A stretch of DNA of 53,410 nt, taken from positions 1 to 53,410 of IMG/VR virus record IMGVR_UViG_3300033182_000800. The stretch is one strand, 5' to 3'. Of the stretch, positions 1 to 53,410 are shown one piece after another. Every line of letters begins with the position of its first letter. Position 1 is the stretch's first letter. This stretch comes from a virus. Lineage: Duplodnaviria > Caudoviricetes. Below the pieces are notes generated by a model. It worked only from the letters and a program-made list of their open reading frames with translations, did no database searches and was not told where the DNA came from. Made by a program: the position numbers and the translations under genes.

Positions 1-428
1 TACTGCCATCTGAGGTGGCAGCTAGAGCATTTCTACTCTCAGTCAAATCACCGAAATCAGTGGCATTGCCAGGTGTTGCTATGGTAATGTAGTCTAGAGT
101 GTTTACATAGGCACCATCATGACCACCCCCGAAGACACCTCTACTGCCGTCTGAGGTGGCAGCTGGAGCATGTCTACTCTCAGTCAAATCACCGAAATCA
201 GTGGCATTGCCAGGTGTTGCTATGGTAATGTAGTCTAGAGTGTTTACATTAGCAGCACCATCATAACCACCCCCGAAGACACCTCTACTGCCATCTGAGG
301 TGGCAGCTAGATGACTTCTACCCTCAGTCAAATCACCGAAATCAGTGGCATTGCCAGGTGTTGCTATGGTAATGTAGTCTAGAGTGTTTACTTGGGCAGG
401 AGCTTCACCACCCCCGAAGACACCTCTA
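1..428 (-). repeat. Three tandem coding repeats of 141/144/~141 bp
   Basis: Units start at 1, 142 and 286; a 69-nt block (gtaaacactctagac...ttgactgag on the minus strand) is identical in all three. Confidence 0.95.
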
Positions 429-919
429 TCTCCGAATAAAAAGTTACTACTACTTGTAGTCAAACTTTCTAATGGGACATCATAAGTATATCCCTCAAAA
501 TATGCAGTGAAGTAAAATGTCTGATCGTTCAGATTCCTCAACTCTAATTCAATCGTAGTGTGTGTAGCATTTGCAGTTCTTGTAGAAAACATTTGGAGTT
601 CTTCTGAATCTAAATTATACAAATGTTCCACTTCTACTGAATCGTTCAATATCTCATATGTTGCTGCTTCATAATTACTTTCACTCACTACAGGTAAGGT
701 TTGTGTCCCTGATCTGTCCAGATTACCTATAAATGATGCTTTGATGTATGCTCCAGTATTTCCCGTGAATACCAATGATGCAACATACTTGTCATCTTTT
801 GGCAGACCACCACTCAACTTAGAGTCATCAATCTTCAGGAATTTTTGCCCTTTTGTTGCATCAGTACCTATAAGATTGATAGTCTGTGCCAGTGATGTAT
901 TTGACGAAAAAATAGACAT
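1..919 (-). CDS. Virion/receptor-binding-like protein with Kelch-like beta-propeller repeats (3' end runs off the window)
   Basis: Manual translation from ATG at 919: MSIFSSNTSLAQ..., then 47-48 aa repeats RGVFGGG-x5/6-VNTLDYITIATPGNATDFGDLTE-x5-AATSDGS; open to position 1; last gene of the fibre cluster in this window. Confidence 0.75.
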   Translation of the reverse strand, partial: MSIFSSNTSLAQTINLIGTDATKGQKFLKIDDSKLSGGLPKDDKYVASLVFTGNTGAYIKASFIGNLDRSGTQTLPVVSESNYEAATYEILNDSVEVEHLYNLDSEELQMFSTRTANATHTTIELELRNLNDQTFYFTAYFEGYTYDVPLESLTTSSSNFLFGDRGVFGGGEAPAQVNTLDYITIATPGNATDFGDLTEGRSHLAATSDGSRGVFGGGYDGAANVNTLDYITIATPGNATDFGDLTESRHAPAATSDGSRGVFGGGHDGAYVNTLDYITIATPGNATDFGDLTESRNALAATSDGS

Positions 920-927
920 TCAAACCT

Positions 928-1530
928 TTATGTTGTGTAAGAAGAATAAACATTTGTTAATGCAGTATCACCATAAACTTTGATGAATATTTTCCAAACT
1001 GCATTAGTCTTAGCATTACCACTGTCTGTATTTTTGAATGCAACAGGAATTTCAAATGCAGTGGAGTTGATATTCGCAGGTGTACCAACAGTTACTTGTA
1101 CTGCACCTGAACCTAAAGTATCATTACCTAGTCTTTCTGCAGAACCTGTATCGGTCAAAGTGACCGTTGTTGATGAACCAACATATAAAGCATCTGTGGT
1201 AATTGAAAATGTATTGATAGCATTACTATCATTGCCAGTAATAGTCAATCTAGAAGAATATGATCCTGCAAGAGTCGTATTTGCCTCAACTTGTACATAC
1301 ACAGTATTAGTTACTCCATCACCTAAAGAGGTGATAGTACCTGCCACTAGTCGTTCAATCGTATTGGCTGCACCACCTGTAGTGACCAAATTCACATCTT
1401 CCCAAAACAAAGAAGTTGAGTTTGCGTACAACTTATTAGTCAGTGAAACTGGAGCACTAGTATGATTTGTCAAAGTAACATAATTATCACTATCATTCTG
1501 GGATATAGTAGTGGATTTTAGTGTTGCCAT
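928..1530 (-). CDS. Tail-fibre-associated protein; paralog of the C-terminal domain of the upstream fibre
   Basis: Last ~145 aa are highly similar to the C-terminus of 1542..3227. Confidence 0.7.
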   Translation of the reverse strand: MATLKSTTISQNDSDNYVTLTNHTSAPVSLTNKLYANSTSLFWEDVNLVTTGGAANTIERLVAGTITSLGDGVTNTVYVQVEANTTLAGSYSSRLTITGNDSNAINTFSITTDALYVGSSTTVTLTDTGSAERLGNDTLGSGAVQVTVGTPANINSTAFEIPVAFKNTDSGNAKTNAVWKIFIKVYGDTALTNVYSSYTT

Positions 1531-1541
1531 TCAAACAATCC

Positions 1542-3227
1542 TTATGTCGTATAAGAAGAATAAATGTTAGCCAATGCAGTATCACCATAGACCTTGGTTA
1601 CTATTTTCCAAGGTACATTAGTCTTAGCATTACCACTATCGGTGTTCTTGAACGATACTGGAATTTCAAATGCAGTGGAGTTGATATTCGCAGGTGTACC
1701 AACAGTTACTTGTACTGCACCTGAACCTAAAGTATCATTACCTAGTCTTTCTGCCGAACCAATATCTGTCAAATTTACAGTTGTTGATGAACCATTATAC
1801 ATTACCATTGTATCTACTACAAATGTATTTGCTACATTACTGTCACTTCCAGAAATAGTCATTCTATTTCCATAAGTACCTGTAAGAGTCGTATTTGCTT
1901 CAACTTGTACATACACAGTATTAGTTACTCCATCACCTAAAGAAGAAATAGTACCTTCTACTCTAACCTCTATTGTATTTGCAGCACCACCAGAACCAGA
2001 ACCAACCCCGACCCAACTTGTACCATTATAGACTTCCATCAAAACATCATCTGAATTGAAACGAACTTGTCCTTGACTTGCAGAGCCAGGTCTAGCACCA
2101 GTATCTCCAACTGGTATGAGTAATGCACCAGTATTACTTGAACCGATATGACCAGCTGCATTGATATCACCACTCACATCTACTCTGAAGACTGTTGATG
2201 ATGAATTAGCAAATTGAATTACAGGAGTTGTGGCAGTGGTAGAATCATTTCGGACATAGAGAGAAGTGCCTGTTGCATTCCCATCACTCACTAGAGAAAC
2301 AAGATTTCCTGAATGAGTTCCTGTTGATGCAACTGTAATTGCTTCACCTGTAGTCAGTCCATCCATTGAGATGTTGATACCTTTACCTGATGTAGCAGAA
2401 TCGGCAGTGATATCTAAAACTGTACCAGTAAGGACTCCTTCTCCCTCAAGCTCAAGGATTGTCCCAGATGTTGCTGCAGAAGCAATTTTTGCAGTATTGG
2501 TTGTTGTTTGTTCTGCATCAATTTCAAGAGTATATCCACCAGCAACAGAATTACTGTCTATAAAAATACCTCTACCGTTTGCAGAGATGACTTCTAGACC
2601 TGTTGTACCCTCACCACCAGCATTCTGTTGATTGATCTTGACGAGAGACCTTGTAGACCCATCATTCAGGTCTTGATTGACATGAATACCAGTACCTGTA
2701 GTCTGTGATGCAAGATTGACATACAAAGCATCTGTTGCAACCTGACTACTTTCAATTTCTAATGACCTATTACTTGCATCATTACCTGTAATCTTCAGAC
2801 CAGGCTTGTTTGAATCTGATTTCTGTACGATGTCTACTGCACCGACATAAACATTTGCCCAGAGAAGAGCCGTAGTTCCGAGGTCATGGGTTACATTTGC
2901 ATTTGGAATGATGTCAGAACTGACATATGCAGCAAGATTGATTGTGTCCGTGGTCTCGTTACCCAGAGTAAGAGTTCCATCAGCAGAGATGTTACCGTTT
3001 GCATGAATGTTTCCATGAACATTCAAATTATTACCAATAGTCATACTCTTTGCAACTCCGATACCTCCAGTAGTGATAATTGATCCTGTGGTGTTACTTG
3101 TAGAGTCTGTAGAGTTAGAGAGTTTTATGAAGTTTGAAGAACCATCTGTCTGTGTCATGACCAGAAGTTCATTAGTCTTCACTCTCCATTGGTCAAAGGT
3201 TTCTGATAATGCTACGTTGGCAGACAT
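1542..3227 (-). CDS. Tail fibre / virion structural protein
   Basis: N-terminal TFDQWRVKTN motif typical of T4-like fibres; STDSTSNTTGSIITTGGIGVAK and LLIPVGDTGARP...GQVRFN fibre motifs; beta-helix-like middle. Confidence 0.75.
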   Translation of the reverse strand: MSANVALSETFDQWRVKTNELLVMTQTDGSSNFIKLSNSTDSTSNTTGSIITTGGIGVAKSMTIGNNLNVHGNIHANGNISADGTLTLGNETTDTINLAAYVSSDIIPNANVTHDLGTTALLWANVYVGAVDIVQKSDSNKPGLKITGNDASNRSLEIESSQVATDALYVNLASQTTGTGIHVNQDLNDGSTRSLVKINQQNAGGEGTTGLEVISANGRGIFIDSNSVAGGYTLEIDAEQTTTNTAKIASAATSGTILELEGEGVLTGTVLDITADSATSGKGINISMDGLTTGEAITVASTGTHSGNLVSLVSDGNATGTSLYVRNDSTTATTPVIQFANSSSTVFRVDVSGDINAAGHIGSSNTGALLIPVGDTGARPGSASQGQVRFNSDDVLMEVYNGTSWVGVGSGSGGAANTIEVRVEGTISSLGDGVTNTVYVQVEANTTLTGTYGNRMTISGSDSNVANTFVVDTMVMYNGSSTTVNLTDIGSAERLGNDTLGSGAVQVTVGTPANINSTAFEIPVSFKNTDSGNAKTNVPWKIVTKVYGDTALANIYSSYTT

Positions 3228-3230
3228 CTT

Positions 3231-3467
3231 TTACAACTCCTTTTTGTTTAATAATTCTCTGAGGAGAGACTTGATTTCAAGCATTTCCTCTCTTACAGTA
3301 TTTAGTTCATCTACTTTAGATTTTATCATCTGCCATTCTTTCGCTTGTTCATCTATAAATTTTTTTCTTTGCCGATGATTTTCAAGAGCCACTCTGTCAG
3401 TATTTAGAAGAGCTTTTGAATGTATGTCTCTAACGTATGATTGATTTTCTGTTTGAACTGTTTCCAT
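3231..3467 (-). CDS. Small conserved T4-like protein (coiled coil)
   Basis: YVRDIHSKALLNTD motif and C-terminal EIKSLLRELL; coupled to the giant upstream gene. Confidence 0.7.
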   Translation of the reverse strand: METVQTENQSYVRDIHSKALLNTDRVALENHRQRKKFIDEQAKEWQMIKSKVDELNTVREEMLEIKSLLRELLNKKEL

Positions 3468-6400
3468 TATTCATCCAGTGCAATAGCCCTCATGTCTCTG
3501 ACTTTCGGGATTACTGTTGCATTATTTGAGGTTAGTGCTATCTTAATTGCAAATGTTTTAAACTTCTCGTATGTTACATTTGAAGAAGTGTATGTAATTG
3601 CATCATTTGCAGATTTGAAAACTAATTCTTTTGTATCACCTTCTGTCAAAGAGAACACCGAACTTGGTGTCTCTTGTGACATTAAGACATAATTTTTTTT
3701 ATCAAAATCCTCTGGATCTTCATCTGACTTGACTTTGAAATAAACATGGATGCCAGAACCAAGTGGTTTATACGCATTGATTATAACTTTCAAATCTGAT
3801 GCATCAAAACCATCCTCAAGTGTGACTCTTCTTGAGATATATTTTGTGTTAATGTTTCCACCAGATGATGCAGTCTCACCGACTATGTTTGCAACTGCAG
3901 GAGTGCCACTTGTACCAGAAAAAGGTGAGGAAATTGTGACAGTTGGTGTGGTTAAGTATCCAGAACCTGCAAGAACAGGGACTACATTTGAAACAGAACC
4001 GACTGCTGTACTGACGATAGCAAATGTATTTGAATGTGTCACTGAAGAGCCTGTAAGAGCTCTTGCAGAATCATTATTTGCAGAATCAGCTTGAATGAAC
4101 GTACCATTTGCAAATACACCGAATGAATTAGCTGTAGTCTTTATCGTGATTGATGATACGTTCTTGGTTGGATCATCGTCAATAAATGTTTGACTCTTGA
4201 CGATACCTATTGCGGCATTAACAAGTGCATCATTATTTGCGGCTGCAGTTTGAGTTGCACCAGATCCAAGATTATCTCCAGCAGGATTTACTGTTACAGT
4301 TCTTATACCCTCACCCACTACAAACTGTGCAGGTGCGGTAGAATTTGCAGTATAATCACTATTTGCAGATGCAAGACAGTCTGTATTTGCAGTGGATATA
4401 TTCAGGACAACCTCAACATGCACATTAGCTGTTGCAGTGTTTGAACCTGTGTCTGGAGCAGACAATGTCGCAGTAAATGCATTTGGAGCAGTATTCACAT
4501 ATCCTGTGCCTCTTGTTGTTACAACTATGTCATTTGCAGAAATTATCGCATTGTCAATGTCGTTTTCAATCGTAATTACACTCATTCTGTCAAGATCAAT
4601 AACAGGAGATACATGCGAGTTTGAAGTACTCATCGTACAGTTGATTGAAAACATTCCATTTGTCTTCATTGTCATCTGTCTTGTGGCATCCAAAGTAATA
4701 TTTTGATCTGGACTAAATCCTACATAACCGACTAATGAGTTTGCAGTAGTAGCAGAATCGTATGTGAAGTCAGCAGTCGTATTACTAAATTGAATGGTAG
4801 ATGTAGTGGTCTTAAATGTCTGATACTGTACGTTTGCAGTGTTACCAGATGCCCCATTTGCATGAGAATCAAATCTAGCAAAGTTATTAGCACCACCAGT
4901 ACCAGTGAATTCACATCTGTTCATTCGCATCATCAAGAACTCTTCACCAATTTGTTCCCAAGTTCCTGCATTCTGAGGTCTATAGAAAGAACCAACAAAA
5001 GGTTGTTTTGAAATCTTTCTTGTTGTACCTCTTGCATTTAATCCGTACTTTGCAGTATGTAAAGTATATTCTGTACTATTAGACAGAATTGTGATTGCAT
5101 ACTCATCGGGAGTCAAATAAACTGGTGACTCAAAAGTGAATGTGGTTGAAGTAGTTGTGTTACTTGTGAATGCGTTCGCAGTAGTAGATGCTTGAACCTT
5201 ATCTGGATTCAATGTAACTTCTGAAAATGGTAACACTAAAGAACTACTTGGAAACCCATTTACCATTGGTCTGATTTGAATTGTCACGGGCAAGTTTACA
5301 TCTTTTCCACTAAAGAATAATGTGACATCTCGTAAGAAAAGACCCATTGGAAAATTGCTTGGATCAACAAAGAAAGACTGTGCCATTGGGTTGATCCAAC
5401 TTGATTCAGATGTTTGTCTTGTAGTTGTGTCTGTAACTACACCTTCATCAGCAATAGACTCTCTTCTAATAATTGGTTCTCTTGTGGAAACAATTAGTTT
5501 TTCTCTATTTTGTAGGAGTCCTTTTGCTTTGAACAATGTCTCTGCAACAGTAGTCGTTGAAGACAGTTCATTGTTTGCATGATCTGTAATTCTAACGATT
5601 CTATCACCACTCCTGAATGTCCCTGCAGGAATATCAATATCACCAGCGATCTCACCTTGATCATTAGTTTGCATTTGTGAGATACCAGAAGATAATATAC
5701 CTCTTGAGTTTGCAGTGATTGTACTGATGGTGCCATTTGCTCCACTAGTCAATCCTGTGACTACGTTAGCAGCTGCAAATCCAATTGCTGAATTTGTCAC
5801 TCTATTGTTTTGCGATGTGACAGGAGATGCTAGTGTTGCAGAAGAATTACCTGTTATATCTGTGATGAAGATTGTTGCAACATTACTTACAGTATTTGAT
5901 GCAATTCTTACTATACCTTGATTGTTTGCAGAGTCTTTGATGATTTCACCATCTTGGAAAGCACCATTTGCACTTCCAAGTACGAGTTTCTTTGCAGGTT
6001 CTGTGTTTGCACTCATATCTGTAGAACTGATGAACACATACACATTAGTTAAGGGTTTTAAACCTTTTGCAGCAAAAGATATTCTTTGTGAACGTACAAA
6101 TGGTACGATACTCATATCAAGCACACGATTCCCTACAGTCTTAACGATTGTCTCTACTGGATTTTCGTTCTTGATACCAAACTTTGTCTTATTCTGCTCA
6201 AGTAAATTTGTACTTCTTGTTTTAACACCGACACCTGAAGAATTAGAAACTGCTGTATTTGGTTCTGGATTTATTTGTCTTCCTGTCCAGTTGACAGACC
6301 AATCATCCCACTGTGCACCAAATCCAAGTCGGCTGTCATTAGGACTCAATACATAGTTGTCATGATGCCCTTCAACATTAGTAGTCACTTCTGGTCTTGT

Positions 6401-9400
6401 TGTGTCATCAAACCAAGTATCAGAAGGTGGGTCTACCTTGAGACTACCTATGAAGTTTACAATGTTGAATGGATTGATAGCAGTTGTATTACTTGTCAGA
6501 GGTTGTTCAATGAATGTCGTATTTGAAAACGGCAATGTAATCAAATCACCTGTCTTTACAGCATTATTACTTCCAGATTCATTAAATGAAAATCTGAAAT
6601 TATCATAGTAGAAAGAAGGTCTAAGTTGCTTCTCTGAAAAATGTACTGATGAATTATAATCATCACTTGTGACATCACCGATTGAGTGACCAGCAAATGG
6701 ATCTACAAGGATACCATTTTTAAATCTTGTGCCGGTTGTATTGAAAAGTGAGTCTCTGGCCGCATCACCAGTAATATCTCTTGCCTCTGTTTCTTTCTCA
6801 AGAATGCTAAGGGAAGTAAAATATTCAAGTCTTTCAATTCTTTTCTCAAGTTTACCAATATCTCTCATTGTGAATCGTTTGTTGTCAATGTAACGAGTCT
6901 CAATGTCAGTAAGTGCAAAAGTATATGCTGGAATCTTGAGTGTATAAAGAGTCATTGAGTCTTCATCATCTGGTGGAGCCACTGGATTCTTTTGTGACTT
7001 ACCTTTAATGACTTCAAACTGTCTGTCTCTTGAAAGCACTAATTTGTCAATTCTTGGTAAATAATATTCGTAACCAAGAGTAGTAGTTGTGTCTGAATCT
7101 GGATTGAGTGTAGTAGTTTCAAGAATTGCATCGGTTTCATCTGCAAAAGTATATGTTCTTGATGCAGTATTATCTGGTACAATAGGTCTGAAATCCAAAA
7201 CGTCTGAAAGTCTAAACTGGTCACCTCTTGATGGACTTGTAAATGTAGGAATATTTACATAAGAAAATGTATTTTGTCCGCCATTGAAAGTACCAGTTGT
7301 TGGATATGAATTTGCAGAGAAAAAACCACCAGTTGATGGATGTGTAAATCTATCATATACAATTACGATCTGACCAGTTGGAGCTGCTTTTCCAGGCTTT
7401 AAAATTATTGCAGAGTGTCCGTAAATGTTATCTGTCTGGCCTGTATCCAAAGTGTAAGAATCAACAATATTATTGGCAGAAGCCTGCATCATAGTATTTG
7501 AAACGGCTCTATTCAAATCACCAGAGTCAACAACTTTTACTATATTAAAAACATCAGAAACAGGTAATTCAATTCTATCTCCAACTGTTCTGGATGGATT
7601 AGTAACTAAAAATTGTCCATTTGCAATATGTTGTGTCAATGTTCCAGTTGTAGTGTAATTGTTTGTATATTTTGCAGCAACTAAAGATTTAGATTTTGCA
7701 TTTCCAGCAATCCCTGTTCTTTTTGCTGAGTATGTAACGTGTAGAGAAACTGCAGATCCAGTATTACAATCAATTTCTGCAGAAGTTCCTGTTCCAGAAA
7801 TTGTAATTTTCCTATCAACTCCGTCTGAACCATCAAAACTTGGATATTGTCCTGCAGATAATGTTACACCAGTATTACTTTCCCCTACAGAATCAGCAGT
7901 AGTGGTTGTAACGATAAATGCTTCTGCTGCCTGTGTTGCAGACAAAACACCATCAGAAAAATCAAAAGTATCTGTACCAGAGAGTGTTATCGTTACCTTC
8001 CCATCTGAAGCAGTAGTAACAATATTACCACCTGTTGAATTTGCAGCAACATCTTTGAAAAAATAACTTACATTCTCTACCTTTTTTAGAGGTGAATCTG
8101 GTAATGGAAAAACTAAACTATTAAATTGTGTTTCTTTTATGATGGTATTTGCAGTTGGAACATTGTTGAATCTTGAAAGTTCATCGGTATCTGCTTTACC
8201 ATGAAGCACAGTATTGTTTGCTGCAGAAATAGATTGTATGTCTTTGACGAGAAAACTTATATCATAAGTTGAACAGATACCACTTTCTGCTCCACCTGTT
8301 GAATTTGCGACAAGATGTGTTCTCTCTGATAAATCTGTTTGAAAATGAACGAATGCTCCAGTTGTATTTCCAGTATATCCAGTTACAACTCTTGTGTCAG
8401 TTACATTTGAGACACCATTGGCAGATCCCTGTTCCTCTAAAATTAAAATACCATTATTACCACCATGCGTTTGATTATCTTCTAATTGGATTGTGTCAAG
8501 GTTTTCACCAATGACTTTATTCAATACTGGTGTGGTAATCTTAATTGTAGCACCATTATATGCATCATCAATTTTTGCAAGAGTGTGGAAAAGTGCATTT
8601 GCCGAACCACCCATTGATGTGCTTCTACCTACCTGAACAGTAGTCAAAGATGAATTTGAATCTGCAACTGTACCTGTTTTATTGTTACTCGTTCTTATAT
8701 CGTACAGATAAAGTACATAATCAGAATGAAAATGAGAAGTATTTGATGCATTTCCAGAAGCTGCATAGTAATCAATATCTCTTACACGAGCAGTTCCTAT
8801 CTTTGTCTGTGAAAGGAATGTCTTAAATTCCGTATCGTAAGTATTTGCAGCTGCAGTTCCAGATGTGTTCTGTGATGCAGCATTTACTGAATGTAAATCT
8901 ATGATCGTGTGTTTGGCAATATCAAAATATCCATTTGCATTTTTGATGAATAGTTTATTACCAATTGCGGTACTTGTTCCGTATCCACTTACACTTGCAG
9001 TGTCTCTACCCTTATCTACTGTGACGAATTTTGTAGTAAGACTCTCATATTCATAACCTTTGACATATGCCTTGCCTGGGTCAAGTCCTGCAGAAAATTT
9101 ACTCTCAAATTGAATGACTTGATTTGCAGTATTTGCATCAAATCCACTTGCTACCGAAGTAAGAGTTACGGATGTGGCATTTGTGATCGTGTCTATCGTT
9201 GCAGTTGGTGTGGTATTACCAGACAAGAAGATAACATCACCTTGCGAAAAGTCTGATTCAAAGTCTGTTCCGATACCTGCAACTACTGATGTAGAAGCTG
9301 CATTGATGGTTCTACCTGTGATACCTTGATGAGTTGCAAGTTGTAAATTAAAAGGCGTGACTGTGTAATCACCTGACTCATCAAATGTTCTTCTTGCAAG

Positions 9401-10267
9401 TGTCTTCTCTAATTCACTATAAACTGGATACTTTGTCTCTTCTTGTTTGACACCATTTAAAATTTTCAGTAATTGAAAGAAGTTCTCATCAGCAGTATTC
9501 TCTACTGGATCTGTTGCAGTAAATGTCTTTGCACTAAGATTCAGTGCAATCTTATATCTGTTTGCACCTTGAGCAGCATAGTTGTATGCCCCCTGTGCTG
9601 GATCAAGAAGGCTTGTATCCGTATCAGATGTAATTATACTCTCTGTAACTTGTAAACCTACTCTGTAAGATGGAGTGTCAGAATATTTTTCTAGGATAAG
9701 TGTTTCTGCATCTTTGAATACAAAATATCCACCGACATAGAAAACACCAGTATTAATACTTACTACTGAACCATTTGCAACAGCACCAGAAATACCAGAA
9801 GCACCAGTTGTACTGACAGTATTTGCTTGAACTGTTGTACCTTCTACAGTAATAGTTTCACCATCATCAAATTCATTGTTATTTAAATACTGAAACATCA
9901 ATGTTGGTTGATCACTTGTAGTTGATGCAGCAGTTGCAACCACCTTTGCTCTTGCATTTGATGTAGCACCTGTGACTACACCATTTGAAAAACTATTGAT
10001 TGTAAGGTCTGCACCTGAGAATTGAGTTTCTAATTTAAGAGACTTTACTTTGTTGTCGTAATTTAATTCACAACCGAGAACAATACTTCCTTCATCAAAA
10101 GTATGTCTGCCGTGTCTCTCAATCTGTTTTTGGAGTATTGTCTGCAGTTGAGTTACTTCACGGGCCTGAACAGCATATCCAGGCCGAAACAATACTCTAT
10201 AAAAACTTTTGTCCTCATCGTAATCGTCATAATATGGATTAACATTGAAATCCGTAGTAAGTGCCAT
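3467..10267 (-). CDS. Giant virion structural protein, DUF4815/VrlC-like
   Basis: Starts FNVNPYYDDYDEDKSFYRVLFRPGYAVQARE; contains LARRTFDESGDY, NKRFTMRDIGKLEKRIERLE and PMAQSFFV; ends PKVRDMRAIAL. Confidence 0.85.
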   Translation of the reverse strand: MALTTDFNVNPYYDDYDEDKSFYRVLFRPGYAVQAREVTQLQTILQKQIERHGRHTFDEGSIVLGCELNYDNKVKSLKLETQFSGADLTINSFSNGVVTGATSNARAKVVATAASTTSDQPTLMFQYLNNNEFDDGETITVEGTTVQANTVSTTGASGISGAVANGSVVSINTGVFYVGGYFVFKDAETLILEKYSDTPSYRVGLQVTESIITSDTDTSLLDPAQGAYNYAAQGANRYKIALNLSAKTFTATDPVENTADENFFQLLKILNGVKQEETKYPVYSELEKTLARRTFDESGDYTVTPFNLQLATHQGITGRTINAASTSVVAGIGTDFESDFSQGDVIFLSGNTTPTATIDTITNATSVTLTSVASGFDANTANQVIQFESKFSAGLDPGKAYVKGYEYESLTTKFVTVDKGRDTASVSGYGTSTAIGNKLFIKNANGYFDIAKHTIIDLHSVNAASQNTSGTAAANTYDTEFKTFLSQTKIGTARVRDIDYYAASGNASNTSHFHSDYVLYLYDIRTSNNKTGTVADSNSSLTTVQVGRSTSMGGSANALFHTLAKIDDAYNGATIKITTPVLNKVIGENLDTIQLEDNQTHGGNNGILILEEQGSANGVSNVTDTRVVTGYTGNTTGAFVHFQTDLSERTHLVANSTGGAESGICSTYDISFLVKDIQSISAANNTVLHGKADTDELSRFNNVPTANTIIKETQFNSLVFPLPDSPLKKVENVSYFFKDVAANSTGGNIVTTASDGKVTITLSGTDTFDFSDGVLSATQAAEAFIVTTTTADSVGESNTGVTLSAGQYPSFDGSDGVDRKITISGTGTSAEIDCNTGSAVSLHVTYSAKRTGIAGNAKSKSLVAAKYTNNYTTTGTLTQHIANGQFLVTNPSRTVGDRIELPVSDVFNIVKVVDSGDLNRAVSNTMMQASANNIVDSYTLDTGQTDNIYGHSAIILKPGKAAPTGQIVIVYDRFTHPSTGGFFSANSYPTTGTFNGGQNTFSYVNIPTFTSPSRGDQFRLSDVLDFRPIVPDNTASRTYTFADETDAILETTTLNPDSDTTTTLGYEYYLPRIDKLVLSRDRQFEVIKGKSQKNPVAPPDDEDSMTLYTLKIPAYTFALTDIETRYIDNKRFTMRDIGKLEKRIERLEYFTSLSILEKETEARDITGDAARDSLFNTTGTRFKNGILVDPFAGHSIGDVTSDDYNSSVHFSEKQLRPSFYYDNFRFSFNESGSNNAVKTGDLITLPFSNTTFIEQPLTSNTTAINPFNIVNFIGSLKVDPPSDTWFDDTTRPEVTTNVEGHHDNYVLSPNDSRLGFGAQWDDWSVNWTGRQINPEPNTAVSNSSGVGVKTRSTNLLEQNKTKFGIKNENPVETIVKTVGNRVLDMSIVPFVRSQRISFAAKGLKPLTNVYVFISSTDMSANTEPAKKLVLGSANGAFQDGEIIKDSANNQGIVRIASNTVSNVATIFITDITGNSSATLASPVTSQNNRVTNSAIGFAAANVVTGLTSGANGTISTITANSRGILSSGISQMQTNDQGEIAGDIDIPAGTFRSGDRIVRITDHANNELSSTTTVAETLFKAKGLLQNREKLIVSTREPIIRRESIADEGVVTDTTTRQTSESSWINPMAQSFFVDPSNFPMGLFLRDVTLFFSGKDVNLPVTIQIRPMVNGFPSSSLVLPFSEVTLNPDKVQASTTANAFTSNTTTSTTFTFESPVYLTPDEYAITILSNSTEYTLHTAKYGLNARGTTRKISKQPFVGSFYRPQNAGTWEQIGEEFLMMRMNRCEFTGTGGANNFARFDSHANGASGNTANVQYQTFKTTTSTIQFSNTTADFTYDSATTANSLVGYVGFSPDQNITLDATRQMTMKTNGMFSINCTMSTSNSHVSPVIDLDRMSVITIENDIDNAIISANDIVVTTRGTGYVNTAPNAFTATLSAPDTGSNTATANVHVEVVLNISTANTDCLASANSDYTANSTAPAQFVVGEGIRTVTVNPAGDNLGSGATQTAAANNDALVNAAIGIVKSQTFIDDDPTKNVSSITIKTTANSFGVFANGTFIQADSANNDSARALTGSSVTHSNTFAIVSTAVGSVSNVVPVLAGSGYLTTPTVTISSPFSGTSGTPAVANIVGETASSGGNINTKYISRRVTLEDGFDASDLKVIINAYKPLGSGIHVYFKVKSDEDPEDFDKKNYVLMSQETPSSVFSLTEGDTKELVFKSANDAITYTSSNVTYEKFKTFAIKIALTSNNATVIPKVRDMRAIALDE

Positions 10268-10282
10268 TGATATGTCCTAAAA

Positions 10283-12004
10283 TTAGAATTCAATAATAAG
10301 CTTTACATCCTCAATCTGATCTGAGGCTCTTGTTACTGGTGAACGATTCTCAACATAGATAATGTCACCAGAGAACCTTTGTAGATCACCACCTGTCACA
10401 GAACCATTTCCATTAGCTGTTGCAGATGCGCCTGAACCTCCAGCTCCAGTTGTATTTGCAGCAATAACTTCGCTGTTTGTAAAGTATCCATAGATACCAT
10501 TGTATCCAGCAGTGGTTGAATTTCCTGCAGGAATAATGTCTGTCAAACGTAATGTGTTATTACCTGTGAAGTCAACAACTCTACCTGTTGCACCAGAAGT
10601 TGCACCTGTGACTAATTCATCAGCAGCAAAAGTTGTTCCGTTCCAAGATGTAAGAACGATAGTTGTTGCTTGATCTACTACAGATGCAGATGCAAAACTT
10701 CCATTTGCAAGTTTAGGTTGTGCAAGAAGTCCCACTTTTCTAAAATCGTTATTTGTAGTGAAGTTGTTTGATTCAGAATACTCAAGACGAGCATTTGTCA
10801 TCACATATACACCACCTAACTCTTTGACTGCATCAGAACCATGTCCACCTGCAGGTCCGATTACTGGTATGAGTGTTGCAGCAGTTGGGTTGTAACTGTT
10901 TGCCTGAGATCCATTTGAGATAACAGTTATTGTTGCATTTGAGTAGTTGTTACCACCCGCAACAATTGTCACTGCATTAATCGCACCAGTTGAATTGACT
11001 GTTGCTCTGGCATTTGCACCTTGTCCGTCACCAGAGATTACAATTTTTGGTCCAATGGCATATGAATCACCATCACTTGGTGCTGTTGCAACAGCAGAAA
11101 ATGTGACTACCTTTGTTGTTGCATTATAGTCTGTAATAGTTCCACCCATTCCCGATGCATCACCACTTGTAAAATAAATATCTGAATTCACGATACAATC
11201 ATCTACACTTAGAGCATTAAGTCCGAGACCAGCACCAGAAATTGTTGCCGAAGTTGTACTTGGTGAACCAGAGAGTGTTCCAGTTTCACCAAGATACTGA
11301 AGACCTCTGTTTGTCATGTGGACTACTTCAATTGCACCGTTTCCAGATGCAGCTGCTGTAACCTCAACATCATACTGTTTCTGGCCAGGTGAATTGTCAA
11401 AAGTATTTGCAAGATAACCATTTGCTCTTCTGACAGTATCAACAGGAATATAATTAGGTGTGACGAACTTGAGAGCATCTGCAGCAGAGATTTGATACAT
11501 GAACTTCCACTTGTATCCATCTGCAGTTGAAATGATACTTGTTCCAGTTCCAGTTGGTTTTACAGTTGATGTAGTTCCAACTGTTCCCGCAGATGTGGTA
11601 TCATTATTTGCCAAACACTTATATACATTGTAGTCATCAGTCATTACATAGAAATCTTGACTGAAAAGTGTTGCTGCATTGTGAGTGTATGCAAAATAAC
11701 TGGTATTATTAGTCCAATTCTTTCTTGGAATTGCATGTGACACATCAGAAGAAGTGATCTTCTTTGCAGCAATCATGTCTCGCCAGTTTTCGTAATGAGT
11801 ATTTGCTACCGCATCTGTAGGAGTTGGTGGAGTTTGATCATCCGTCCATGAAGTAACTTTTCCAATGAAAAGATACATATTTGTATTGAGGAGCCCACTA
11901 GAGTCTGTAACTGAAGTTCCAGAAGTAAAGGACACCTCATCAAACGCCTCCACAAATTGTTTTGCGTTATGAATTCTAAATTTATTAGTGACTAAAGCAG
12001 GCAT
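10283..12004 (-). CDS. gp8: Baseplate wedge subunit gp8
   Basis: FYVMTDDYNVYKCL, ADGYKWKFMY, GGHGSDAVKELG, SGDIIYVENRSPVTRASDQIEDVKLIIEF. Confidence 0.88.
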   Translation of the reverse strand: MPALVTNKFRIHNAKQFVEAFDEVSFTSGTSVTDSSGLLNTNMYLFIGKVTSWTDDQTPPTPTDAVANTHYENWRDMIAAKKITSSDVSHAIPRKNWTNNTSYFAYTHNAATLFSQDFYVMTDDYNVYKCLANNDTTSAGTVGTTSTVKPTGTGTSIISTADGYKWKFMYQISAADALKFVTPNYIPVDTVRRANGYLANTFDNSPGQKQYDVEVTAAASGNGAIEVVHMTNRGLQYLGETGTLSGSPSTTSATISGAGLGLNALSVDDCIVNSDIYFTSGDASGMGGTITDYNATTKVVTFSAVATAPSDGDSYAIGPKIVISGDGQGANARATVNSTGAINAVTIVAGGNNYSNATITVISNGSQANSYNPTAATLIPVIGPAGGHGSDAVKELGGVYVMTNARLEYSESNNFTTNNDFRKVGLLAQPKLANGSFASASVVDQATTIVLTSWNGTTFAADELVTGATSGATGRVVDFTGNNTLRLTDIIPAGNSTTAGYNGIYGYFTNSEVIAANTTGAGGSGASATANGNGSVTGGDLQRFSGDIIYVENRSPVTRASDQIEDVKLIIEF

Positions 12005-12050
12005 TGAGTAATCCTCCGAGAATTTTTAGTTATAGTTCTTTTATATTTAG

Positions 12051-15000
12051 TCAAGAAGGAACTAGTTCTAAATGATTCACTCTAATCGGCGCATCGGTGA
12101 AATCATAATATATTTCTTGACTTGTCTTTAAAAATGTATTGTTTGCAATATACTCAATTCTGAATTTTTGCTCTTCAAAATTAAGTAACTTATAGTCTAT
12201 AGTACCTTCTAATAAGATGGACTCATTTTCTTCAAGTGTGATGTATTCTGTTTCTGAACCCTCTTGTAATATTGCATTTGGATCTTGAGTACCAACCTCT
12301 CCATCCTCCATGAGAATGCCTTCACCAGTTTCATAAACAATATTATCGCCATGAATTTCTGATAATTCTTCTATTGTTGGACTTGTGCCAGTTGAGGTTT
12401 TTATACCATCATATTGAAACTGATACTCTCTTCCAGCATTATTTGTGTCAGTTGTACCAATCTCCGTCTTCATAGTTCTTGAAGCATCATTGATTGAACT
12501 TTTTTGATCATGTCTACCATATTCCAGCACATAAGTCTGTGCAGAAGTGTTTCCTAAATCTCTAATCATCTTATCTGCAAAGAATTCATCAACAAGATAA
12601 TCAGCACTACTACCTGTTTGTTCTTCAAGTAGAATTGCACCAACATCCACATTATATCTGTGATTGTCAACTTTTTCTGTTACAGTGACAGTATCACCAT
12701 CTGATAATACGAATCTTGCAAATTCATGACTACCATGTGGGAAATCAAAACCAACGATTTCAACCTCTGAAGTTATTGCTTCTGCTCTTCCAACCTCTCC
12801 TACAAAATTGTCACCACTTTCTGCAATTAAATTGACAGTTGGATCTTCTGAAATTAAATTATCAGATTGATTTACTGATAATCTATTGTCATTCAAGATC
12901 GTGACTTTACCTTCAGAAAAACTACTTGCAAAAGAATTCTCTGATAAGAAAAATACATCACCACCGCCGTCATTTTCATGCACAAGTCTATCACCATTTG
13001 CAGTCAACAAAATATCTCCGATACCAGTTGGAGTGTGTGACTCAAGAGTAATACTATCAGCAGTATTATCACCCTCAAGTGCAATATCTGCAGTAAAATC
13101 ACCTATAATTAAATCATAAGTCAGGTGTTCGTTACCTCTTTCACCTTCTGTTGCAAGATTATCAGCAGTATGTTCAAGAATAAAATTGTCTCCGTTTTCT
13201 GCAACAAATGGGTCTTGACCAACATTATTAAAATCTTCCATCAAAATTCTATCATCTGTTTCTACTGCAATACCTTCCCCTTCAATAATAAGGTCTAATG
13301 GGTCATTATTTAATAACCTTCTATTTGCAGACCTTACAGAAACTTCCAATTCAAGATTACCTGGGCCAGTTGTATCTTCAAGTTGTAATGGTAAATATAC
13401 TCTATCATCATCAGACTCCGAAAGAATTAAATCACCATCAGTTGTGCCTTCTTCTAATGTTATGTAACTTGTTGTAAAATCAGAAGACTGAGATGCTAAT
13501 CCGATAGAATCATCACCCTCTTTTATGAATCTATGACCAAATACTTCATCCACTAAAATATCATTATCATCTTCAAGCACTATTGGTGCATTAAAATCAT
13601 TATCAAAGTCTGTTCCTGTACCATTAACTACTGCTTGTCTGACATATTGTTCAAGTATAAGGTTTGAACCTCTTGATGTATCTGCAGATTCTTGAGTTAC
13701 AAATTTTTGGTTACTTAAATATGATTGTTCTAAAAGATATGGTCTTCCATCCTCTGTGGCTAACTCAAATAGTTCACCAGTTGATTCAGTTCTGTACTTA
13801 TTACCATCTTCTGTCAAAAGTTCAAATAATTCAGCACCAGTTGAATTTACAACTCCTGTTCCTTGGACTGTGAAACTTACTGCTCTATTTGTTCCGTATG
13901 CCAAATCAGTATATACTGGTGTGATTGCAGAAGCTTTAGAAAATGTTTCAATCGGATTATCATAGATAAATCTATCACCATTCTCTGCCATAAGAGTTTG
14001 ATCATCTTGTCCATCACGATTATGAATGATAATTGGTTGATTTTCAGCAGGAACTTCATCAAATAGTTGTGGGATAATTTCAACTTGTGTACTTCTTATG
14101 ACCTCATCCTGCATGGAATCTTCCATTGCAAGATAGATTGGGAACATACCCTCTGTTCTTTCAAGGAGTAAATAACTATCATCCTCCAATTTGAGTTGAG
14201 TACCATATCCCATATCCATAATTGCAAGACCAGTTTCTTCTTCTGGAAATTGAATCTTTGGAATGGAAAACCCTTGCGTTAATTCTCTATCAATTACTTT
14301 GACATTTGTATCTGCATCAATAAATTCTACAGTTTCAAGTGTCATTAATAAAGCATCTGGGCTGTTATCAATACCCATCATTCTATCATCATTTTCAAAT
14401 AAAATGTATTCGTATTCTGTACCCTCTTGCTCTATCAGATAATCATTACCATCTTCTTCAAGTCTGATATTGAATACATCATAATCATCTTCACTGACTA
14501 TTTGTGTAGATTCTTCGGCAGGTTCAAACAACAGATAATTTCTTGAACCATCTGTTCCTGTTTCAAGTTCAAGGTTTGACTCATCCTCTTGAATGATTGA
14601 ATCAAAAAATTCTTCTGTCTGTAATTTTGAATGTCCATCATCTAAAAGTAGACTACCACTTGTTGCAGTTTCATAAGCAATAGTGTCTCCAGCAGATTCT
14701 ACAGCAACACCTGCATTTGCATGTTCAAGAACTAAATCAAACTCTTGGCCTGGAAAGTTTACTCTACCATCTAAAACATCTGGTGTACGAACTGGTTTAT
14801 GAACTGAGGCCTGCATTGCAATCTGAACATTTGACGAAACTGTGTTCTGAGTTGCAATGGTAATCTCATGTACTCTATCGTATGGGACATTTGATGTATT
14901 GGAAACAAGTTGGGTATTTGCTACTGCATAGTTATTGTTTCCAGACCCAGTGCTGTACATTTTGGTTTCGGCATTAAGATACATCACAATCTCACCAAAC

Positions 15001-18000
15001 AGTGCAAGACCTGCTGGGTGGACAAGATTCAAGATTTTATCTCTATATGTTTTTGTGTCTATGTCTGTTTTGATTACATAAGAGAAATCTTGATAGTAGT
15101 AATTGTCCTGCATTCTTCCTTGTCCAGAAAGAAGACCTTGAGGACCACCAAAGAATCCATCATACTCTGCAAGAGCACCAAGAGTTGCAGTTAGAGTTGC
15201 ATCTCCACCACCTACACCTGATGCATCAAGAGTTGGAGCAGATGTGTAGTTTGCACCAAAATTATAGATTGAAACTGATTGTATGGCACCAATTGCAATA
15301 GATGAAATACTAATTGTTGCATTATTACCAGCAATACCTGTGTTTGCAAATATAGAATTACTTGTAGCCACATTTGCAGAAACAATTCTTCTAGTCCTGA
15401 GATTGGACTCACTCGTATCTGTGGGTGTGGAAGGAAATGTGACTGTAAATACAGATGAGTTTGTAACTGCAGCAATTGTGTGATTATTATTGTATACAGT
15501 TGCATCTGTACCAGAACTAGAACCTGTTACAACGATTCTCTGCCCTGCAGTAAATCCGTGATCTACTTGAGTAAAGGTAGCAGTGGCACCAGAAGTTGAA
15601 ACATTGGCCGTTCCAAAGTCACCTATACCTACTGGATTTTCATCTGCATTGTTGGTATATGCAGTAAGTGTGTCACCTGAAGAAAAGTTATTACTGGTTG
15701 TCATCTGTACTCTGAGCACAGTATTTCCAGTTGACACCAAAGATGTATTTGAAGTTATAGGACCAAGGACAAGACCAGTTGCAGTATTTCCTTGATTTTT
15801 GACAATGGTATTACCACTAAACTGATTTGCAATTGCTGATGCAAGAGTTACAAAAACAGAATTTGCTCCCACTTTGTCTGGAGCATTTTGTAAAGATTCT
15901 ATCTTTGTATTTGCAACAGATACAACTGGAATTTGTGTATATCCTTGTCCCGAAGATAGAACTTGTATTGAACGAATTGCTCCAACTTCAACCTCTGTTA
16001 ATGTACCTGCCAGTGCACCGTGATATGTGTTTGAGGTGACAACTGCAGGTGTATTTGCAAAAACTACATTTGCACCAGTATCCGATAAAACTGCATTATG
16101 TCCATTTGCAGATGCGGGTGATCCAGTACCATCTCTTTGTGTATCATAGACAAAAACAGTTTCAGTATTTTCAAAGTTTCTTAAAGTTTTTGTTCCTGTC
16201 ACTGAATCAATTACAATTGAACCTAATGCATAAATTATTGTATTTGGTGTAGTCGTGGTATCTACTGAAACTACTGTTCCAAATTTTGCAGTATTGGCAT
16301 TGTAATTAGTGTCATTGGCAATTGATTCAATGTCAAATCTTCTAACTCCACCACCTGTTTCAGTAGTAAGTGTGTCTCCATTTTCTGCCAATAACTGACT
16401 GATACTTAATTCAAATAGTAAATCACCTTTCTTTGGTGCAGTTCCTGTGACTCCTGCAGAAAACGTAGTAGTTGAATTTGAGAATAGATGTGTGTTTGCA
16501 TTTGCAGAATCAAGTGGTACTGTAAATCCAGATGAGCTTAATAAATCATCTCTGTGTGGATTGATAGGTAAAGAATCATTGAAAACATTTGCCGTTGGAA
16601 TGATGGTCTGTACACGAGCAGCTCCACCACTACCACCAGTACCCTCATTAATGAATGTAACTGAATCACCGACAGAGAATCCATCGCCTGGATCTATAAT
16701 GTCAAATGAACTAATTGTAGCATCAGATACAGAAGCAACTTTAATACCACCTTCTCTTCCACCACCACCTGTGACTGTGATCTCGTCACCTACTGTATAG
16801 TTTGAACCACCAGAATCAATTGATACAGAAGCAATTACACCTGTCAATGGTGCAGTTGCATAATTACCATCATCGTCTGCAGTTGTGGTTGTAATTCTAT
16901 CGTTTGTTAGAAAAGAAGTAAACCCTGAATCTGTGTTTGCGTTGTATGCAGCATTGTTTGCATCTATATTTGAAAGATACAATTCAGAAATTGTTGTAGA
17001 ACCAACTTGATATGTCTCCGATCTTTCCACAAGAGCAGAAACATTTGAAACGGAACCTCTGATAGTTCTACCTTCAAATGATGCAAAATTGTTTGCCTGA
17101 TCTCTATCAATTTTGAGTGTCTTGTTGAGAGTCCATCTACCATCAGACAATCTCATTATATCTGTGCTTGGATAGTAGAAGGTTACATCTTCTTTACCAT
17201 AAAGGATTCTAAAAATATATTGGAAAGATGCCTCATTACCCTTTGCTCTGTAGAAGTCTTTGATATTTTTGAGTACCTGTGCCTTGTCGGCCAACATACC
17301 TTTTGAAAGACCTTGTAGAAATTCTTTACGAAAGAGTTCTATAAAACCTGCAGGAGCCTTGTCTACATCTTGAAATGCTTTTACGTTTCTGGAAGCATTG
17401 AGTGGTTGTCTTGTGTATGCGGTAACATTTGCAGAAACTCTTGAGGTCTGTCCAACGATCCTCTCACCAATCTGAAAGTTGCCATTACTTGTTTCTTCAA
17501 CGTATGCTTGAGTTGTTGAATATTTACCTCTGACTACACCAGTTGCTCCTGAATTGGCGCCCTTGATTGTTTCACCACTTAAAAATTGATCACCCTGTCT
17601 GTTAGGATTTTCAAGGTCAATATATTCTGAATTTGTATTCGCAGAATCTGTATTACCATTCTCAAGAGAGATAAACGGAGTTGTATTTGCAATAGATAGA
17701 CTACCACCCATACCAGAATGATTATTACAATAATAGTATAGAGTGTTCCCTGCTAAATCTGGTGTGATGTAGATTGATGTTTGTGCACCGGCCTCGCCAG
17801 GAGTACCAAATGCAATCATATTAACACCATTAGAATACTGTTCACCGCCTGGAGTGTGTCTTCCATTAGGAGTCAGCGATATACGGAGTGGATGATTTAA
17901 ATTTGTTGCATCACTCTGGTCAAATATGTAAGTTGTACCAGTATTTACGGAAAGAGTAGGAGATGTTTTACTATCAACGTAATATTTGTTTGCATTATTA

Positions 18001-18227
18001 CTATATGCATTGTCACCCGTCGCAACTGTAACTGTAAAAGTTACATTGGCAGATTCTTGGATGGGTTTATCTTCATTCAGATCAAGGTCGTTAAAAGTAA
18101 TCAGATTGAGTTCTAAAAACTCATAATACTTCTCAACAAACTTTGCAAACTTTGGATGTTTGGTCTGTATGAATTGTGGTAATTGCTGTTCAATATGAGT
18201 AAAAACAGCCCCGCCGTCTGATCTCAT
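12051..18227 (-). CDS. gp7: Baseplate wedge initiator gp7-like, greatly extended
   Basis: IEQQLPQFI...FVEKYYEFLE, IKDFYRAKG, QDNYYYQDFSYVIK...VHPAG; lies between gp6 and gp8. Confidence 0.8.
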   Translation of the reverse strand: MRSDGGAVFTHIEQQLPQFIQTKHPKFAKFVEKYYEFLELNLITFNDLDLNEDKPIQESANVTFTVTVATGDNAYSNNANKYYVDSKTSPTLSVNTGTTYIFDQSDATNLNHPLRISLTPNGRHTPGGEQYSNGVNMIAFGTPGEAGAQTSIYITPDLAGNTLYYYCNNHSGMGGSLSIANTTPFISLENGNTDSANTNSEYIDLENPNRQGDQFLSGETIKGANSGATGVVRGKYSTTQAYVEETSNGNFQIGERIVGQTSRVSANVTAYTRQPLNASRNVKAFQDVDKAPAGFIELFRKEFLQGLSKGMLADKAQVLKNIKDFYRAKGNEASFQYIFRILYGKEDVTFYYPSTDIMRLSDGRWTLNKTLKIDRDQANNFASFEGRTIRGSVSNVSALVERSETYQVGSTTISELYLSNIDANNAAYNANTDSGFTSFLTNDRITTTTADDDGNYATAPLTGVIASVSIDSGGSNYTVGDEITVTGGGGREGGIKVASVSDATISSFDIIDPGDGFSVGDSVTFINEGTGGSGGAARVQTIIPTANVFNDSLPINPHRDDLLSSSGFTVPLDSANANTHLFSNSTTTFSAGVTGTAPKKGDLLFELSISQLLAENGDTLTTETGGGVRRFDIESIANDTNYNANTAKFGTVVSVDTTTTPNTIIYALGSIVIDSVTGTKTLRNFENTETVFVYDTQRDGTGSPASANGHNAVLSDTGANVVFANTPAVVTSNTYHGALAGTLTEVEVGAIRSIQVLSSGQGYTQIPVVSVANTKIESLQNAPDKVGANSVFVTLASAIANQFSGNTIVKNQGNTATGLVLGPITSNTSLVSTGNTVLRVQMTTSNNFSSGDTLTAYTNNADENPVGIGDFGTANVSTSGATATFTQVDHGFTAGQRIVVTGSSSGTDATVYNNNHTIAAVTNSSVFTVTFPSTPTDTSESNLRTRRIVSANVATSNSIFANTGIAGNNATISISSIAIGAIQSVSIYNFGANYTSAPTLDASGVGGGDATLTATLGALAEYDGFFGGPQGLLSGQGRMQDNYYYQDFSYVIKTDIDTKTYRDKILNLVHPAGLALFGEIVMYLNAETKMYSTGSGNNNYAVANTQLVSNTSNVPYDRVHEITIATQNTVSSNVQIAMQASVHKPVRTPDVLDGRVNFPGQEFDLVLEHANAGVAVESAGDTIAYETATSGSLLLDDGHSKLQTEEFFDSIIQEDESNLELETGTDGSRNYLLFEPAEESTQIVSEDDYDVFNIRLEEDGNDYLIEQEGTEYEYILFENDDRMMGIDNSPDALLMTLETVEFIDADTNVKVIDRELTQGFSIPKIQFPEEETGLAIMDMGYGTQLKLEDDSYLLLERTEGMFPIYLAMEDSMQDEVIRSTQVEIIPQLFDEVPAENQPIIIHNRDGQDDQTLMAENGDRFIYDNPIETFSKASAITPVYTDLAYGTNRAVSFTVQGTGVVNSTGAELFELLTEDGNKYRTESTGELFELATEDGRPYLLEQSYLSNQKFVTQESADTSRGSNLILEQYVRQAVVNGTGTDFDNDFNAPIVLEDDNDILVDEVFGHRFIKEGDDSIGLASQSSDFTTSYITLEEGTTDGDLILSESDDDRVYLPLQLEDTTGPGNLELEVSVRSANRRLLNNDPLDLIIEGEGIAVETDDRILMEDFNNVGQDPFVAENGDNFILEHTADNLATEGERGNEHLTYDLIIGDFTADIALEGDNTADSITLESHTPTGIGDILLTANGDRLVHENDGGGDVFFLSENSFASSFSEGKVTILNDNRLSVNQSDNLISEDPTVNLIAESGDNFVGEVGRAEAITSEVEIVGFDFPHGSHEFARFVLSDGDTVTVTEKVDNHRYNVDVGAILLEEQTGSSADYLVDEFFADKMIRDLGNTSAQTYVLEYGRHDQKSSINDASRTMKTEIGTTDTNNAGREYQFQYDGIKTSTGTSPTIEELSEIHGDNIVYETGEGILMEDGEVGTQDPNAILQEGSETEYITLEENESILLEGTIDYKLLNFEEQKFRIEYIANNTFLKTSQEIYYDFTDAPIRVNHLELVPS

Positions 18228-20104
18228 TAGTAACTACTGCTAGAAGTGGAAGTTGTTGCTGTAGTTGTGACCGAAGTGGTCGTTGCATCTACTGCAGTAT
18301 TTTGTCCAGTGCCTCCTGTGTCAATCATTGAAACAGTAATATCATTATTAGAAATAAGAAGGATTTGTTCTCTTAGAGGCCTTATGTCATTTGAAGACAA
18401 TGCAACTGTAACCTCTACATTTGATGTTCCATCTGCAATGGCAGTTGGTTTAAAAGTTGTCAATGCAACATTACCTGAAGCATAAGTGACAGAACCAACA
18501 TTATTTGCAACTATGATTCTATCTGCACCAGAAGTTCTGTAAACTTGTAGAACACCATTTGAATCTTGTAATGCACAACCTGTTCTCAAAATGCCATTAT
18601 CATCTTCATGTGTGAATTGTGTACTTGATAACTGTGCAACACCATTAACCACTGGAATTTGGTTTGAAAATTTTAAAGTGTAAGAACTTGATACATTTAA
18701 AGTTGGCGTAAAAGTTCGTTTTAACTGCACAGTTGTCAAACTACTTTCAATTGAACTCTCTGTTTCGTCAATCTTTTTTATCATGGGAGAGTATCTAAAC
18801 TGATTTGAAAATAAGCCCAATTCAGTCTGTCCATACTGATAGATTGTATTTGTTATATTTGATTGAATCGTGGCAGCAGTTAAATCAGTTTCAACTGAAT
18901 TATATTTGATCGTAGTATTGACTTTGATGTAAAGATAGTCTGGGTCTGTAATTTCTGGTGTGACAGAGACTATATTTCTATTTTTCAATACTGTGTTTTT
19001 GATAAAAGTTTTTGTTGCATCAGATAAAGTCAATCCACCTGCTGGTTTTACGGCAAGATAGACTTTACCATAAACTGGTGGGTCATTATCCTCACCTCCC
19101 CATGCGATGACCGACTCCGCAGCAGTATAATCTCTTTGTAGAATACGAATATAGTCATTCAATGTGACTGCTCTGTTTTGTGCCTGAAAACTTCTTGGTG
19201 CATTAAATTTAATTTTCTGCACAGTATCTCTAACCGAACCACCTGAAGCAGACGATAAAGTAGAAACCACTACGTTTGCATATCCACCGACAGTTCCGAC
19301 TGGTGCAAAAGTAGATGCACCATTTGGTTGATCAGCATCTGCAATGAGTGATTGTAGAATGACTATGTTGCCAGTTACTGGTTTTCTTCCTATAATGTCA
19401 TCACCAAATAAGACTTGATACTTGCCATCTTCTGCTTCTTCCAAGAAATAAACATTTGAAGTTGAATTAACTGTGGTAGTATCATTCGCAACAGAATAAA
19501 CAAAGGTATTACTGTCTGATGCTGAGGTCTGTATTTTTACAACCAGAGTGCTTGTATCTGTATTTGCATTTGGTAAGATGAATTTTTGATCTGGATCATT
19601 AGTATTTGCAGTATAACGATGTGTTAATGGTAGACCCTGTGACAACTCAACATTCGCTGAGGTGTATATTCCGTTTGCATTTACGTTGATTGTGGTAGAT
19701 GTTGTGGTTGCAAAAACATAAGCAACACCATTGACTGTGGATGCAAATTGAGTATCTTTTGCAATCACTATTGTAGAAGGTGTGTCAGTTGGATAGATTG
19801 TCAGATCAACATATGCTTTGGCACCCCTGACAGATTGTGGTGTGTATCCAAGATGTTTGGCTCTTGATACAACTGAATTTCTAATTGATGCTGTATCAAG
19901 AAACATCTCATTGACAATCATATTCAGATAGAATGCATTATAATGAGTATTGTACGAGAGTAAGTCAAGGAGTACAGACATTGCAGAACCATCAAAATTA
20001 TAATCAGCAAATTCATTCTGATCGCTGAGAAAATTCTTCAGGTTGGATTTAATTGTATCAAAATCTAATTCCGAAACTCTCAATTTTGATGAAACATCTG
20101 CCAT
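18227..20104 (-). CDS. gp6: Baseplate wedge subunit gp6
   Basis: ELDFDTIKSNLKNFL, LLDLLSYNTHYNAFY, AQNRAVTLNDY, WGGEDNDPPVYGKV. Confidence 0.93.
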   Translation of the reverse strand: MADVSSKLRVSELDFDTIKSNLKNFLSDQNEFADYNFDGSAMSVLLDLLSYNTHYNAFYLNMIVNEMFLDTASIRNSVVSRAKHLGYTPQSVRGAKAYVDLTIYPTDTPSTIVIAKDTQFASTVNGVAYVFATTTSTTINVNANGIYTSANVELSQGLPLTHRYTANTNDPDQKFILPNANTDTSTLVVKIQTSASDSNTFVYSVANDTTTVNSTSNVYFLEEAEDGKYQVLFGDDIIGRKPVTGNIVILQSLIADADQPNGASTFAPVGTVGGYANVVVSTLSSASGGSVRDTVQKIKFNAPRSFQAQNRAVTLNDYIRILQRDYTAAESVIAWGGEDNDPPVYGKVYLAVKPAGGLTLSDATKTFIKNTVLKNRNIVSVTPEITDPDYLYIKVNTTIKYNSVETDLTAATIQSNITNTIYQYGQTELGLFSNQFRYSPMIKKIDETESSIESSLTTVQLKRTFTPTLNVSSSYTLKFSNQIPVVNGVAQLSSTQFTHEDDNGILRTGCALQDSNGVLQVYRTSGADRIIVANNVGSVTYASGNVALTTFKPTAIADGTSNVEVTVALSSNDIRPLREQILLISNNDITVSMIDTGGTGQNTAVDATTTSVTTTATTSTSSSSY

Positions 20105-20107
20105 CCT

Positions 20108-20500
20108 TTACCTCTCTCTTTGTAAGAAAACTTCAAGAGTTTGTTCTTCTATTTGATTGATAATTCTAAAAGTTACTGCCACTCTGTATCTGTTATTCTC
20201 TTCTTCTGGTGTGACAACAATTTCAAGAACTTCTGCTCTACCCTCCCATGCCTCAATTGCAGACCTGACCTCATCCTCTAATATAGATGCAGTCAAATCT
20301 GACATCTGTTCAAATAATAAATTTTTAATCCCAGAACCAACTTCTGGTTGAAAGAGTCTTTCTGTATTTTCTGTCAAGAGAATATTCTTAATGCCACGTT
20401 TTACAGAAACAGCATCTGCCACTGTCACTAAATCACCAGTAATTGGATTTGCAGTGAAGTCTAAATCTAAATCTTTATATGTTTTTGTATAGGTTGGCAT
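20108..20500 (-). CDS. gp25: Baseplate wedge subunit gp25
   Basis: YKDLDLDFTANP, ERLFQPEVGS...LLFE; directly upstream of gp6. Confidence 0.92.
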   Translation of the reverse strand: MPTYTKTYKDLDLDFTANPITGDLVTVADAVSVKRGIKNILLTENTERLFQPEVGSGIKNLLFEQMSDLTASILEDEVRSAIEAWEGRAEVLEIVVTPEEENNRYRVAVTFRIINQIEEQTLEVFLQRER

Positions 20501-20525
20501 ACATCTCTCCTTACTATTTATTTAG

Positions 20526-22451
20526 TTAAACAGATTGAAACTCTACTCCGAGTGGTTCAAAGAGAACCTTCAACGGATCAGCCCCAGAGAGTTGTTTTAT
20601 AACAGGATCACCAACGAGTAAGAAACCTGCAGAAAATACATACGATGAATCGGGCGCATTTCCAGCACTAGTTAATCCAGATTTGAATCCATCATTACCA
20701 GTTGAAGTTTCCATACCAAGATACCATATTCCGGCATTGGGTAATCCAGTTGTCAAGACAGTTATTAATTCTGTGAGTGCATTTACCAACTTTGTAAACT
20801 TTGTCAACAAATCATCAATAGTGTCAATAAGTGTCTGTATGAATTCTGATGTACCTTCTGCAAAACCCTTGATACCATTTGCAAGTTCAATCAATCCATC
20901 AAAGAAATCTGCCCAGCCTGGGATAAAGTCTGCAGCTTTCACTGAAACAAAGTCTGGTGGTGTGGAGTTTGGTGCAATTGGATTAATTCCCTTAACATAA
21001 CCATACTTTGGAAGACGGACACCAGCAGGATTGTCAATCTCACTATTTTTTATTTCTTCTCCTACAGCTTTATAGGTGATATATTCTGTTCCATCACTAA
21101 AAGTTTTAGTTATTGGTTGTGCTTCAAAAACTGGTTCATCTGGTATAAATCTATTGGTTGGATCTGCTAAAGGAGTAAACTCAATTTGATATTCTTTATA
21201 TCTTCCATCTGCATTCGTGTTTGTGGTTACCTTTGACATACCTCCAATAGAATTAAGTGCTCCAATTTTGTAAGTGTATTCTGTCTTGTTTATAACAGGA
21301 GTATCAATCAATACTGGACTCTCTGCTATTTTACCTACTGCACCAGATGCTTCTCCTTGTATCAAATCATCTTTTCTAAACTCACCATAGCGCGTATCCA
21401 CTCTCACTGTAATTTTTCTGTTATCTGGTGTAAGTAATTTTTCAAATGCTTTCTTTAGATTATTAAGAGTATTTGTAGGATCAAGGTCTGGAAATAATTT
21501 CAATACGTTTGTCAGAGAATCAATAAATTGAGTTGGGTTTTGTGCAGCAATAATGAATGCAAGACCTGTTATTGTTTGTCCTGTGAGAGAAGTATCACCA
21601 AGATAGTTTGGTCTACCAGATTTAATTTGTCTAGTGATAAGTTTTCTGTCTGATACTGCAAGAGAAGTATTACCACTTGCATACAATGGAACCCTAAAAG
21701 TTGCATGTGCATCATATTCTGTAATTGGACTTCCTAATTTAGTAAATGGCACTGCAGATTCACCTTTATCACCAAATGTTTTTAAATCTGTTTCTATTAC
21801 TTCAAATTTTGGTATGTCACCCTCATCATCAAATGCTTCTGCCATTAATCTTATAGTCTTGTCTGCCGGCATTTGAGGTAAAAATGAAAAAGAATCTTGT
21901 GTACCTGTCCATGTTGCTGGATCATAACCACCTAAAACCATTCTATCAATAGTTCTGGGTGTAGGTGGAATAAAACCTTCATCATCCTTCATTCTACCTA
22001 ATCTATCTCTATAAGTGTTATCTAAATCTGCTAACTTTAAACTTCTACGATAACTATCATTTACTGTAAAAACTTGACCAAGAAACTCTGAATCGGGAGA
22101 GGCTACTTTACTTCTGTAAAAAATTGGATCTCCATTTTCATCTCTTCTCATTTCCAAACCAAAAGGTGAATTTAACTTTTGCCCATAGTTGTCATTAGTT
22201 GGATCTATAATTAAGAGAAAATATCCACTCTCCTTATAGTTGTTAAGAGAGGCAGTAAGGGCATCAGCCAGAGCTGCAGCTGCAACTGCTGCAGGATTCG
22301 CAATACCTGTCAGAAAAAGTTTTGCAACTTCAGCACCACCCTGAACTATCTGTAATACACTTTGGACTGTGGTGATAGCTGCCTCACCTTGTTCAGCAAG
22401 TTGTTTAAATGCTCCAGTATCAGCTAGACTGTTTCTCTGCCATTCTGCCAT
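20526..22451 (-). CDS. Hypothetical virion-associated protein
   Basis: 641-aa ORF in the baseplate operon; no motif recognised. Confidence 0.6.
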   Translation of the reverse strand: MAEWQRNSLADTGAFKQLAEQGEAAITTVQSVLQIVQGGAEVAKLFLTGIANPAAVAAAALADALTASLNNYKESGYFLLIIDPTNDNYGQKLNSPFGLEMRRDENGDPIFYRSKVASPDSEFLGQVFTVNDSYRRSLKLADLDNTYRDRLGRMKDDEGFIPPTPRTIDRMVLGGYDPATWTGTQDSFSFLPQMPADKTIRLMAEAFDDEGDIPKFEVIETDLKTFGDKGESAVPFTKLGSPITEYDAHATFRVPLYASGNTSLAVSDRKLITRQIKSGRPNYLGDTSLTGQTITGLAFIIAAQNPTQFIDSLTNVLKLFPDLDPTNTLNNLKKAFEKLLTPDNRKITVRVDTRYGEFRKDDLIQGEASGAVGKIAESPVLIDTPVINKTEYTYKIGALNSIGGMSKVTTNTNADGRYKEYQIEFTPLADPTNRFIPDEPVFEAQPITKTFSDGTEYITYKAVGEEIKNSEIDNPAGVRLPKYGYVKGINPIAPNSTPPDFVSVKAADFIPGWADFFDGLIELANGIKGFAEGTSEFIQTLIDTIDDLLTKFTKLVNALTELITVLTTGLPNAGIWYLGMETSTGNDGFKSGLTSAGNAPDSSYVFSAGFLLVGDPVIKQLSGADPLKVLFEPLGVEFQSV

Positions 22452-22581
22452 TTTTTAGTTCTCTTTGTAATTCTTCTTTTTCTTTTTGCAGATTAGAAAT
22501 TATTTTCTCTGCTTCTTCTCTCATTCCTTTAAGTCTATCAACGAACTCATCTTTTATGAGATTGTCTTTCCACTCTGGCAT
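22420..22581 (-). CDS. Small coiled-coil protein (53 aa)
   Basis: Manual translation MPEWKDNLIKDEFVDRLKGMREEAEKII...; ATG overlaps the PAAR stop (TAATG). Confidence 0.6.
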   Translation of the reverse strand: MPEWKDNLIKDEFVDRLKGMREEAEKIISNLQKEKEELQRELKNGRMAEKQSS

Positions 22582-22868
22582 TATCCACCCACCAATACAT
22601 TACCGACTGTTCCAAGAATCATTGCACCACAATCACCTTTATCCATCAGTCTTGCAACTCCTTTACCACCAGCCAAAACAGTTGTTGAACCAAACCCTAT
22701 TGTTCCTGCATGAGCAGAATTACCAAGGACATGGACGGCTATTGGATCACCCACAACATGCACTGGTTTACCAGATGCCAGAACATTAGTGGTGGTTGGT
22801 GTAATTGGACTTGGCGTAAATGCATGACCTAGTGATTGATCACCTGCAGCTGAAACTGGCATTCCCAT
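22581..22868 (-). CDS. gp5.4: PAAR-repeat spike tip protein (gp5.4-like)
   Basis: GDQSLGH...GDPIAVH...H...GVARLMDKGDCGA, giving His/His/His/Cys metal ligands. Confidence 0.88.
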   Translation of the reverse strand: MGMPVSAAGDQSLGHAFTPSPITPTTTNVLASGKPVHVVGDPIAVHVLGNSAHAGTIGFGSTTVLAGGKGVARLMDKGDCGAMILGTVGNVLVGG

Positions 22869-22876
22869 ATTATCTC

Positions 22877-25198
22877 CTATTGATTCGTAAAATTACCATT
22901 TGCATAACCAGTATTAAGATGTTGTTCATTCGTAACTGGTTCTCCGTCTATTACGAATGCAGTATCTGTATTTGCAACTTCCGTCTTGTTTGTTTGATCA
23001 ATATAATCTAATATGATTTCGTTTCTATCACTTGAAGGATTTGTATAAACATTGATACCAAATTGTCTATCAATCCAATCTTCATTTTCAACGAAAGTGT
23101 TAGTCCTTCTATGATCTCTTCTCTTTAAGGCTCTTATATTAAACCAACAAGTCTCATGAAATCTCTCTCTTGGTGTGAGGAAAGTTGTTATATTGCTATT
23201 CTCATCTACCATCGGTGATGCAAGAAGTTGATCTATATCATGTTGTCCAGAAGTATTTGCCTTTAAGAGTTCTTGTGTGTCATTTCTTTCAAGGGCCTTT
23301 GCTTTGGCATGCATATATCTTGGACACCAACTATCAATCTCTTTAACACCGCCATCTGGATTATTGTTTGGGTCAAAACCTCCAGGCATTCCGTCTGTGC
23401 CAGATGGTTGACTTGATGGTGCACCTTCTGTAAAAACACGCCCCGTAGTAGTATTTAACTTAAAACCTGCCTTACCAAACATAGAAGTTAAACTTGTTTT
23501 ACCAGTGAAGGTAATAACACTAACTTGACTTGAGGTTGTATTACCATGAAAACTATAAGATTTACTTGGATCTACTGTAGTCATACCTTTTAAAATAACT
23601 TGATTATTTCCGGCCATACCTCCAGCAACAACTTCAATATCATTACCTGCATTGAATGTGCTGGCAGTAAATCCACTCGCAAGAGTAGAAACCTGACCAG
23701 AATAAGTTCCAGAGCTTCCTGCAAGTCCTGTAGCAACACTTCTTGTGAATTGTGTGCCACTGTTTATAGTCACTGAACCAGTGAAATCACCAGCAGGTAT
23801 TGGATTAGAACCATGAGTACCACTTGCAAGTCCTGAACCAGAAACAGATGCAGTAATAGTTCCAGAAGAACCTAATCCATGTGGACCTGTGTATCTATAA
23901 TCAATATTATGAGAATCAGGCAATGGATTACCATTACCATCGGTTCCACCAGATATAAGATACACAACCTTTTGTATTGTATTAACTGTTCCTGTTTGAC
24001 TTCTTAATACACCTCCCTTTTTGTCAATACCATCATAAGTAACCACATTAACAGAAGAAGTGATAGCAGATGGACCACATTGTGCTGCAAATAGTTTTAC
24101 AGTAAATTGTGTGTCACTTGTAACTGTTGCAACATTCCATAATCCATTCATTGCATTATTACTTGAACCAGAAATATACACTCTATTATATTGATCTGTC
24201 AATCCATGTGCAGAACTCGTAGTAACTGTCATGGTTCTGTCTTGACCTGCTGCCCAACTTGCAGTGCCAGTATCAGTTTTTGAAATATTACCATCTTTAA
24301 TAATTGCTTCTGTATCTGGCACTATTTCAAATTCTATTGCTCCTGTGTGAACAGTATATACAGCTGCTGGAGAAGAGGCACTTGTAAAAGATAAAGTTCC
24401 ACCGACTGTGTAAAGTTCAGATATTCTTGTTTCTGGGCCATGATTCGTTACACCACCACCTACACTGGTGACTGATGTATCAACTGAAAATCTTGGAACT
24501 GCAGGACCATGTGTATCTCCAAAATATGCAGTCCAAGGATTTTCTGTTATTGAAGCAGGAGTTGTTGCTGGATCACCATTTGCATTAGTGGTGGTTCCTA
24601 CACCAACTGCTGCAGTTCCGAAGAGTCCATCAGAACTGGGTGCAACAACCATCGGACCCAACTCATAAGAATGTTCTACTTCCACATTTGCAACTGCACC
24701 ACAAAGTTGAACTCCACCATTATCATTACTTGCAGGAGTAGTATAGCTTGAAGGGTAAGGTGACCTTCCAGTTCCTGCAAAATCTGTGAATGTTACAGTT
24801 GTTGCAGGAGATACACCAGATGAAAAAGGTAACAATTCAAAAACACCTCCCTCTAAACTTATGTGTCCTCTATCAACAAATGTATATGATGTATATCCAG
24901 GCGTAGTAGTAGTGCCAGGCCCAGAAGGATTTGGAGAAGTTGTTTCTGGAACAATTGTTCTATCTACATCATTAAACCTTGCAAAATATGTCCCACCAAT
25001 ATCTCTTCCATTTGCATCTATTAGACCAGTAGGTGCCTTTCTTGATATAGTTACTAAATCATTTCGCAGTATGTGTGGATCTGAAATACTAACGTAGTTA
25101 TTTGTTACAACATCTGGATCGCCTGGTGATTCTCCAGGGCTAGTTGTTGTACTTCCTACTTCTAATGGTAAAGTCCATCTGATAATTGGATTTGCCAT
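22877..25198 (-). CDS. Gly/Ser/Thr-rich structural protein between gp5 and PAAR
   Basis: 773 aa; contains a TVTTSSAHGL...VYISG...NGLWNV...TQFTV module; located in the spike operon. Confidence 0.6.
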   Translation of the reverse strand: MANPIIRWTLPLEVGSTTTSPGESPGDPDVVTNNYVSISDPHILRNDLVTISRKAPTGLIDANGRDIGGTYFARFNDVDRTIVPETTSPNPSGPGTTTTPGYTSYTFVDRGHISLEGGVFELLPFSSGVSPATTVTFTDFAGTGRSPYPSSYTTPASNDNGGVQLCGAVANVEVEHSYELGPMVVAPSSDGLFGTAAVGVGTTTNANGDPATTPASITENPWTAYFGDTHGPAVPRFSVDTSVTSVGGGVTNHGPETRISELYTVGGTLSFTSASSPAAVYTVHTGAIEFEIVPDTEAIIKDGNISKTDTGTASWAAGQDRTMTVTTSSAHGLTDQYNRVYISGSSNNAMNGLWNVATVTSDTQFTVKLFAAQCGPSAITSSVNVVTYDGIDKKGGVLRSQTGTVNTIQKVVYLISGGTDGNGNPLPDSHNIDYRYTGPHGLGSSGTITASVSGSGLASGTHGSNPIPAGDFTGSVTINSGTQFTRSVATGLAGSSGTYSGQVSTLASGFTASTFNAGNDIEVVAGGMAGNNQVILKGMTTVDPSKSYSFHGNTTSSQVSVITFTGKTSLTSMFGKAGFKLNTTTGRVFTEGAPSSQPSGTDGMPGGFDPNNNPDGGVKEIDSWCPRYMHAKAKALERNDTQELLKANTSGQHDIDQLLASPMVDENSNITTFLTPRERFHETCWFNIRALKRRDHRRTNTFVENEDWIDRQFGINVYTNPSSDRNEIILDYIDQTNKTEVANTDTAFVIDGEPVTNEQHLNTGYANGNFTNQ

Positions 25199-25205
25199 TT
25201 CACTC

Positions 25206-26987
25206 CTAATTAATCATTACAAGAGAACCTTTGACAGTATTGATACCTGATGCTTCTACATTCGTCAATGCACCTGTCACTTTTGCTTGAATAGATCCAT
25301 TTACTGTGGTTGTCAATCCATCTAACGTGCAACCTGCTGGACCCAAACTTAATTTACTCAAACCAGATAGATATGAGAGTTCAATACCTGTTGCACCAAG
25401 TGTTAGTTTTGCAATAGATCCGCCAGGACCAACATTCAAAGATATATTACCAATAGAATCCATAGATATTGAACCAAGTAAACCACTCAATCCGCCGTTG
25501 AACGTGAAACACCCACCAGGGCCCGGAAGAGCAGTTTCAAATAAAACTTCTCCGATTGCAGATTTGAATGACCTTGCAGGTGCACCAAAGATTCCGGCCA
25601 AATTCATAGATGATTCTTGAATATTGTCTGTGGCAATAAGACTGATTCCACCACCCGCAGAAATTCCTGCAGATCCTCTTGCCCCCACGTTAAATGAACC
25701 AGCTCTCATAGCCATTTTTCCACCCACACTAATCGTAGAATTACCATCTACAGTATCAGTATTTTCTGCAGTTTTGAATTCTTTGATAAATGAACCACCC
25801 TTCAAACGTATCGGCCCAGAACCTGCATTCAAAGTGATACTTTTTGCATTTACTGCAAATTCTGATGTGTCAAAAGATGCAGATGATGCTGCTTCCATTT
25901 TAAAAACACCAGACTTGTGAAAATATCCACCAGTAGAGATTACATCAAGTTTTCCCTGAATACTTTGATATTTGTTACCGACCACTCTTTCATAGTCATT
26001 CTTTAATCTGAATGTATAATCTTCATTGACTACCTTTGTAATTCTTTGTCCAAGAGATCCTATCTCTTCAAAAGTACCTGAACGATGATAGCGATGTAGT
26101 CTCTCAAATCCTGGCGTATCATCAACCTCAATCAAGTGTCCACTTTCAGATTGGTACACATGATTGTATGGATACCTTGCTTTGTAAATCTGATCTGGTT
26201 TCGGTTCTATCCAAGTGTCATCAGGATTTTCTGCAACACTAAATCCTGCACCAAGTTCTGATCGCCATGCCATTTTCTGTGCAACGATACCATATTGTGA
26301 AAGAGGACCAGTTGTTGGAAAGTTACCATAGATGCCTCTGGCAGCTCTTGGAGTTGTTGGTTCATTTTCATAAAGTGGATCTGGATACCTACTATAAATT
26401 TGTTGTTCTTCTATGACCACTTTGTATTTTGTAGATTGGTCATCATTTAAAACACCAGAACCAGTTGGTAAAAGTTCAGTGCCAGTAAGATTAGATGCAG
26501 TATTTACTGAACTACCTTGTGCATAGTGACTGACTTTGACAGGTGCACGTGGTACTCTTATCCTGTCTGGATTGTCTATACGATTTAAATCTCTGTATCG
26601 TTTGTCAATAAATGGATGGTCTGGTGCAGAGGTTGCTACTCTTGGGTCTGCAAAACCTTTGTTCGCAAGTGGTGGTGGATCTGGGATACCTCCTAATGTG
26701 CCAAAGAAAACTGGTTCTTGTGCATCTTCTCCATCTCTGAAAAATCCAACAACAAATGTACCCTCCACTGGTCCAGTAGGACTTAAACCTACACCTGTTT
26801 GAGCTGCAGAAGTAATGGGTTGAATTGGATATGCCCAAGGAAGAGATTCGGTAGGCATATCTTCTTTGTCATCTGTATGCCATCCGATTATTCTAACTCT
26901 ACATCTACCAAGATACAATGGATCATGTCTATCTTCAACTACACCTTGCCACCAGATAAACCCATCCTTACCCATATAATTAACCAT
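25206..26987 (-). CDS. gp5: Baseplate central spike gp5 (no lysozyme domain)
   Basis: WWQGVVEDRHDPLYLGRCRVRIIGWH OB-fold; YPYNHVYQSESGHLIEVDDTPGFERL; C-terminal beta-helix. Confidence 0.92.
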   Translation of the reverse strand: MVNYMGKDGFIWWQGVVEDRHDPLYLGRCRVRIIGWHTDDKEDMPTESLPWAYPIQPITSAAQTGVGLSPTGPVEGTFVVGFFRDGEDAQEPVFFGTLGGIPDPPPLANKGFADPRVATSAPDHPFIDKRYRDLNRIDNPDRIRVPRAPVKVSHYAQGSSVNTASNLTGTELLPTGSGVLNDDQSTKYKVVIEEQQIYSRYPDPLYENEPTTPRAARGIYGNFPTTGPLSQYGIVAQKMAWRSELGAGFSVAENPDDTWIEPKPDQIYKARYPYNHVYQSESGHLIEVDDTPGFERLHRYHRSGTFEEIGSLGQRITKVVNEDYTFRLKNDYERVVGNKYQSIQGKLDVISTGGYFHKSGVFKMEAASSASFDTSEFAVNAKSITLNAGSGPIRLKGGSFIKEFKTAENTDTVDGNSTISVGGKMAMRAGSFNVGARGSAGISAGGGISLIATDNIQESSMNLAGIFGAPARSFKSAIGEVLFETALPGPGGCFTFNGGLSGLLGSISMDSIGNISLNVGPGGSIAKLTLGATGIELSYLSGLSKLSLGPAGCTLDGLTTTVNGSIQAKVTGALTNVEASGINTVKGSLVMIN

Positions 26988-28878
26988 TCACTACTCCTGT
27001 TCCATCTGGGGTTTGTACTCTTGGATTGACTAAACCAAAACCAGGCGAGATTTGTGATCTATATCCATCTTTGACTGCTTCAATTCTCATTGTATATTCA
27101 TCCTTGGTAAACTTATGTCTCAATGCAGTAATCAAATATTTTCCACTATAATACTTATGAGGTTCAACTGTACCAGTATCACCAGCATCTGGATTTTCTG
27201 ATGGATAATTAAACCATATCAAATCACCAACCTCTCTTGCAGAGTCACCAGGCACAGAGAAATGAATTTTGAGTGTTTCATTCTGTAATGCTTGAGATGT
27301 TCTTTGTGCCAACCATTGTTCAACCTTCTTATCATATTCTTCTGATGTTCTTTCACTTTCTTGGCCTGTGACATCTTTTGCAGGTATATCCACACCAAAT
27401 TTTTGTTCTCCATCTTTATCAATATATGTTGATGCACGAATACCAGTTGCAAATTTTAACATAACATCTTTATTGGTTGGGTATAAACTGATATATGATT
27501 CTGGATTACCTATCATGTCTGCATTATTTGAACAAAGTTTGCCAGGATCTGAATGAAAAAAATCATCCACCTTGGTTTCAATTTCAGCAGATTCTTGTTT
27601 ATCTACTTCAGGATTTTGTGTAGTAGTTCTTATCGGACTCAAGTTTCTATAATCAAATGCTTCAACTTCTTCTTGTGCTTTGATATAATTGAAGTCATAC
27701 TTTTCCACTTTCATGCGTATCAAATCATGTGTAATGACTCTATTTGCATACATACCCATACCAAGATTTCTCATAGTATCAAATGATGAAATTAAATCAA
27801 ACTCTGTGACTGCAAATTTCTTCCTATATGCACTTATTCCATCTACATTACCAGGCTGGTAATTATAAACTGCCTTATATACTTGTTGTCCTAATCCTTC
27901 AAACACACTATTGTATGTTTCATTAAAGTCAGGAATGTATGCTATCTTTGCTCTTTTTGCATCTGCTTGATTGGGATTATCTTTGTAATGTTTAAATTTT
28001 GAATCATCTGGCTCTCTTTTTGTATATCCTTGGAACCCACCTTGATAAAGAGTTTCTATTGACACAAATCTAAATCCTTTGAGAGTTTGATAGAATACAA
28101 AATTTGCACCCTTTGAGTTTTGATTTGCAGAGATTGCTCTTTTTGCAAGAAAATTTAAAGCCTTGAAAGGATTCCAGTTTGGAATACATGCAGAATAAAC
28201 ACCGCTGGTTGGTTCAACAAGAAAATCAATATTTGTTTTGAGTTGAGTTTTTGGTCTTTTTTTATTACCAATAAAACAATCCACATATATTTCACGTGCC
28301 ATATCTGCAACTGTATATGGCTTGTAGTCTGGTGAACTATCTGGATTTGAAGTATCTTTATTAACATTTTTCTTTAAAGGATACGTTTTTTGTACCTTGA
28401 TTTGCATATTCGTAAACATAATGTCTGAAACGAAATGAAACTTCAGTTGTCTAAAATTGTCATTTATTTTTTGTGGCGGATCAATCTTGTAGATTCTAAA
28501 ATAATGAATGATTGTATTTTCTTCTTCTTGTGGAGTTGGTGGTATATTACTGTCACTTGTGCCAATTGGTGCAGGGGTTACACCTGCAGTAGATGCTTTG
28601 ACTTCCAAGACCTCTTCGCCTAAAAGTGGTACTCTTTCAACAAGACCTATACCTTCTTGTATTGTTAAATCACCATGTACTACTGTTGCAGTAATATCTT
28701 CATAGAAGTTTAGTTCTGTCCATGATGCACCTTCTCCTTCACCAAGTTCAATGTACGAACCTCGCTCTCTTTGAGGCGTAAAAATCCTAAGTCTATCAAT
28801 CTTAAAATCTCCAATAAACGTAGTACCTCTAGTTGAACTATGAGCAGATTTTGTTTGTGCCTCAGATAGATTAGCCAT
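26980..28878 (-). CDS. Probable baseplate hub protein (gp27-like position)
   Basis: FVFYQTLKGFRFVSIETL, VPGD...VGDLI, YSGKYLITALRH; between gp53 and gp5. Confidence 0.65.
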   Translation of the reverse strand: MANLSEAQTKSAHSSTRGTTFIGDFKIDRLRIFTPQRERGSYIELGEGEGASWTELNFYEDITATVVHGDLTIQEGIGLVERVPLLGEEVLEVKASTAGVTPAPIGTSDSNIPPTPQEEENTIIHYFRIYKIDPPQKINDNFRQLKFHFVSDIMFTNMQIKVQKTYPLKKNVNKDTSNPDSSPDYKPYTVADMAREIYVDCFIGNKKRPKTQLKTNIDFLVEPTSGVYSACIPNWNPFKALNFLAKRAISANQNSKGANFVFYQTLKGFRFVSIETLYQGGFQGYTKREPDDSKFKHYKDNPNQADAKRAKIAYIPDFNETYNSVFEGLGQQVYKAVYNYQPGNVDGISAYRKKFAVTEFDLISSFDTMRNLGMGMYANRVITHDLIRMKVEKYDFNYIKAQEEVEAFDYRNLSPIRTTTQNPEVDKQESAEIETKVDDFFHSDPGKLCSNNADMIGNPESYISLYPTNKDVMLKFATGIRASTYIDKDGEQKFGVDIPAKDVTGQESERTSEEYDKKVEQWLAQRTSQALQNETLKIHFSVPGDSAREVGDLIWFNYPSENPDAGDTGTVEPHKYYSGKYLITALRHKFTKDEYTMRIEAVKDGYRSQISPGFGLVNPRVQTPDGTGVVNG

Positions 28879-29462
28879 TATCTAAATAATCCTCTTGCTT
28901 CATCAAGAACACCAGAAATATATGCAGGTTGAACTAAATTTATGGACCGATACCCTTCATTACGATCTTGTTCATATTCAAACATATATTTGATTCTTCT
29001 ATTATCTTCACCGACTGAAAGATAAGTATCATAATCCACTTCAACAGTTCTCTCTACTACTGGATCAGAAGTGCCTGTTACCTCAACTCTATGTTGCCAG
29101 ATATATTCATAATGATGAACAGTTCTTTTTGCAGCTCCTATTGAACCATATTTTTCTATTATATACTTCTCAAAAGTTTTCGTATCAAGTGGCCACTCCC
29201 AATATGGATCAAAAATTTGATTGACTAAAAATATTGACCATGTAAATTTTACATCTCCATACACCTCATAAGACAAAATATCTGGTCTTGTGATAAAATC
29301 TGGTATCACATAAGGATAGTAAATTGATATGTCATCAACAACGGCATCTCTTATCTTCTGCCTAATTAAAAGATTTACTGCAGTAGAAAATTCAGGATTA
29401 GTAGAATTTGTACCATTAATATCATATTGTATTCTTGGAAAATTTGAAAAATATTCTGACAT
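28878..29462 (-). CDS. gp53: Baseplate wedge subunit gp53
   Basis: YFSNFPRIQY, RPDILSYEVYGD...W.IFLVN.IFDPYWEWP, KYGS, VHHYE. Confidence 0.9.
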   Translation of the reverse strand: MSEYFSNFPRIQYDINGTNSTNPEFSTAVNLLIRQKIRDAVVDDISIYYPYVIPDFITRPDILSYEVYGDVKFTWSIFLVNQIFDPYWEWPLDTKTFEKYIIEKYGSIGAAKRTVHHYEYIWQHRVEVTGTSDPVVERTVEVDYDTYLSVGEDNRRIKYMFEYEQDRNEGYRSINLVQPAYISGVLDEARGLFR

Positions 29463-30439
29463 TAATACCCCTCTCTGATTTTCTCTTTAGTCATCAAGAC
29501 TGTCTCTTTGAATTGTAGTGTGAGGGTTGTAGTCGCTGGTGCAGTAATACCATCAACAATGAAAACAGGACCACCACTCGTTGAATAGTCTACAGAAAGA
29601 GATTCAAGGAAACAATGATCTATCTTAAACAAGGGTTTAACTCTGGCAGTCATTGGTTTACCAGTTGTGCCAGGATCATCTACATTCTTAACTCTTGCAG
29701 TAATTTTAAATTCCTCTGGATATGATAGTGTAATTGATGAATTAATATTTGCCGTTGATGGATCAGTAGAAAGAATGCCTGGATGCATGTAATACTTAAA
29801 ATAATGAACTATTTTTGCAATTGTCTCTGCCTCAGTCTGACTTTCAGGAGACATGACAAAAGAATAGTTGAAGACTCTAAACCCACCAGGCCCCTGATAA
29901 ATGACTGCTTTATGTGGGTTGATAATTCTACCTGCCTTTTTAAGGATAGCATCTCTTGCAGCTCCTGCAGGTCCAGACATACTTCTAATACCCTCATTGA
30001 CTGCACCCTGAGCAAGTGCACCAGATATGTCTATACCTCCAAAAACACCTTTTGCAGCATCAAATGCACTACCTAATGCTGCCGTTGCGGCATCAACTGC
30101 TCCACCCGTTGCACTTGTTATTGATCTACTGACACTATCAACTGCTGCACGTGCACTTTCTGGTGAAGTTCCCGCCAAACCTACCCCGACAGCTCCTAAA
30201 TCTGTGTCTCCGAAGGTTTGACTGTAACTTGTTTTTAAAGCATCAGGTGGTAAATATAAAATAACCGAACCAAGTGATGATGATGCCCTTTGATTTGCAC
30301 TTGATAAATTTCTTTTTCTTGCAGAAAATTCTATACTATGTGGATACTCATTACTGCCTACACCTATAGGATAACTTAAAATTCCACCTCTTGAATAAGA
30401 ACCTCTACTGCCTGGATGTGGTACACTTCCATAAGCCAT
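29462..30439 (-). CDS. gp48: Baseplate tail-tube cap gp48
   Basis: VILYLPP, INPHKAVIYQGPGGFRVFNYSFVMSPESQTEA, FLESLSVDY, LTLQFKE. Confidence 0.85.
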   Translation of the reverse strand: MAYGSVPHPGSRGSYSRGGILSYPIGVGSNEYPHSIEFSARKRNLSSANQRASSSLGSVILYLPPDALKTSYSQTFGDTDLGAVGVGLAGTSPESARAAVDSVSRSITSATGGAVDAATAALGSAFDAAKGVFGGIDISGALAQGAVNEGIRSMSGPAGAARDAILKKAGRIINPHKAVIYQGPGGFRVFNYSFVMSPESQTEAETIAKIVHYFKYYMHPGILSTDPSTANINSSITLSYPEEFKITARVKNVDDPGTTGKPMTARVKPLFKIDHCFLESLSVDYSTSGGPVFIVDGITAPATTTLTLQFKETVLMTKEKIREGY

Positions 30440-30468
30440 TTTTTCTCCTAGTTATAATGGTACATAGA

Positions 30469-30476
30469 TATTTATA
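30469..30476 (-). promoter_or_regulatory. T4-type late promoter TATAAATA for the gp48-baseplate operon
   Basis: Exact TATAAATA 30 nt upstream of the gp48 ATG. Confidence 0.75.
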
Positions 30477-30925
30477 TGGCATACAAAGGTAAGTTCAGAC
30501 CAAAGAACATAAGCAAGTATAAAGGTGATCCATCTGATATAATATACCGCTCCTCATGGGAATTGAGGTTCATGAAATATCTTGATACCACTCCATCCAT
30601 ACTGAAATGGTCTAGTGAAGAGATTATCATACCATATCTATCACCAATAGATGGCAAAAGACATAGATACTTTCCAGATTTCTGGGTGAGAGTAAAAACA
30701 TCTGGTGGTGAAATCAAAGAAAGTCTCATAGAAGTTAAACCCAAAGCACAAACTCAACCCCCAAAAGGTGGTCCTCCCAAAGATGCCAGGAAAAGAAGAA
30801 GATACATTTCTGAAGTAAAAACATGGGGAGTCAATGAAGCCAAATGGAAAGCTGCCACTGCATACTGTGGTAGAAGAAACTGGACTTTTAAAATCCTAAC
30901 CGAGAAGGATCTGACTAAATATTAA
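30476..30925 (+). CDS. gp4: Head completion nuclease gp4
   Basis: YKGKFRPKN..KYKGD, YRSSWE, WSSEE, HRYFPDF, IEVKP, NEAKW. Confidence 0.93.
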   Translation: MAYKGKFRPKNISKYKGDPSDIIYRSSWELRFMKYLDTTPSILKWSSEEIIIPYLSPIDGKRHRYFPDFWVRVKTSGGEIKESLIEVKPKAQTQPPKGGPPKDARKRRRYISEVKTWGVNEAKWKAATAYCGRRNWTFKILTEKDLTKY

Positions 30926-30926
30926 T

Positions 30927-31523
30927 ATGGCAGAACTACAAGAAGGGTTTCTTGACAAACTCAAGACAGCAATAAAAACCAGTACCGCCGGTGCCAAGGC
31001 CCGAGCTGCAGGTGATTGGTTCAGAGAGAAGGCACGACAGGCAGGTGCCAGTGCTAGAATGAGAGCAGTCACACCGAATCAACTATTAAGGAGACAACCC
31101 GAAGACAGGATCATGCTTGGTAAGATGTTCTTCTATGAGTATGACCCAAAGTTTGCCAAGAAATTACCATACTATGATAGGTATCCACTTGTGTTTCCGT
31201 TTGAACGAGCAGAGGGTGGTTTCTATGGGATAAATCTACATTACTTGCCACCAAGAGAACGTGCAGTATTGATGGATCAGTTAAATAGATATGCAAACAA
31301 TGAAAAATACGATAAGACAACAAGTTTACAGCTGTCATATAACATTCTAAAAAGATTTGGTAGAGCTGTTCCTTGTGTCAAAAGATACCTTGGAGATCGT
31401 GTCACTTCTGAAACAGTCAGAATTGATGCAGATGAATGGGAGATAGCAATATTTTTACCAGTTGAAAGATTTCAGAAGGCATCAAAAGCAACAGTTTGGA
31501 GAGATAGTAGGAGATTCTTCTAA
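30927..31523 (+). CDS. gp2: DNA end protector gp2
   Basis: YDPKFAKKLPYYDRYPLV, GINLHYLPP, LPVERFQK. Confidence 0.93.
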   Translation: MAELQEGFLDKLKTAIKTSTAGAKARAAGDWFREKARQAGASARMRAVTPNQLLRRQPEDRIMLGKMFFYEYDPKFAKKLPYYDRYPLVFPFERAEGGFYGINLHYLPPRERAVLMDQLNRYANNEKYDKTTSLQLSYNILKRFGRAVPCVKRYLGDRVTSETVRIDADEWEIAIFLPVERFQKASKATVWRDSRRFF

Positions 31524-32077
31524 TGCCAACAAGTAAATTTAGTCCAGATAAATTAAGAGCAGAAGTTAATCCAGAAGGTGGATTTGCTACTAATGAAAGA
31601 TACCAAATCATATTTAAGAACATCCCTGCTGGTATAGATCCAGATTCTAAAACAAATCGTAGGTTACAACTTTTATGTGACAATGTTGCAATACCAACCA
31701 AGAGTATTGCTGCATCAGATAAGTTCATATATGGCACGTCATATCAAATGCCATACAGGCAAACTTTTGCTGAACTCAGCATGAGTTTTTTAGTAACAGA
31801 CTCAATGAAAGAGAAAACCTTTTTTGACAACTGGCAAAAACAAATTGTTGATGAGGACTCTGGGGATTTAAAATTTTATAACAGATACACTTGTGACATC
31901 ACGATAAGTAAATTTTCAAAGACACAAAGCGATTTTATAAATCCGACTTATGAAATTGAGATTGAACGTGCTTGGCCAAGTATAGTTGCAGAAATACAGT
32001 TGAACCATAGTGGTGGAAATGAAGTTATAAAACTTCCAGTAACTTTCCAATACAAAAAATGGAGGCAGACTGTCTAA
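31523..32077 (+). CDS. Tail-tube-fold protein (gp54 tube initiator / gp19-like)
   Basis: LLCDNVAIP, FFDNWQ, AWPS...IQL, KLPVTFQYKKW. Confidence 0.75.
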   Translation: MPTSKFSPDKLRAEVNPEGGFATNERYQIIFKNIPAGIDPDSKTNRRLQLLCDNVAIPTKSIAASDKFIYGTSYQMPYRQTFAELSMSFLVTDSMKEKTFFDNWQKQIVDEDSGDLKFYNRYTCDITISKFSKTQSDFINPTYEIEIERAWPSIVAEIQLNHSGGNEVIKLPVTFQYKKWRQTV

Positions 32078-32095
32078 CATGATTAGGAGATTATA

Positions 32096-32827
32096 ATGTC
32101 TTTACCAAAACTTGCAGTGACAAAACATAAATTGAAACTTCCTTCTACTGGTGAGGAAATTTTATACCGCCCTTTTCTGGTAAAAGAAGAAAAGATTTTG
32201 ATGATGGCACTTCAAGGTCAAGATACAGTTGATGTTGTTCAAGCCTTGAGAGATGTTATTGAGAGTTGTGTGGAATCAAACATTGACATTAAAAAATTAA
32301 CTATGTTTGATATTGAGTATGTTTTCCTACAACTCAGAGCAAGGTCTGTAGGTGACACCATACAGTTGACATATTCGTCGCCAGAAGATTTATGTAAAGA
32401 TAATAAAACACAATGTTCTTTTGCTATTGAAGTAAACATTGATGAAATAAAAATTGATAAACAGAAAGACCATAAAGATTTGATTGACCTAACTGAGAGT
32501 ATTAAGGTCAAGTTGAAGTATCCTGAGATTGAGATGGCAAATTCACTTACTGGAAAATCTCAATCCGAACTTGTTGATGCTACTTTTCAGATGATAAGAC
32601 AATCTATTGAGTATATCATGGATGGAGTAGAAATGCATAATCCAGCAGATTATACTGAAAAAGAATTAGATGATTTTTTGAATTCGCTATCTACAGAACA
32701 ATTTCAAAAAATACAGAAATTCTTTGATACCATGCCAAGGCTTAGACACGAAGTTACTGGAAAATGTAGTATCTGTGAAAAAGAGAACAAGAGAGTTCTG
32801 GAAGGTCTTGGAGATTTTTTCGCATAG
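32096..32827 (+). CDS. gp26: Baseplate hub assembly protein gp26
   Basis: MSLPKL, YRPFLVKEEKILMMA, FDIEYVFLQLRARSVG, FFDTMPRL, LEGLGDFF. Confidence 0.9.
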   Translation: MSLPKLAVTKHKLKLPSTGEEILYRPFLVKEEKILMMALQGQDTVDVVQALRDVIESCVESNIDIKKLTMFDIEYVFLQLRARSVGDTIQLTYSSPEDLCKDNKTQCSFAIEVNIDEIKIDKQKDHKDLIDLTESIKVKLKYPEIEMANSLTGKSQSELVDATFQMIRQSIEYIMDGVEMHNPADYTEKELDDFLNSLSTEQFQKIQKFFDTMPRLRHEVTGKCSICEKENKRVLEGLGDFFA

Positions 32828-33018
32828 CGCTGAGTCACGACTCCTTGGCAAATCATTACACTACTAATTTTGCCATGATTCAGCATCATAAATGGAGTTT
32901 AACAGAATTAGAAAACATGATACCATTTGAACGTGCAATTTATGTTGAGATGCTTTCTAATTGGATCAAAGAAGAGAATGAGAGAATTGAAGAACAAAAT
33001 AGACAAAGAGGTTACTAA
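32815..33018 (+). CDS. gp51: gp51-like baseplate hub assembly catalyst, probably reached by -1 frameshift from gp26
   Basis: -1 frame reads FFRIALSHDSLANHYTTNFAMIQHHKWSLTELENMIPFERAIYVEML...; gp51-like sequence begins before the first ATG (32875). Confidence 0.75.
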   Translation, partial: FFRIALSHDSLANHYTTNFAMIQHHKWSLTELENMIPFERAIYVEMLSNWIKEENERIEEQNRQRGY

Positions 33019-34763
33019 TGGCAGCAACATTAGATGATGTAGTTAAGGCAATACGAGAAGGAAACGAAGGAACAGCAACTCAACAAGCCAAAGCTGCAGA
33101 ACAAGCAAATGAACAAAAAGTCTACGACAATCAAGTTCTAGCTACTCTCTCTTCCATATCTGATGCAATCAAGGGAATAACTCCATTTAAAATTCAAGAG
33201 ACTGATAGTAAAGGATTCCTTGGCAAAATTCTCACTTCATTTGGACTTATTGGTGCAGGAGCTGCTGGTCTTGCGGTAGGATTGGTTGGTGGATGGACTG
33301 TATTTGTTGCAGATTTAGTTAGGGATCTTGGTAAATTACTTATGAAATTTATTAATGCAATCCCTAGACCTCAATTTGTTGATGATATAATTGCAGCATT
33401 TAAAGCAGATGGAAAGGTAGGACAGTTTTTCACAAAAATCAAAAACTTTTTTGTAGGAGAAACAGGATTTATAAAAAGAATTAGCACGGTTGTAGATACT
33501 GTAGTAGATTCAGTCAAAGGTTTCACTGGTGGTATATTCACAAAAATATCTAATTTTTTTGTAGGTGAAACTAGTGTATTCAAACGAATCGGAACAATTG
33601 TAGACACTACAGTAGATGCAGTCAAAGGATTTACTGGTGGTATATTCACAAAAATTGGAAACTTTTTTAGTAAGTCTAGTGTATTATCAAAAATAGGGAC
33701 CACTGTAGATGGAGTGATGGATACTTTAAAAGCATTTGGTGGTGGAGTATTTGATGGTATAAAGAATGTATTTACAAAATTAAAATCTATAGGTTCTACT
33801 TTAATGTCACCATTTGAAGCTATAAGTGGTGTATTTGGAAATGTAACTGATAAAGGTGGTGGGATACTGGATACTATCATGAAGTTTATCAATCCATTCA
33901 AAGGTGTATTTCAAACTTTTGCAAGGATAGGATCTAAACTTGCAGCACCACTCTCTATCATCATGGGTCTATTTGATGCAGGATTTGAAACAAAAGATGC
34001 AGTAGAAAAGAGTGAGGGAGTATTTGCAACCCTCCTTAATGGACTTATCGGAGCAATGGGTGGATTTATAGATGGAGCTGTAATTCAGGTGGCAGATTTT
34101 CTAAAGGATGGAATTGCAACAGTATTGGGATTTTTTGGATTTGAAGAGACTGAAAAGGCAATGAAAGATATTTCTTTTTCCAAGAGTTTTAATGAGATGC
34201 TAGATAAAGTCTATGCATTTGTAAATGATTTGTTTGACATAGATTTTGATGCTTTGGCAAAGTCTATAATGCCAGAAAGTATCTATAACTTCTTATTTGG
34301 AGATAAGGCAGAACAAATTGCTGATTTAGAAGCCAAGATTAAAGAAGCTAGAGAAAGTGGGCCAGAAGAAAATCTCTTTAGTGCAGATGAAACTCAGGAA
34401 GAATTTAATAAGAGAATTGCAGGTTTAACTGCAGAGTTGGAAAAATTAAAAGGAGTAAAAGGATTCAAAACTGGTGGTCTTGTGACAGGAAGTGGACTTG
34501 CAATGTTACATGGATCACAAAGTGCACCAGAATTAGTATTAGATAATCAAGCTACTGAAGTCTTTCTCAAAGCAGCAAACTTACTTACGAATTCACAAGC
34601 ATTGGAAAGAATGAGAGGTGGTTCACCAGTTGTAATCAATAATGTAAACAATAGCCAAAATAACCCAGTAATATCAAATCAAGCTACAACTATGAAAGTA
34701 CCTGATGCAGTACGTTCTGGTGAACCATCATTTGGAATGGCTGCTAGAGCCATGATGAATTAA
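33018..34763 (+). CDS. Probable tape measure protein (gp29 equivalent)
   Basis: 581 aa, amphipathic-helical, with ~36-aa repeats (GFTGGIFTKIxNFF); follows gp26/gp51; C-terminal PVVINNVNNSQ. Confidence 0.65.
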   Translation: MAATLDDVVKAIREGNEGTATQQAKAAEQANEQKVYDNQVLATLSSISDAIKGITPFKIQETDSKGFLGKILTSFGLIGAGAAGLAVGLVGGWTVFVADLVRDLGKLLMKFINAIPRPQFVDDIIAAFKADGKVGQFFTKIKNFFVGETGFIKRISTVVDTVVDSVKGFTGGIFTKISNFFVGETSVFKRIGTIVDTTVDAVKGFTGGIFTKIGNFFSKSSVLSKIGTTVDGVMDTLKAFGGGVFDGIKNVFTKLKSIGSTLMSPFEAISGVFGNVTDKGGGILDTIMKFINPFKGVFQTFARIGSKLAAPLSIIMGLFDAGFETKDAVEKSEGVFATLLNGLIGAMGGFIDGAVIQVADFLKDGIATVLGFFGFEETEKAMKDISFSKSFNEMLDKVYAFVNDLFDIDFDALAKSIMPESIYNFLFGDKAEQIADLEAKIKEARESGPEENLFSADETQEEFNKRIAGLTAELEKLKGVKGFKTGGLVTGSGLAMLHGSQSAPELVLDNQATEVFLKAANLLTNSQALERMRGGSPVVINNVNNSQNNPVISNQATTMKVPDAVRSGEPSFGMAARAMMN

Positions 34764-35351
34764 GCAGTCTCTGCCAACTTTTGGAAATAGTCTAAAGACT
34801 CATCATCTTCATCCTGTTCCGCTGGTTTTGTTGGTGGTGTATATGCCTCACCCCCATCAAATGGAACCTCTTGTTGTTTAGGTTTTGACATCTCACCCAA
34901 ACCAAGTACACGATCCAACTTCTCTTTCAGTTCGTCATAAGACTTGAACTTGTCGGCACTCACCAACTCTTTTAGAGAAAACTGACTGTTCCAGATTTCT
35001 TCCATCCGTTCATCATCCTCAAGAAGAGCAGATGGTGTATCAAACTCTGACTTATCATAGTTTGAATATCCTTCAACTTTACGAATCTTCATCTTGAAGT
35101 TCGCACCTTCCCAGAGATCAAATGGATTTACTGGTGATTCATCCTCAAACTCAGGATTCATGAGGTCATTAATCTTATCAAAGATTTTCTTACCATAACG
35201 GAAGAGTTTTACCTGTCCCTCATTTTGAGGATTGGCAGGATCTTTGACCACATATACATTTGAGATATAGGTCAGACGCCGTTTCTGTTTTCGTGCAATC
35301 TCTTTGTTGGCCTCAATACCTGAATTCCAAAGGACCGAGTTGTGTTCAGAT
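34760..35351 (-). CDS. gp32: ssDNA-binding protein gp32, exon 2
   Basis: SEHNSVLWNSGIEANKEIARKQKRRLTYISNVYVVKDPANPQNEG...FDLWEGANFK...acidic tail DYFQKLAE. Confidence 0.93.
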
Positions 35352-35439
35352 CGTTTATGTTCAAATAGAGTCGTTAATTCTATTCCGTTCTCTTATGAAC
35401 TGCTTCTACTTTCATAGAAGACCAGACTATATCTTTTTC

Positions 35440-36408
35440 TCAAAGAGAAAGATTGCATTTCGGATCACTTGATCCTACTCCATTTAGGATAGTCGTTGAA
35501 CCTTCACCATACCATATTGGGTTAGGTGCTTGGCTGCTGATTGCCCAATCTAATAATTTTTTAGAACTGTCAAGTTTGCGATTTCTCGCTTCGTGTTTTG
35601 ATATTACCAATAAGCATATAGAATAACCCGAATCAATTGATGCTTGACACTTTTTCATAACAACATCATAATGTTGTTTAAGTGTATATTCAGATTTGAC
35701 CTCAATCAATAAATTTTGGTTGTGTAAGTAAAAATCAGGAAAATATATTCTTTTTTTATTATTATGAAAATATCCTACTGTAGGCACTTCACTTTTACCA
35801 ATTTTTATATCATTTTTACCTAAATGATAATCATTGATTAACGATTCTAATGCAATAGGTTCGTATCCTTGCAAAGTAACAATTGTATCAAAAAATGGAT
35901 ATGGTTTATAACCAGAACGTCCACCATAGTTACCTAATCTATTTTTTGTTTCCATCATTTTCATAAGAGCATTTTTTTTAGTCTCTTCTGATCTTGACAG
36001 ATAAGCAGTTTTAGAATGGTTGGAATAATATTCTGTTTCGGTTATTCCCATATTGACACATTTTTGTTGAATAGTTTTTTTTCGCTTTTCAACATTATTA
36101 CTCCATTTTTTTGTATTACGATAATGTTTGAACGAATCAAGTGCTTCTGGATTATTAATAAATCTATTTTTTACTGATAATCTATGGGCATCTGATTTGC
36201 AAGCACACACATCACTACAATAATCCCGATACGAAAAAGATTTATACGTAGTTTCTTTACCACAATAACAAATACCTTCATTCGGAGATTTATAAAATTT
36301 ATCATAATATTCCTTAGAAGTCATTTTTAATGTTCTTAAATGATTTAAGAAACCTCTCATAGTATTAAATCTTTTGTTTGTTACTTTACATTGTTTCCAT
36401 ATTTCCAT
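35440..36408 (-). CDS. Intron-encoded homing endonuclease, PD-(D/E)XK type with N-terminal Zn fingers
   Basis: YFPDFYL...LLIEVKS catalytic motif; Cys motifs CYCG...YCSDVC; ORF begins between P and Q and overlaps the intron core. Confidence 0.8.
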   Translation of the reverse strand: MEIWKQCKVTNKRFNTMRGFLNHLRTLKMTSKEYYDKFYKSPNEGICYCGKETTYKSFSYRDYCSDVCACKSDAHRLSVKNRFINNPEALDSFKHYRNTKKWSNNVEKRKKTIQQKCVNMGITETEYYSNHSKTAYLSRSEETKKNALMKMMETKNRLGNYGGRSGYKPYPFFDTIVTLQGYEPIALESLINDYHLGKNDIKIGKSEVPTVGYFHNNKKRIYFPDFYLHNQNLLIEVKSEYTLKQHYDVVMKKCQASIDSGYSICLLVISKHEARNRKLDSSKKLLDWAISSQAPNPIWYGEGSTTILNGVGSSDPKCNLSL

Positions 36409-36424
36409 AAATACCTTTCAATAG

Positions 36425-36432
36425 TATTTATA
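36425..36432 (-). promoter_or_regulatory. T4-type late promoter TATAAATA inside the intron, driving the endonuclease
   Basis: Exact TATAAATA followed by an AAAGG RBS and ATG at 36408. Confidence 0.75.
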
Positions 36433-36539
36433 AAATATCAGAATTTAACACTCTACTTTGTAGTATTATTAGCTTAAGGGGTTTCCAGCAATTAACAATC
36501 AGTTTCAGTGAATAATCGCTTATTCAAGCCGCTAAATCA

Positions 36540-36817
36540 ACGGGATCTTTTTGTCCAAGAGTGGTCAGAGAGTTCTCAATGTACCAGCCACCTGGCCCCT
36601 GAAACCCATGATTCCAGATACGTGCCCATGGCAGATCTTCTCCATTCGGAGCCGGAAGAAAACGAATGATGGCATAACCATTACCTGACTTGTCCAACTC
36701 TGGACGCCAGTAACGATCATCTGTATCACCGAAGTTTGAATTTGAGATTTTTTCAGTCTCTTTGATAAGAGTTGAAAGGTTGGTCTTACTACGTTTTTTC
36801 ATTTCTGCAAACGACAT
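36540..36817 (-). CDS. gp32: ssDNA-binding protein gp32, exon 1
   Basis: MSFAEMKK...DDRYW.PELDKSGNGYAIIRFLP...HGFQGPGGWYIENSLTTLGQKDPV; AAGGAG RBS; spliced protein 289 aa. Confidence 0.93.
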
Positions 36818-36860
36818 ATAACTCCTTTTTATGTGCAATGTATTAACAACGTATAAAAGT

Positions 36861-36888
36861 ATTATAACATATATTCAAGAGCTGTCAA
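36861..36888 (-). promoter_or_regulatory. Sigma70-like promoter for gene 32
   Basis: TTGACA-16 nt-TATAAT with extended -10 TG. Confidence 0.7.
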
Positions 36889-36893
36889 GTATC

Positions 36894-37121
36894 TCAAATA
36901 GGTAACTTGGCAGTCTTAGGAAGGTAGTTGAGTTTCTCAGCTTCCTCCCTTATCTGGGCCTTCAGTTTCGTATTAATCAACTGAGCCACAGTCTCTGGTT
37001 CCATGTTGTTGAGGTCACAATAGTGCATGACCGCATCCATGTAACTTAATTTCGTTTCTTCTACAAGTTTGACTATCTTTGTATAGAATTCTGCTGATGT
37101 TTGAATTTGTAAAGCCATCAC
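36894..37121 (-). CDS. gp33: Late transcription co-activator gp33
   Basis: SYMDAVMHYC..NNMEPE...LKAQIREEAEKLNYL; adjacent to gp32. Confidence 0.85.
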   Translation of the reverse strand: MMALQIQTSAEFYTKIVKLVEETKLSYMDAVMHYCDLNNMEPETVAQLINTKLKAQIREEAEKLNYLPKTAKLPI

Positions 37122-37511
37122 TTATTCCATATTATTTTTAGATTTATAATCACTAATTGCTGCCTTGATTGCATCTTCTGCCAATACGGAACAATGAATC
37201 TTGACAGGTGGTAAAGAAAGTTCTTCCACAATATCTACATTGCTGAGTTCTTCTGCTTCATTTATAGACTTACCTCTAACCCAATCAGTAGCAAGAGAAC
37301 TGGCAGCAATTGCACTACCACATCCAAATGTCTTGAATTTGGCATCTGCAATGACACCAGTTTCATCGTCAACCTTTATTTGTAGTTTCATTACATCTCC
37401 ACACGCAGGAGCGCCGACAAGCCCTGTCCCTACATCTGAAGAATCTTTATCTAATGTCCCAACATTCCTTGGGTTATTAAAGTGGTCCACCACCTTTTCG
37501 CTATATGCCAT
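37122..37511 (-). CDS. iscU: Fe-S cluster scaffold IscU (auxiliary metabolic gene)
   Basis: MAYSEKVVDHFNNPRNVG, GAPACGDVMKLQI, FKTFGCGSAIA, LPPVKIHCSVLAEDAI. Confidence 0.96.
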   Translation of the reverse strand: MAYSEKVVDHFNNPRNVGTLDKDSSDVGTGLVGAPACGDVMKLQIKVDDETGVIADAKFKTFGCGSAIAASSLATDWVRGKSINEAEELSNVDIVEELSLPPVKIHCSVLAEDAIKAAISDYKSKNNME

Positions 37512-37522
37512 ACGCACTCACC

Positions 37523-37906
37523 TCAAAAGTCACCTCTCGTAACAGCAGTTATTTTGTCAATGTGTTTGTTTAGTATGTCAGTTCTATTTGGCCACTTAAT
37601 CCATTCTCTCTTATCTCCATCTTTTGCCAAATTTTTGAGAAGTGGTAAAATTAATTCTTCTACCTCATTCATTCTCTGGCCCCACTTATCTTTTAGTTCT
37701 TCTTTACGAACTTCAAGGTCATCTTGCATGACTCGCATACTATCTGTAAGACTTGAGATTTTAGATTCAATTTTCTCTAACTCAGGCTGTAAACTGGCAG
37801 TGGCCGTACTTACGACTTCTTTTGCAGTATCAACCTGTGTGGTTTGTTGGGCTCGGTATTCGTCTTCACTGACTGTACTAAACCCAAAGTCGTTAAAATC
37901 AGACAT
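37523..37906 (-). CDS. Conserved T4-like hypothetical protein
   Basis: DFGFSTVSEDE...ILPLLKNLAK...WIKWPNR. Confidence 0.7.
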   Translation of the reverse strand: MSDFNDFGFSTVSEDEYRAQQTTQVDTAKEVVSTATASLQPELEKIESKISSLTDSMRVMQDDLEVRKEELKDKWGQRMNEVEELILPLLKNLAKDGDKREWIKWPNRTDILNKHIDKITAVTRGDF

Positions 37907-38330
37907 CTACTTTTTCCTTATCGTTACCATTTTCATGTAACAGTTGAGATTCTTTATCCTCAGAATCTTCTTTATCTTTGAACCAATAATCAGTAGACTT
38001 AGCTAGAACTGCAACGTATGCACCAACAAGGATGTTGACCAAATCTCTATGTCCATCTTTTAAGTCACCAAGAAAAAGAAGATAGATGAGTATTAAGAAT
38101 GTAAATGCAACTATGAGGGAAAGAATAAATCTTGCCCACCAGTTGAGTTTTTTCCTATGTTCTATCCTCTCATATTTTAGAGCACCAACTGGATCTTTTT
38201 CCCAGAGGGTTTCTTCTGCATGGTCAATTAACTCAACAGGAGTATTGACCTTATCATCTGCAGCTCGTTCTTCTTTTATTTCACTTTCTTTCTTTTCTGT
38301 TTTGAGTCTTTTTGGGATACGAATAGCCAT
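37899..38330 (-). CDS. Two-TM membrane protein
   Basis: Hydrophobic segments FILSLIVAFTFLILIYLLF and LVNILVGAYVAVL, followed by DYWF. Confidence 0.65.
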   Translation of the reverse strand: MAIRIPKRLKTEKKESEIKEERAADDKVNTPVELIDHAEETLWEKDPVGALKYERIEHRKKLNWWARFILSLIVAFTFLILIYLLFLGDLKDGHRDLVNILVGAYVAVLAKSTDYWFKDKEDSEDKESQLLHENGNDKEKVDV

Positions 38331-39169
38331 CAGTCAGACTCCACGGCCTTCAGTAGGGCTGATGCAACACCGACTTTACTTTGGTCTTTCTCTGTATCAA
38401 CAAATTTCTTGAGAAGTCCCTTTAACGTAATAGTGTCATCAACTGTCCAACCCTCTGCTTTGCCTACTACGGTGCCCCATAATCCAAGAACTTCATCACA
38501 ATCTCTTTTGTAAGTATATGGGTCTTTACCTTTTTTACTATCGTATTCGTCTGTATTCCAAACGAAAAAACATTCTCTGTAATTCTTAGCAGTGAACACC
38601 TTTCCAAATGCTGAAGGAACTTGTAATCCACTCTTTCCTATAATCTTTGGTCTATCGTTGAAGTAAACCAAAGTCAACATTTCTAAAACACCATGTTCTA
38701 CTGCCTTCTCACGTTCTAATTTTTCAAGTGAAACAAACTTGTATCTGTTTGCACGTTTTGTTTGAGGAACGATGTTGGCCATACTATATGTAGCCTTCAA
38801 AGTTTTCTTGGACCAATCATGAGATGCATCTGATGCACCTAAATGTCCTCTATCATAACCAGTATTGTCGTAATCATCATTTGTTGTTGCCACACTTTTG
38901 TCAAGTCTTTTGTCTGTGAAAAAGGGTGGTCTTGGATCTATATTCAGAAGATCAACTGTCTCTTTTGTGACTTCTGTATAGACTGCAATCGGAGACTTTC
39001 TTTCAAAGTCATAACAAATTGTAAAGGTATCAGTAAGTATCTGATCACAAGCCTTTTTAGTGAAATGTTTCTTAATATCTGCTGTTTTTGATAAACTCAC
39101 ATCACCATGAGTCTGTCCATAAGCAATAGTTCCAACCAATAAAAATAAAGTGATAATAATTTTTCTCAT
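38330..39169 (-). CDS. DNA/RNA non-specific endonuclease (NucA-like) with signal peptide
   Basis: GYDRGHL active-site motif, TYSMANIVPQ, VPSAFGKV; hydrophobic N-terminus. Confidence 0.88.
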   Translation of the reverse strand: MRKIIITLFLLVGTIAYGQTHGDVSLSKTADIKKHFTKKACDQILTDTFTICYDFERKSPIAVYTEVTKETVDLLNIDPRPPFFTDKRLDKSVATTNDDYDNTGYDRGHLGASDASHDWSKKTLKATYSMANIVPQTKRANRYKFVSLEKLEREKAVEHGVLEMLTLVYFNDRPKIIGKSGLQVPSAFGKVFTAKNYRECFFVWNTDEYDSKKGKDPYTYKRDCDEVLGLWGTVVGKAEGWTVDDTITLKGLLKKFVDTEKDQSKVGVASALLKAVESD

Positions 39170-39180
39170 ATCACCAGCTC

Positions 39181-39411
39181 CTATGTTATATAATTAAACC
39201 TCCACTCATCGTCTTGCCATGAAACTCTACATAAACCTGCACTGTAAGGTAGTCTGAAATCTTTATACTTTACTCCATTCTCCTTTTCATGCAATTCTCT
39301 GATAAGATAATAAGGAGGCATATTTTCGCGGACTACATCTCTCTCAAATCTTTTTCTAATCTCATTCATTTGAGATGATCCTGTTGGATCATTTTGTAAA
39401 CCACCTGACAT
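39181..39411 (-). CDS. Hypothetical protein (start moved to MSGGLQ)
   Basis: AAGGA RBS before ATG 39411; the track's longer start lies inside the tmRNA. Confidence 0.6.
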   Translation of the reverse strand: MSGGLQNDPTGSSQMNEIRKRFERDVVRENMPPYYLIRELHEKENGVKYKDFRLPYSAGLCRVSWQDDEWRFNYIT

Positions 39412-39424
39412 ATATCCTTTCTTT

Positions 39425-39777
39425 GTGGGAGTCTTCTGTTCCCAAGCGACTCCCAAACTCGGCTATCAGTTACGCAGCGAGTGCATAATATTCTGATGCA
39501 GAAATATAATCGTTATTATTTGCGATTATGTTTAGTTGATGTTGGTCATCACCCTATTTGTTCTCACTACTACTCTCACTACCAATCGAATCCATAACGC
39601 CCCCATCATAATAACACTGCTTCCATAACCCAGATAAATCCTGCAGTTCCTATCAATATAACAACTGTAAAAAATATTAGGTCACCATCCATAAAATGCT
39701 CCAATGCTGTTATGGTGGAGGCGGCCGGAGTTGAACCGGCGTCTTGCTAGTTACCCTTATAGGTCAACGAACAAATA
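39425..39777 (-). ncRNA. ssrA: Two-piece (circularly permuted) tmRNA
   Basis: Acceptor piece with T-arm GCCGG-UUCAACU-CCGGC and CGCCUCC-ACCA (ends 39713) lies upstream of the GGGGGCG 5' end (39604); G3.U70 pair; tag ORF ANNNDYISASEYYALAA* at 39523-39470; outer ends approximate. Confidence 0.93.
39606..39692 (-). CDS. 28-aa hydrophobic peptide in the tmRNA intervening segment
   Basis: GGAG RBS, then MDGDLIFFTVVILIGTAGFIWVMEAVLL*. Confidence 0.5.
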   Translation of the reverse strand: MDGDLIFFTVVILIGTAGFIWVMEAVLL

Positions 39778-40428
39778 CTAGGAATATTTAGTAATCACTT
39801 GTTTCAAAGGTTCTATCCATCTGTCCTTTGTTTCTTTGAACAACAAAGGTTTATCATTTTCAACTGCCATGATAATTACAATATCGTTTATAGAGATTCC
39901 AGTAAGTTCTTCATAAGCATGTGCATAGAAAGCACCTTGCATGAAATACCCATGGCACATCTCCCATGTCTTTTTCTTTCTGGAAGTCTTGTAGTCTATG
40001 ACCGATAGTTTCTCATCAAACTCACCTATCAAGTCTGTTCTTCCAGCAACACCCAAGTCATCAGAATACAATGCACCCTCAACCACATGAATGTTATCTA
40101 TCCTATCCAAAAGTGGCACAATAGAATTAAACATATCTATTGCATCTGGTAAAACACCTTCTAATATTCTCTCTTGGTTCTGGATATACGACTCACAGAT
40201 ATTATGTAAGCGGGTTCCTCTACTGCTCGCCTGTCTACTAATCTTGTTGGCCTCTGCCTCGCCAACCCTTCTTCGCCATTCAATAATTGATTGTTTTGAA
40301 AGGTTACCGAGTAACGAGGTAATACTAACGTACTTATTGCCTTCAGGAGTTGCATAATATCTCTTTCCGTTGATGTTTTCAGTTTTTAAATCTTTAAGGT
40401 CATTACCCACATGATTAAAAGTTTTCAT
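39778..40428 (-). CDS. PD-(D/E)XK exonuclease
   Basis: RYYATP, WRRRVG..EA, RGTRLH, AGRTDLI...IDYKTS, YFMQ..FY. Confidence 0.88.
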   Translation of the reverse strand: MKTFNHVGNDLKDLKTENINGKRYYATPEGNKYVSITSLLGNLSKQSIIEWRRRVGEAEANKISRQASSRGTRLHNICESYIQNQERILEGVLPDAIDMFNSIVPLLDRIDNIHVVEGALYSDDLGVAGRTDLIGEFDEKLSVIDYKTSRKKKTWEMCHGYFMQGAFYAHAYEELTGISINDIVIIMAVENDKPLLFKETKDRWIEPLKQVITKYS

Positions 40429-40430
40429 AA

Positions 40431-40691
40431 TCAGTCTGGTATATTCATTGTCGCCAGAGGTTGACTCTTTTTGACATCTTTCAATTTATCTTTCATCCAA
40501 CTAGGAGTCTTCTTTAGGTGACCTGGCGATGAGATATTATCATAGGCAAAATATGGAACTCCTATAACTTGCCTTACATCGCCATCATTACACTCCATAC
40601 ACCTACCCTCTGGAACTTTTCTCTGCGATATGAGTAGGGTTTCTTCAAAAGTGTGCCCACAATTATCACACCTATAATCATAGGTTGGCAT
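40431..40691 (-). CDS. FmdB-family zinc-ribbon protein
   Basis: MPTYDYRCDNCGHTFE...CMEC. Confidence 0.85.
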   Translation of the reverse strand: MPTYDYRCDNCGHTFEETLLISQRKVPEGRCMECNDGDVRQVIGVPYFAYDNISSPGHLKKTPSWMKDKLKDVKKSQPLATMNIPD

Positions 40692-41184
40692 TTTTTACTC
40701 CTTCATGAAACCAATCGGGTTGACTGGCATGTTTCCATACAGCAAATCTACTCTTCTCATTTATGTAGTAGTTTCTGTAAGCCTTAATCACATCTTTTTC
40801 AGTTTTACAATAATCTGGCATACATTGTGGTTGTGGTGTTCGTACACCATCTGGAATATTTTTGGGAGTGAAATTGAGATACTTATTCAACTTTGTCCAA
40901 GACAAATGCACTCTATCGTATCTCTCAGTATATTCCATAGAAAGATTTTTCCATAGACGAAATAGCCACAAGTAGTTACTCCTATTTGTACGAGTCCATA
41001 TCGTACAAGGATGATTCTTGTGAGCCACTTTATACAGAGATTCAGATATTACCTTATCACCATCAAGAACACGATGGGCTGTAGATAACATCTGAGCATA
41101 TTCTATCATCATTTTACACACATGCTTATCGCAGTGTGCTACTGCAGATTCTCTGGGAGAATCATCCAATACGAATATATTCAC
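40678..41184 (-). CDS. Pyrimidine-dimer DNA glycosylase-like (DenV-related family)
   Basis: MNIFVLD...HCDKHVCKM..EYAQMLSTAH, HKNHPCTIW, PQCMP, AYRNYY. Confidence 0.8.
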   Translation of the reverse strand: MNIFVLDDSPRESAVAHCDKHVCKMMIEYAQMLSTAHRVLDGDKVISESLYKVAHKNHPCTIWTRTNRSNYLWLFRLWKNLSMEYTERYDRVHLSWTKLNKYLNFTPKNIPDGVRTPQPQCMPDYCKTEKDVIKAYRNYYINEKSRFAVWKHASQPDWFHEGVKNANL

Positions 41185-41462
41185 TTTGATCCTACATTCT
41201 TTAATACTTTCACACGATTAAGATAAGTTTCAGGTTCATCTTTATATACACGATGATCTGCAACAGTTGCCTTTACCAAGATACAATCCTTTTCGTTAAA
41301 GGACACATCACCACTATACCGATAGAACATGGCTTTCAAACCATCTCTGTTCACAAGTTTATGCACTGAATATGGTGCACCGTCATGTCCTATTTTGTCA
41401 AATCTCTGATCAAGGCGTAAAAAGAATTCTTTACGAACTCCGACATCATCAAGGTAACTCAT
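41181..41462 (-). CDS. Hypothetical protein, OB-fold-like
   Basis: VKATVADH..YKDEPETYLNRVK; coupled stop/start. Confidence 0.55.
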   Translation of the reverse strand: MSYLDDVGVRKEFFLRLDQRFDKIGHDGAPYSVHKLVNRDGLKAMFYRYSGDVSFNEKDCILVKATVADHRVYKDEPETYLNRVKVLKNVGSK

Positions 41463-41749
41463 TTAGACCTCTTCATCATTAATTCAAATTTTATGGCAGC
41501 TATCTTAGTTGCCCTACACTCCATGAGGATTGTTTCACACATCATGACTTCACCATGAAAGGCTATACACTCTGATCTCTCATCAAGACATGATTTGGGA
41601 GCAGAAATGTCCTCTGGTTTGATACAATCAATACATTCACCAGAGGTAATATCTATACGACAACCATCTGGACGAACACATATATCACCTGCACCGAAAA
41701 GACTCGTTGCAACCAGACCTGAAACCATTAGTGAAAGAAGGAATCTCAT
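41459..41749 (-). CDS. Cys-rich exported small protein
   Basis: Signal-peptide-like N-terminus and 8 Cys. Confidence 0.55.
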   Translation of the reverse strand: MRFLLSLMVSGLVATSLFGAGDICVRPDGCRIDITSGECIDCIKPEDISAPKSCLDERSECIAFHGEVMMCETILMECRATKIAAIKFELMMKRSK

Positions 41750-41937
41750 ATCATTGCCTCTACTGCTTCTTCAACGAGTCTTGACTCTTCCTTTCCGAAT
41801 CGGTATCCGTCTTCGTATTCTCTTCGCAGACTTTCTCGCAGTCTTGCAATTTCTTCTCGCAGTTCTGCATTTTCAACCCTCAGCTCTGCACACTCTTTGA
41901 CCAACTCTTCTCTTGTCGTACTCATAACAATTCTCAT
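41746..41937 (-). CDS. Small coiled-coil protein
   Basis: First ORF after the promoter at 41996. Confidence 0.55.
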   Translation of the reverse strand: MRIVMSTTREELVKECAELRVENAELREEIARLRESLRREYEDGYRFGKEESRLVEEAVEAMI

Positions 41938-41939
41938 TA

Positions 41940-41998
41940 GAGGTTACTCAATCATCATTACAAGAATATAATAACACTCCACTGTCACATTGTCAAGT
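41940..41998 (-). promoter_or_regulatory. Early promoter cassette (divergent copy)
   Basis: TTGACA-17-TATTAT, then a GATGATTGAGTAACC leader motif. Confidence 0.65.
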
Positions 41999-42567
41999 TA
42001 AAATGTGTAGATTTTGTAAAAAATATGAGTATCAATGGCAACTGTCCTCTTTTTCGGATCTGCCCATCTTGGGTCAGGAATGTAGTTTGCATGATAATGA
42101 GTTGCCCCATCTGTTACATCTATCAGACTTGGTGTTTTCATAACATACTTTGCAAGATTTACAGACTCCTGCCATATCTTTCCTTGCAAGGGTGTATCAT
42201 GTTTTCCATCACAATACCAACTAAACTGGCATCTATCTCTCATTGGAAACCCATTTGTATGATGTTTCCCTTGTTTGACAACTTTACAGATTGTATCTGG
42301 ATAATTTGGCGATCTCACTCTATTCATTGTTACTTGTGCCACAGCCAGTTTACCTGCAGTGGACTCAATTGCAGCTTCAAAATAAATGTTTTTTGCCATA
42401 CAATCAAGTTCATTAGGATCTAACAACATTTTAACTGGCTTGGGTTCAACCTCAACAATGGCTGGTTTATATATGGTTGGCACCCATTTATGATCTATGC
42501 CTCCTGTGTTTGCTGATGTCACAAATAACATAACAAAGAGGCCAAGAAAACTTATAATTCTCTTCAT
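41998..42567 (-). CDS. Cell wall hydrolase, SleB/Hydrolase_2 family
   Basis: CMAKNIYFEA, AVAQVTMNRV, YPDTICKVV, CQFSWYCDGK, GATHYHA, HIFY. Confidence 0.92.
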   Translation of the reverse strand: MKRIISFLGLFVMLFVTSANTGGIDHKWVPTIYKPAIVEVEPKPVKMLLDPNELDCMAKNIYFEAAIESTAGKLAVAQVTMNRVRSPNYPDTICKVVKQGKHHTNGFPMRDRCQFSWYCDGKHDTPLQGKIWQESVNLAKYVMKTPSLIDVTDGATHYHANYIPDPRWADPKKRTVAIDTHIFYKIYTF

Positions 42568-42600
42568 ATTCCTCTTGCGATTAAGTTGATATTATGGAAG

Positions 42601-42903
42601 CTATTTTCGGCGGGAACTTCTGGCTTGTTTATTTTCTAAAGGATCTTGAAGAAAATCCTTATAGTTGAAATCGGAGTTGAATGTCACGCCTCCCAATGTG
42701 GTGGAAAAGCGCTGATTGGTAGATGACCAATCCATAGTTAAGGAAACTCCAAACTCACGTGCAAGGACAACACTAATTTGTTTCGGCTCCATGCCAGTCA
42801 TATCTATTTGCCGTAATTCTGCTTCCTCCTTGGAAGATACACCTTCTGCGGTTATCTTCTCAAGACTTACGATTCTATCCTCTATGGTTCTAATTGATCT
42901 CAC
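42601..42903 (-). CDS. Hypothetical protein
   Basis: 100-aa ORF whose start overlaps the upstream stop. Confidence 0.55.
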   Translation of the reverse strand: MRSIRTIEDRIVSLEKITAEGVSSKEEAELRQIDMTGMEPKQISVVLAREFGVSLTMDWSSTNQRFSTTLGGVTFNSDFNYKDFLQDPLENKQARSSRRK

Positions 42904-43325
42904 GTTATTAAATTTGGAAATGTTTCTTTTACAAGGTTATACGTTAATCCTCTGCATTTGATCTTCTTATCTTTGACTTGAAGAAGAAGATCAGCTTCAG
43001 AGGGGTGAAGACTCTCTAATAATTCAATGAAAAGGTATTCTCTCCTAGCAGATTTCAAGTTAGGATTACCACCTTCAACAAAAAGATAAAGTTTCCTTAT
43101 CAGCCCATACAAGTAGGTTGGATTATCTGATTCGTCTACTACTGAATTGTATGGTGGATTTCCCGGCGGTAAAAGAAACTTTATATTTGGATCAAAGGCA
43201 TATTTGAGAATTTCCCTAAAAGCTCCATTGTTTGCATATTTGAGAAGAACTTCCTTCTTCTCATCTTTTTTACTCTTTGAGGCTATCTCTTTAAAAATAG
43301 TTGGTAATGGTACTGCCATAATCAA
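42900..43325 (-). CDS. Conserved T4-like hypothetical protein
   Basis: FDPNIKFLLPPGNPPY, RREYLFIELLESLHPSEADLL...KDKK. Confidence 0.75.
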   Translation of the reverse strand: MIMAVPLPTIFKEIASKSKKDEKKEVLLKYANNGAFREILKYAFDPNIKFLLPPGNPPYNSVVDESDNPTYLYGLIRKLYLFVEGGNPNLKSARREYLFIELLESLHPSEADLLLQVKDKKIKCRGLTYNLVKETFPNLIT

Positions 43326-44155
43326 AACTCGTCAAGATGTTCCATAAGATTCTTCAATCTCTTTTCAGTGAAGTATTCCAATAATCTACCATGTGGCGGA
43401 ACCTGTTCTCTGAACTGATTGATAATATTTATACGAATTGATTCTGGGGTTTTTTCCAAATCCACCATCATTTCATTGCGATTGAAGTTCCTTTTCATAT
43501 CCTCATTCCAATCACTGCGATCAGTCTTCCACAATTCCATCTTCTTTTTTGACACAGGCCTCTGTCGCTTACCTTCTGTGACAAGTGTATCATCAGATGA
43601 GAGTATGTTTGGCACACCATCACCAACATCACCCTTGATCAGTTTTTCCCAAAGTGATTCTTCTGGATTACCTTTCACGAAACTCTTTGTCAAAGGTGAC
43701 CACTGCTGAACCCCTTCATATTTTTGTAATTGAATAAAGTCTTTGTCACTTGATATAATCGTAGTAGGATTCTTCATTTCTTCCTGTATCAAAACAGCAA
43801 TAATATCATCTGCCTCTGCACCCTCCACTCTCATTACTTTGTATGGGAAGTATTCTTGCAAGTCTGCAATCATTTGATGTAGAAACTCAAAAAGAGAAGT
43901 CCAATCTGTTGAATCGGTTTCTCTTCTCTTCTTTCTGTTTGCCTTGTATTCTGGAAAAGACTCTTTCCGCCAGTTCTTTGGCGAGTCACAACAAATAACA
44001 AACCCGCCATGATCAACATGCCTGAATTGATGTTTGTATTGTCTAATTGAATTTAATACTGTATGTCGTAAAAGGTCTTCTTCTACAACAATACTACCCC
44101 TTCCAAGTGACATAAAGGTGCCGATCATTGTTTGACTGAAATCTAGGAGTATCAT
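43322..44155 (-). CDS. rnh: T4-type RNase H / 5'-3' exonuclease
   Basis: MILLDFSQ, WRK..FPEYKANRK, EADDIIA, SSDKDFIQLQ, KGDVGDGVPNILS. Confidence 0.93.
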   Translation of the reverse strand: MILLDFSQTMIGTFMSLGRGSIVVEEDLLRHTVLNSIRQYKHQFRHVDHGGFVICCDSPKNWRKESFPEYKANRKKRRETDSTDWTSLFEFLHQMIADLQEYFPYKVMRVEGAEADDIIAVLIQEEMKNPTTIISSDKDFIQLQKYEGVQQWSPLTKSFVKGNPEESLWEKLIKGDVGDGVPNILSSDDTLVTEGKRQRPVSKKKMELWKTDRSDWNEDMKRNFNRNEMMVDLEKTPESIRINIINQFREQVPPHGRLLEYFTEKRLKNLMEHLDEF

Positions 44156-44170
44156 AATTATTTCTTTGTG

Positions 44171-45157
44171 TTAGTGTTTCTCTGCTTCTATATTCTCCTT
44201 CAAACTGGTCAAGAACGCAGACCATTGGTTTATACGTGCCTTCCAATCGTAAAAGAGATCAAAATAGTTTTTCTGCAGATCCAATAAGGATTGAGTACCA
44301 TCTTCCCAATATGAGTTGATGGCTTTTGCCAGAATATGTGCATGAACCTGCACATGTCTGTCAGGATTAGGTTCATAACCATACATAAATGCAAAGTTTG
44401 CACAAGTCTCTGGAAGTGCACCCAGATTTGGACACACAACCAGATTTTTTGCAGACATTGCCTCTATTGCACTAATACATGCAGTCTCCATATATGTGCT
44501 TGGATATGCAAGTATATGTGATGTTTGTAGCTCCTCCCTAATTGTTTCATTCGGTACTGAACCAGAGTAATGGACTTGATCCATTTCCTCTGCCTTTCTA
44601 TACACATGCCTGAACTGCTCATCCATGTGTGGTCTATCGTATATCTTAAAACTTGAGAATATCTTGAGTTCTGCTTTGTCAACTGCCTCACTCTTCATGT
44701 TCTCTTTCATCATCTTCCATGACTCAAGCAGAATTTCAAGTCCTCTATGTGGTGTAGAGATATAAGAACAAACTATCTTATCATCTGGTTTCTCATGTTT
44801 GGGAATTGGATCTATGGCATGTTGAATGACCACACCATGATCATAAGGCACTCCAAGATACACACCATACTGATATTGTTGCCAGTGAGAAACAAAAATA
44901 ATTTTCTCAAAGTCAAGCATGTTCTTGTGTTCTTTGAGGAATTCTACTTCAGGATCTTGAGCTAGATCATGGACCCAAAACAATCTTGGTTTATCTTCTA
45001 GTGTTCTTTTTCTGGAAGCAATAAATTGAAAGTAGTCTTTTAATTCTGGATCTAGTCTGTCAAATAACCACTTTTGGATTAACTCGGTGCCTCCCATTGC
45101 CTTGGGAGTATCTTCTGGGGCAAGATCGTTTTCTGAAAAGTCTATTTTTAAGTCCAT
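44171..45157 (-). CDS. Glycosyltransferase, GT-B (GT4-like)
   Basis: GGTE, FVSHWQ, STPHRGL, YPSTYMETACISAIEAM, GALPET. Confidence 0.85.
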   Translation of the reverse strand: MDLKIDFSENDLAPEDTPKAMGGTELIQKWLFDRLDPELKDYFQFIASRKRTLEDKPRLFWVHDLAQDPEVEFLKEHKNMLDFEKIIFVSHWQQYQYGVYLGVPYDHGVVIQHAIDPIPKHEKPDDKIVCSYISTPHRGLEILLESWKMMKENMKSEAVDKAELKIFSSFKIYDRPHMDEQFRHVYRKAEEMDQVHYSGSVPNETIREELQTSHILAYPSTYMETACISAIEAMSAKNLVVCPNLGALPETCANFAFMYGYEPNPDRHVQVHAHILAKAINSYWEDGTQSLLDLQKNYFDLFYDWKARINQWSAFLTSLKENIEAEKH

Positions 45158-45174
45158 TATATCTCCATGTTGAG

Positions 45175-45298
45175 GTATCGCCCAGACAACTTCGGCTGGG
45201 CCACATCATTTTTCGGGGTATGAGTATGAACAGGTTATGACTAGCTGAAGGACAGCATAGACGGAGAGGTTGTTCACCCCGATTACCCTGAGCGATAC
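45175..45298 (-). ncRNA. Candidate structured RNA / leader of unknown family
   Basis: Nested helices GUAUCGCUCAG/CUGGGCGAUAC, UCGGGGU/ACCCCGA, GUGAACA/UGUUCAU and GCUG/CAGC, directly after a promoter. Confidence 0.55.
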
Positions 45299-45311
45299 GA
45301 GATTTACTCTT

Positions 45312-45339
45312 ATTGTATCATGAAATATTTATTTGTCAA
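45312..45339 (-). promoter_or_regulatory. Sigma70-like promoter
   Basis: TTGACA-16-TACAAT with extended -10 TG. Confidence 0.7.
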
Positions 45340-45929
45340 GTGGAGGCAGTGAACTGTTTGTCTGTCAGAGCAGCCAGTGGATTTGATTTGACTCCTTCTC
45401 TCATGTGAGCAAAATCTTCTTCATCCATGTCTCTTGACCAGACTGCCATAATGTCTTCATAGAAAACACCAACTGTTCTTTTGGGTGTGCCATCTGGATA
45501 ATATGCCATAGAGGTGCATTTTGGTATCACTCTATGTTCTTCATTTTTACCAGAATACATACCAATCCAATCACCACTCTTGAGATAATGTTCACAGATG
45601 CGAATGTATGCCTTTGTATTCTCGGCGCTGTTCAATGCAATCTGTCTATCACTTGGAGAATTCTTTGAAGACCTTGCAGACTTATTGTATGCAGAAACTT
45701 TTTCTCTTGATTCTTTAATCCATTCTTTAACATTCTTCATTGAGTATTCATCCTCTTCAGGCAGAGCCAGAACAGTCGGATGGATATTCTTATACTCAGC
45801 AGGTTTACGTTTGGCCCTCATCTCTGCCAGACGAGCACGTAACTTCTCTTTGTGTTCCTCTGAAAGTTTTCTTTTCTTCTTCAGGGGTTTCACTTTCTCA
45901 CGTTGTATTGTAATCTTTTTTCTTGCCAT
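45336..45929 (-). CDS. Conserved T4-like hypothetical protein with basic N-terminus
   Basis: KKKRKLSEEHKEKLRARL, NVKEWIK, YLKSGDW, MAYYPDGTPKR. Confidence 0.7.
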   Translation of the reverse strand: MARKKITIQREKVKPLKKKRKLSEEHKEKLRARLAEMRAKRKPAEYKNIHPTVLALPEEDEYSMKNVKEWIKESREKVSAYNKSARSSKNSPSDRQIALNSAENTKAYIRICEHYLKSGDWIGMYSGKNEEHRVIPKCTSMAYYPDGTPKRTVGVFYEDIMAVWSRDMDEEDFAHMREGVKSNPLAALTDKQFTAST

Positions 45930-45950
45930 TTGACTCTCTATCTATTAAGT

Positions 45951-46006
45951 GAAAAATAAGAACCATGGCCCCTATTCCGTTACTGAACACTGCCGAATAG
46001 GGGCCA
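45951..46006 (-). terminator. Strong hairpin with downstream U-rich tract (terminator-like)
   Basis: Perfect 12-bp stem TGGCCCCTATTC/GAATAGGGGCCA (45966-45977/45995-46006), then UCUUAUUUUUC; the 17-nt loop is atypical. Confidence 0.5.
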
Positions 46007-46117
46007 CATAACCAACTTACCTCCAAGGATCTTTCATCGGGAACTACCCACGCGTCAGGAGAGTGACTCCACTATAGCGTCTTGAAACCATTCTACCACC
46101 CACTTACCTCAGTTGGC

Positions 46118-46417
46118 TTAGGCTACTTTATACATTGTATAAGTCCAAGTTAATTCCTCACCCGCAACAACATCACGTTTCGTGCGAAGATACCAACCTG
46201 CACCATTCTCTAATGAATCCCAAAACTTTTCACAAGTAGGGTCATCAGAATGATTTCCAAAAGCACCCAAGGGAGTTCGCATCAATTCACCATTGAATTC
46301 AAAATGAATCATCCCCAAAGACATACCCTTTGGAATATCAGTTTTAGCAAACAAACCCAGACCATGAATGCCCGAGTCCTTTATTGTGACCACATCTGGT
46401 AAAGGTTTGTATGACAT
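46118..46417 (-). CDS. Minimal SET-domain protein (putative lysine methyltransferase)
   Basis: SGIHGLGLFA..DIPKG, NHSDDP, DVVAGEELTWTY. Confidence 0.88.
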   Translation of the reverse strand: MSYKPLPDVVTIKDSGIHGLGLFAKTDIPKGMSLGMIHFEFNGELMRTPLGAFGNHSDDPTCEKFWDSLENGAGWYLRTKRDVVAGEELTWTYTMYKVA

Positions 46418-47346
46418 TTTTTATCTATCCAATCTTGCCCTAACACAAGATTTAATTCTTCATATAATAAGGAACCAACTTTGATAGTCTGCCAAAAATC
46501 ATTAGTTAGTCTATCTGCATTCTTAAAAGCAGATTCAAAGAAATGTTGCACACAATATGACTCCTGCAAGATTTGGTCAATTGACGGCAACACATATCCA
46601 TATACATTAGTTATACCATCCAGTTTTGTTGGCGCATCTAAAGAATAACACTTTCCAGCAGATTTCCAAGCAGGGAAAGGTGTAGTGTCAATCGGTTTCA
46701 TCACATGCACATTATCATACCGATTGGCAATATCCTTCAGAGTCCACATTACATAATTCCAGCCTTTAGTACCCTTCGTTGGTGGTTTGGAAAGTGATGA
46801 CTCAATTTTACTGCACAGTTCTTCCACATCCTCTGTTATTGAGTTGTGTACTTTCATAGGAAAGACAGAAAGTGCTTTACCATCCCAAGAACCATCCTTG
46901 ATTCTGAAAGGTGGATGATTATCTTTGAACTGAATAGCCATGGCACCAGTAGTCTTGGCAGCCATAGTTGATGTAAAAGTATCTATCTCAGGAAACGGCC
47001 GAAGAATAATGTTGTCAATATCCATGACAACTGCTTCGTGTTCTACCGCTGACCTCAAACGTACCACATCTGATATATGAGCAATACTATGTCCTCTTTT
47101 GAGAGCAGAAAAGGCATCTTCTGCTGGAAAGTATTGATGCCCATCCTCAACAGATATTTCTGGTGGAATGGGCACAGACTCATCAAAATTTTGGTATGTG
47201 TAAAGACGTACAGTATTACCAGCCTTCACATGCGATAACAAAGTTGCCTCATGAAAAGTAGAGAGACTTATCCTTCTGTGTCGCCAGTGGTTGAAAGTCT
47301 CACTATCTTTCCTGAGATTTGAACTCCAAAACAAAGATATATTCAT
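46381..47346 (-). CDS. DxD-type glycosyltransferase-like protein
   Basis: LLSHVKAGNTVRLYTY, AHISDVVRL, MDID. Confidence 0.65.
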   Translation of the reverse strand: MNISLFWSSNLRKDSETFNHWRHRRISLSTFHEATLLSHVKAGNTVRLYTYQNFDESVPIPPEISVEDGHQYFPAEDAFSALKRGHSIAHISDVVRLRSAVEHEAVVMDIDNIILRPFPEIDTFTSTMAAKTTGAMAIQFKDNHPPFRIKDGSWDGKALSVFPMKVHNSITEDVEELCSKIESSLSKPPTKGTKGWNYVMWTLKDIANRYDNVHVMKPIDTTPFPAWKSAGKCYSLDAPTKLDGITNVYGYVLPSIDQILQESYCVQHFFESAFKNADRLTNDFWQTIKVGSLLYEELNLVLGQDWIDKKCHTNLYQMWSQ

Positions 47347-47915
47347 TACGCAACCATAGCTTCGGTAGCAATCTCACCCATACCATACCGATGCCACTTA
47401 TCAACTACGGATTCAAGTTCATCCGCATAATTATTATATTCAGCGGTATCTCTATTGTCCTCAAGTGCTAGATTTCTGTATCGTTGTACTGTCTTTCGTC
47501 CTTCACGAACAAAAGAAGTGACCAACCAAGAAAACCCATTCCAAGTAGAATTATATTCAGCATACGGACCAGTTCCCTCAACAGTTGTAGTCCAAGAAGC
47601 AACCATCCACTTACCGCCAGTCCAAAGATAACCAAACTCAAGATGACTGTTTTCCATCAGATATTCTTCAAACTCTTCCATAGAGTCGAACATCTCAGGT
47701 TCTTCATTGTGAATCGAATTCTCCAATGATTCATTGAGGTTTTCACTCAAACTTGAATAATAACCCCCGACTGAAACCGCAAGGGCTCTTTCGTCTGAAT
47801 TGTAATGTTCCAGAAGAGTCATACCCACACCAGTTTCATATCCATCATAGTGGACATAGGAACTAACGATTGAACCATCACTTCTCAAATACGCAACTAC
47901 AGAATTTGTACTCAT
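47346..47915 (-). CDS. Conserved phage early hypothetical protein
   Basis: SYVHYDGY..GVG.TLLEHY, EFGYLW; AAGGAG RBS. Confidence 0.7.
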   Translation of the reverse strand: MSTNSVVAYLRSDGSIVSSYVHYDGYETGVGMTLLEHYNSDERALAVSVGGYYSSLSENLNESLENSIHNEEPEMFDSMEEFEEYLMENSHLEFGYLWTGGKWMVASWTTTVEGTGPYAEYNSTWNGFSWLVTSFVREGRKTVQRYRNLALEDNRDTAEYNNYADELESVVDKWHRYGMGEIATEAMVA

Positions 47916-47924
47916 ATTATCTCC

Positions 47925-48026
47925 TTAAAGGGAAAAAAACAAAACAAAATTGACATAAAGGACAGCCGCACTGACTACCCACCCGCTGAAACAAAGAACA
48001 CACTCACGAATCACTTCTCTTTCCAT
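47925..48026 (-). CDS. 33-aa hydrophobic peptide
   Basis: MEREVIRECVLCFSGWVVSAAVLYVNFVLFFSL directly after the cassette RBS GGAGATT. Confidence 0.55.
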   Translation of the reverse strand: MEREVIRECVLCFSGWVVSAAVLYVNFVLFFSL

Positions 48027-48029
48027 ATC

Positions 48030-48096
48030 AATCTCCAAAAGGGTTTCTCAATCACTCAGGTAATAGTATCTCATATTGACAGGTCAGTGTCAAGTC
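48030..48096 (-). promoter_or_regulatory. Early promoter+leader+RBS cassette
   Basis: TTGACA-17-GATACT ... GAGTGATTGAGAAACCCTTTTGGAGATT. Confidence 0.8.
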
Positions 48097-48101
48097 TTTT
48101 T

Positions 48102-48173
48102 TTACATTATTATCCATGCCCACCAAATAATAATGAAAGGTATGCATAATACTGGCAACTCTGTCCATTCCAT
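48102..48173 (-). CDS. 23-aa hydrophobic peptide
   Basis: MEWTELPVLCIPFIIIWWAWIIM; fills the gap between an ORF and the next promoter. Confidence 0.4.
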   Translation of the reverse strand: MEWTELPVLCIPFIIIWWAWIIM

Positions 48174-48178
48174 TATCG

Positions 48179-48307
48179 TCACCCATCACGAGCTATGTCG
48201 GCAAGTTCAATACGAGCCTCTTCTTCGGCCTCAAGTTCATCAATGTAAGCGAAAACTTCCTCATCGCTCATGTCCTCACCAATCCAACCCATAAGTTCAA
48301 TTTCCAT
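48179..48307 (-). CDS. Small acidic protein
   Basis: MEIELMGWIGEDMSDEE...; GAGGA RBS. Confidence 0.55.
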   Translation of the reverse strand: MEIELMGWIGEDMSDEEVFAYIDELEAEEEARIELADIARDG

Positions 48308-48314
48308 ATATCCT

Positions 48315-48548
48315 CTATTCAATATGTTCAACAATTTCCATGTCCCTATCTTCGGGCAGGTCAATCCATCTCCACTCTGTCCTGCGAGATTCTTCCAAGG
48401 GAATCACACAAACCTTTGTGGTAAGTAGTGATGAATCAGCACCATCAACATTGATGACTCGCCACATATCGCCATTCTCACGAATACGATTCTTACCATG
48501 TCTGGTCTTACCAGCAAGTCTCAAATGATTTCCAACAAAAACTTTCAT
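48315..48548 (-). CDS. Hypothetical early protein
   Basis: L.GKTRHGKNRIRENG..W motif; follows the cassette RBS. Confidence 0.65.
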   Translation of the reverse strand: MKVFVGNHLRLAGKTRHGKNRIRENGDMWRVINVDGADSSLLTTKVCVIPLEESRRTEWRWIDLPEDRDMEIVEHIE

Positions 48549-48551
48549 AAC

Positions 48552-48622
48552 AATCTCCAAAAGAGGGTTACTGTCTCACTCACTTGGTTATAGTATCTCA
48601 AATTTTAGAGTCATTGTCAAGT
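48552..48622 (-). promoter_or_regulatory. Early promoter+leader+RBS cassette
   Basis: TTGACA-17-GATACT ... AAGTGAGTGAGACAGTAACCCTCTTTTGGAGATT. Confidence 0.8.
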
Positions 48623-48658
48623 ATTTTTTTTGATACTCTGTTTGTTCGTGTGTTGCTT

Positions 48659-48865
48659 TCATTCTGTCTCCAACTCTCTCCATTCAGTACGAGGATAAGG
48701 CGGTTCGTTGAGCCATTCCACGTGCCCACAGTTTTCACATTGATGCGGATATTTCCAAGGGAACTCCCGAGCGTCGGGATGACCCTTCTGCACCATCTTA
48801 CCTTCTCCACACTCGTCACAGACGTACTCAACGAGTACCATTTGTACTGGTCTTTTAACTTGCAT
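48659..48865 (-). CDS. Zinc-ribbon protein
   Basis: CDECG...HQCENCG; GGAG RBS. Confidence 0.65.
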   Translation of the reverse strand: MQVKRPVQMVLVEYVCDECGEGKMVQKGHPDAREFPWKYPHQCENCGHVEWLNEPPYPRTEWRELETE

Positions 48866-48953
48866 CTTGAATCTCCATTACGACCCTCATCCAGTTTTTA
48901 CATTCACCACAGTTGAAGTGGTAGAGCACTTCAACTGTGAATTCATGACTCAT
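48855..48953 (-). CDS. Small CxxC peptide (32 aa)
   Basis: MSHEFTVEVLYHFNCGECKNW...; ATGA overlap with the upstream stop. Confidence 0.45.
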   Translation of the reverse strand: MSHEFTVEVLYHFNCGECKNWMRVVMEIQDAS

Positions 48954-49150
48954 ACCGAATTTGCCTCAAAGGCTCTTTCCTGGCTAATATTAGCAGGACT
49001 CTCTGTCGCATTGACATCCACACTAAAAGACTCCTTCACCTTGACTCCATGCGGTTGGAATCTAAAGTCAGGGCCGTCTGGTAACTTGGTTACCTTACCA
49101 CCATCGGCAAAGTATCTTGCCATGGCTTCGTTTATTTCACTTCTCGTCAT
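48950..49150 (-). CDS. Hypothetical protein
   Basis: AMARYFADGGKVTKLP motif. Confidence 0.6.
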   Translation of the reverse strand: MTRSEINEAMARYFADGGKVTKLPDGPDFRFQPHGVKVKESFSVDVNATESPANISQERAFEANSV

Positions 49151-49313
49151 TTTGATACTCTCTGACACGGGCTTCCGCCTCGGTTATTGATTTGAAGAAA
49201 CCGCCACCCATTTCTTCACCATCTTCGTACTCACGCACGAAGTACTCTCCTGCAGTGCGAGAACCAAATACTGTCTCACCCTCATGCAGAATCTCTATCG
49301 TCGCCGTTCTCAT
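49137..49313 (-). CDS. Hypothetical protein
   Basis: AAGGA RBS; MRTATIEIL...GGGFFKSITEAE. Confidence 0.6.
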   Translation of the reverse strand: MRTATIEILHEGETVFGSRTAGEYFVREYEDGEEMGGGFFKSITEAEARVREYQNDEK

Positions 49314-49452
49314 ATTTCCTTTCTTTGGCTTCAAGTTTCTTTTCCAAATACCGCTCACGTTTGGCTTTAGTTCTACCTACATTATAAGTACCTTCATTGT
49401 AGGAATCCCAAAACAAAAATGCCTTACTTTCTACTTTCACTTTCTCATTCAT
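49282..49452 (-). CDS. Hypothetical protein (56 aa)
   Basis: Manual translation MNEKVKVESKAFLFWDSY... Confidence 0.45.
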   Translation of the reverse strand: MNEKVKVESKAFLFWDSYNEGTYNVGRTKAKRERYLEKKLEAKERKYENGDDRDSA

Positions 49453-49454
49453 AA

Positions 49455-49994
49455 CTAGTCTTTATTGGAATGTTTACACTTATTTCCGTGCCATCTGGAA
49501 TACATTTGAGGACTGCACGATTTTCCACAAACTTCACATAAAACTTTTTTTCTGTTTTTGGCAGCCAGTGACAATTTGGCTCTGGTTTCTGCATTTGGAA
49601 TTAGTTTACCAACTTGTCTACCAGCTTCTCTACAAGATTCTCTACCTTCTTCAGAGAGTTTCCATCTACCACTAGCTACAGCTTCTTTCTGTTTTTTACT
49701 CCAATTATCTTTTGCCCATTGAGGCATTTTCTTTCCTAATCTTGGATGTTTATCACTCATATTTCTTCTCCTACATGCTTCCCTTGCAATTTCTCTGCGA
49801 ATTCTTTCGTGAGTCCAATCTCTGCAGAGAGATTTCCAAGCAATGTAATCCCATTTATTTTGATATTTTTCCCACAACAAACGATGAGCTTCTGCATGTT
49901 CTTCAATAGATAACTCAACAATATTATCTGGACTGTCCGTACCACCAGCATGTCTTGGTATGATGTGATGTTTGTGTGTTAGATATTTTTCCAT
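49455..49994 (-). CDS. Free-standing HNH homing endonuclease
   Basis: HKHHIIPRHAGGTDSPDNIVELSIEEHAEAH; NUMOD3-like HPRLGKK and ETRAKLS; C-terminal CEVCG...RWHGNKC. Confidence 0.85.
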   Translation of the reverse strand: MEKYLTHKHHIIPRHAGGTDSPDNIVELSIEEHAEAHRLLWEKYQNKWDYIAWKSLCRDWTHERIRREIAREACRRRNMSDKHPRLGKKMPQWAKDNWSKKQKEAVASGRWKLSEEGRESCREAGRQVGKLIPNAETRAKLSLAAKNRKKVLCEVCGKSCSPQMYSRWHGNKCKHSNKD

Positions 49995-50011
49995 TTTAAC
50001 CTCCTTTGTTA

Positions 50012-50019
50012 TATTTATA
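50012..50019 (-). promoter_or_regulatory. T4-type late promoter TATAAATA for the HNH gene
   Basis: Exact TATAAATA, then AAGGAGG RBS and ATG. Confidence 0.75.
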
Positions 50020-50036
50020 CAACAAGGGAAGTTAAG

Positions 50037-50327
50037 TCACAAATCTTCTTTTGGAATCAGCTGTAATCCGCTTTTATTATACGCAATGGAAACTGCAAAG
50101 CCGTCTGGTGTTTCTACTTTGCGCTCCTCTCTGCAATTCTCAACAGGCTTGAAATTCATCATTCTAGCCTCAAAATCGTCAGGAATATCTTCTATCGTTG
50201 ATTTCCTGCGGTAATAGGAGTCACCAAAGGCTATTGAACCCTTGTTGACTCCTTGAATTGGATTTACCACTTCATCCTCAGCTGGTTCAAAGAAACAGCC
50301 AGGAGCAATGAAATGTCTTTTACGCAT
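50037..50327 (-). CDS. Hypothetical protein
   Basis: C-terminal SIAYNKSGLQLI motif. Confidence 0.6.
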   Translation of the reverse strand: MRKRHFIAPGCFFEPAEDEVVNPIQGVNKGSIAFGDSYYRRKSTIEDIPDDFEARMMNFKPVENCREERKVETPDGFAVSIAYNKSGLQLIPKEDL

Positions 50328-50640
50328 AGGCAAGTTCCCTTTCAATTGCTTTCAATACACGTTTTGAGCCACCGCTCTTCTTCATCTCAAATCTACCAGA
50401 CTTGAGAGCACTTATGGCCCCAACTCCGCCACCATCAGTTCCCCAAACCGAACCCGGCTCGGTCATGGGAAGCAGGCTGAGTATTTCATAATACTCCATA
50501 TCACAATCTACAAAATCTTTCATACTACCAACAGCAAAATGTTTGGTAATACAGAGGACACCACCTCTGACATCAACTGACCAGTTCAACTTCTCAGCAG
50601 TTTCCAGAAGTTTTTTGGCTTTCTCACTAGCTTTACTCAT
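50320..50640 (-). CDS. Hypothetical early protein
   Basis: GGAGATT RBS; GSVWGTDGGGVG. Confidence 0.65.
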   Translation of the reverse strand: MSKASEKAKKLLETAEKLNWSVDVRGGVLCITKHFAVGSMKDFVDCDMEYYEILSLLPMTEPGSVWGTDGGGVGAISALKSGRFEMKKSGGSKRVLKAIERELAYA

Positions 50641-50649
50641 AACAATCTC

Positions 50650-50946
50650 CTATAGAGTGGTGTACATTCCAGTGTGGGATTCAAAGATACTAACGAGCAT
50701 GTCGCTGTAAACATTGTCGTATGTCTTTACTGACTTCATCTCGCCCATCTTGGTGAGCTTGGCGAAGGTGACATCGTAAAGGTCAAGCCCGTTCAGACTC
50801 ACTTCCATGAAGTTCGCATTGGTCTTGTTACGACCAATTCGCATACGGATACCATTTTCAGTTGAAACCATCATCTTGGCTCCAGTCATGACTCTGAACC
50901 TGTTTCCGCCGAGTTGTCTGTAAATTGTGTTGGCTACTTCACTCAT
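50650..50946 (-). CDS. Conserved phage early protein
   Basis: ANTIYRQLGGNRF..MTGAK, DLYDVTF, FESHTGMYT. Confidence 0.75.
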   Translation of the reverse strand: MSEVANTIYRQLGGNRFRVMTGAKMMVSTENGIRMRIGRNKTNANFMEVSLNGLDLYDVTFAKLTKMGEMKSVKTYDNVYSDMLVSIFESHTGMYTTL

Positions 50947-50950
50947 ATCA

Positions 50951-51017
50951 AATCTCCAAAAGGGTTTCTCTCAATCATCAGTTTCTATTATATCAAATAG
51001 AGGTGAACTGTCAAGTC
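50951..51017 (-). promoter_or_regulatory. Early promoter+leader+RBS cassette
   Basis: TTGACA-16-TATAAT ... GATGATTGAGAGAAACCCTTTTGGAGATT. Confidence 0.8.
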
Positions 51018-51022
51018 TTTTT

Positions 51023-51373
51023 TCACGCAGACCAATGATTTTGATGAATTGAATCAATACCATCATAGTTTGAAATGTACCAACCATGTATATCTACCAC
51101 ATCATCAGGCACATCTACAATCCTGAGACTAGCATATTGACCAGACGCCTTGGCACTTCCAAGAGATTTGACAACATCAATCAGACGCTTATCCATACGA
51201 TAGGCATCCATGTTGTCATCCACAATGCCGAAAACATCGTTGTCAACATATCCATAGTCTGAATCAATATCCAGCCCATGTTTGTCAATCAACATACTGA
51301 CGGCATCTTTTGACAGTCCAAACCCGCCGTAACAGTCATTTAGTACCACTTGATAACCTTTTGATTTTTTCAT
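51023..51373 (-). CDS. Conserved phage hypothetical protein
   Basis: VVLNDCYGGFGLS, R.D..LIDVV..LG, LRIVDVP, YISNYDG. Confidence 0.75.
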   Translation of the reverse strand: MKKSKGYQVVLNDCYGGFGLSKDAVSMLIDKHGLDIDSDYGYVDNDVFGIVDDNMDAYRMDKRLIDVVKSLGSAKASGQYASLRIVDVPDDVVDIHGWYISNYDGIDSIHQNHWSA

Positions 51374-51585
51374 AATGTTCCTTTCGTTAGGATTGGGAAA
51401 AGCAATTTATTAATTCGGAATACTTTCACTAAATGAAAGTTTTGTGTATTTCTTTCTTTCTCTCTGGGCGGTCGTACTGCTCCCCCACCCCCCACTGACG
51501 GAGGGGCTCCATTTCAATTACTCACTCAACAGTTATATAACAACAAAGTATAAAAGTAAAATAAGATGCACACTTATTATACCTT

Positions 51586-51613
51586 ATAGTAACATAGTAT
51601 AATAAAGTGTCAA
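51586..51613 (-). promoter_or_regulatory. Sigma70-like promoter
   Basis: TTGACA-16-TACTAT with extended -10 TG. Confidence 0.55.
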
Positions 51614-51795
51614 GTCTTTTTTAGCCAGTTTTTCTTGGCGTCCTCAGCGCATTTATCAGAACAGGCATAAACCATCTCTTCTCTACAGTTCCAGAAGTCT
51701 CCAATATCAATTTTACACTCATCGCTATTGAAGACTTTCTTACAACCATTACAGATTCTTTTGTCTGGCCAAGCCATTACAGAGCTCCTGTCCAA
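51610..51795 (-). CDS. Small Cys-rich protein
   Basis: CNGC...CSDKC; true start probably the second Met. Confidence 0.55.
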   Translation of the reverse strand: MDRSSVMAWPDKRICNGCKKVFNSDECKIDIGDFWNCREEMVYACSDKCAEDAKKNWLKKT

Positions 51796-52130
51796 CGCAC
51801 TCGGTCAAAAGTCCTGTCCAGCACGTTTCCTCTTCGGAAGTTTCTGGCCGGGGCTCTCCAACCGGCAGGCTTCAGGATGTCACCAAATGCAAACTTCTTA
51901 TCATTCTCACAGGCGACAACAAAAGCACAAACTGATTCGTTTGTGACTACCTTGACATATTTCTTACCCATGTAGTAGGTAAGTGAAGCATGATACTCAT
52001 TACACATCCGCTTCTTGTTTGGGTCATCGGTTTTCATCCAACCACGATAGTCGGCATTCATGTGGTCTAACATAGCGTCAAGACCTTCTACTAACGCTTC
52101 AACTTTTTCACCATCTATACTTACGGCCAT
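51777..52130 (-). CDS. Conserved phage early protein
   Basis: GKKYVKVV...VCAFV...GDILKPAGWRAPARN.RGNV. Confidence 0.75.
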   Translation of the reverse strand: MAVSIDGEKVEALVEGLDAMLDHMNADYRGWMKTDDPNKKRMCNEYHASLTYYMGKKYVKVVTNESVCAFVVACENDKKFAFGDILKPAGWRAPARNFRRGNVLDRTFDRVRWTGAL

Positions 52131-52133
52131 TTC

Positions 52134-52200
52134 AATCTCCGTTAGGGTTTCTCAATCACTCAAGTATTAGTATCTCACGGCGAGATAACATTGTCAAGTC
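52134..52200 (-). promoter_or_regulatory. Early promoter+leader+RBS cassette
   Basis: TTGACA-17-GATACT ... GAGTGATTGAGAAACCCTAACGGAGATT. Confidence 0.8.
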
Positions 52201-52204
52201 TTTT

Positions 52205-52441
52205 TTAGCATATTCCATAGGCTCTGGCCAAAGTGCCATAATCCTTATATCCTAGTCTGGACCACTTGGCAAAACCTTCTCTACCCAACTCCCAGAACAC
52301 ACGCCTATTTACAGCCAGTTGGATTCTATTAGTCTCTGCGATGTGTTCTGCACTTGGTTGTAGTTTTGGTGTGACCTTGGCACCTTTGTTCTTCAAGACA
52401 TTCAGACGCCAAAAGAATTGTTTGTTGGACTTGAATTTCAT
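52205..52441 (-). CDS. Hypothetical basic protein
   Basis: 78-aa ORF in a coupled operon. Confidence 0.55.
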   Translation of the reverse strand: MKFKSNKQFFWRLNVLKNKGAKVTPKLQPSAEHIAETNRIQLAVNRRVFWELGREGFAKWSRLGYKDYGTLARAYGIC

Positions 52442-52614
52442 ATTTCTAATTCACCTCTGTCAATTGCTTCAATCGCACGGGCACGAAAACTGGCACGTTC
52501 TTCAATAGACATACCATGTTCACTAGCAATCTCGTCTACCCGAGCATCTAAACGGGCTCGTCTTTCAACAGCGATGTCTCTCGCGATACTCTCGGCAATC
52601 TCTAGTTCTCTCAT
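52438..52614 (-). CDS. Hypothetical protein (58 aa)
   Basis: Manual translation MRELEIAESIARDIAVERRARLD...; overlaps neighbours at both ends. Confidence 0.55.
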   Translation of the reverse strand: MRELEIAESIARDIAVERRARLDARVDEIASEHGMSIEERASFRARAIEAIDRGELEI

Positions 52615-52886
52615 AATGTAAACCCTTCCTTAATGATGTTAATCTTCTCATGGAGAGTCAAAGCCTCTCCCTTCTCTACACACTCAAAAGCAGCATTGTT
52701 CTCAAGTAACTTAATCTTGTTTACCAGCGCCCACTTGGTTTTTCGTGCACCATCTAGGTCACTTTCCATAACAGCAATTCTGGAACACACATCTATCAAA
52801 TCTTCTTTGGCCATCTCTAACATGATGTCACGTTTGCCACGATTATAGTCATTCATATCTTTCTCATTTGTGTATGGGTTACTCAT
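52611..52886 (-). CDS. Hypothetical protein
   Basis: 91-aa ORF with GAGG RBS. Confidence 0.55.
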   Translation of the reverse strand: MSNPYTNEKDMNDYNRGKRDIMLEMAKEDLIDVCSRIAVMESDLDGARKTKWALVNKIKLLENNAAFECVEKGEALTLHEKINIIKEGFTL

Positions 52887-53062
52887 TTGACCTCACTATG
52901 TTCCATTACGATTTCTTCATCAGAGTACCTACCAGAAGCAACAATGCGACCAGCAAGTTCTCTCGCCCACCCAAGACCTTCTTCCAAAGTCTCAAAGTAT
53001 CTTCTGTGACTAAAACTGCCACGATATTTTTGAACTCTTGACCTGACTTCTGATATAAACAT
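52883..53062 (-). CDS. Hypothetical protein (59 aa)
   Basis: Manual translation MFISEVRSRVQKYRGSF...; TAATG and ATGA couplings. Confidence 0.55.
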   Translation of the reverse strand: MFISEVRSRVQKYRGSFSHRRYFETLEEGLGWARELAGRIVASGRYSDEEIVMEHSEVK

Positions 53063-53274
53063 TATGCAATCTCCATTTCTCGTTTCATTTCCTCAAGTTC
53101 ATAAAAATTCACTCCCATTTCTTCAGCAAACTCCATTTCTCGCTTCACTTCCTCAAGTTCGGCCTTTGTCTTACTCAACTCTATCTCTAATCGAGTACAT
53201 TCCGATCTCAATTCTCTGACCTCGACCTTGTAATGGGCAAGTTCGTCAATCAATCTTTCTTTACTTACTGCCAT
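53062..53274 (-). CDS. Coiled-coil early protein
   Basis: First ORF after the cassette RBS. Confidence 0.6.
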   Translation of the reverse strand: MAVSKERLIDELAHYKVEVRELRSECTRLEIELSKTKAELEEVKREMEFAEEMGVNFYELEEMKREMEIA

Positions 53275-53278
53275 TTTC

Positions 53279-53348
53279 AATCTCCAAAAAGGGTTATTGT
53301 CTCACTCACTTGACTATAGTATCTCAAATTTTGGGGTCAATGTCAAGA
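53279..53348 (-). promoter_or_regulatory. Early promoter+leader+RBS cassette
   Basis: TTGACA-17-GATACT ... AAGTGAGTGAGACAATAACCCTTTTTGGAGATT. Confidence 0.8.
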
Positions 53349-53410
53349 AAATAATGAGAAACATTCTCATTCAGTCAATGACCAGTTATCAAGGTCATTG
53401 GCCTCACGCA

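Follow-up and report, generated by a model that had tools for sequence, protein, structure and literature searches.

The endonuclease ORFs of the introns of bacteriophage T4 lie in the P6 or P9 loops of the ribozyme, and SegG of T4, a GIY-YIG endonuclease, is said to have been described by Liu et al. in 2003, a paper cited in PMC2988022, as a source of marker exclusion and co-conversion. In the 2010 reviews, introns of T4-like phages are placed only in td, nrdB, nrdD and gene 43, and segG is placed next to gene 32 in T4 (PMC2993671). The ORF of T4 I-TevI is preceded by a late-promoter motif and by a hairpin over its RBS and AUG, according to sections 9 and 12 of PMC2988022. In the recA intron of Bacillus phage 0305phi8-36, the ORF of I-Bth0305I, an endonuclease with an EDxHD motif, interrupts P5 and starts ~90-130 nt into the intron, and its product joins an N-terminal DNA-binding part to a C-terminal nuclease of Vsr-like fold (PMC3239194). 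I-Ssp6803I, encoded by an intron in a tRNA-fMet gene of Synechocystis, is a characterised PD-(D/E)xK homing endonuclease (PMC2677866).

Here we analysed a 53,410-nt stretch of viral DNA, referred to as the window, in which gene 32 is interrupted. The phage is an uncultured marine T4-like phage, about 30% of whose genome is present in the window record. We consider it very probable that gene 32 is split by a mobile, phage-type (IA) group I intron which self-splices, homes by means of a PD-(D/E)xK ORF and keeps that ORF under I-TevI-like control. Like the T4 introns, the window's intron occurs in a T4-like phage, has an IA-type core of similar sequence and carries its endonuclease ORF in a peripheral loop, preceded by a late-promoter motif and an RBS/AUG hairpin (compare the cited sections of PMC2988022). 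Unlike them, it interrupts gene 32 rather than a gene of nucleotide metabolism, its presumed endonuclease belongs to the PD-(D/E)xK group (DUF7487) and not to the GIY-YIG or HNH families, and its ORF lies in P5 and overlaps ~170 nt of the core. With the recA intron it shares an ORF that interrupts P5 and starts at a similar distance into the intron, a host gene whose product binds single-stranded DNA, and an N-terminal part followed by a C-terminal nuclease with a predicted Vsr-like fold; the window's protein lacks the EDxHD motif, however, and has a CxC...CSxxC module in place of NUMOD repeats. SegG is a parallel as an endonuclease linked to gene 32, with the marker exclusion and co-conversion attributed to it, but it is free-standing beside that gene and involves no intron. 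I-Ssp6803I is likewise intron-encoded and of the PD-(D/E)xK superfamily, yet its fold matches that of the window's protein with a Z of only 5.1, there is no sequence match, and size, domain make-up and host gene differ. In contrast to other endonuclease ORFs that enter a group I core, the overlap here is long, from P5b to P8, and is kept family-wide as an ISSQ...EGSTT tail. We found no description of a gene-32 intron in the openly accessible full-text literature; the gene-32 intron is likely new to the literature.

Gene 32 and the geometry of the insertion

Gene 32 lies on the minus strand of the window, with the following parts.

Upstream of exon 1: RBS AAGGAG
36817..36540 (-): gene 32 exon 1, 278 nt, ending ...GATCCCGT; 92 codons plus the GT of a split Val codon
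36539..35352 (-): the insertion, a group I intron of 1188 nt, which starts TGATTTAGCGGC and ends ...AACATAAACG
36524..36526 (-): in-frame stop TGA that closes exon-1 translation (ORF 36524..36838), 13-15 nt into the intron
35351..34760 (-), stop included: gene 32 exon 2; the A of the split codon, 196 codons and the stop

Joined, the exons encode a gp32 of 289 aa (92 codons, the split GT|A for Val, and 196 codons), and the ligated-exon junction expected in the window is GATCCCGT|ATCTGAAC. Exon 1 matches PHROG 224 (ssDNA-binding protein) over profile positions 1-94 (E 2.7e-37) and exon 2 over positions 97-259 (E 3.4e-70), such that the profile is continuous across the two exons. The Pfam gp32 family PF08804 is matched over 1-41 and 63-207 (E 1.1e-06 for exon 1 and 6.8e-32 for exon 2), so that the entire DNA-binding core is covered by profile matches. 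At intron-less gp32 loci, the residues that flank the insertion point are exactly 3 nt, or one codon, apart in 80 of 80 cases; these alleles and the PHROG 224 profile indicate that excision of the 1188 nt restores the frame exactly. Thus the frame restoration within the Val codon of DPVS, to give 289 aa, that a preliminary description of this DNA had claimed is borne out.

In each of the 15 aligned introns whose frame was read from the alignment rows (all of the 16 except L091), an in-frame stop lies no more than 27 nt from the splice site. At the 5' end of exon 2 there is neither a start codon nor an RBS, and a Pfam search found no intein motifs. The gp32 of the window has DPVS in place of the CPVC that holds zinc-binding Cys residues in T4 gp32; other intron-bearing alleles keep CPVC.

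Structure of the ribozyme

The Rfam group I model RF00028 matches the window at 35635..35403 (-) with 54.8 bits against a curated cut-off of 50 (E 3e-11 for the whole window); together with covariation, this match confirms the 1188-nt group I intron in gene 32 that had been proposed, with its coordinates exact. Because the ORF splits the core, the window exceeds the cut-off by only 4.8 bits, and only 4 of 18 related intron loci reach it (intron-less controls, 0 of 2). The core resembles those of other phage introns; blastn, for example, aligns 150 nt of it at 72.5% with the nrdB/I-TevIII region of T-even phages. In the short intron of locus L205, a remnant of the ORF of ~200 nt still breaks the RF00028 alignment.

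We aligned 16 distinct, homologous gene-32 introns from IMG/VR, the window's included, all inserted at the same nucleotide. The elements of the proposed structure, in order along the intron, are these.

36529..36543 (-): P1, exon CCGU and intron UG with UA and the internal guide GCGG; U36540.G36532 at the 5' splice site
36508..36527 (-): P2 hairpin with a GNRA loop (GCGA); 8 of 8 pairs changed on both sides
36478..36500 (-): 5' strands of P3 (GAUUGU), P4 (UGCUGG; the P element) and P5 (CCCC), all before the ORF
35578..35589 (-): P5b, an extension of P5 that lies within the ORF, hairpin GCGA-GAAA-UCGC; 4 of 4 pairs changed on both sides
35500..35546 (-): P5 3' strand, J5/4, P4 3' strand (Q), P6 and P6a; the same stretch encodes the conserved ...WAISSQAP... 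tail of the ORF
35462..35494 (-): P7 5' strand (R, GACUA), then P7.1 and P7.2; P7 column 1262/1367 has UA in 15 introns and CG in 1
35425..35456 (-): P3 3' strand (GCAAUC), P8, J8/7 and P7 3' strand (S, UAGUC)
35442-35440 (-): ORF stop UGA, spanning the P8 loop and 3' strand
35403..35420 (-): P9 hairpin with a GAAA loop; 5 of 7 pairs changed on both sides
35352..35402 (-): 3' tail, with hairpins GUUC/GAAC and AAUAGA/UCUAUU; it closes with the conserved GAACAUAAA-N-G, whose terminal G is at 35352

Across the 16 introns, the 64 proposed pairs in 13 helices are paired in 95.7% of alignment cells, against 33.6-42.6% when one partner is slid by 1-3 columns, and 38 of the 64 pairs show compensatory changes. 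The covariation score is 0.542 as against 0.154 in shuffles; of 500 shuffles, none attains the values found in the real alignment, a result far outside chance. In P1 the four exon pairs are invariant in 16/16 and the two intron pairs are compensatory. The U at the 5' splice site, its partner G in GCGG and the terminal G are identical in all 16 introns, in agreement with the P1 U.G pair and terminal G noted earlier. P3 is 100% paired, with compensatory changes in 4 of its 6 pairs, and P4 is invariant; in P5, column 84/1188 has CG in 12 introns, UA in 3 and GU in 1. The strands of P3 and P5 pair, with compensatory changes, across the ORF and hence over a distance of ~1 kb. The P/Q/R/S core of the preliminary description stands insofar as its elements are present and covary; its P element (P4 5'), however, lies with the 5' strands of P3 and P5 upstream of the ORF at 36500-36478 and not where cmscan placed it.

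Both P7.1 and P7.2 are present between P7 and P3', each with compensatory changes, and by these two predicted helices the intron is IA-like, of the phage type. The two hairpins of the 3' tail covary by eye and, owing to shifts of alignment columns, are not included in the counts. P10 is weak: in the window it has 3 bp (AUC/GAU) and lies apart from P1, and by eye it is UAG/CUA or AAGU/ACUU elsewhere, with none in some loci. We also noted a possible helix that would close the ORF loop, formed by GUGUU 5' of the ORF and AACAC near its 3' end; it appears in several rows and is uncounted, as MAFFT columns shift there. The resemblance of the intron 3' end, UUGAACAUAAACG, to the start of exon 2, UCUGAACACAAC, was considered as a duplicated target or operator and was discarded, because introns at a second gene-32 site (described below) end alike beside unrelated exon sequence.

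The intron ORF and its expression

The features of the ORF and of the region before it are as follows.

35440..36408 (-): intron ORF, 322 aa; N-terminal Cys-rich module and C-terminal PD-(D/E)xK nuclease (DUF7487), a presumed homing endonuclease
36425..36432 (-): TATAAATA motif, T4-late-promoter-like, 16 nt upstream of the endonuclease AUG
36403..36435 (-): hairpin joining the TATAAATA region with the RBS GG and the endonuclease AUG

The ORF is full length and matches Pfam DUF7487 at E 2e-17. Residues E183, P224, D225, E236 and K238 are invariant in 27 sequences and make up an E...PD...ExK motif. The AF2 model has a pLDDT of 83.8, with the last 20 residues below 50, and residues 165-305 match the folds of Vsr (Z 9.8), I-Bth0305I (Z 9.2; 96/98 residues aligned) and TnsA (Z 8.6). 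From the model, the ORF is predicted to encode a restriction-endonuclease-like fold with conserved acidic residues and a Lys. The EDxHD motif was not found: the invariant set of the nuclease domain is E, D, E and K, with no invariant His. Foldseek against PDB returned nothing at E 0.001 or better, phmmer against PDB gave no match for the ORF, and neither Pfam Vsr nor DUF559 matched at E 0.1 or better. A profile search gave only weak matches, to T7 endonuclease I (E 0.4) and to YacG (E 0.19), and the N-terminal module, with its CxC...CSxxC motif, is weakly like the YacG zinc ribbon.

Located in the distal part of P5, in its loop, the ORF extends ~170 nt into the ribozyme core. The ribozyme-encoded tail ISSQ...EGSTT/FNDY forms the C-terminal end of 65 among 72 close homologues and of 28 among 140 additional representatives. 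Because the ORF overlaps P5', P4', P6, P7, P7.1, P7.2 and P3' to P8, its translation and the folding of the ribozyme would be mutually exclusive on one RNA.

The TATAAATA motif is conserved in 10 of the 16 aligned introns (those of the window, L084, L085, L087, L088, L090, L095, L100, L103 and L112), and of its 4 copies in the window, 3 precede an ORF start by 16-29 nt. It is not enriched in the window, where 2.75 copies are expected and 30 of 100 shuffles reach 4; position and conservation are what suggest that it may act as a promoter. The RBS/AUG hairpin has a predicted energy of -9.4 kcal/mol (z -4.86), which 0 of 200 shuffles equalled, and equivalent stems of different, covarying sequence occur at 7 loci (L084, L085, L087, L088, L100, L103 and L112). 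In the long pre-mRNA this hairpin would bury the RBS and AUG of the endonuclease ORF, and late transcripts that start just downstream of the intron's TATAAATA would lack the 5' arm of the hairpin and may thus be translatable.

Mobility, alternatives and spread of the family

The intron divides the Val codon of DPV after its second base. In the mechanism we favour, once the gene is transcribed P1 would form between exon CCGU and the guide GCGG, P3, P4 and P5 would close across the ~1-kb ORF loop, and the P7 pseudoknot would form; a guanosine-initiated, two-step self-excision would then yield the mRNA for the 289-aa gp32. The 322-aa endonuclease is predicted to cut intron-less gene 32 near GATCC(N)GT|, and repair would copy the intron and flanking exon sequence into the cut allele.

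The exons of the window are mosaic around the insertion site.

36540..36581 (-): the patch within exon 1, CDS positions 237-278
35248..35351 (-): the patch within exon 2, CDS positions 279-382

Between the spliced CDS and the intron-less locus L004 there is 94.1% identity, and 35 of the 57 mismatch positions fall within CDS 237-382, around the junction at 278. Within this stretch, the window differs at only 4 positions from L023, a locus to which it is 77.7% identical overall. L023 is itself intron-less, with the same 50-nt junction as the window (GATCCCGT|ATCTGAAC), whereas the L004-type junction is GATCCTGT|GAGTGAAC. By sequence comparison, this 146-nt foreign exon patch, which surrounds the point of insertion, resembles a co-conversion tract left by homing. 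As the matching allele L023 lacks the intron, no donor of the patch was found, and ordinary recombination could also explain it.

An intron that still splices but is now immobile, inherited only vertically and with an ORF product that is inactive or otherwise used (for example, in helping the RNA to fold), is an unlikely explanation, but one with precedents within the family: the intron of loci L144, L146 and L147 measures 694 nt and retains 88 aa of the ORF, and the intron of L205 is ~507 nt, relatives which indicate that ORF loss occurs in this family. The low pLDDT of the last 20 residues of the model could be read in the same way, and cleavage itself is a prediction. Against this, no catalytic residue of the invariant set is missing from the window's ORF, which is full length; the patch in the exons, centred on the point of insertion, fits recent homing; and the element occurs in gene-32 alleles with just 34-71% identity to the window's. 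It is less likely still that the insertion no longer splices and that gene 32 is broken around a free-standing endonuclease gene, to be expressed, if at all, as two polypeptides. Genes fractured in this way, with endonuclease ORFs at the break, have been described in marine metagenomes (PMC2677866), and no spliced RNA was seen among the contigs of the four runs described next; yet all conserved core elements are intact and covary, exon 2 begins with no start codon or RBS, intein motifs are lacking from the Pfam results, and gp32 is a core gene of T4-like phages (PMC2993671).

Those contigs, compared with 34700-36900, belong to a DNA run and to three others that are either listed as RNA or guessed to be RNA. 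In none of them does 36540 continue directly into 35351 within flanking sequence of the window itself. The contigs without the intron from the RNA or guessed-RNA runs are 90-95% alike, look like intron-less relatives and are uninformative on splicing: one contig of X15 skips the intron with 107 other letters in between, the length expected of an intron-less gene there, and its differences from the window, like those of the loose ends in X16 and X17, are of the kind seen in relatives. As the window is a metagenomic viral contig, its 1188 nt might in principle have been misjoined into gene 32 during assembly. We regard such an artefact as highly improbable, since a homologous intron lies at the same nucleotide in 16 distinct loci from other samples, and a 1166-nt contig from a public run, maybe of the same sample, spans 35390-36553 across the 5' junction with 6 differences.

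The mobile, self-splicing intron that we favour has relatives at two sites in gene 32, with ORFs that are intact, decayed or nearly lost. Site 1 is the (D/C)PV codon and site 2, which follows NEGxV, lies ~48 codons farther downstream; both are occupied in some genes. The family is common among related uncultured marine phages in IMG/VR, and 29 of 80 loci found by way of the ORF lie in gene 32, with exons only 34-71% identical to the window's. A separate IMG/VR scan with a 14-nt core motif was unspecific for the family, with 1 of 80 kept loci in gene 32. A permuted tmRNA and literature on SAR11 and OM43 myophages would suggest a pelagimyophage; the nearest cultured gp32 sequences, however, come from cyanomyoviruses and are 67-70% identical in exon 1 and about 55% in exon 2.

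Taken broadly, we lean towards an undescribed and widespread family of mobile group I introns, at two gene-32 sites, with uncharacterised DUF7487 homing endonucleases, of the classical PD-ExK type, whose last ~60 codons are ribozyme core; the supply of gp32 would then depend on splicing in a sizeable share of ocean myoviruses, and the late-promoter and hairpin control of T4 would be conserved far beyond the T-even phages. As gene callers split intron-bearing genes, gp32 will be mis-annotated or missed in marine viromes. The family would give a predicted function to DUF7487 and extend the known homing endonucleases by another PD-(D/E)xK lineage, the second and distinct from the first, and its natural variants, with two sites and with intact, decayed and nearly lost ORFs, suit the study of the cycle of homing gain and loss in ocean phages. 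Since gp32 is needed stoichiometrically for replication, recombination and repair, including the recombination used by homing (PMC2988022), the intron would make an essential, highly expressed core gene dependent on ribozyme activity.

An interrupted gene 32 and its intron-less alleles

The gene for the ssDNA-binding protein gp32 (gene 32) is laid out in the window as follows.

36817-36540 (-), exon 1 of gene 32
36539-35352 (-), insertion of 1188 nt separating the two pieces of gene 32
36408-35440 (-), ORF of 322 aa within the insertion
35351-34760 (-), exon 2 of gene 32

The first ORF starts at 36817 (-) behind a good RBS and encodes MSFAEM...LGQKDP; its frame meets a stop 15 nt beyond ...GATCCCGT, and a second open frame, SEHNSVLWNSG...ETA*, occupies 35350-34760 (-). 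The exon-1 piece matches positions 1-94 of the PHROG 224 profile (ssDNA-binding protein; E 2.7e-37) and the exon-2 piece positions 97-259 (E 3.4e-70), and the Pfam gp32 match is likewise split over both. When the pieces are joined, the split Val codon (GT|A) is completed and the product is 289 aa long; the coordinates, insertion length and product length all agree with the preliminary description. The closest cultured gp32 sequences are those of cyanomyoviruses.

Several lines of evidence indicate that the insertion is, as the preliminary description had claimed, a group I intron. In particular, the covariance-model check proposed there (RF00028) gave a match at 35635-35403 (-) with 54.8 bits, above the cut-off of 50. 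The intron core DNA resembles that of many phage introns (for example, 72.5% over 150 nt to the nrdB/I-TevIII region of T-even phages), and the first 130 nt of the intron are similar to the 5′ regions of Bacillus and Staphylococcus phage introns. The strongest single test comes from the proposed search for intron-less and intron-bearing alleles. Searching IMG/VR with exon 2 found at least 595 relatives; all of the best 80, which we kept, are intron-less: the end residue of exon 1 and the opening residue of exon 2 lie exactly 3 nt apart, as exact frame restoration predicts. The two exon pieces are also adjacent in the 30 best rows from cultured phages. Conversely, gp32 exons lie on one or both sides in 29 of the best 80 (of 333) loci found with an alignment of intron-ORF homologues. 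No decisive splice junction of the gene 32 exons was present in the contigs of four runs. Together with the covariation described below, the sequence data argue that the intron in gene 32 is real and its earlier interpretation right.

The surroundings of gene 32 include a two-piece (permuted) tmRNA at 39470-39775 (-) (RF04321, 96.5 bits; cut-off 47). Three intron-bearing relatives (L084, L085 and L095) also have a two-piece tmRNA near gene 32, and those of L084 and L085 are additionally matched by the alphaproteobacterial tmRNA model; two-piece tmRNAs have been reported in myophages of SAR11 and OM43 (PMC9004378). Two genes away from gene 32 lies an IscU/NifU-like iron-sulfur scaffold gene (37125-37517 (-); Pfam NifU_N, E 5.8e-54). 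Also present is a gene for a DNA/RNA non-specific endonuclease with an N-terminal signal-like segment (38333-39169 (-); Pfam Endonuclease_NS, E 9.5e-30). Converging on gene 32 is a gene (33018-34763 (+)) whose 581-aa product contains G(F/V)TGGIFTKI-like repeats and matches no Pfam family.

Structure and covariation of the ribozyme

The cmscan alignment behind the Rfam match draws the 5′ strands of P3, P4 and P5 from within the ORF. We rejected this placement: the true strands lie upstream of the ORF, where GAUUGU-UAAU-UGCUGG-AAA-CCCC at 36500-36478 matches the Rfam consensus AAUUGCGGgAAAcCcc. Homologous introns were collected with the intron ORF, which found two loci, and with an alignment of 27 ORF homologues, which found 333 relatives, the best 80 being kept. 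The window and 15 distinct loci with fixed intron ends, interrupted at the same site (site 1, in the Val codon of (D/C)PV), formed a 16-sequence alignment, on which we scored 13 helices (64 pairs) that had been specified in advance using the window and a single relative.

Pairing was found in 95.7% of cells, compared with a shuffle mean of 76.0% and with 33.6-42.6% when partners were slid by 1-3 columns; both-sided changes occurred at 38 pairs. The covariation score was 0.542 against 0.154 in shuffles, and none of 500 shuffles attained any observed value, a significance that is overstated because the structure was built from two of the 16 sequences and all are related; neither the pair-type counts nor the slid control are subject to this weakness. 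P3, whose strands are 1040 nt apart in the window, was 100% paired with four of six pairs compensatory; a single pair of P5 appears as C-G, U-A and G.U; and P7 shows one exchange of C-G for U-A. Compensatory changes were abundant in P2, P5b, P6a, P7.2, P8 and P9. P4 and P6 never vary and are thus uninformative on covariation, and P10 is weak in the window. No variation is seen in the splice-site U, in the GCGG that supplies its partner G, or in the terminal G. The P1 U.G pair, terminal G and P/Q/R/S core noted in the preliminary description all hold. The presence of P7.1 and P7.2 assigns the intron to subgroup IA.

A predicted nuclease encoded within P5

The ORF matches Pfam DUF7487 (E 2e-17), with the TnsA N-terminal nuclease domain just under the cut-off, and PHROGs labels it 'endonuclease'. 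It has 72 homologues in 90% clusters; among 50% clusters, the numbers of matching representatives at E cut-offs of 1e-3, 1e-10 and 1e-30 are 3385, 376 and 28. Cultured phages gave only seven distant matches, none in gene 32. Two sets of residues show no variation in the 27 aligned sequences: E183, P224, D225, E236 and K238, and the cysteines (C47, C49, C64) of an N-terminal CxC...CSxxC motif. In an AlphaFold model (pLDDT 83.8), the C-terminal domain (residues 165-305) best matches Vsr (Z 9.8), the catalytic domain of I-Bth0305I (Z 9.2; 96 of 98 residues aligned) and TnsA (Z 8.6); I-Ssp6803I gave Z 5.1. These motif residues and fold matches make the product a predicted nuclease with the classical PD-(D/E)xK motif. 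The protein resembles the EDxHD family (PMC3239194) in having an N-terminal DNA-binding part, a C-terminal nuclease and an ORF within P5, but we rejected membership because it has neither the conserved His nor a Vsr Pfam match.

The Pfam domain stops at residue 262. The remaining 60 codons also form P5b, P5′, P4′, P6, P7, P7.1, P7.2, P3′ and half of P8, in which the stop lies. Conservation within the ORF family is highest in this tail (...LDWAISSQAP...GEGSTTIL), even at 35% overall identity, because the tail is encoded by the ribozyme core. Among close homologues 65 of 72 carry it, and among more distant representatives 28 of 140; the proteins with this tail are therefore intron-encoded.

Expression of the ORF is likely controlled by TATAAATA, the T4 late-promoter consensus, which lies 16 nt 5′ of the ORF AUG and also forms one side of a predicted 13-bp hairpin (-9.4 kcal/mol, z -4.86), opposite the RBS GG and the AUG. 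In L084, L085, L087, L088, L100, L103 and L112, TATAAATA is followed by a stem of differing sequence ending at the start codon. The motif is not enriched in the window (four copies), and three of the four copies sit 16-29 nt 5′ of ORF starts. In T4, according to section 12 of PMC2988022, such a hairpin keeps long transcripts made early from being translated, and translation takes place from late ones that begin inside the hairpin. By analogy, the hairpin here would bury the RBS and AUG on long transcripts; it would also bar ribosomes from the ribozyme core in pre-mRNA. Elsewhere, TATAAATA at 50012-50019 and a strong RBS directly precede a 179-aa ORF (49458-49994 (-)) that contains an HNH motif (E 3e-4 to Pfam HNH, narrowly below the cut-off) and may encode a free-standing homing endonuclease.

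Mobility and the wider intron family

The spliced CDS is 94.1% identical (819/870) to that of the intron-less relative L004, and the differences are uneven: 35 of 57 mismatch positions fall within CDS 237-382, a stretch that begins 41 nt before the insertion site and extends 104 nt beyond it. Over this interval only four positions differ from a second intron-less relative, L023 (77.7% identical overall), which matches the window at 49 of 50 nt around the junction. This foreign patch, centred on the intron site, looks like the co-conversion trace expected after homing. Ordinary recombination could also have produced it, and an intron-bearing, L023-like donor allele was not found among the loci examined. 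The exon 5′ of the intron reads CCC-GT or CC-GT in intron-bearing alleles, pairing with the guide GCGG, and CCA or CCT in most intron-less ones. The final 13 nt of the intron (35352-35364 (-), UUGAACAUAAACG; UCUGAACAUAACG in L091) are similar to the 12 exon-2 nucleotides that follow the split base (35339-35350 (-), UCUGAACACAAC), probably by chance, since introns at a second site share this ending.

This site 2, about 48 codons downstream, is uninterrupted in the window and carries a related intron and ORF in L105-L107. It lies after NEGxV and before (F/Y)KFGKK; the 5′ splice site follows GTGT, the guide is GCAC, and the intron 3′ end is GAACAUAAA-N-G, as at site 1. L101 (626-1808 and about 1950-3115) and L102 have introns at both sites of one gene 32. 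Host exons of intron-bearing loci are 34-71% identical to those of the window and include both DPVS-type and CPVC-type gp32. The ribozyme is kept with only remnants of the ORF in L144, L146, L147 (694 nt) and L205 (6388-6894, about 507 nt); with their intact-looking cores, these introns look like stages of a cycle of ORF loss. Separately, 51 of the best 80 loci found with the ORF alignment (L108-L110, L113-L143, L145, L148-L163), on large phage and giant-virus contigs, match it over the nuclease domain alone (about residues 150-290) and have no gp32 nearby.

The openly accessible full-text literature searched yielded no description of a gene 32 intron. Relevant sections of two 2010 T4 reviews (PMC2988022, PMC2993671) give introns only for td, nrdB, nrdD and gene 43, and gp32 is absent from the main-text portions covered of the two papers on metagenomic Vsr-like endonucleases (PMC3239194, PMC2677866). 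The gene 32 intron belongs to a familiar class of elements, to which it adds a new example with novel features; its family in marine phages appears to be sizeable and undescribed.
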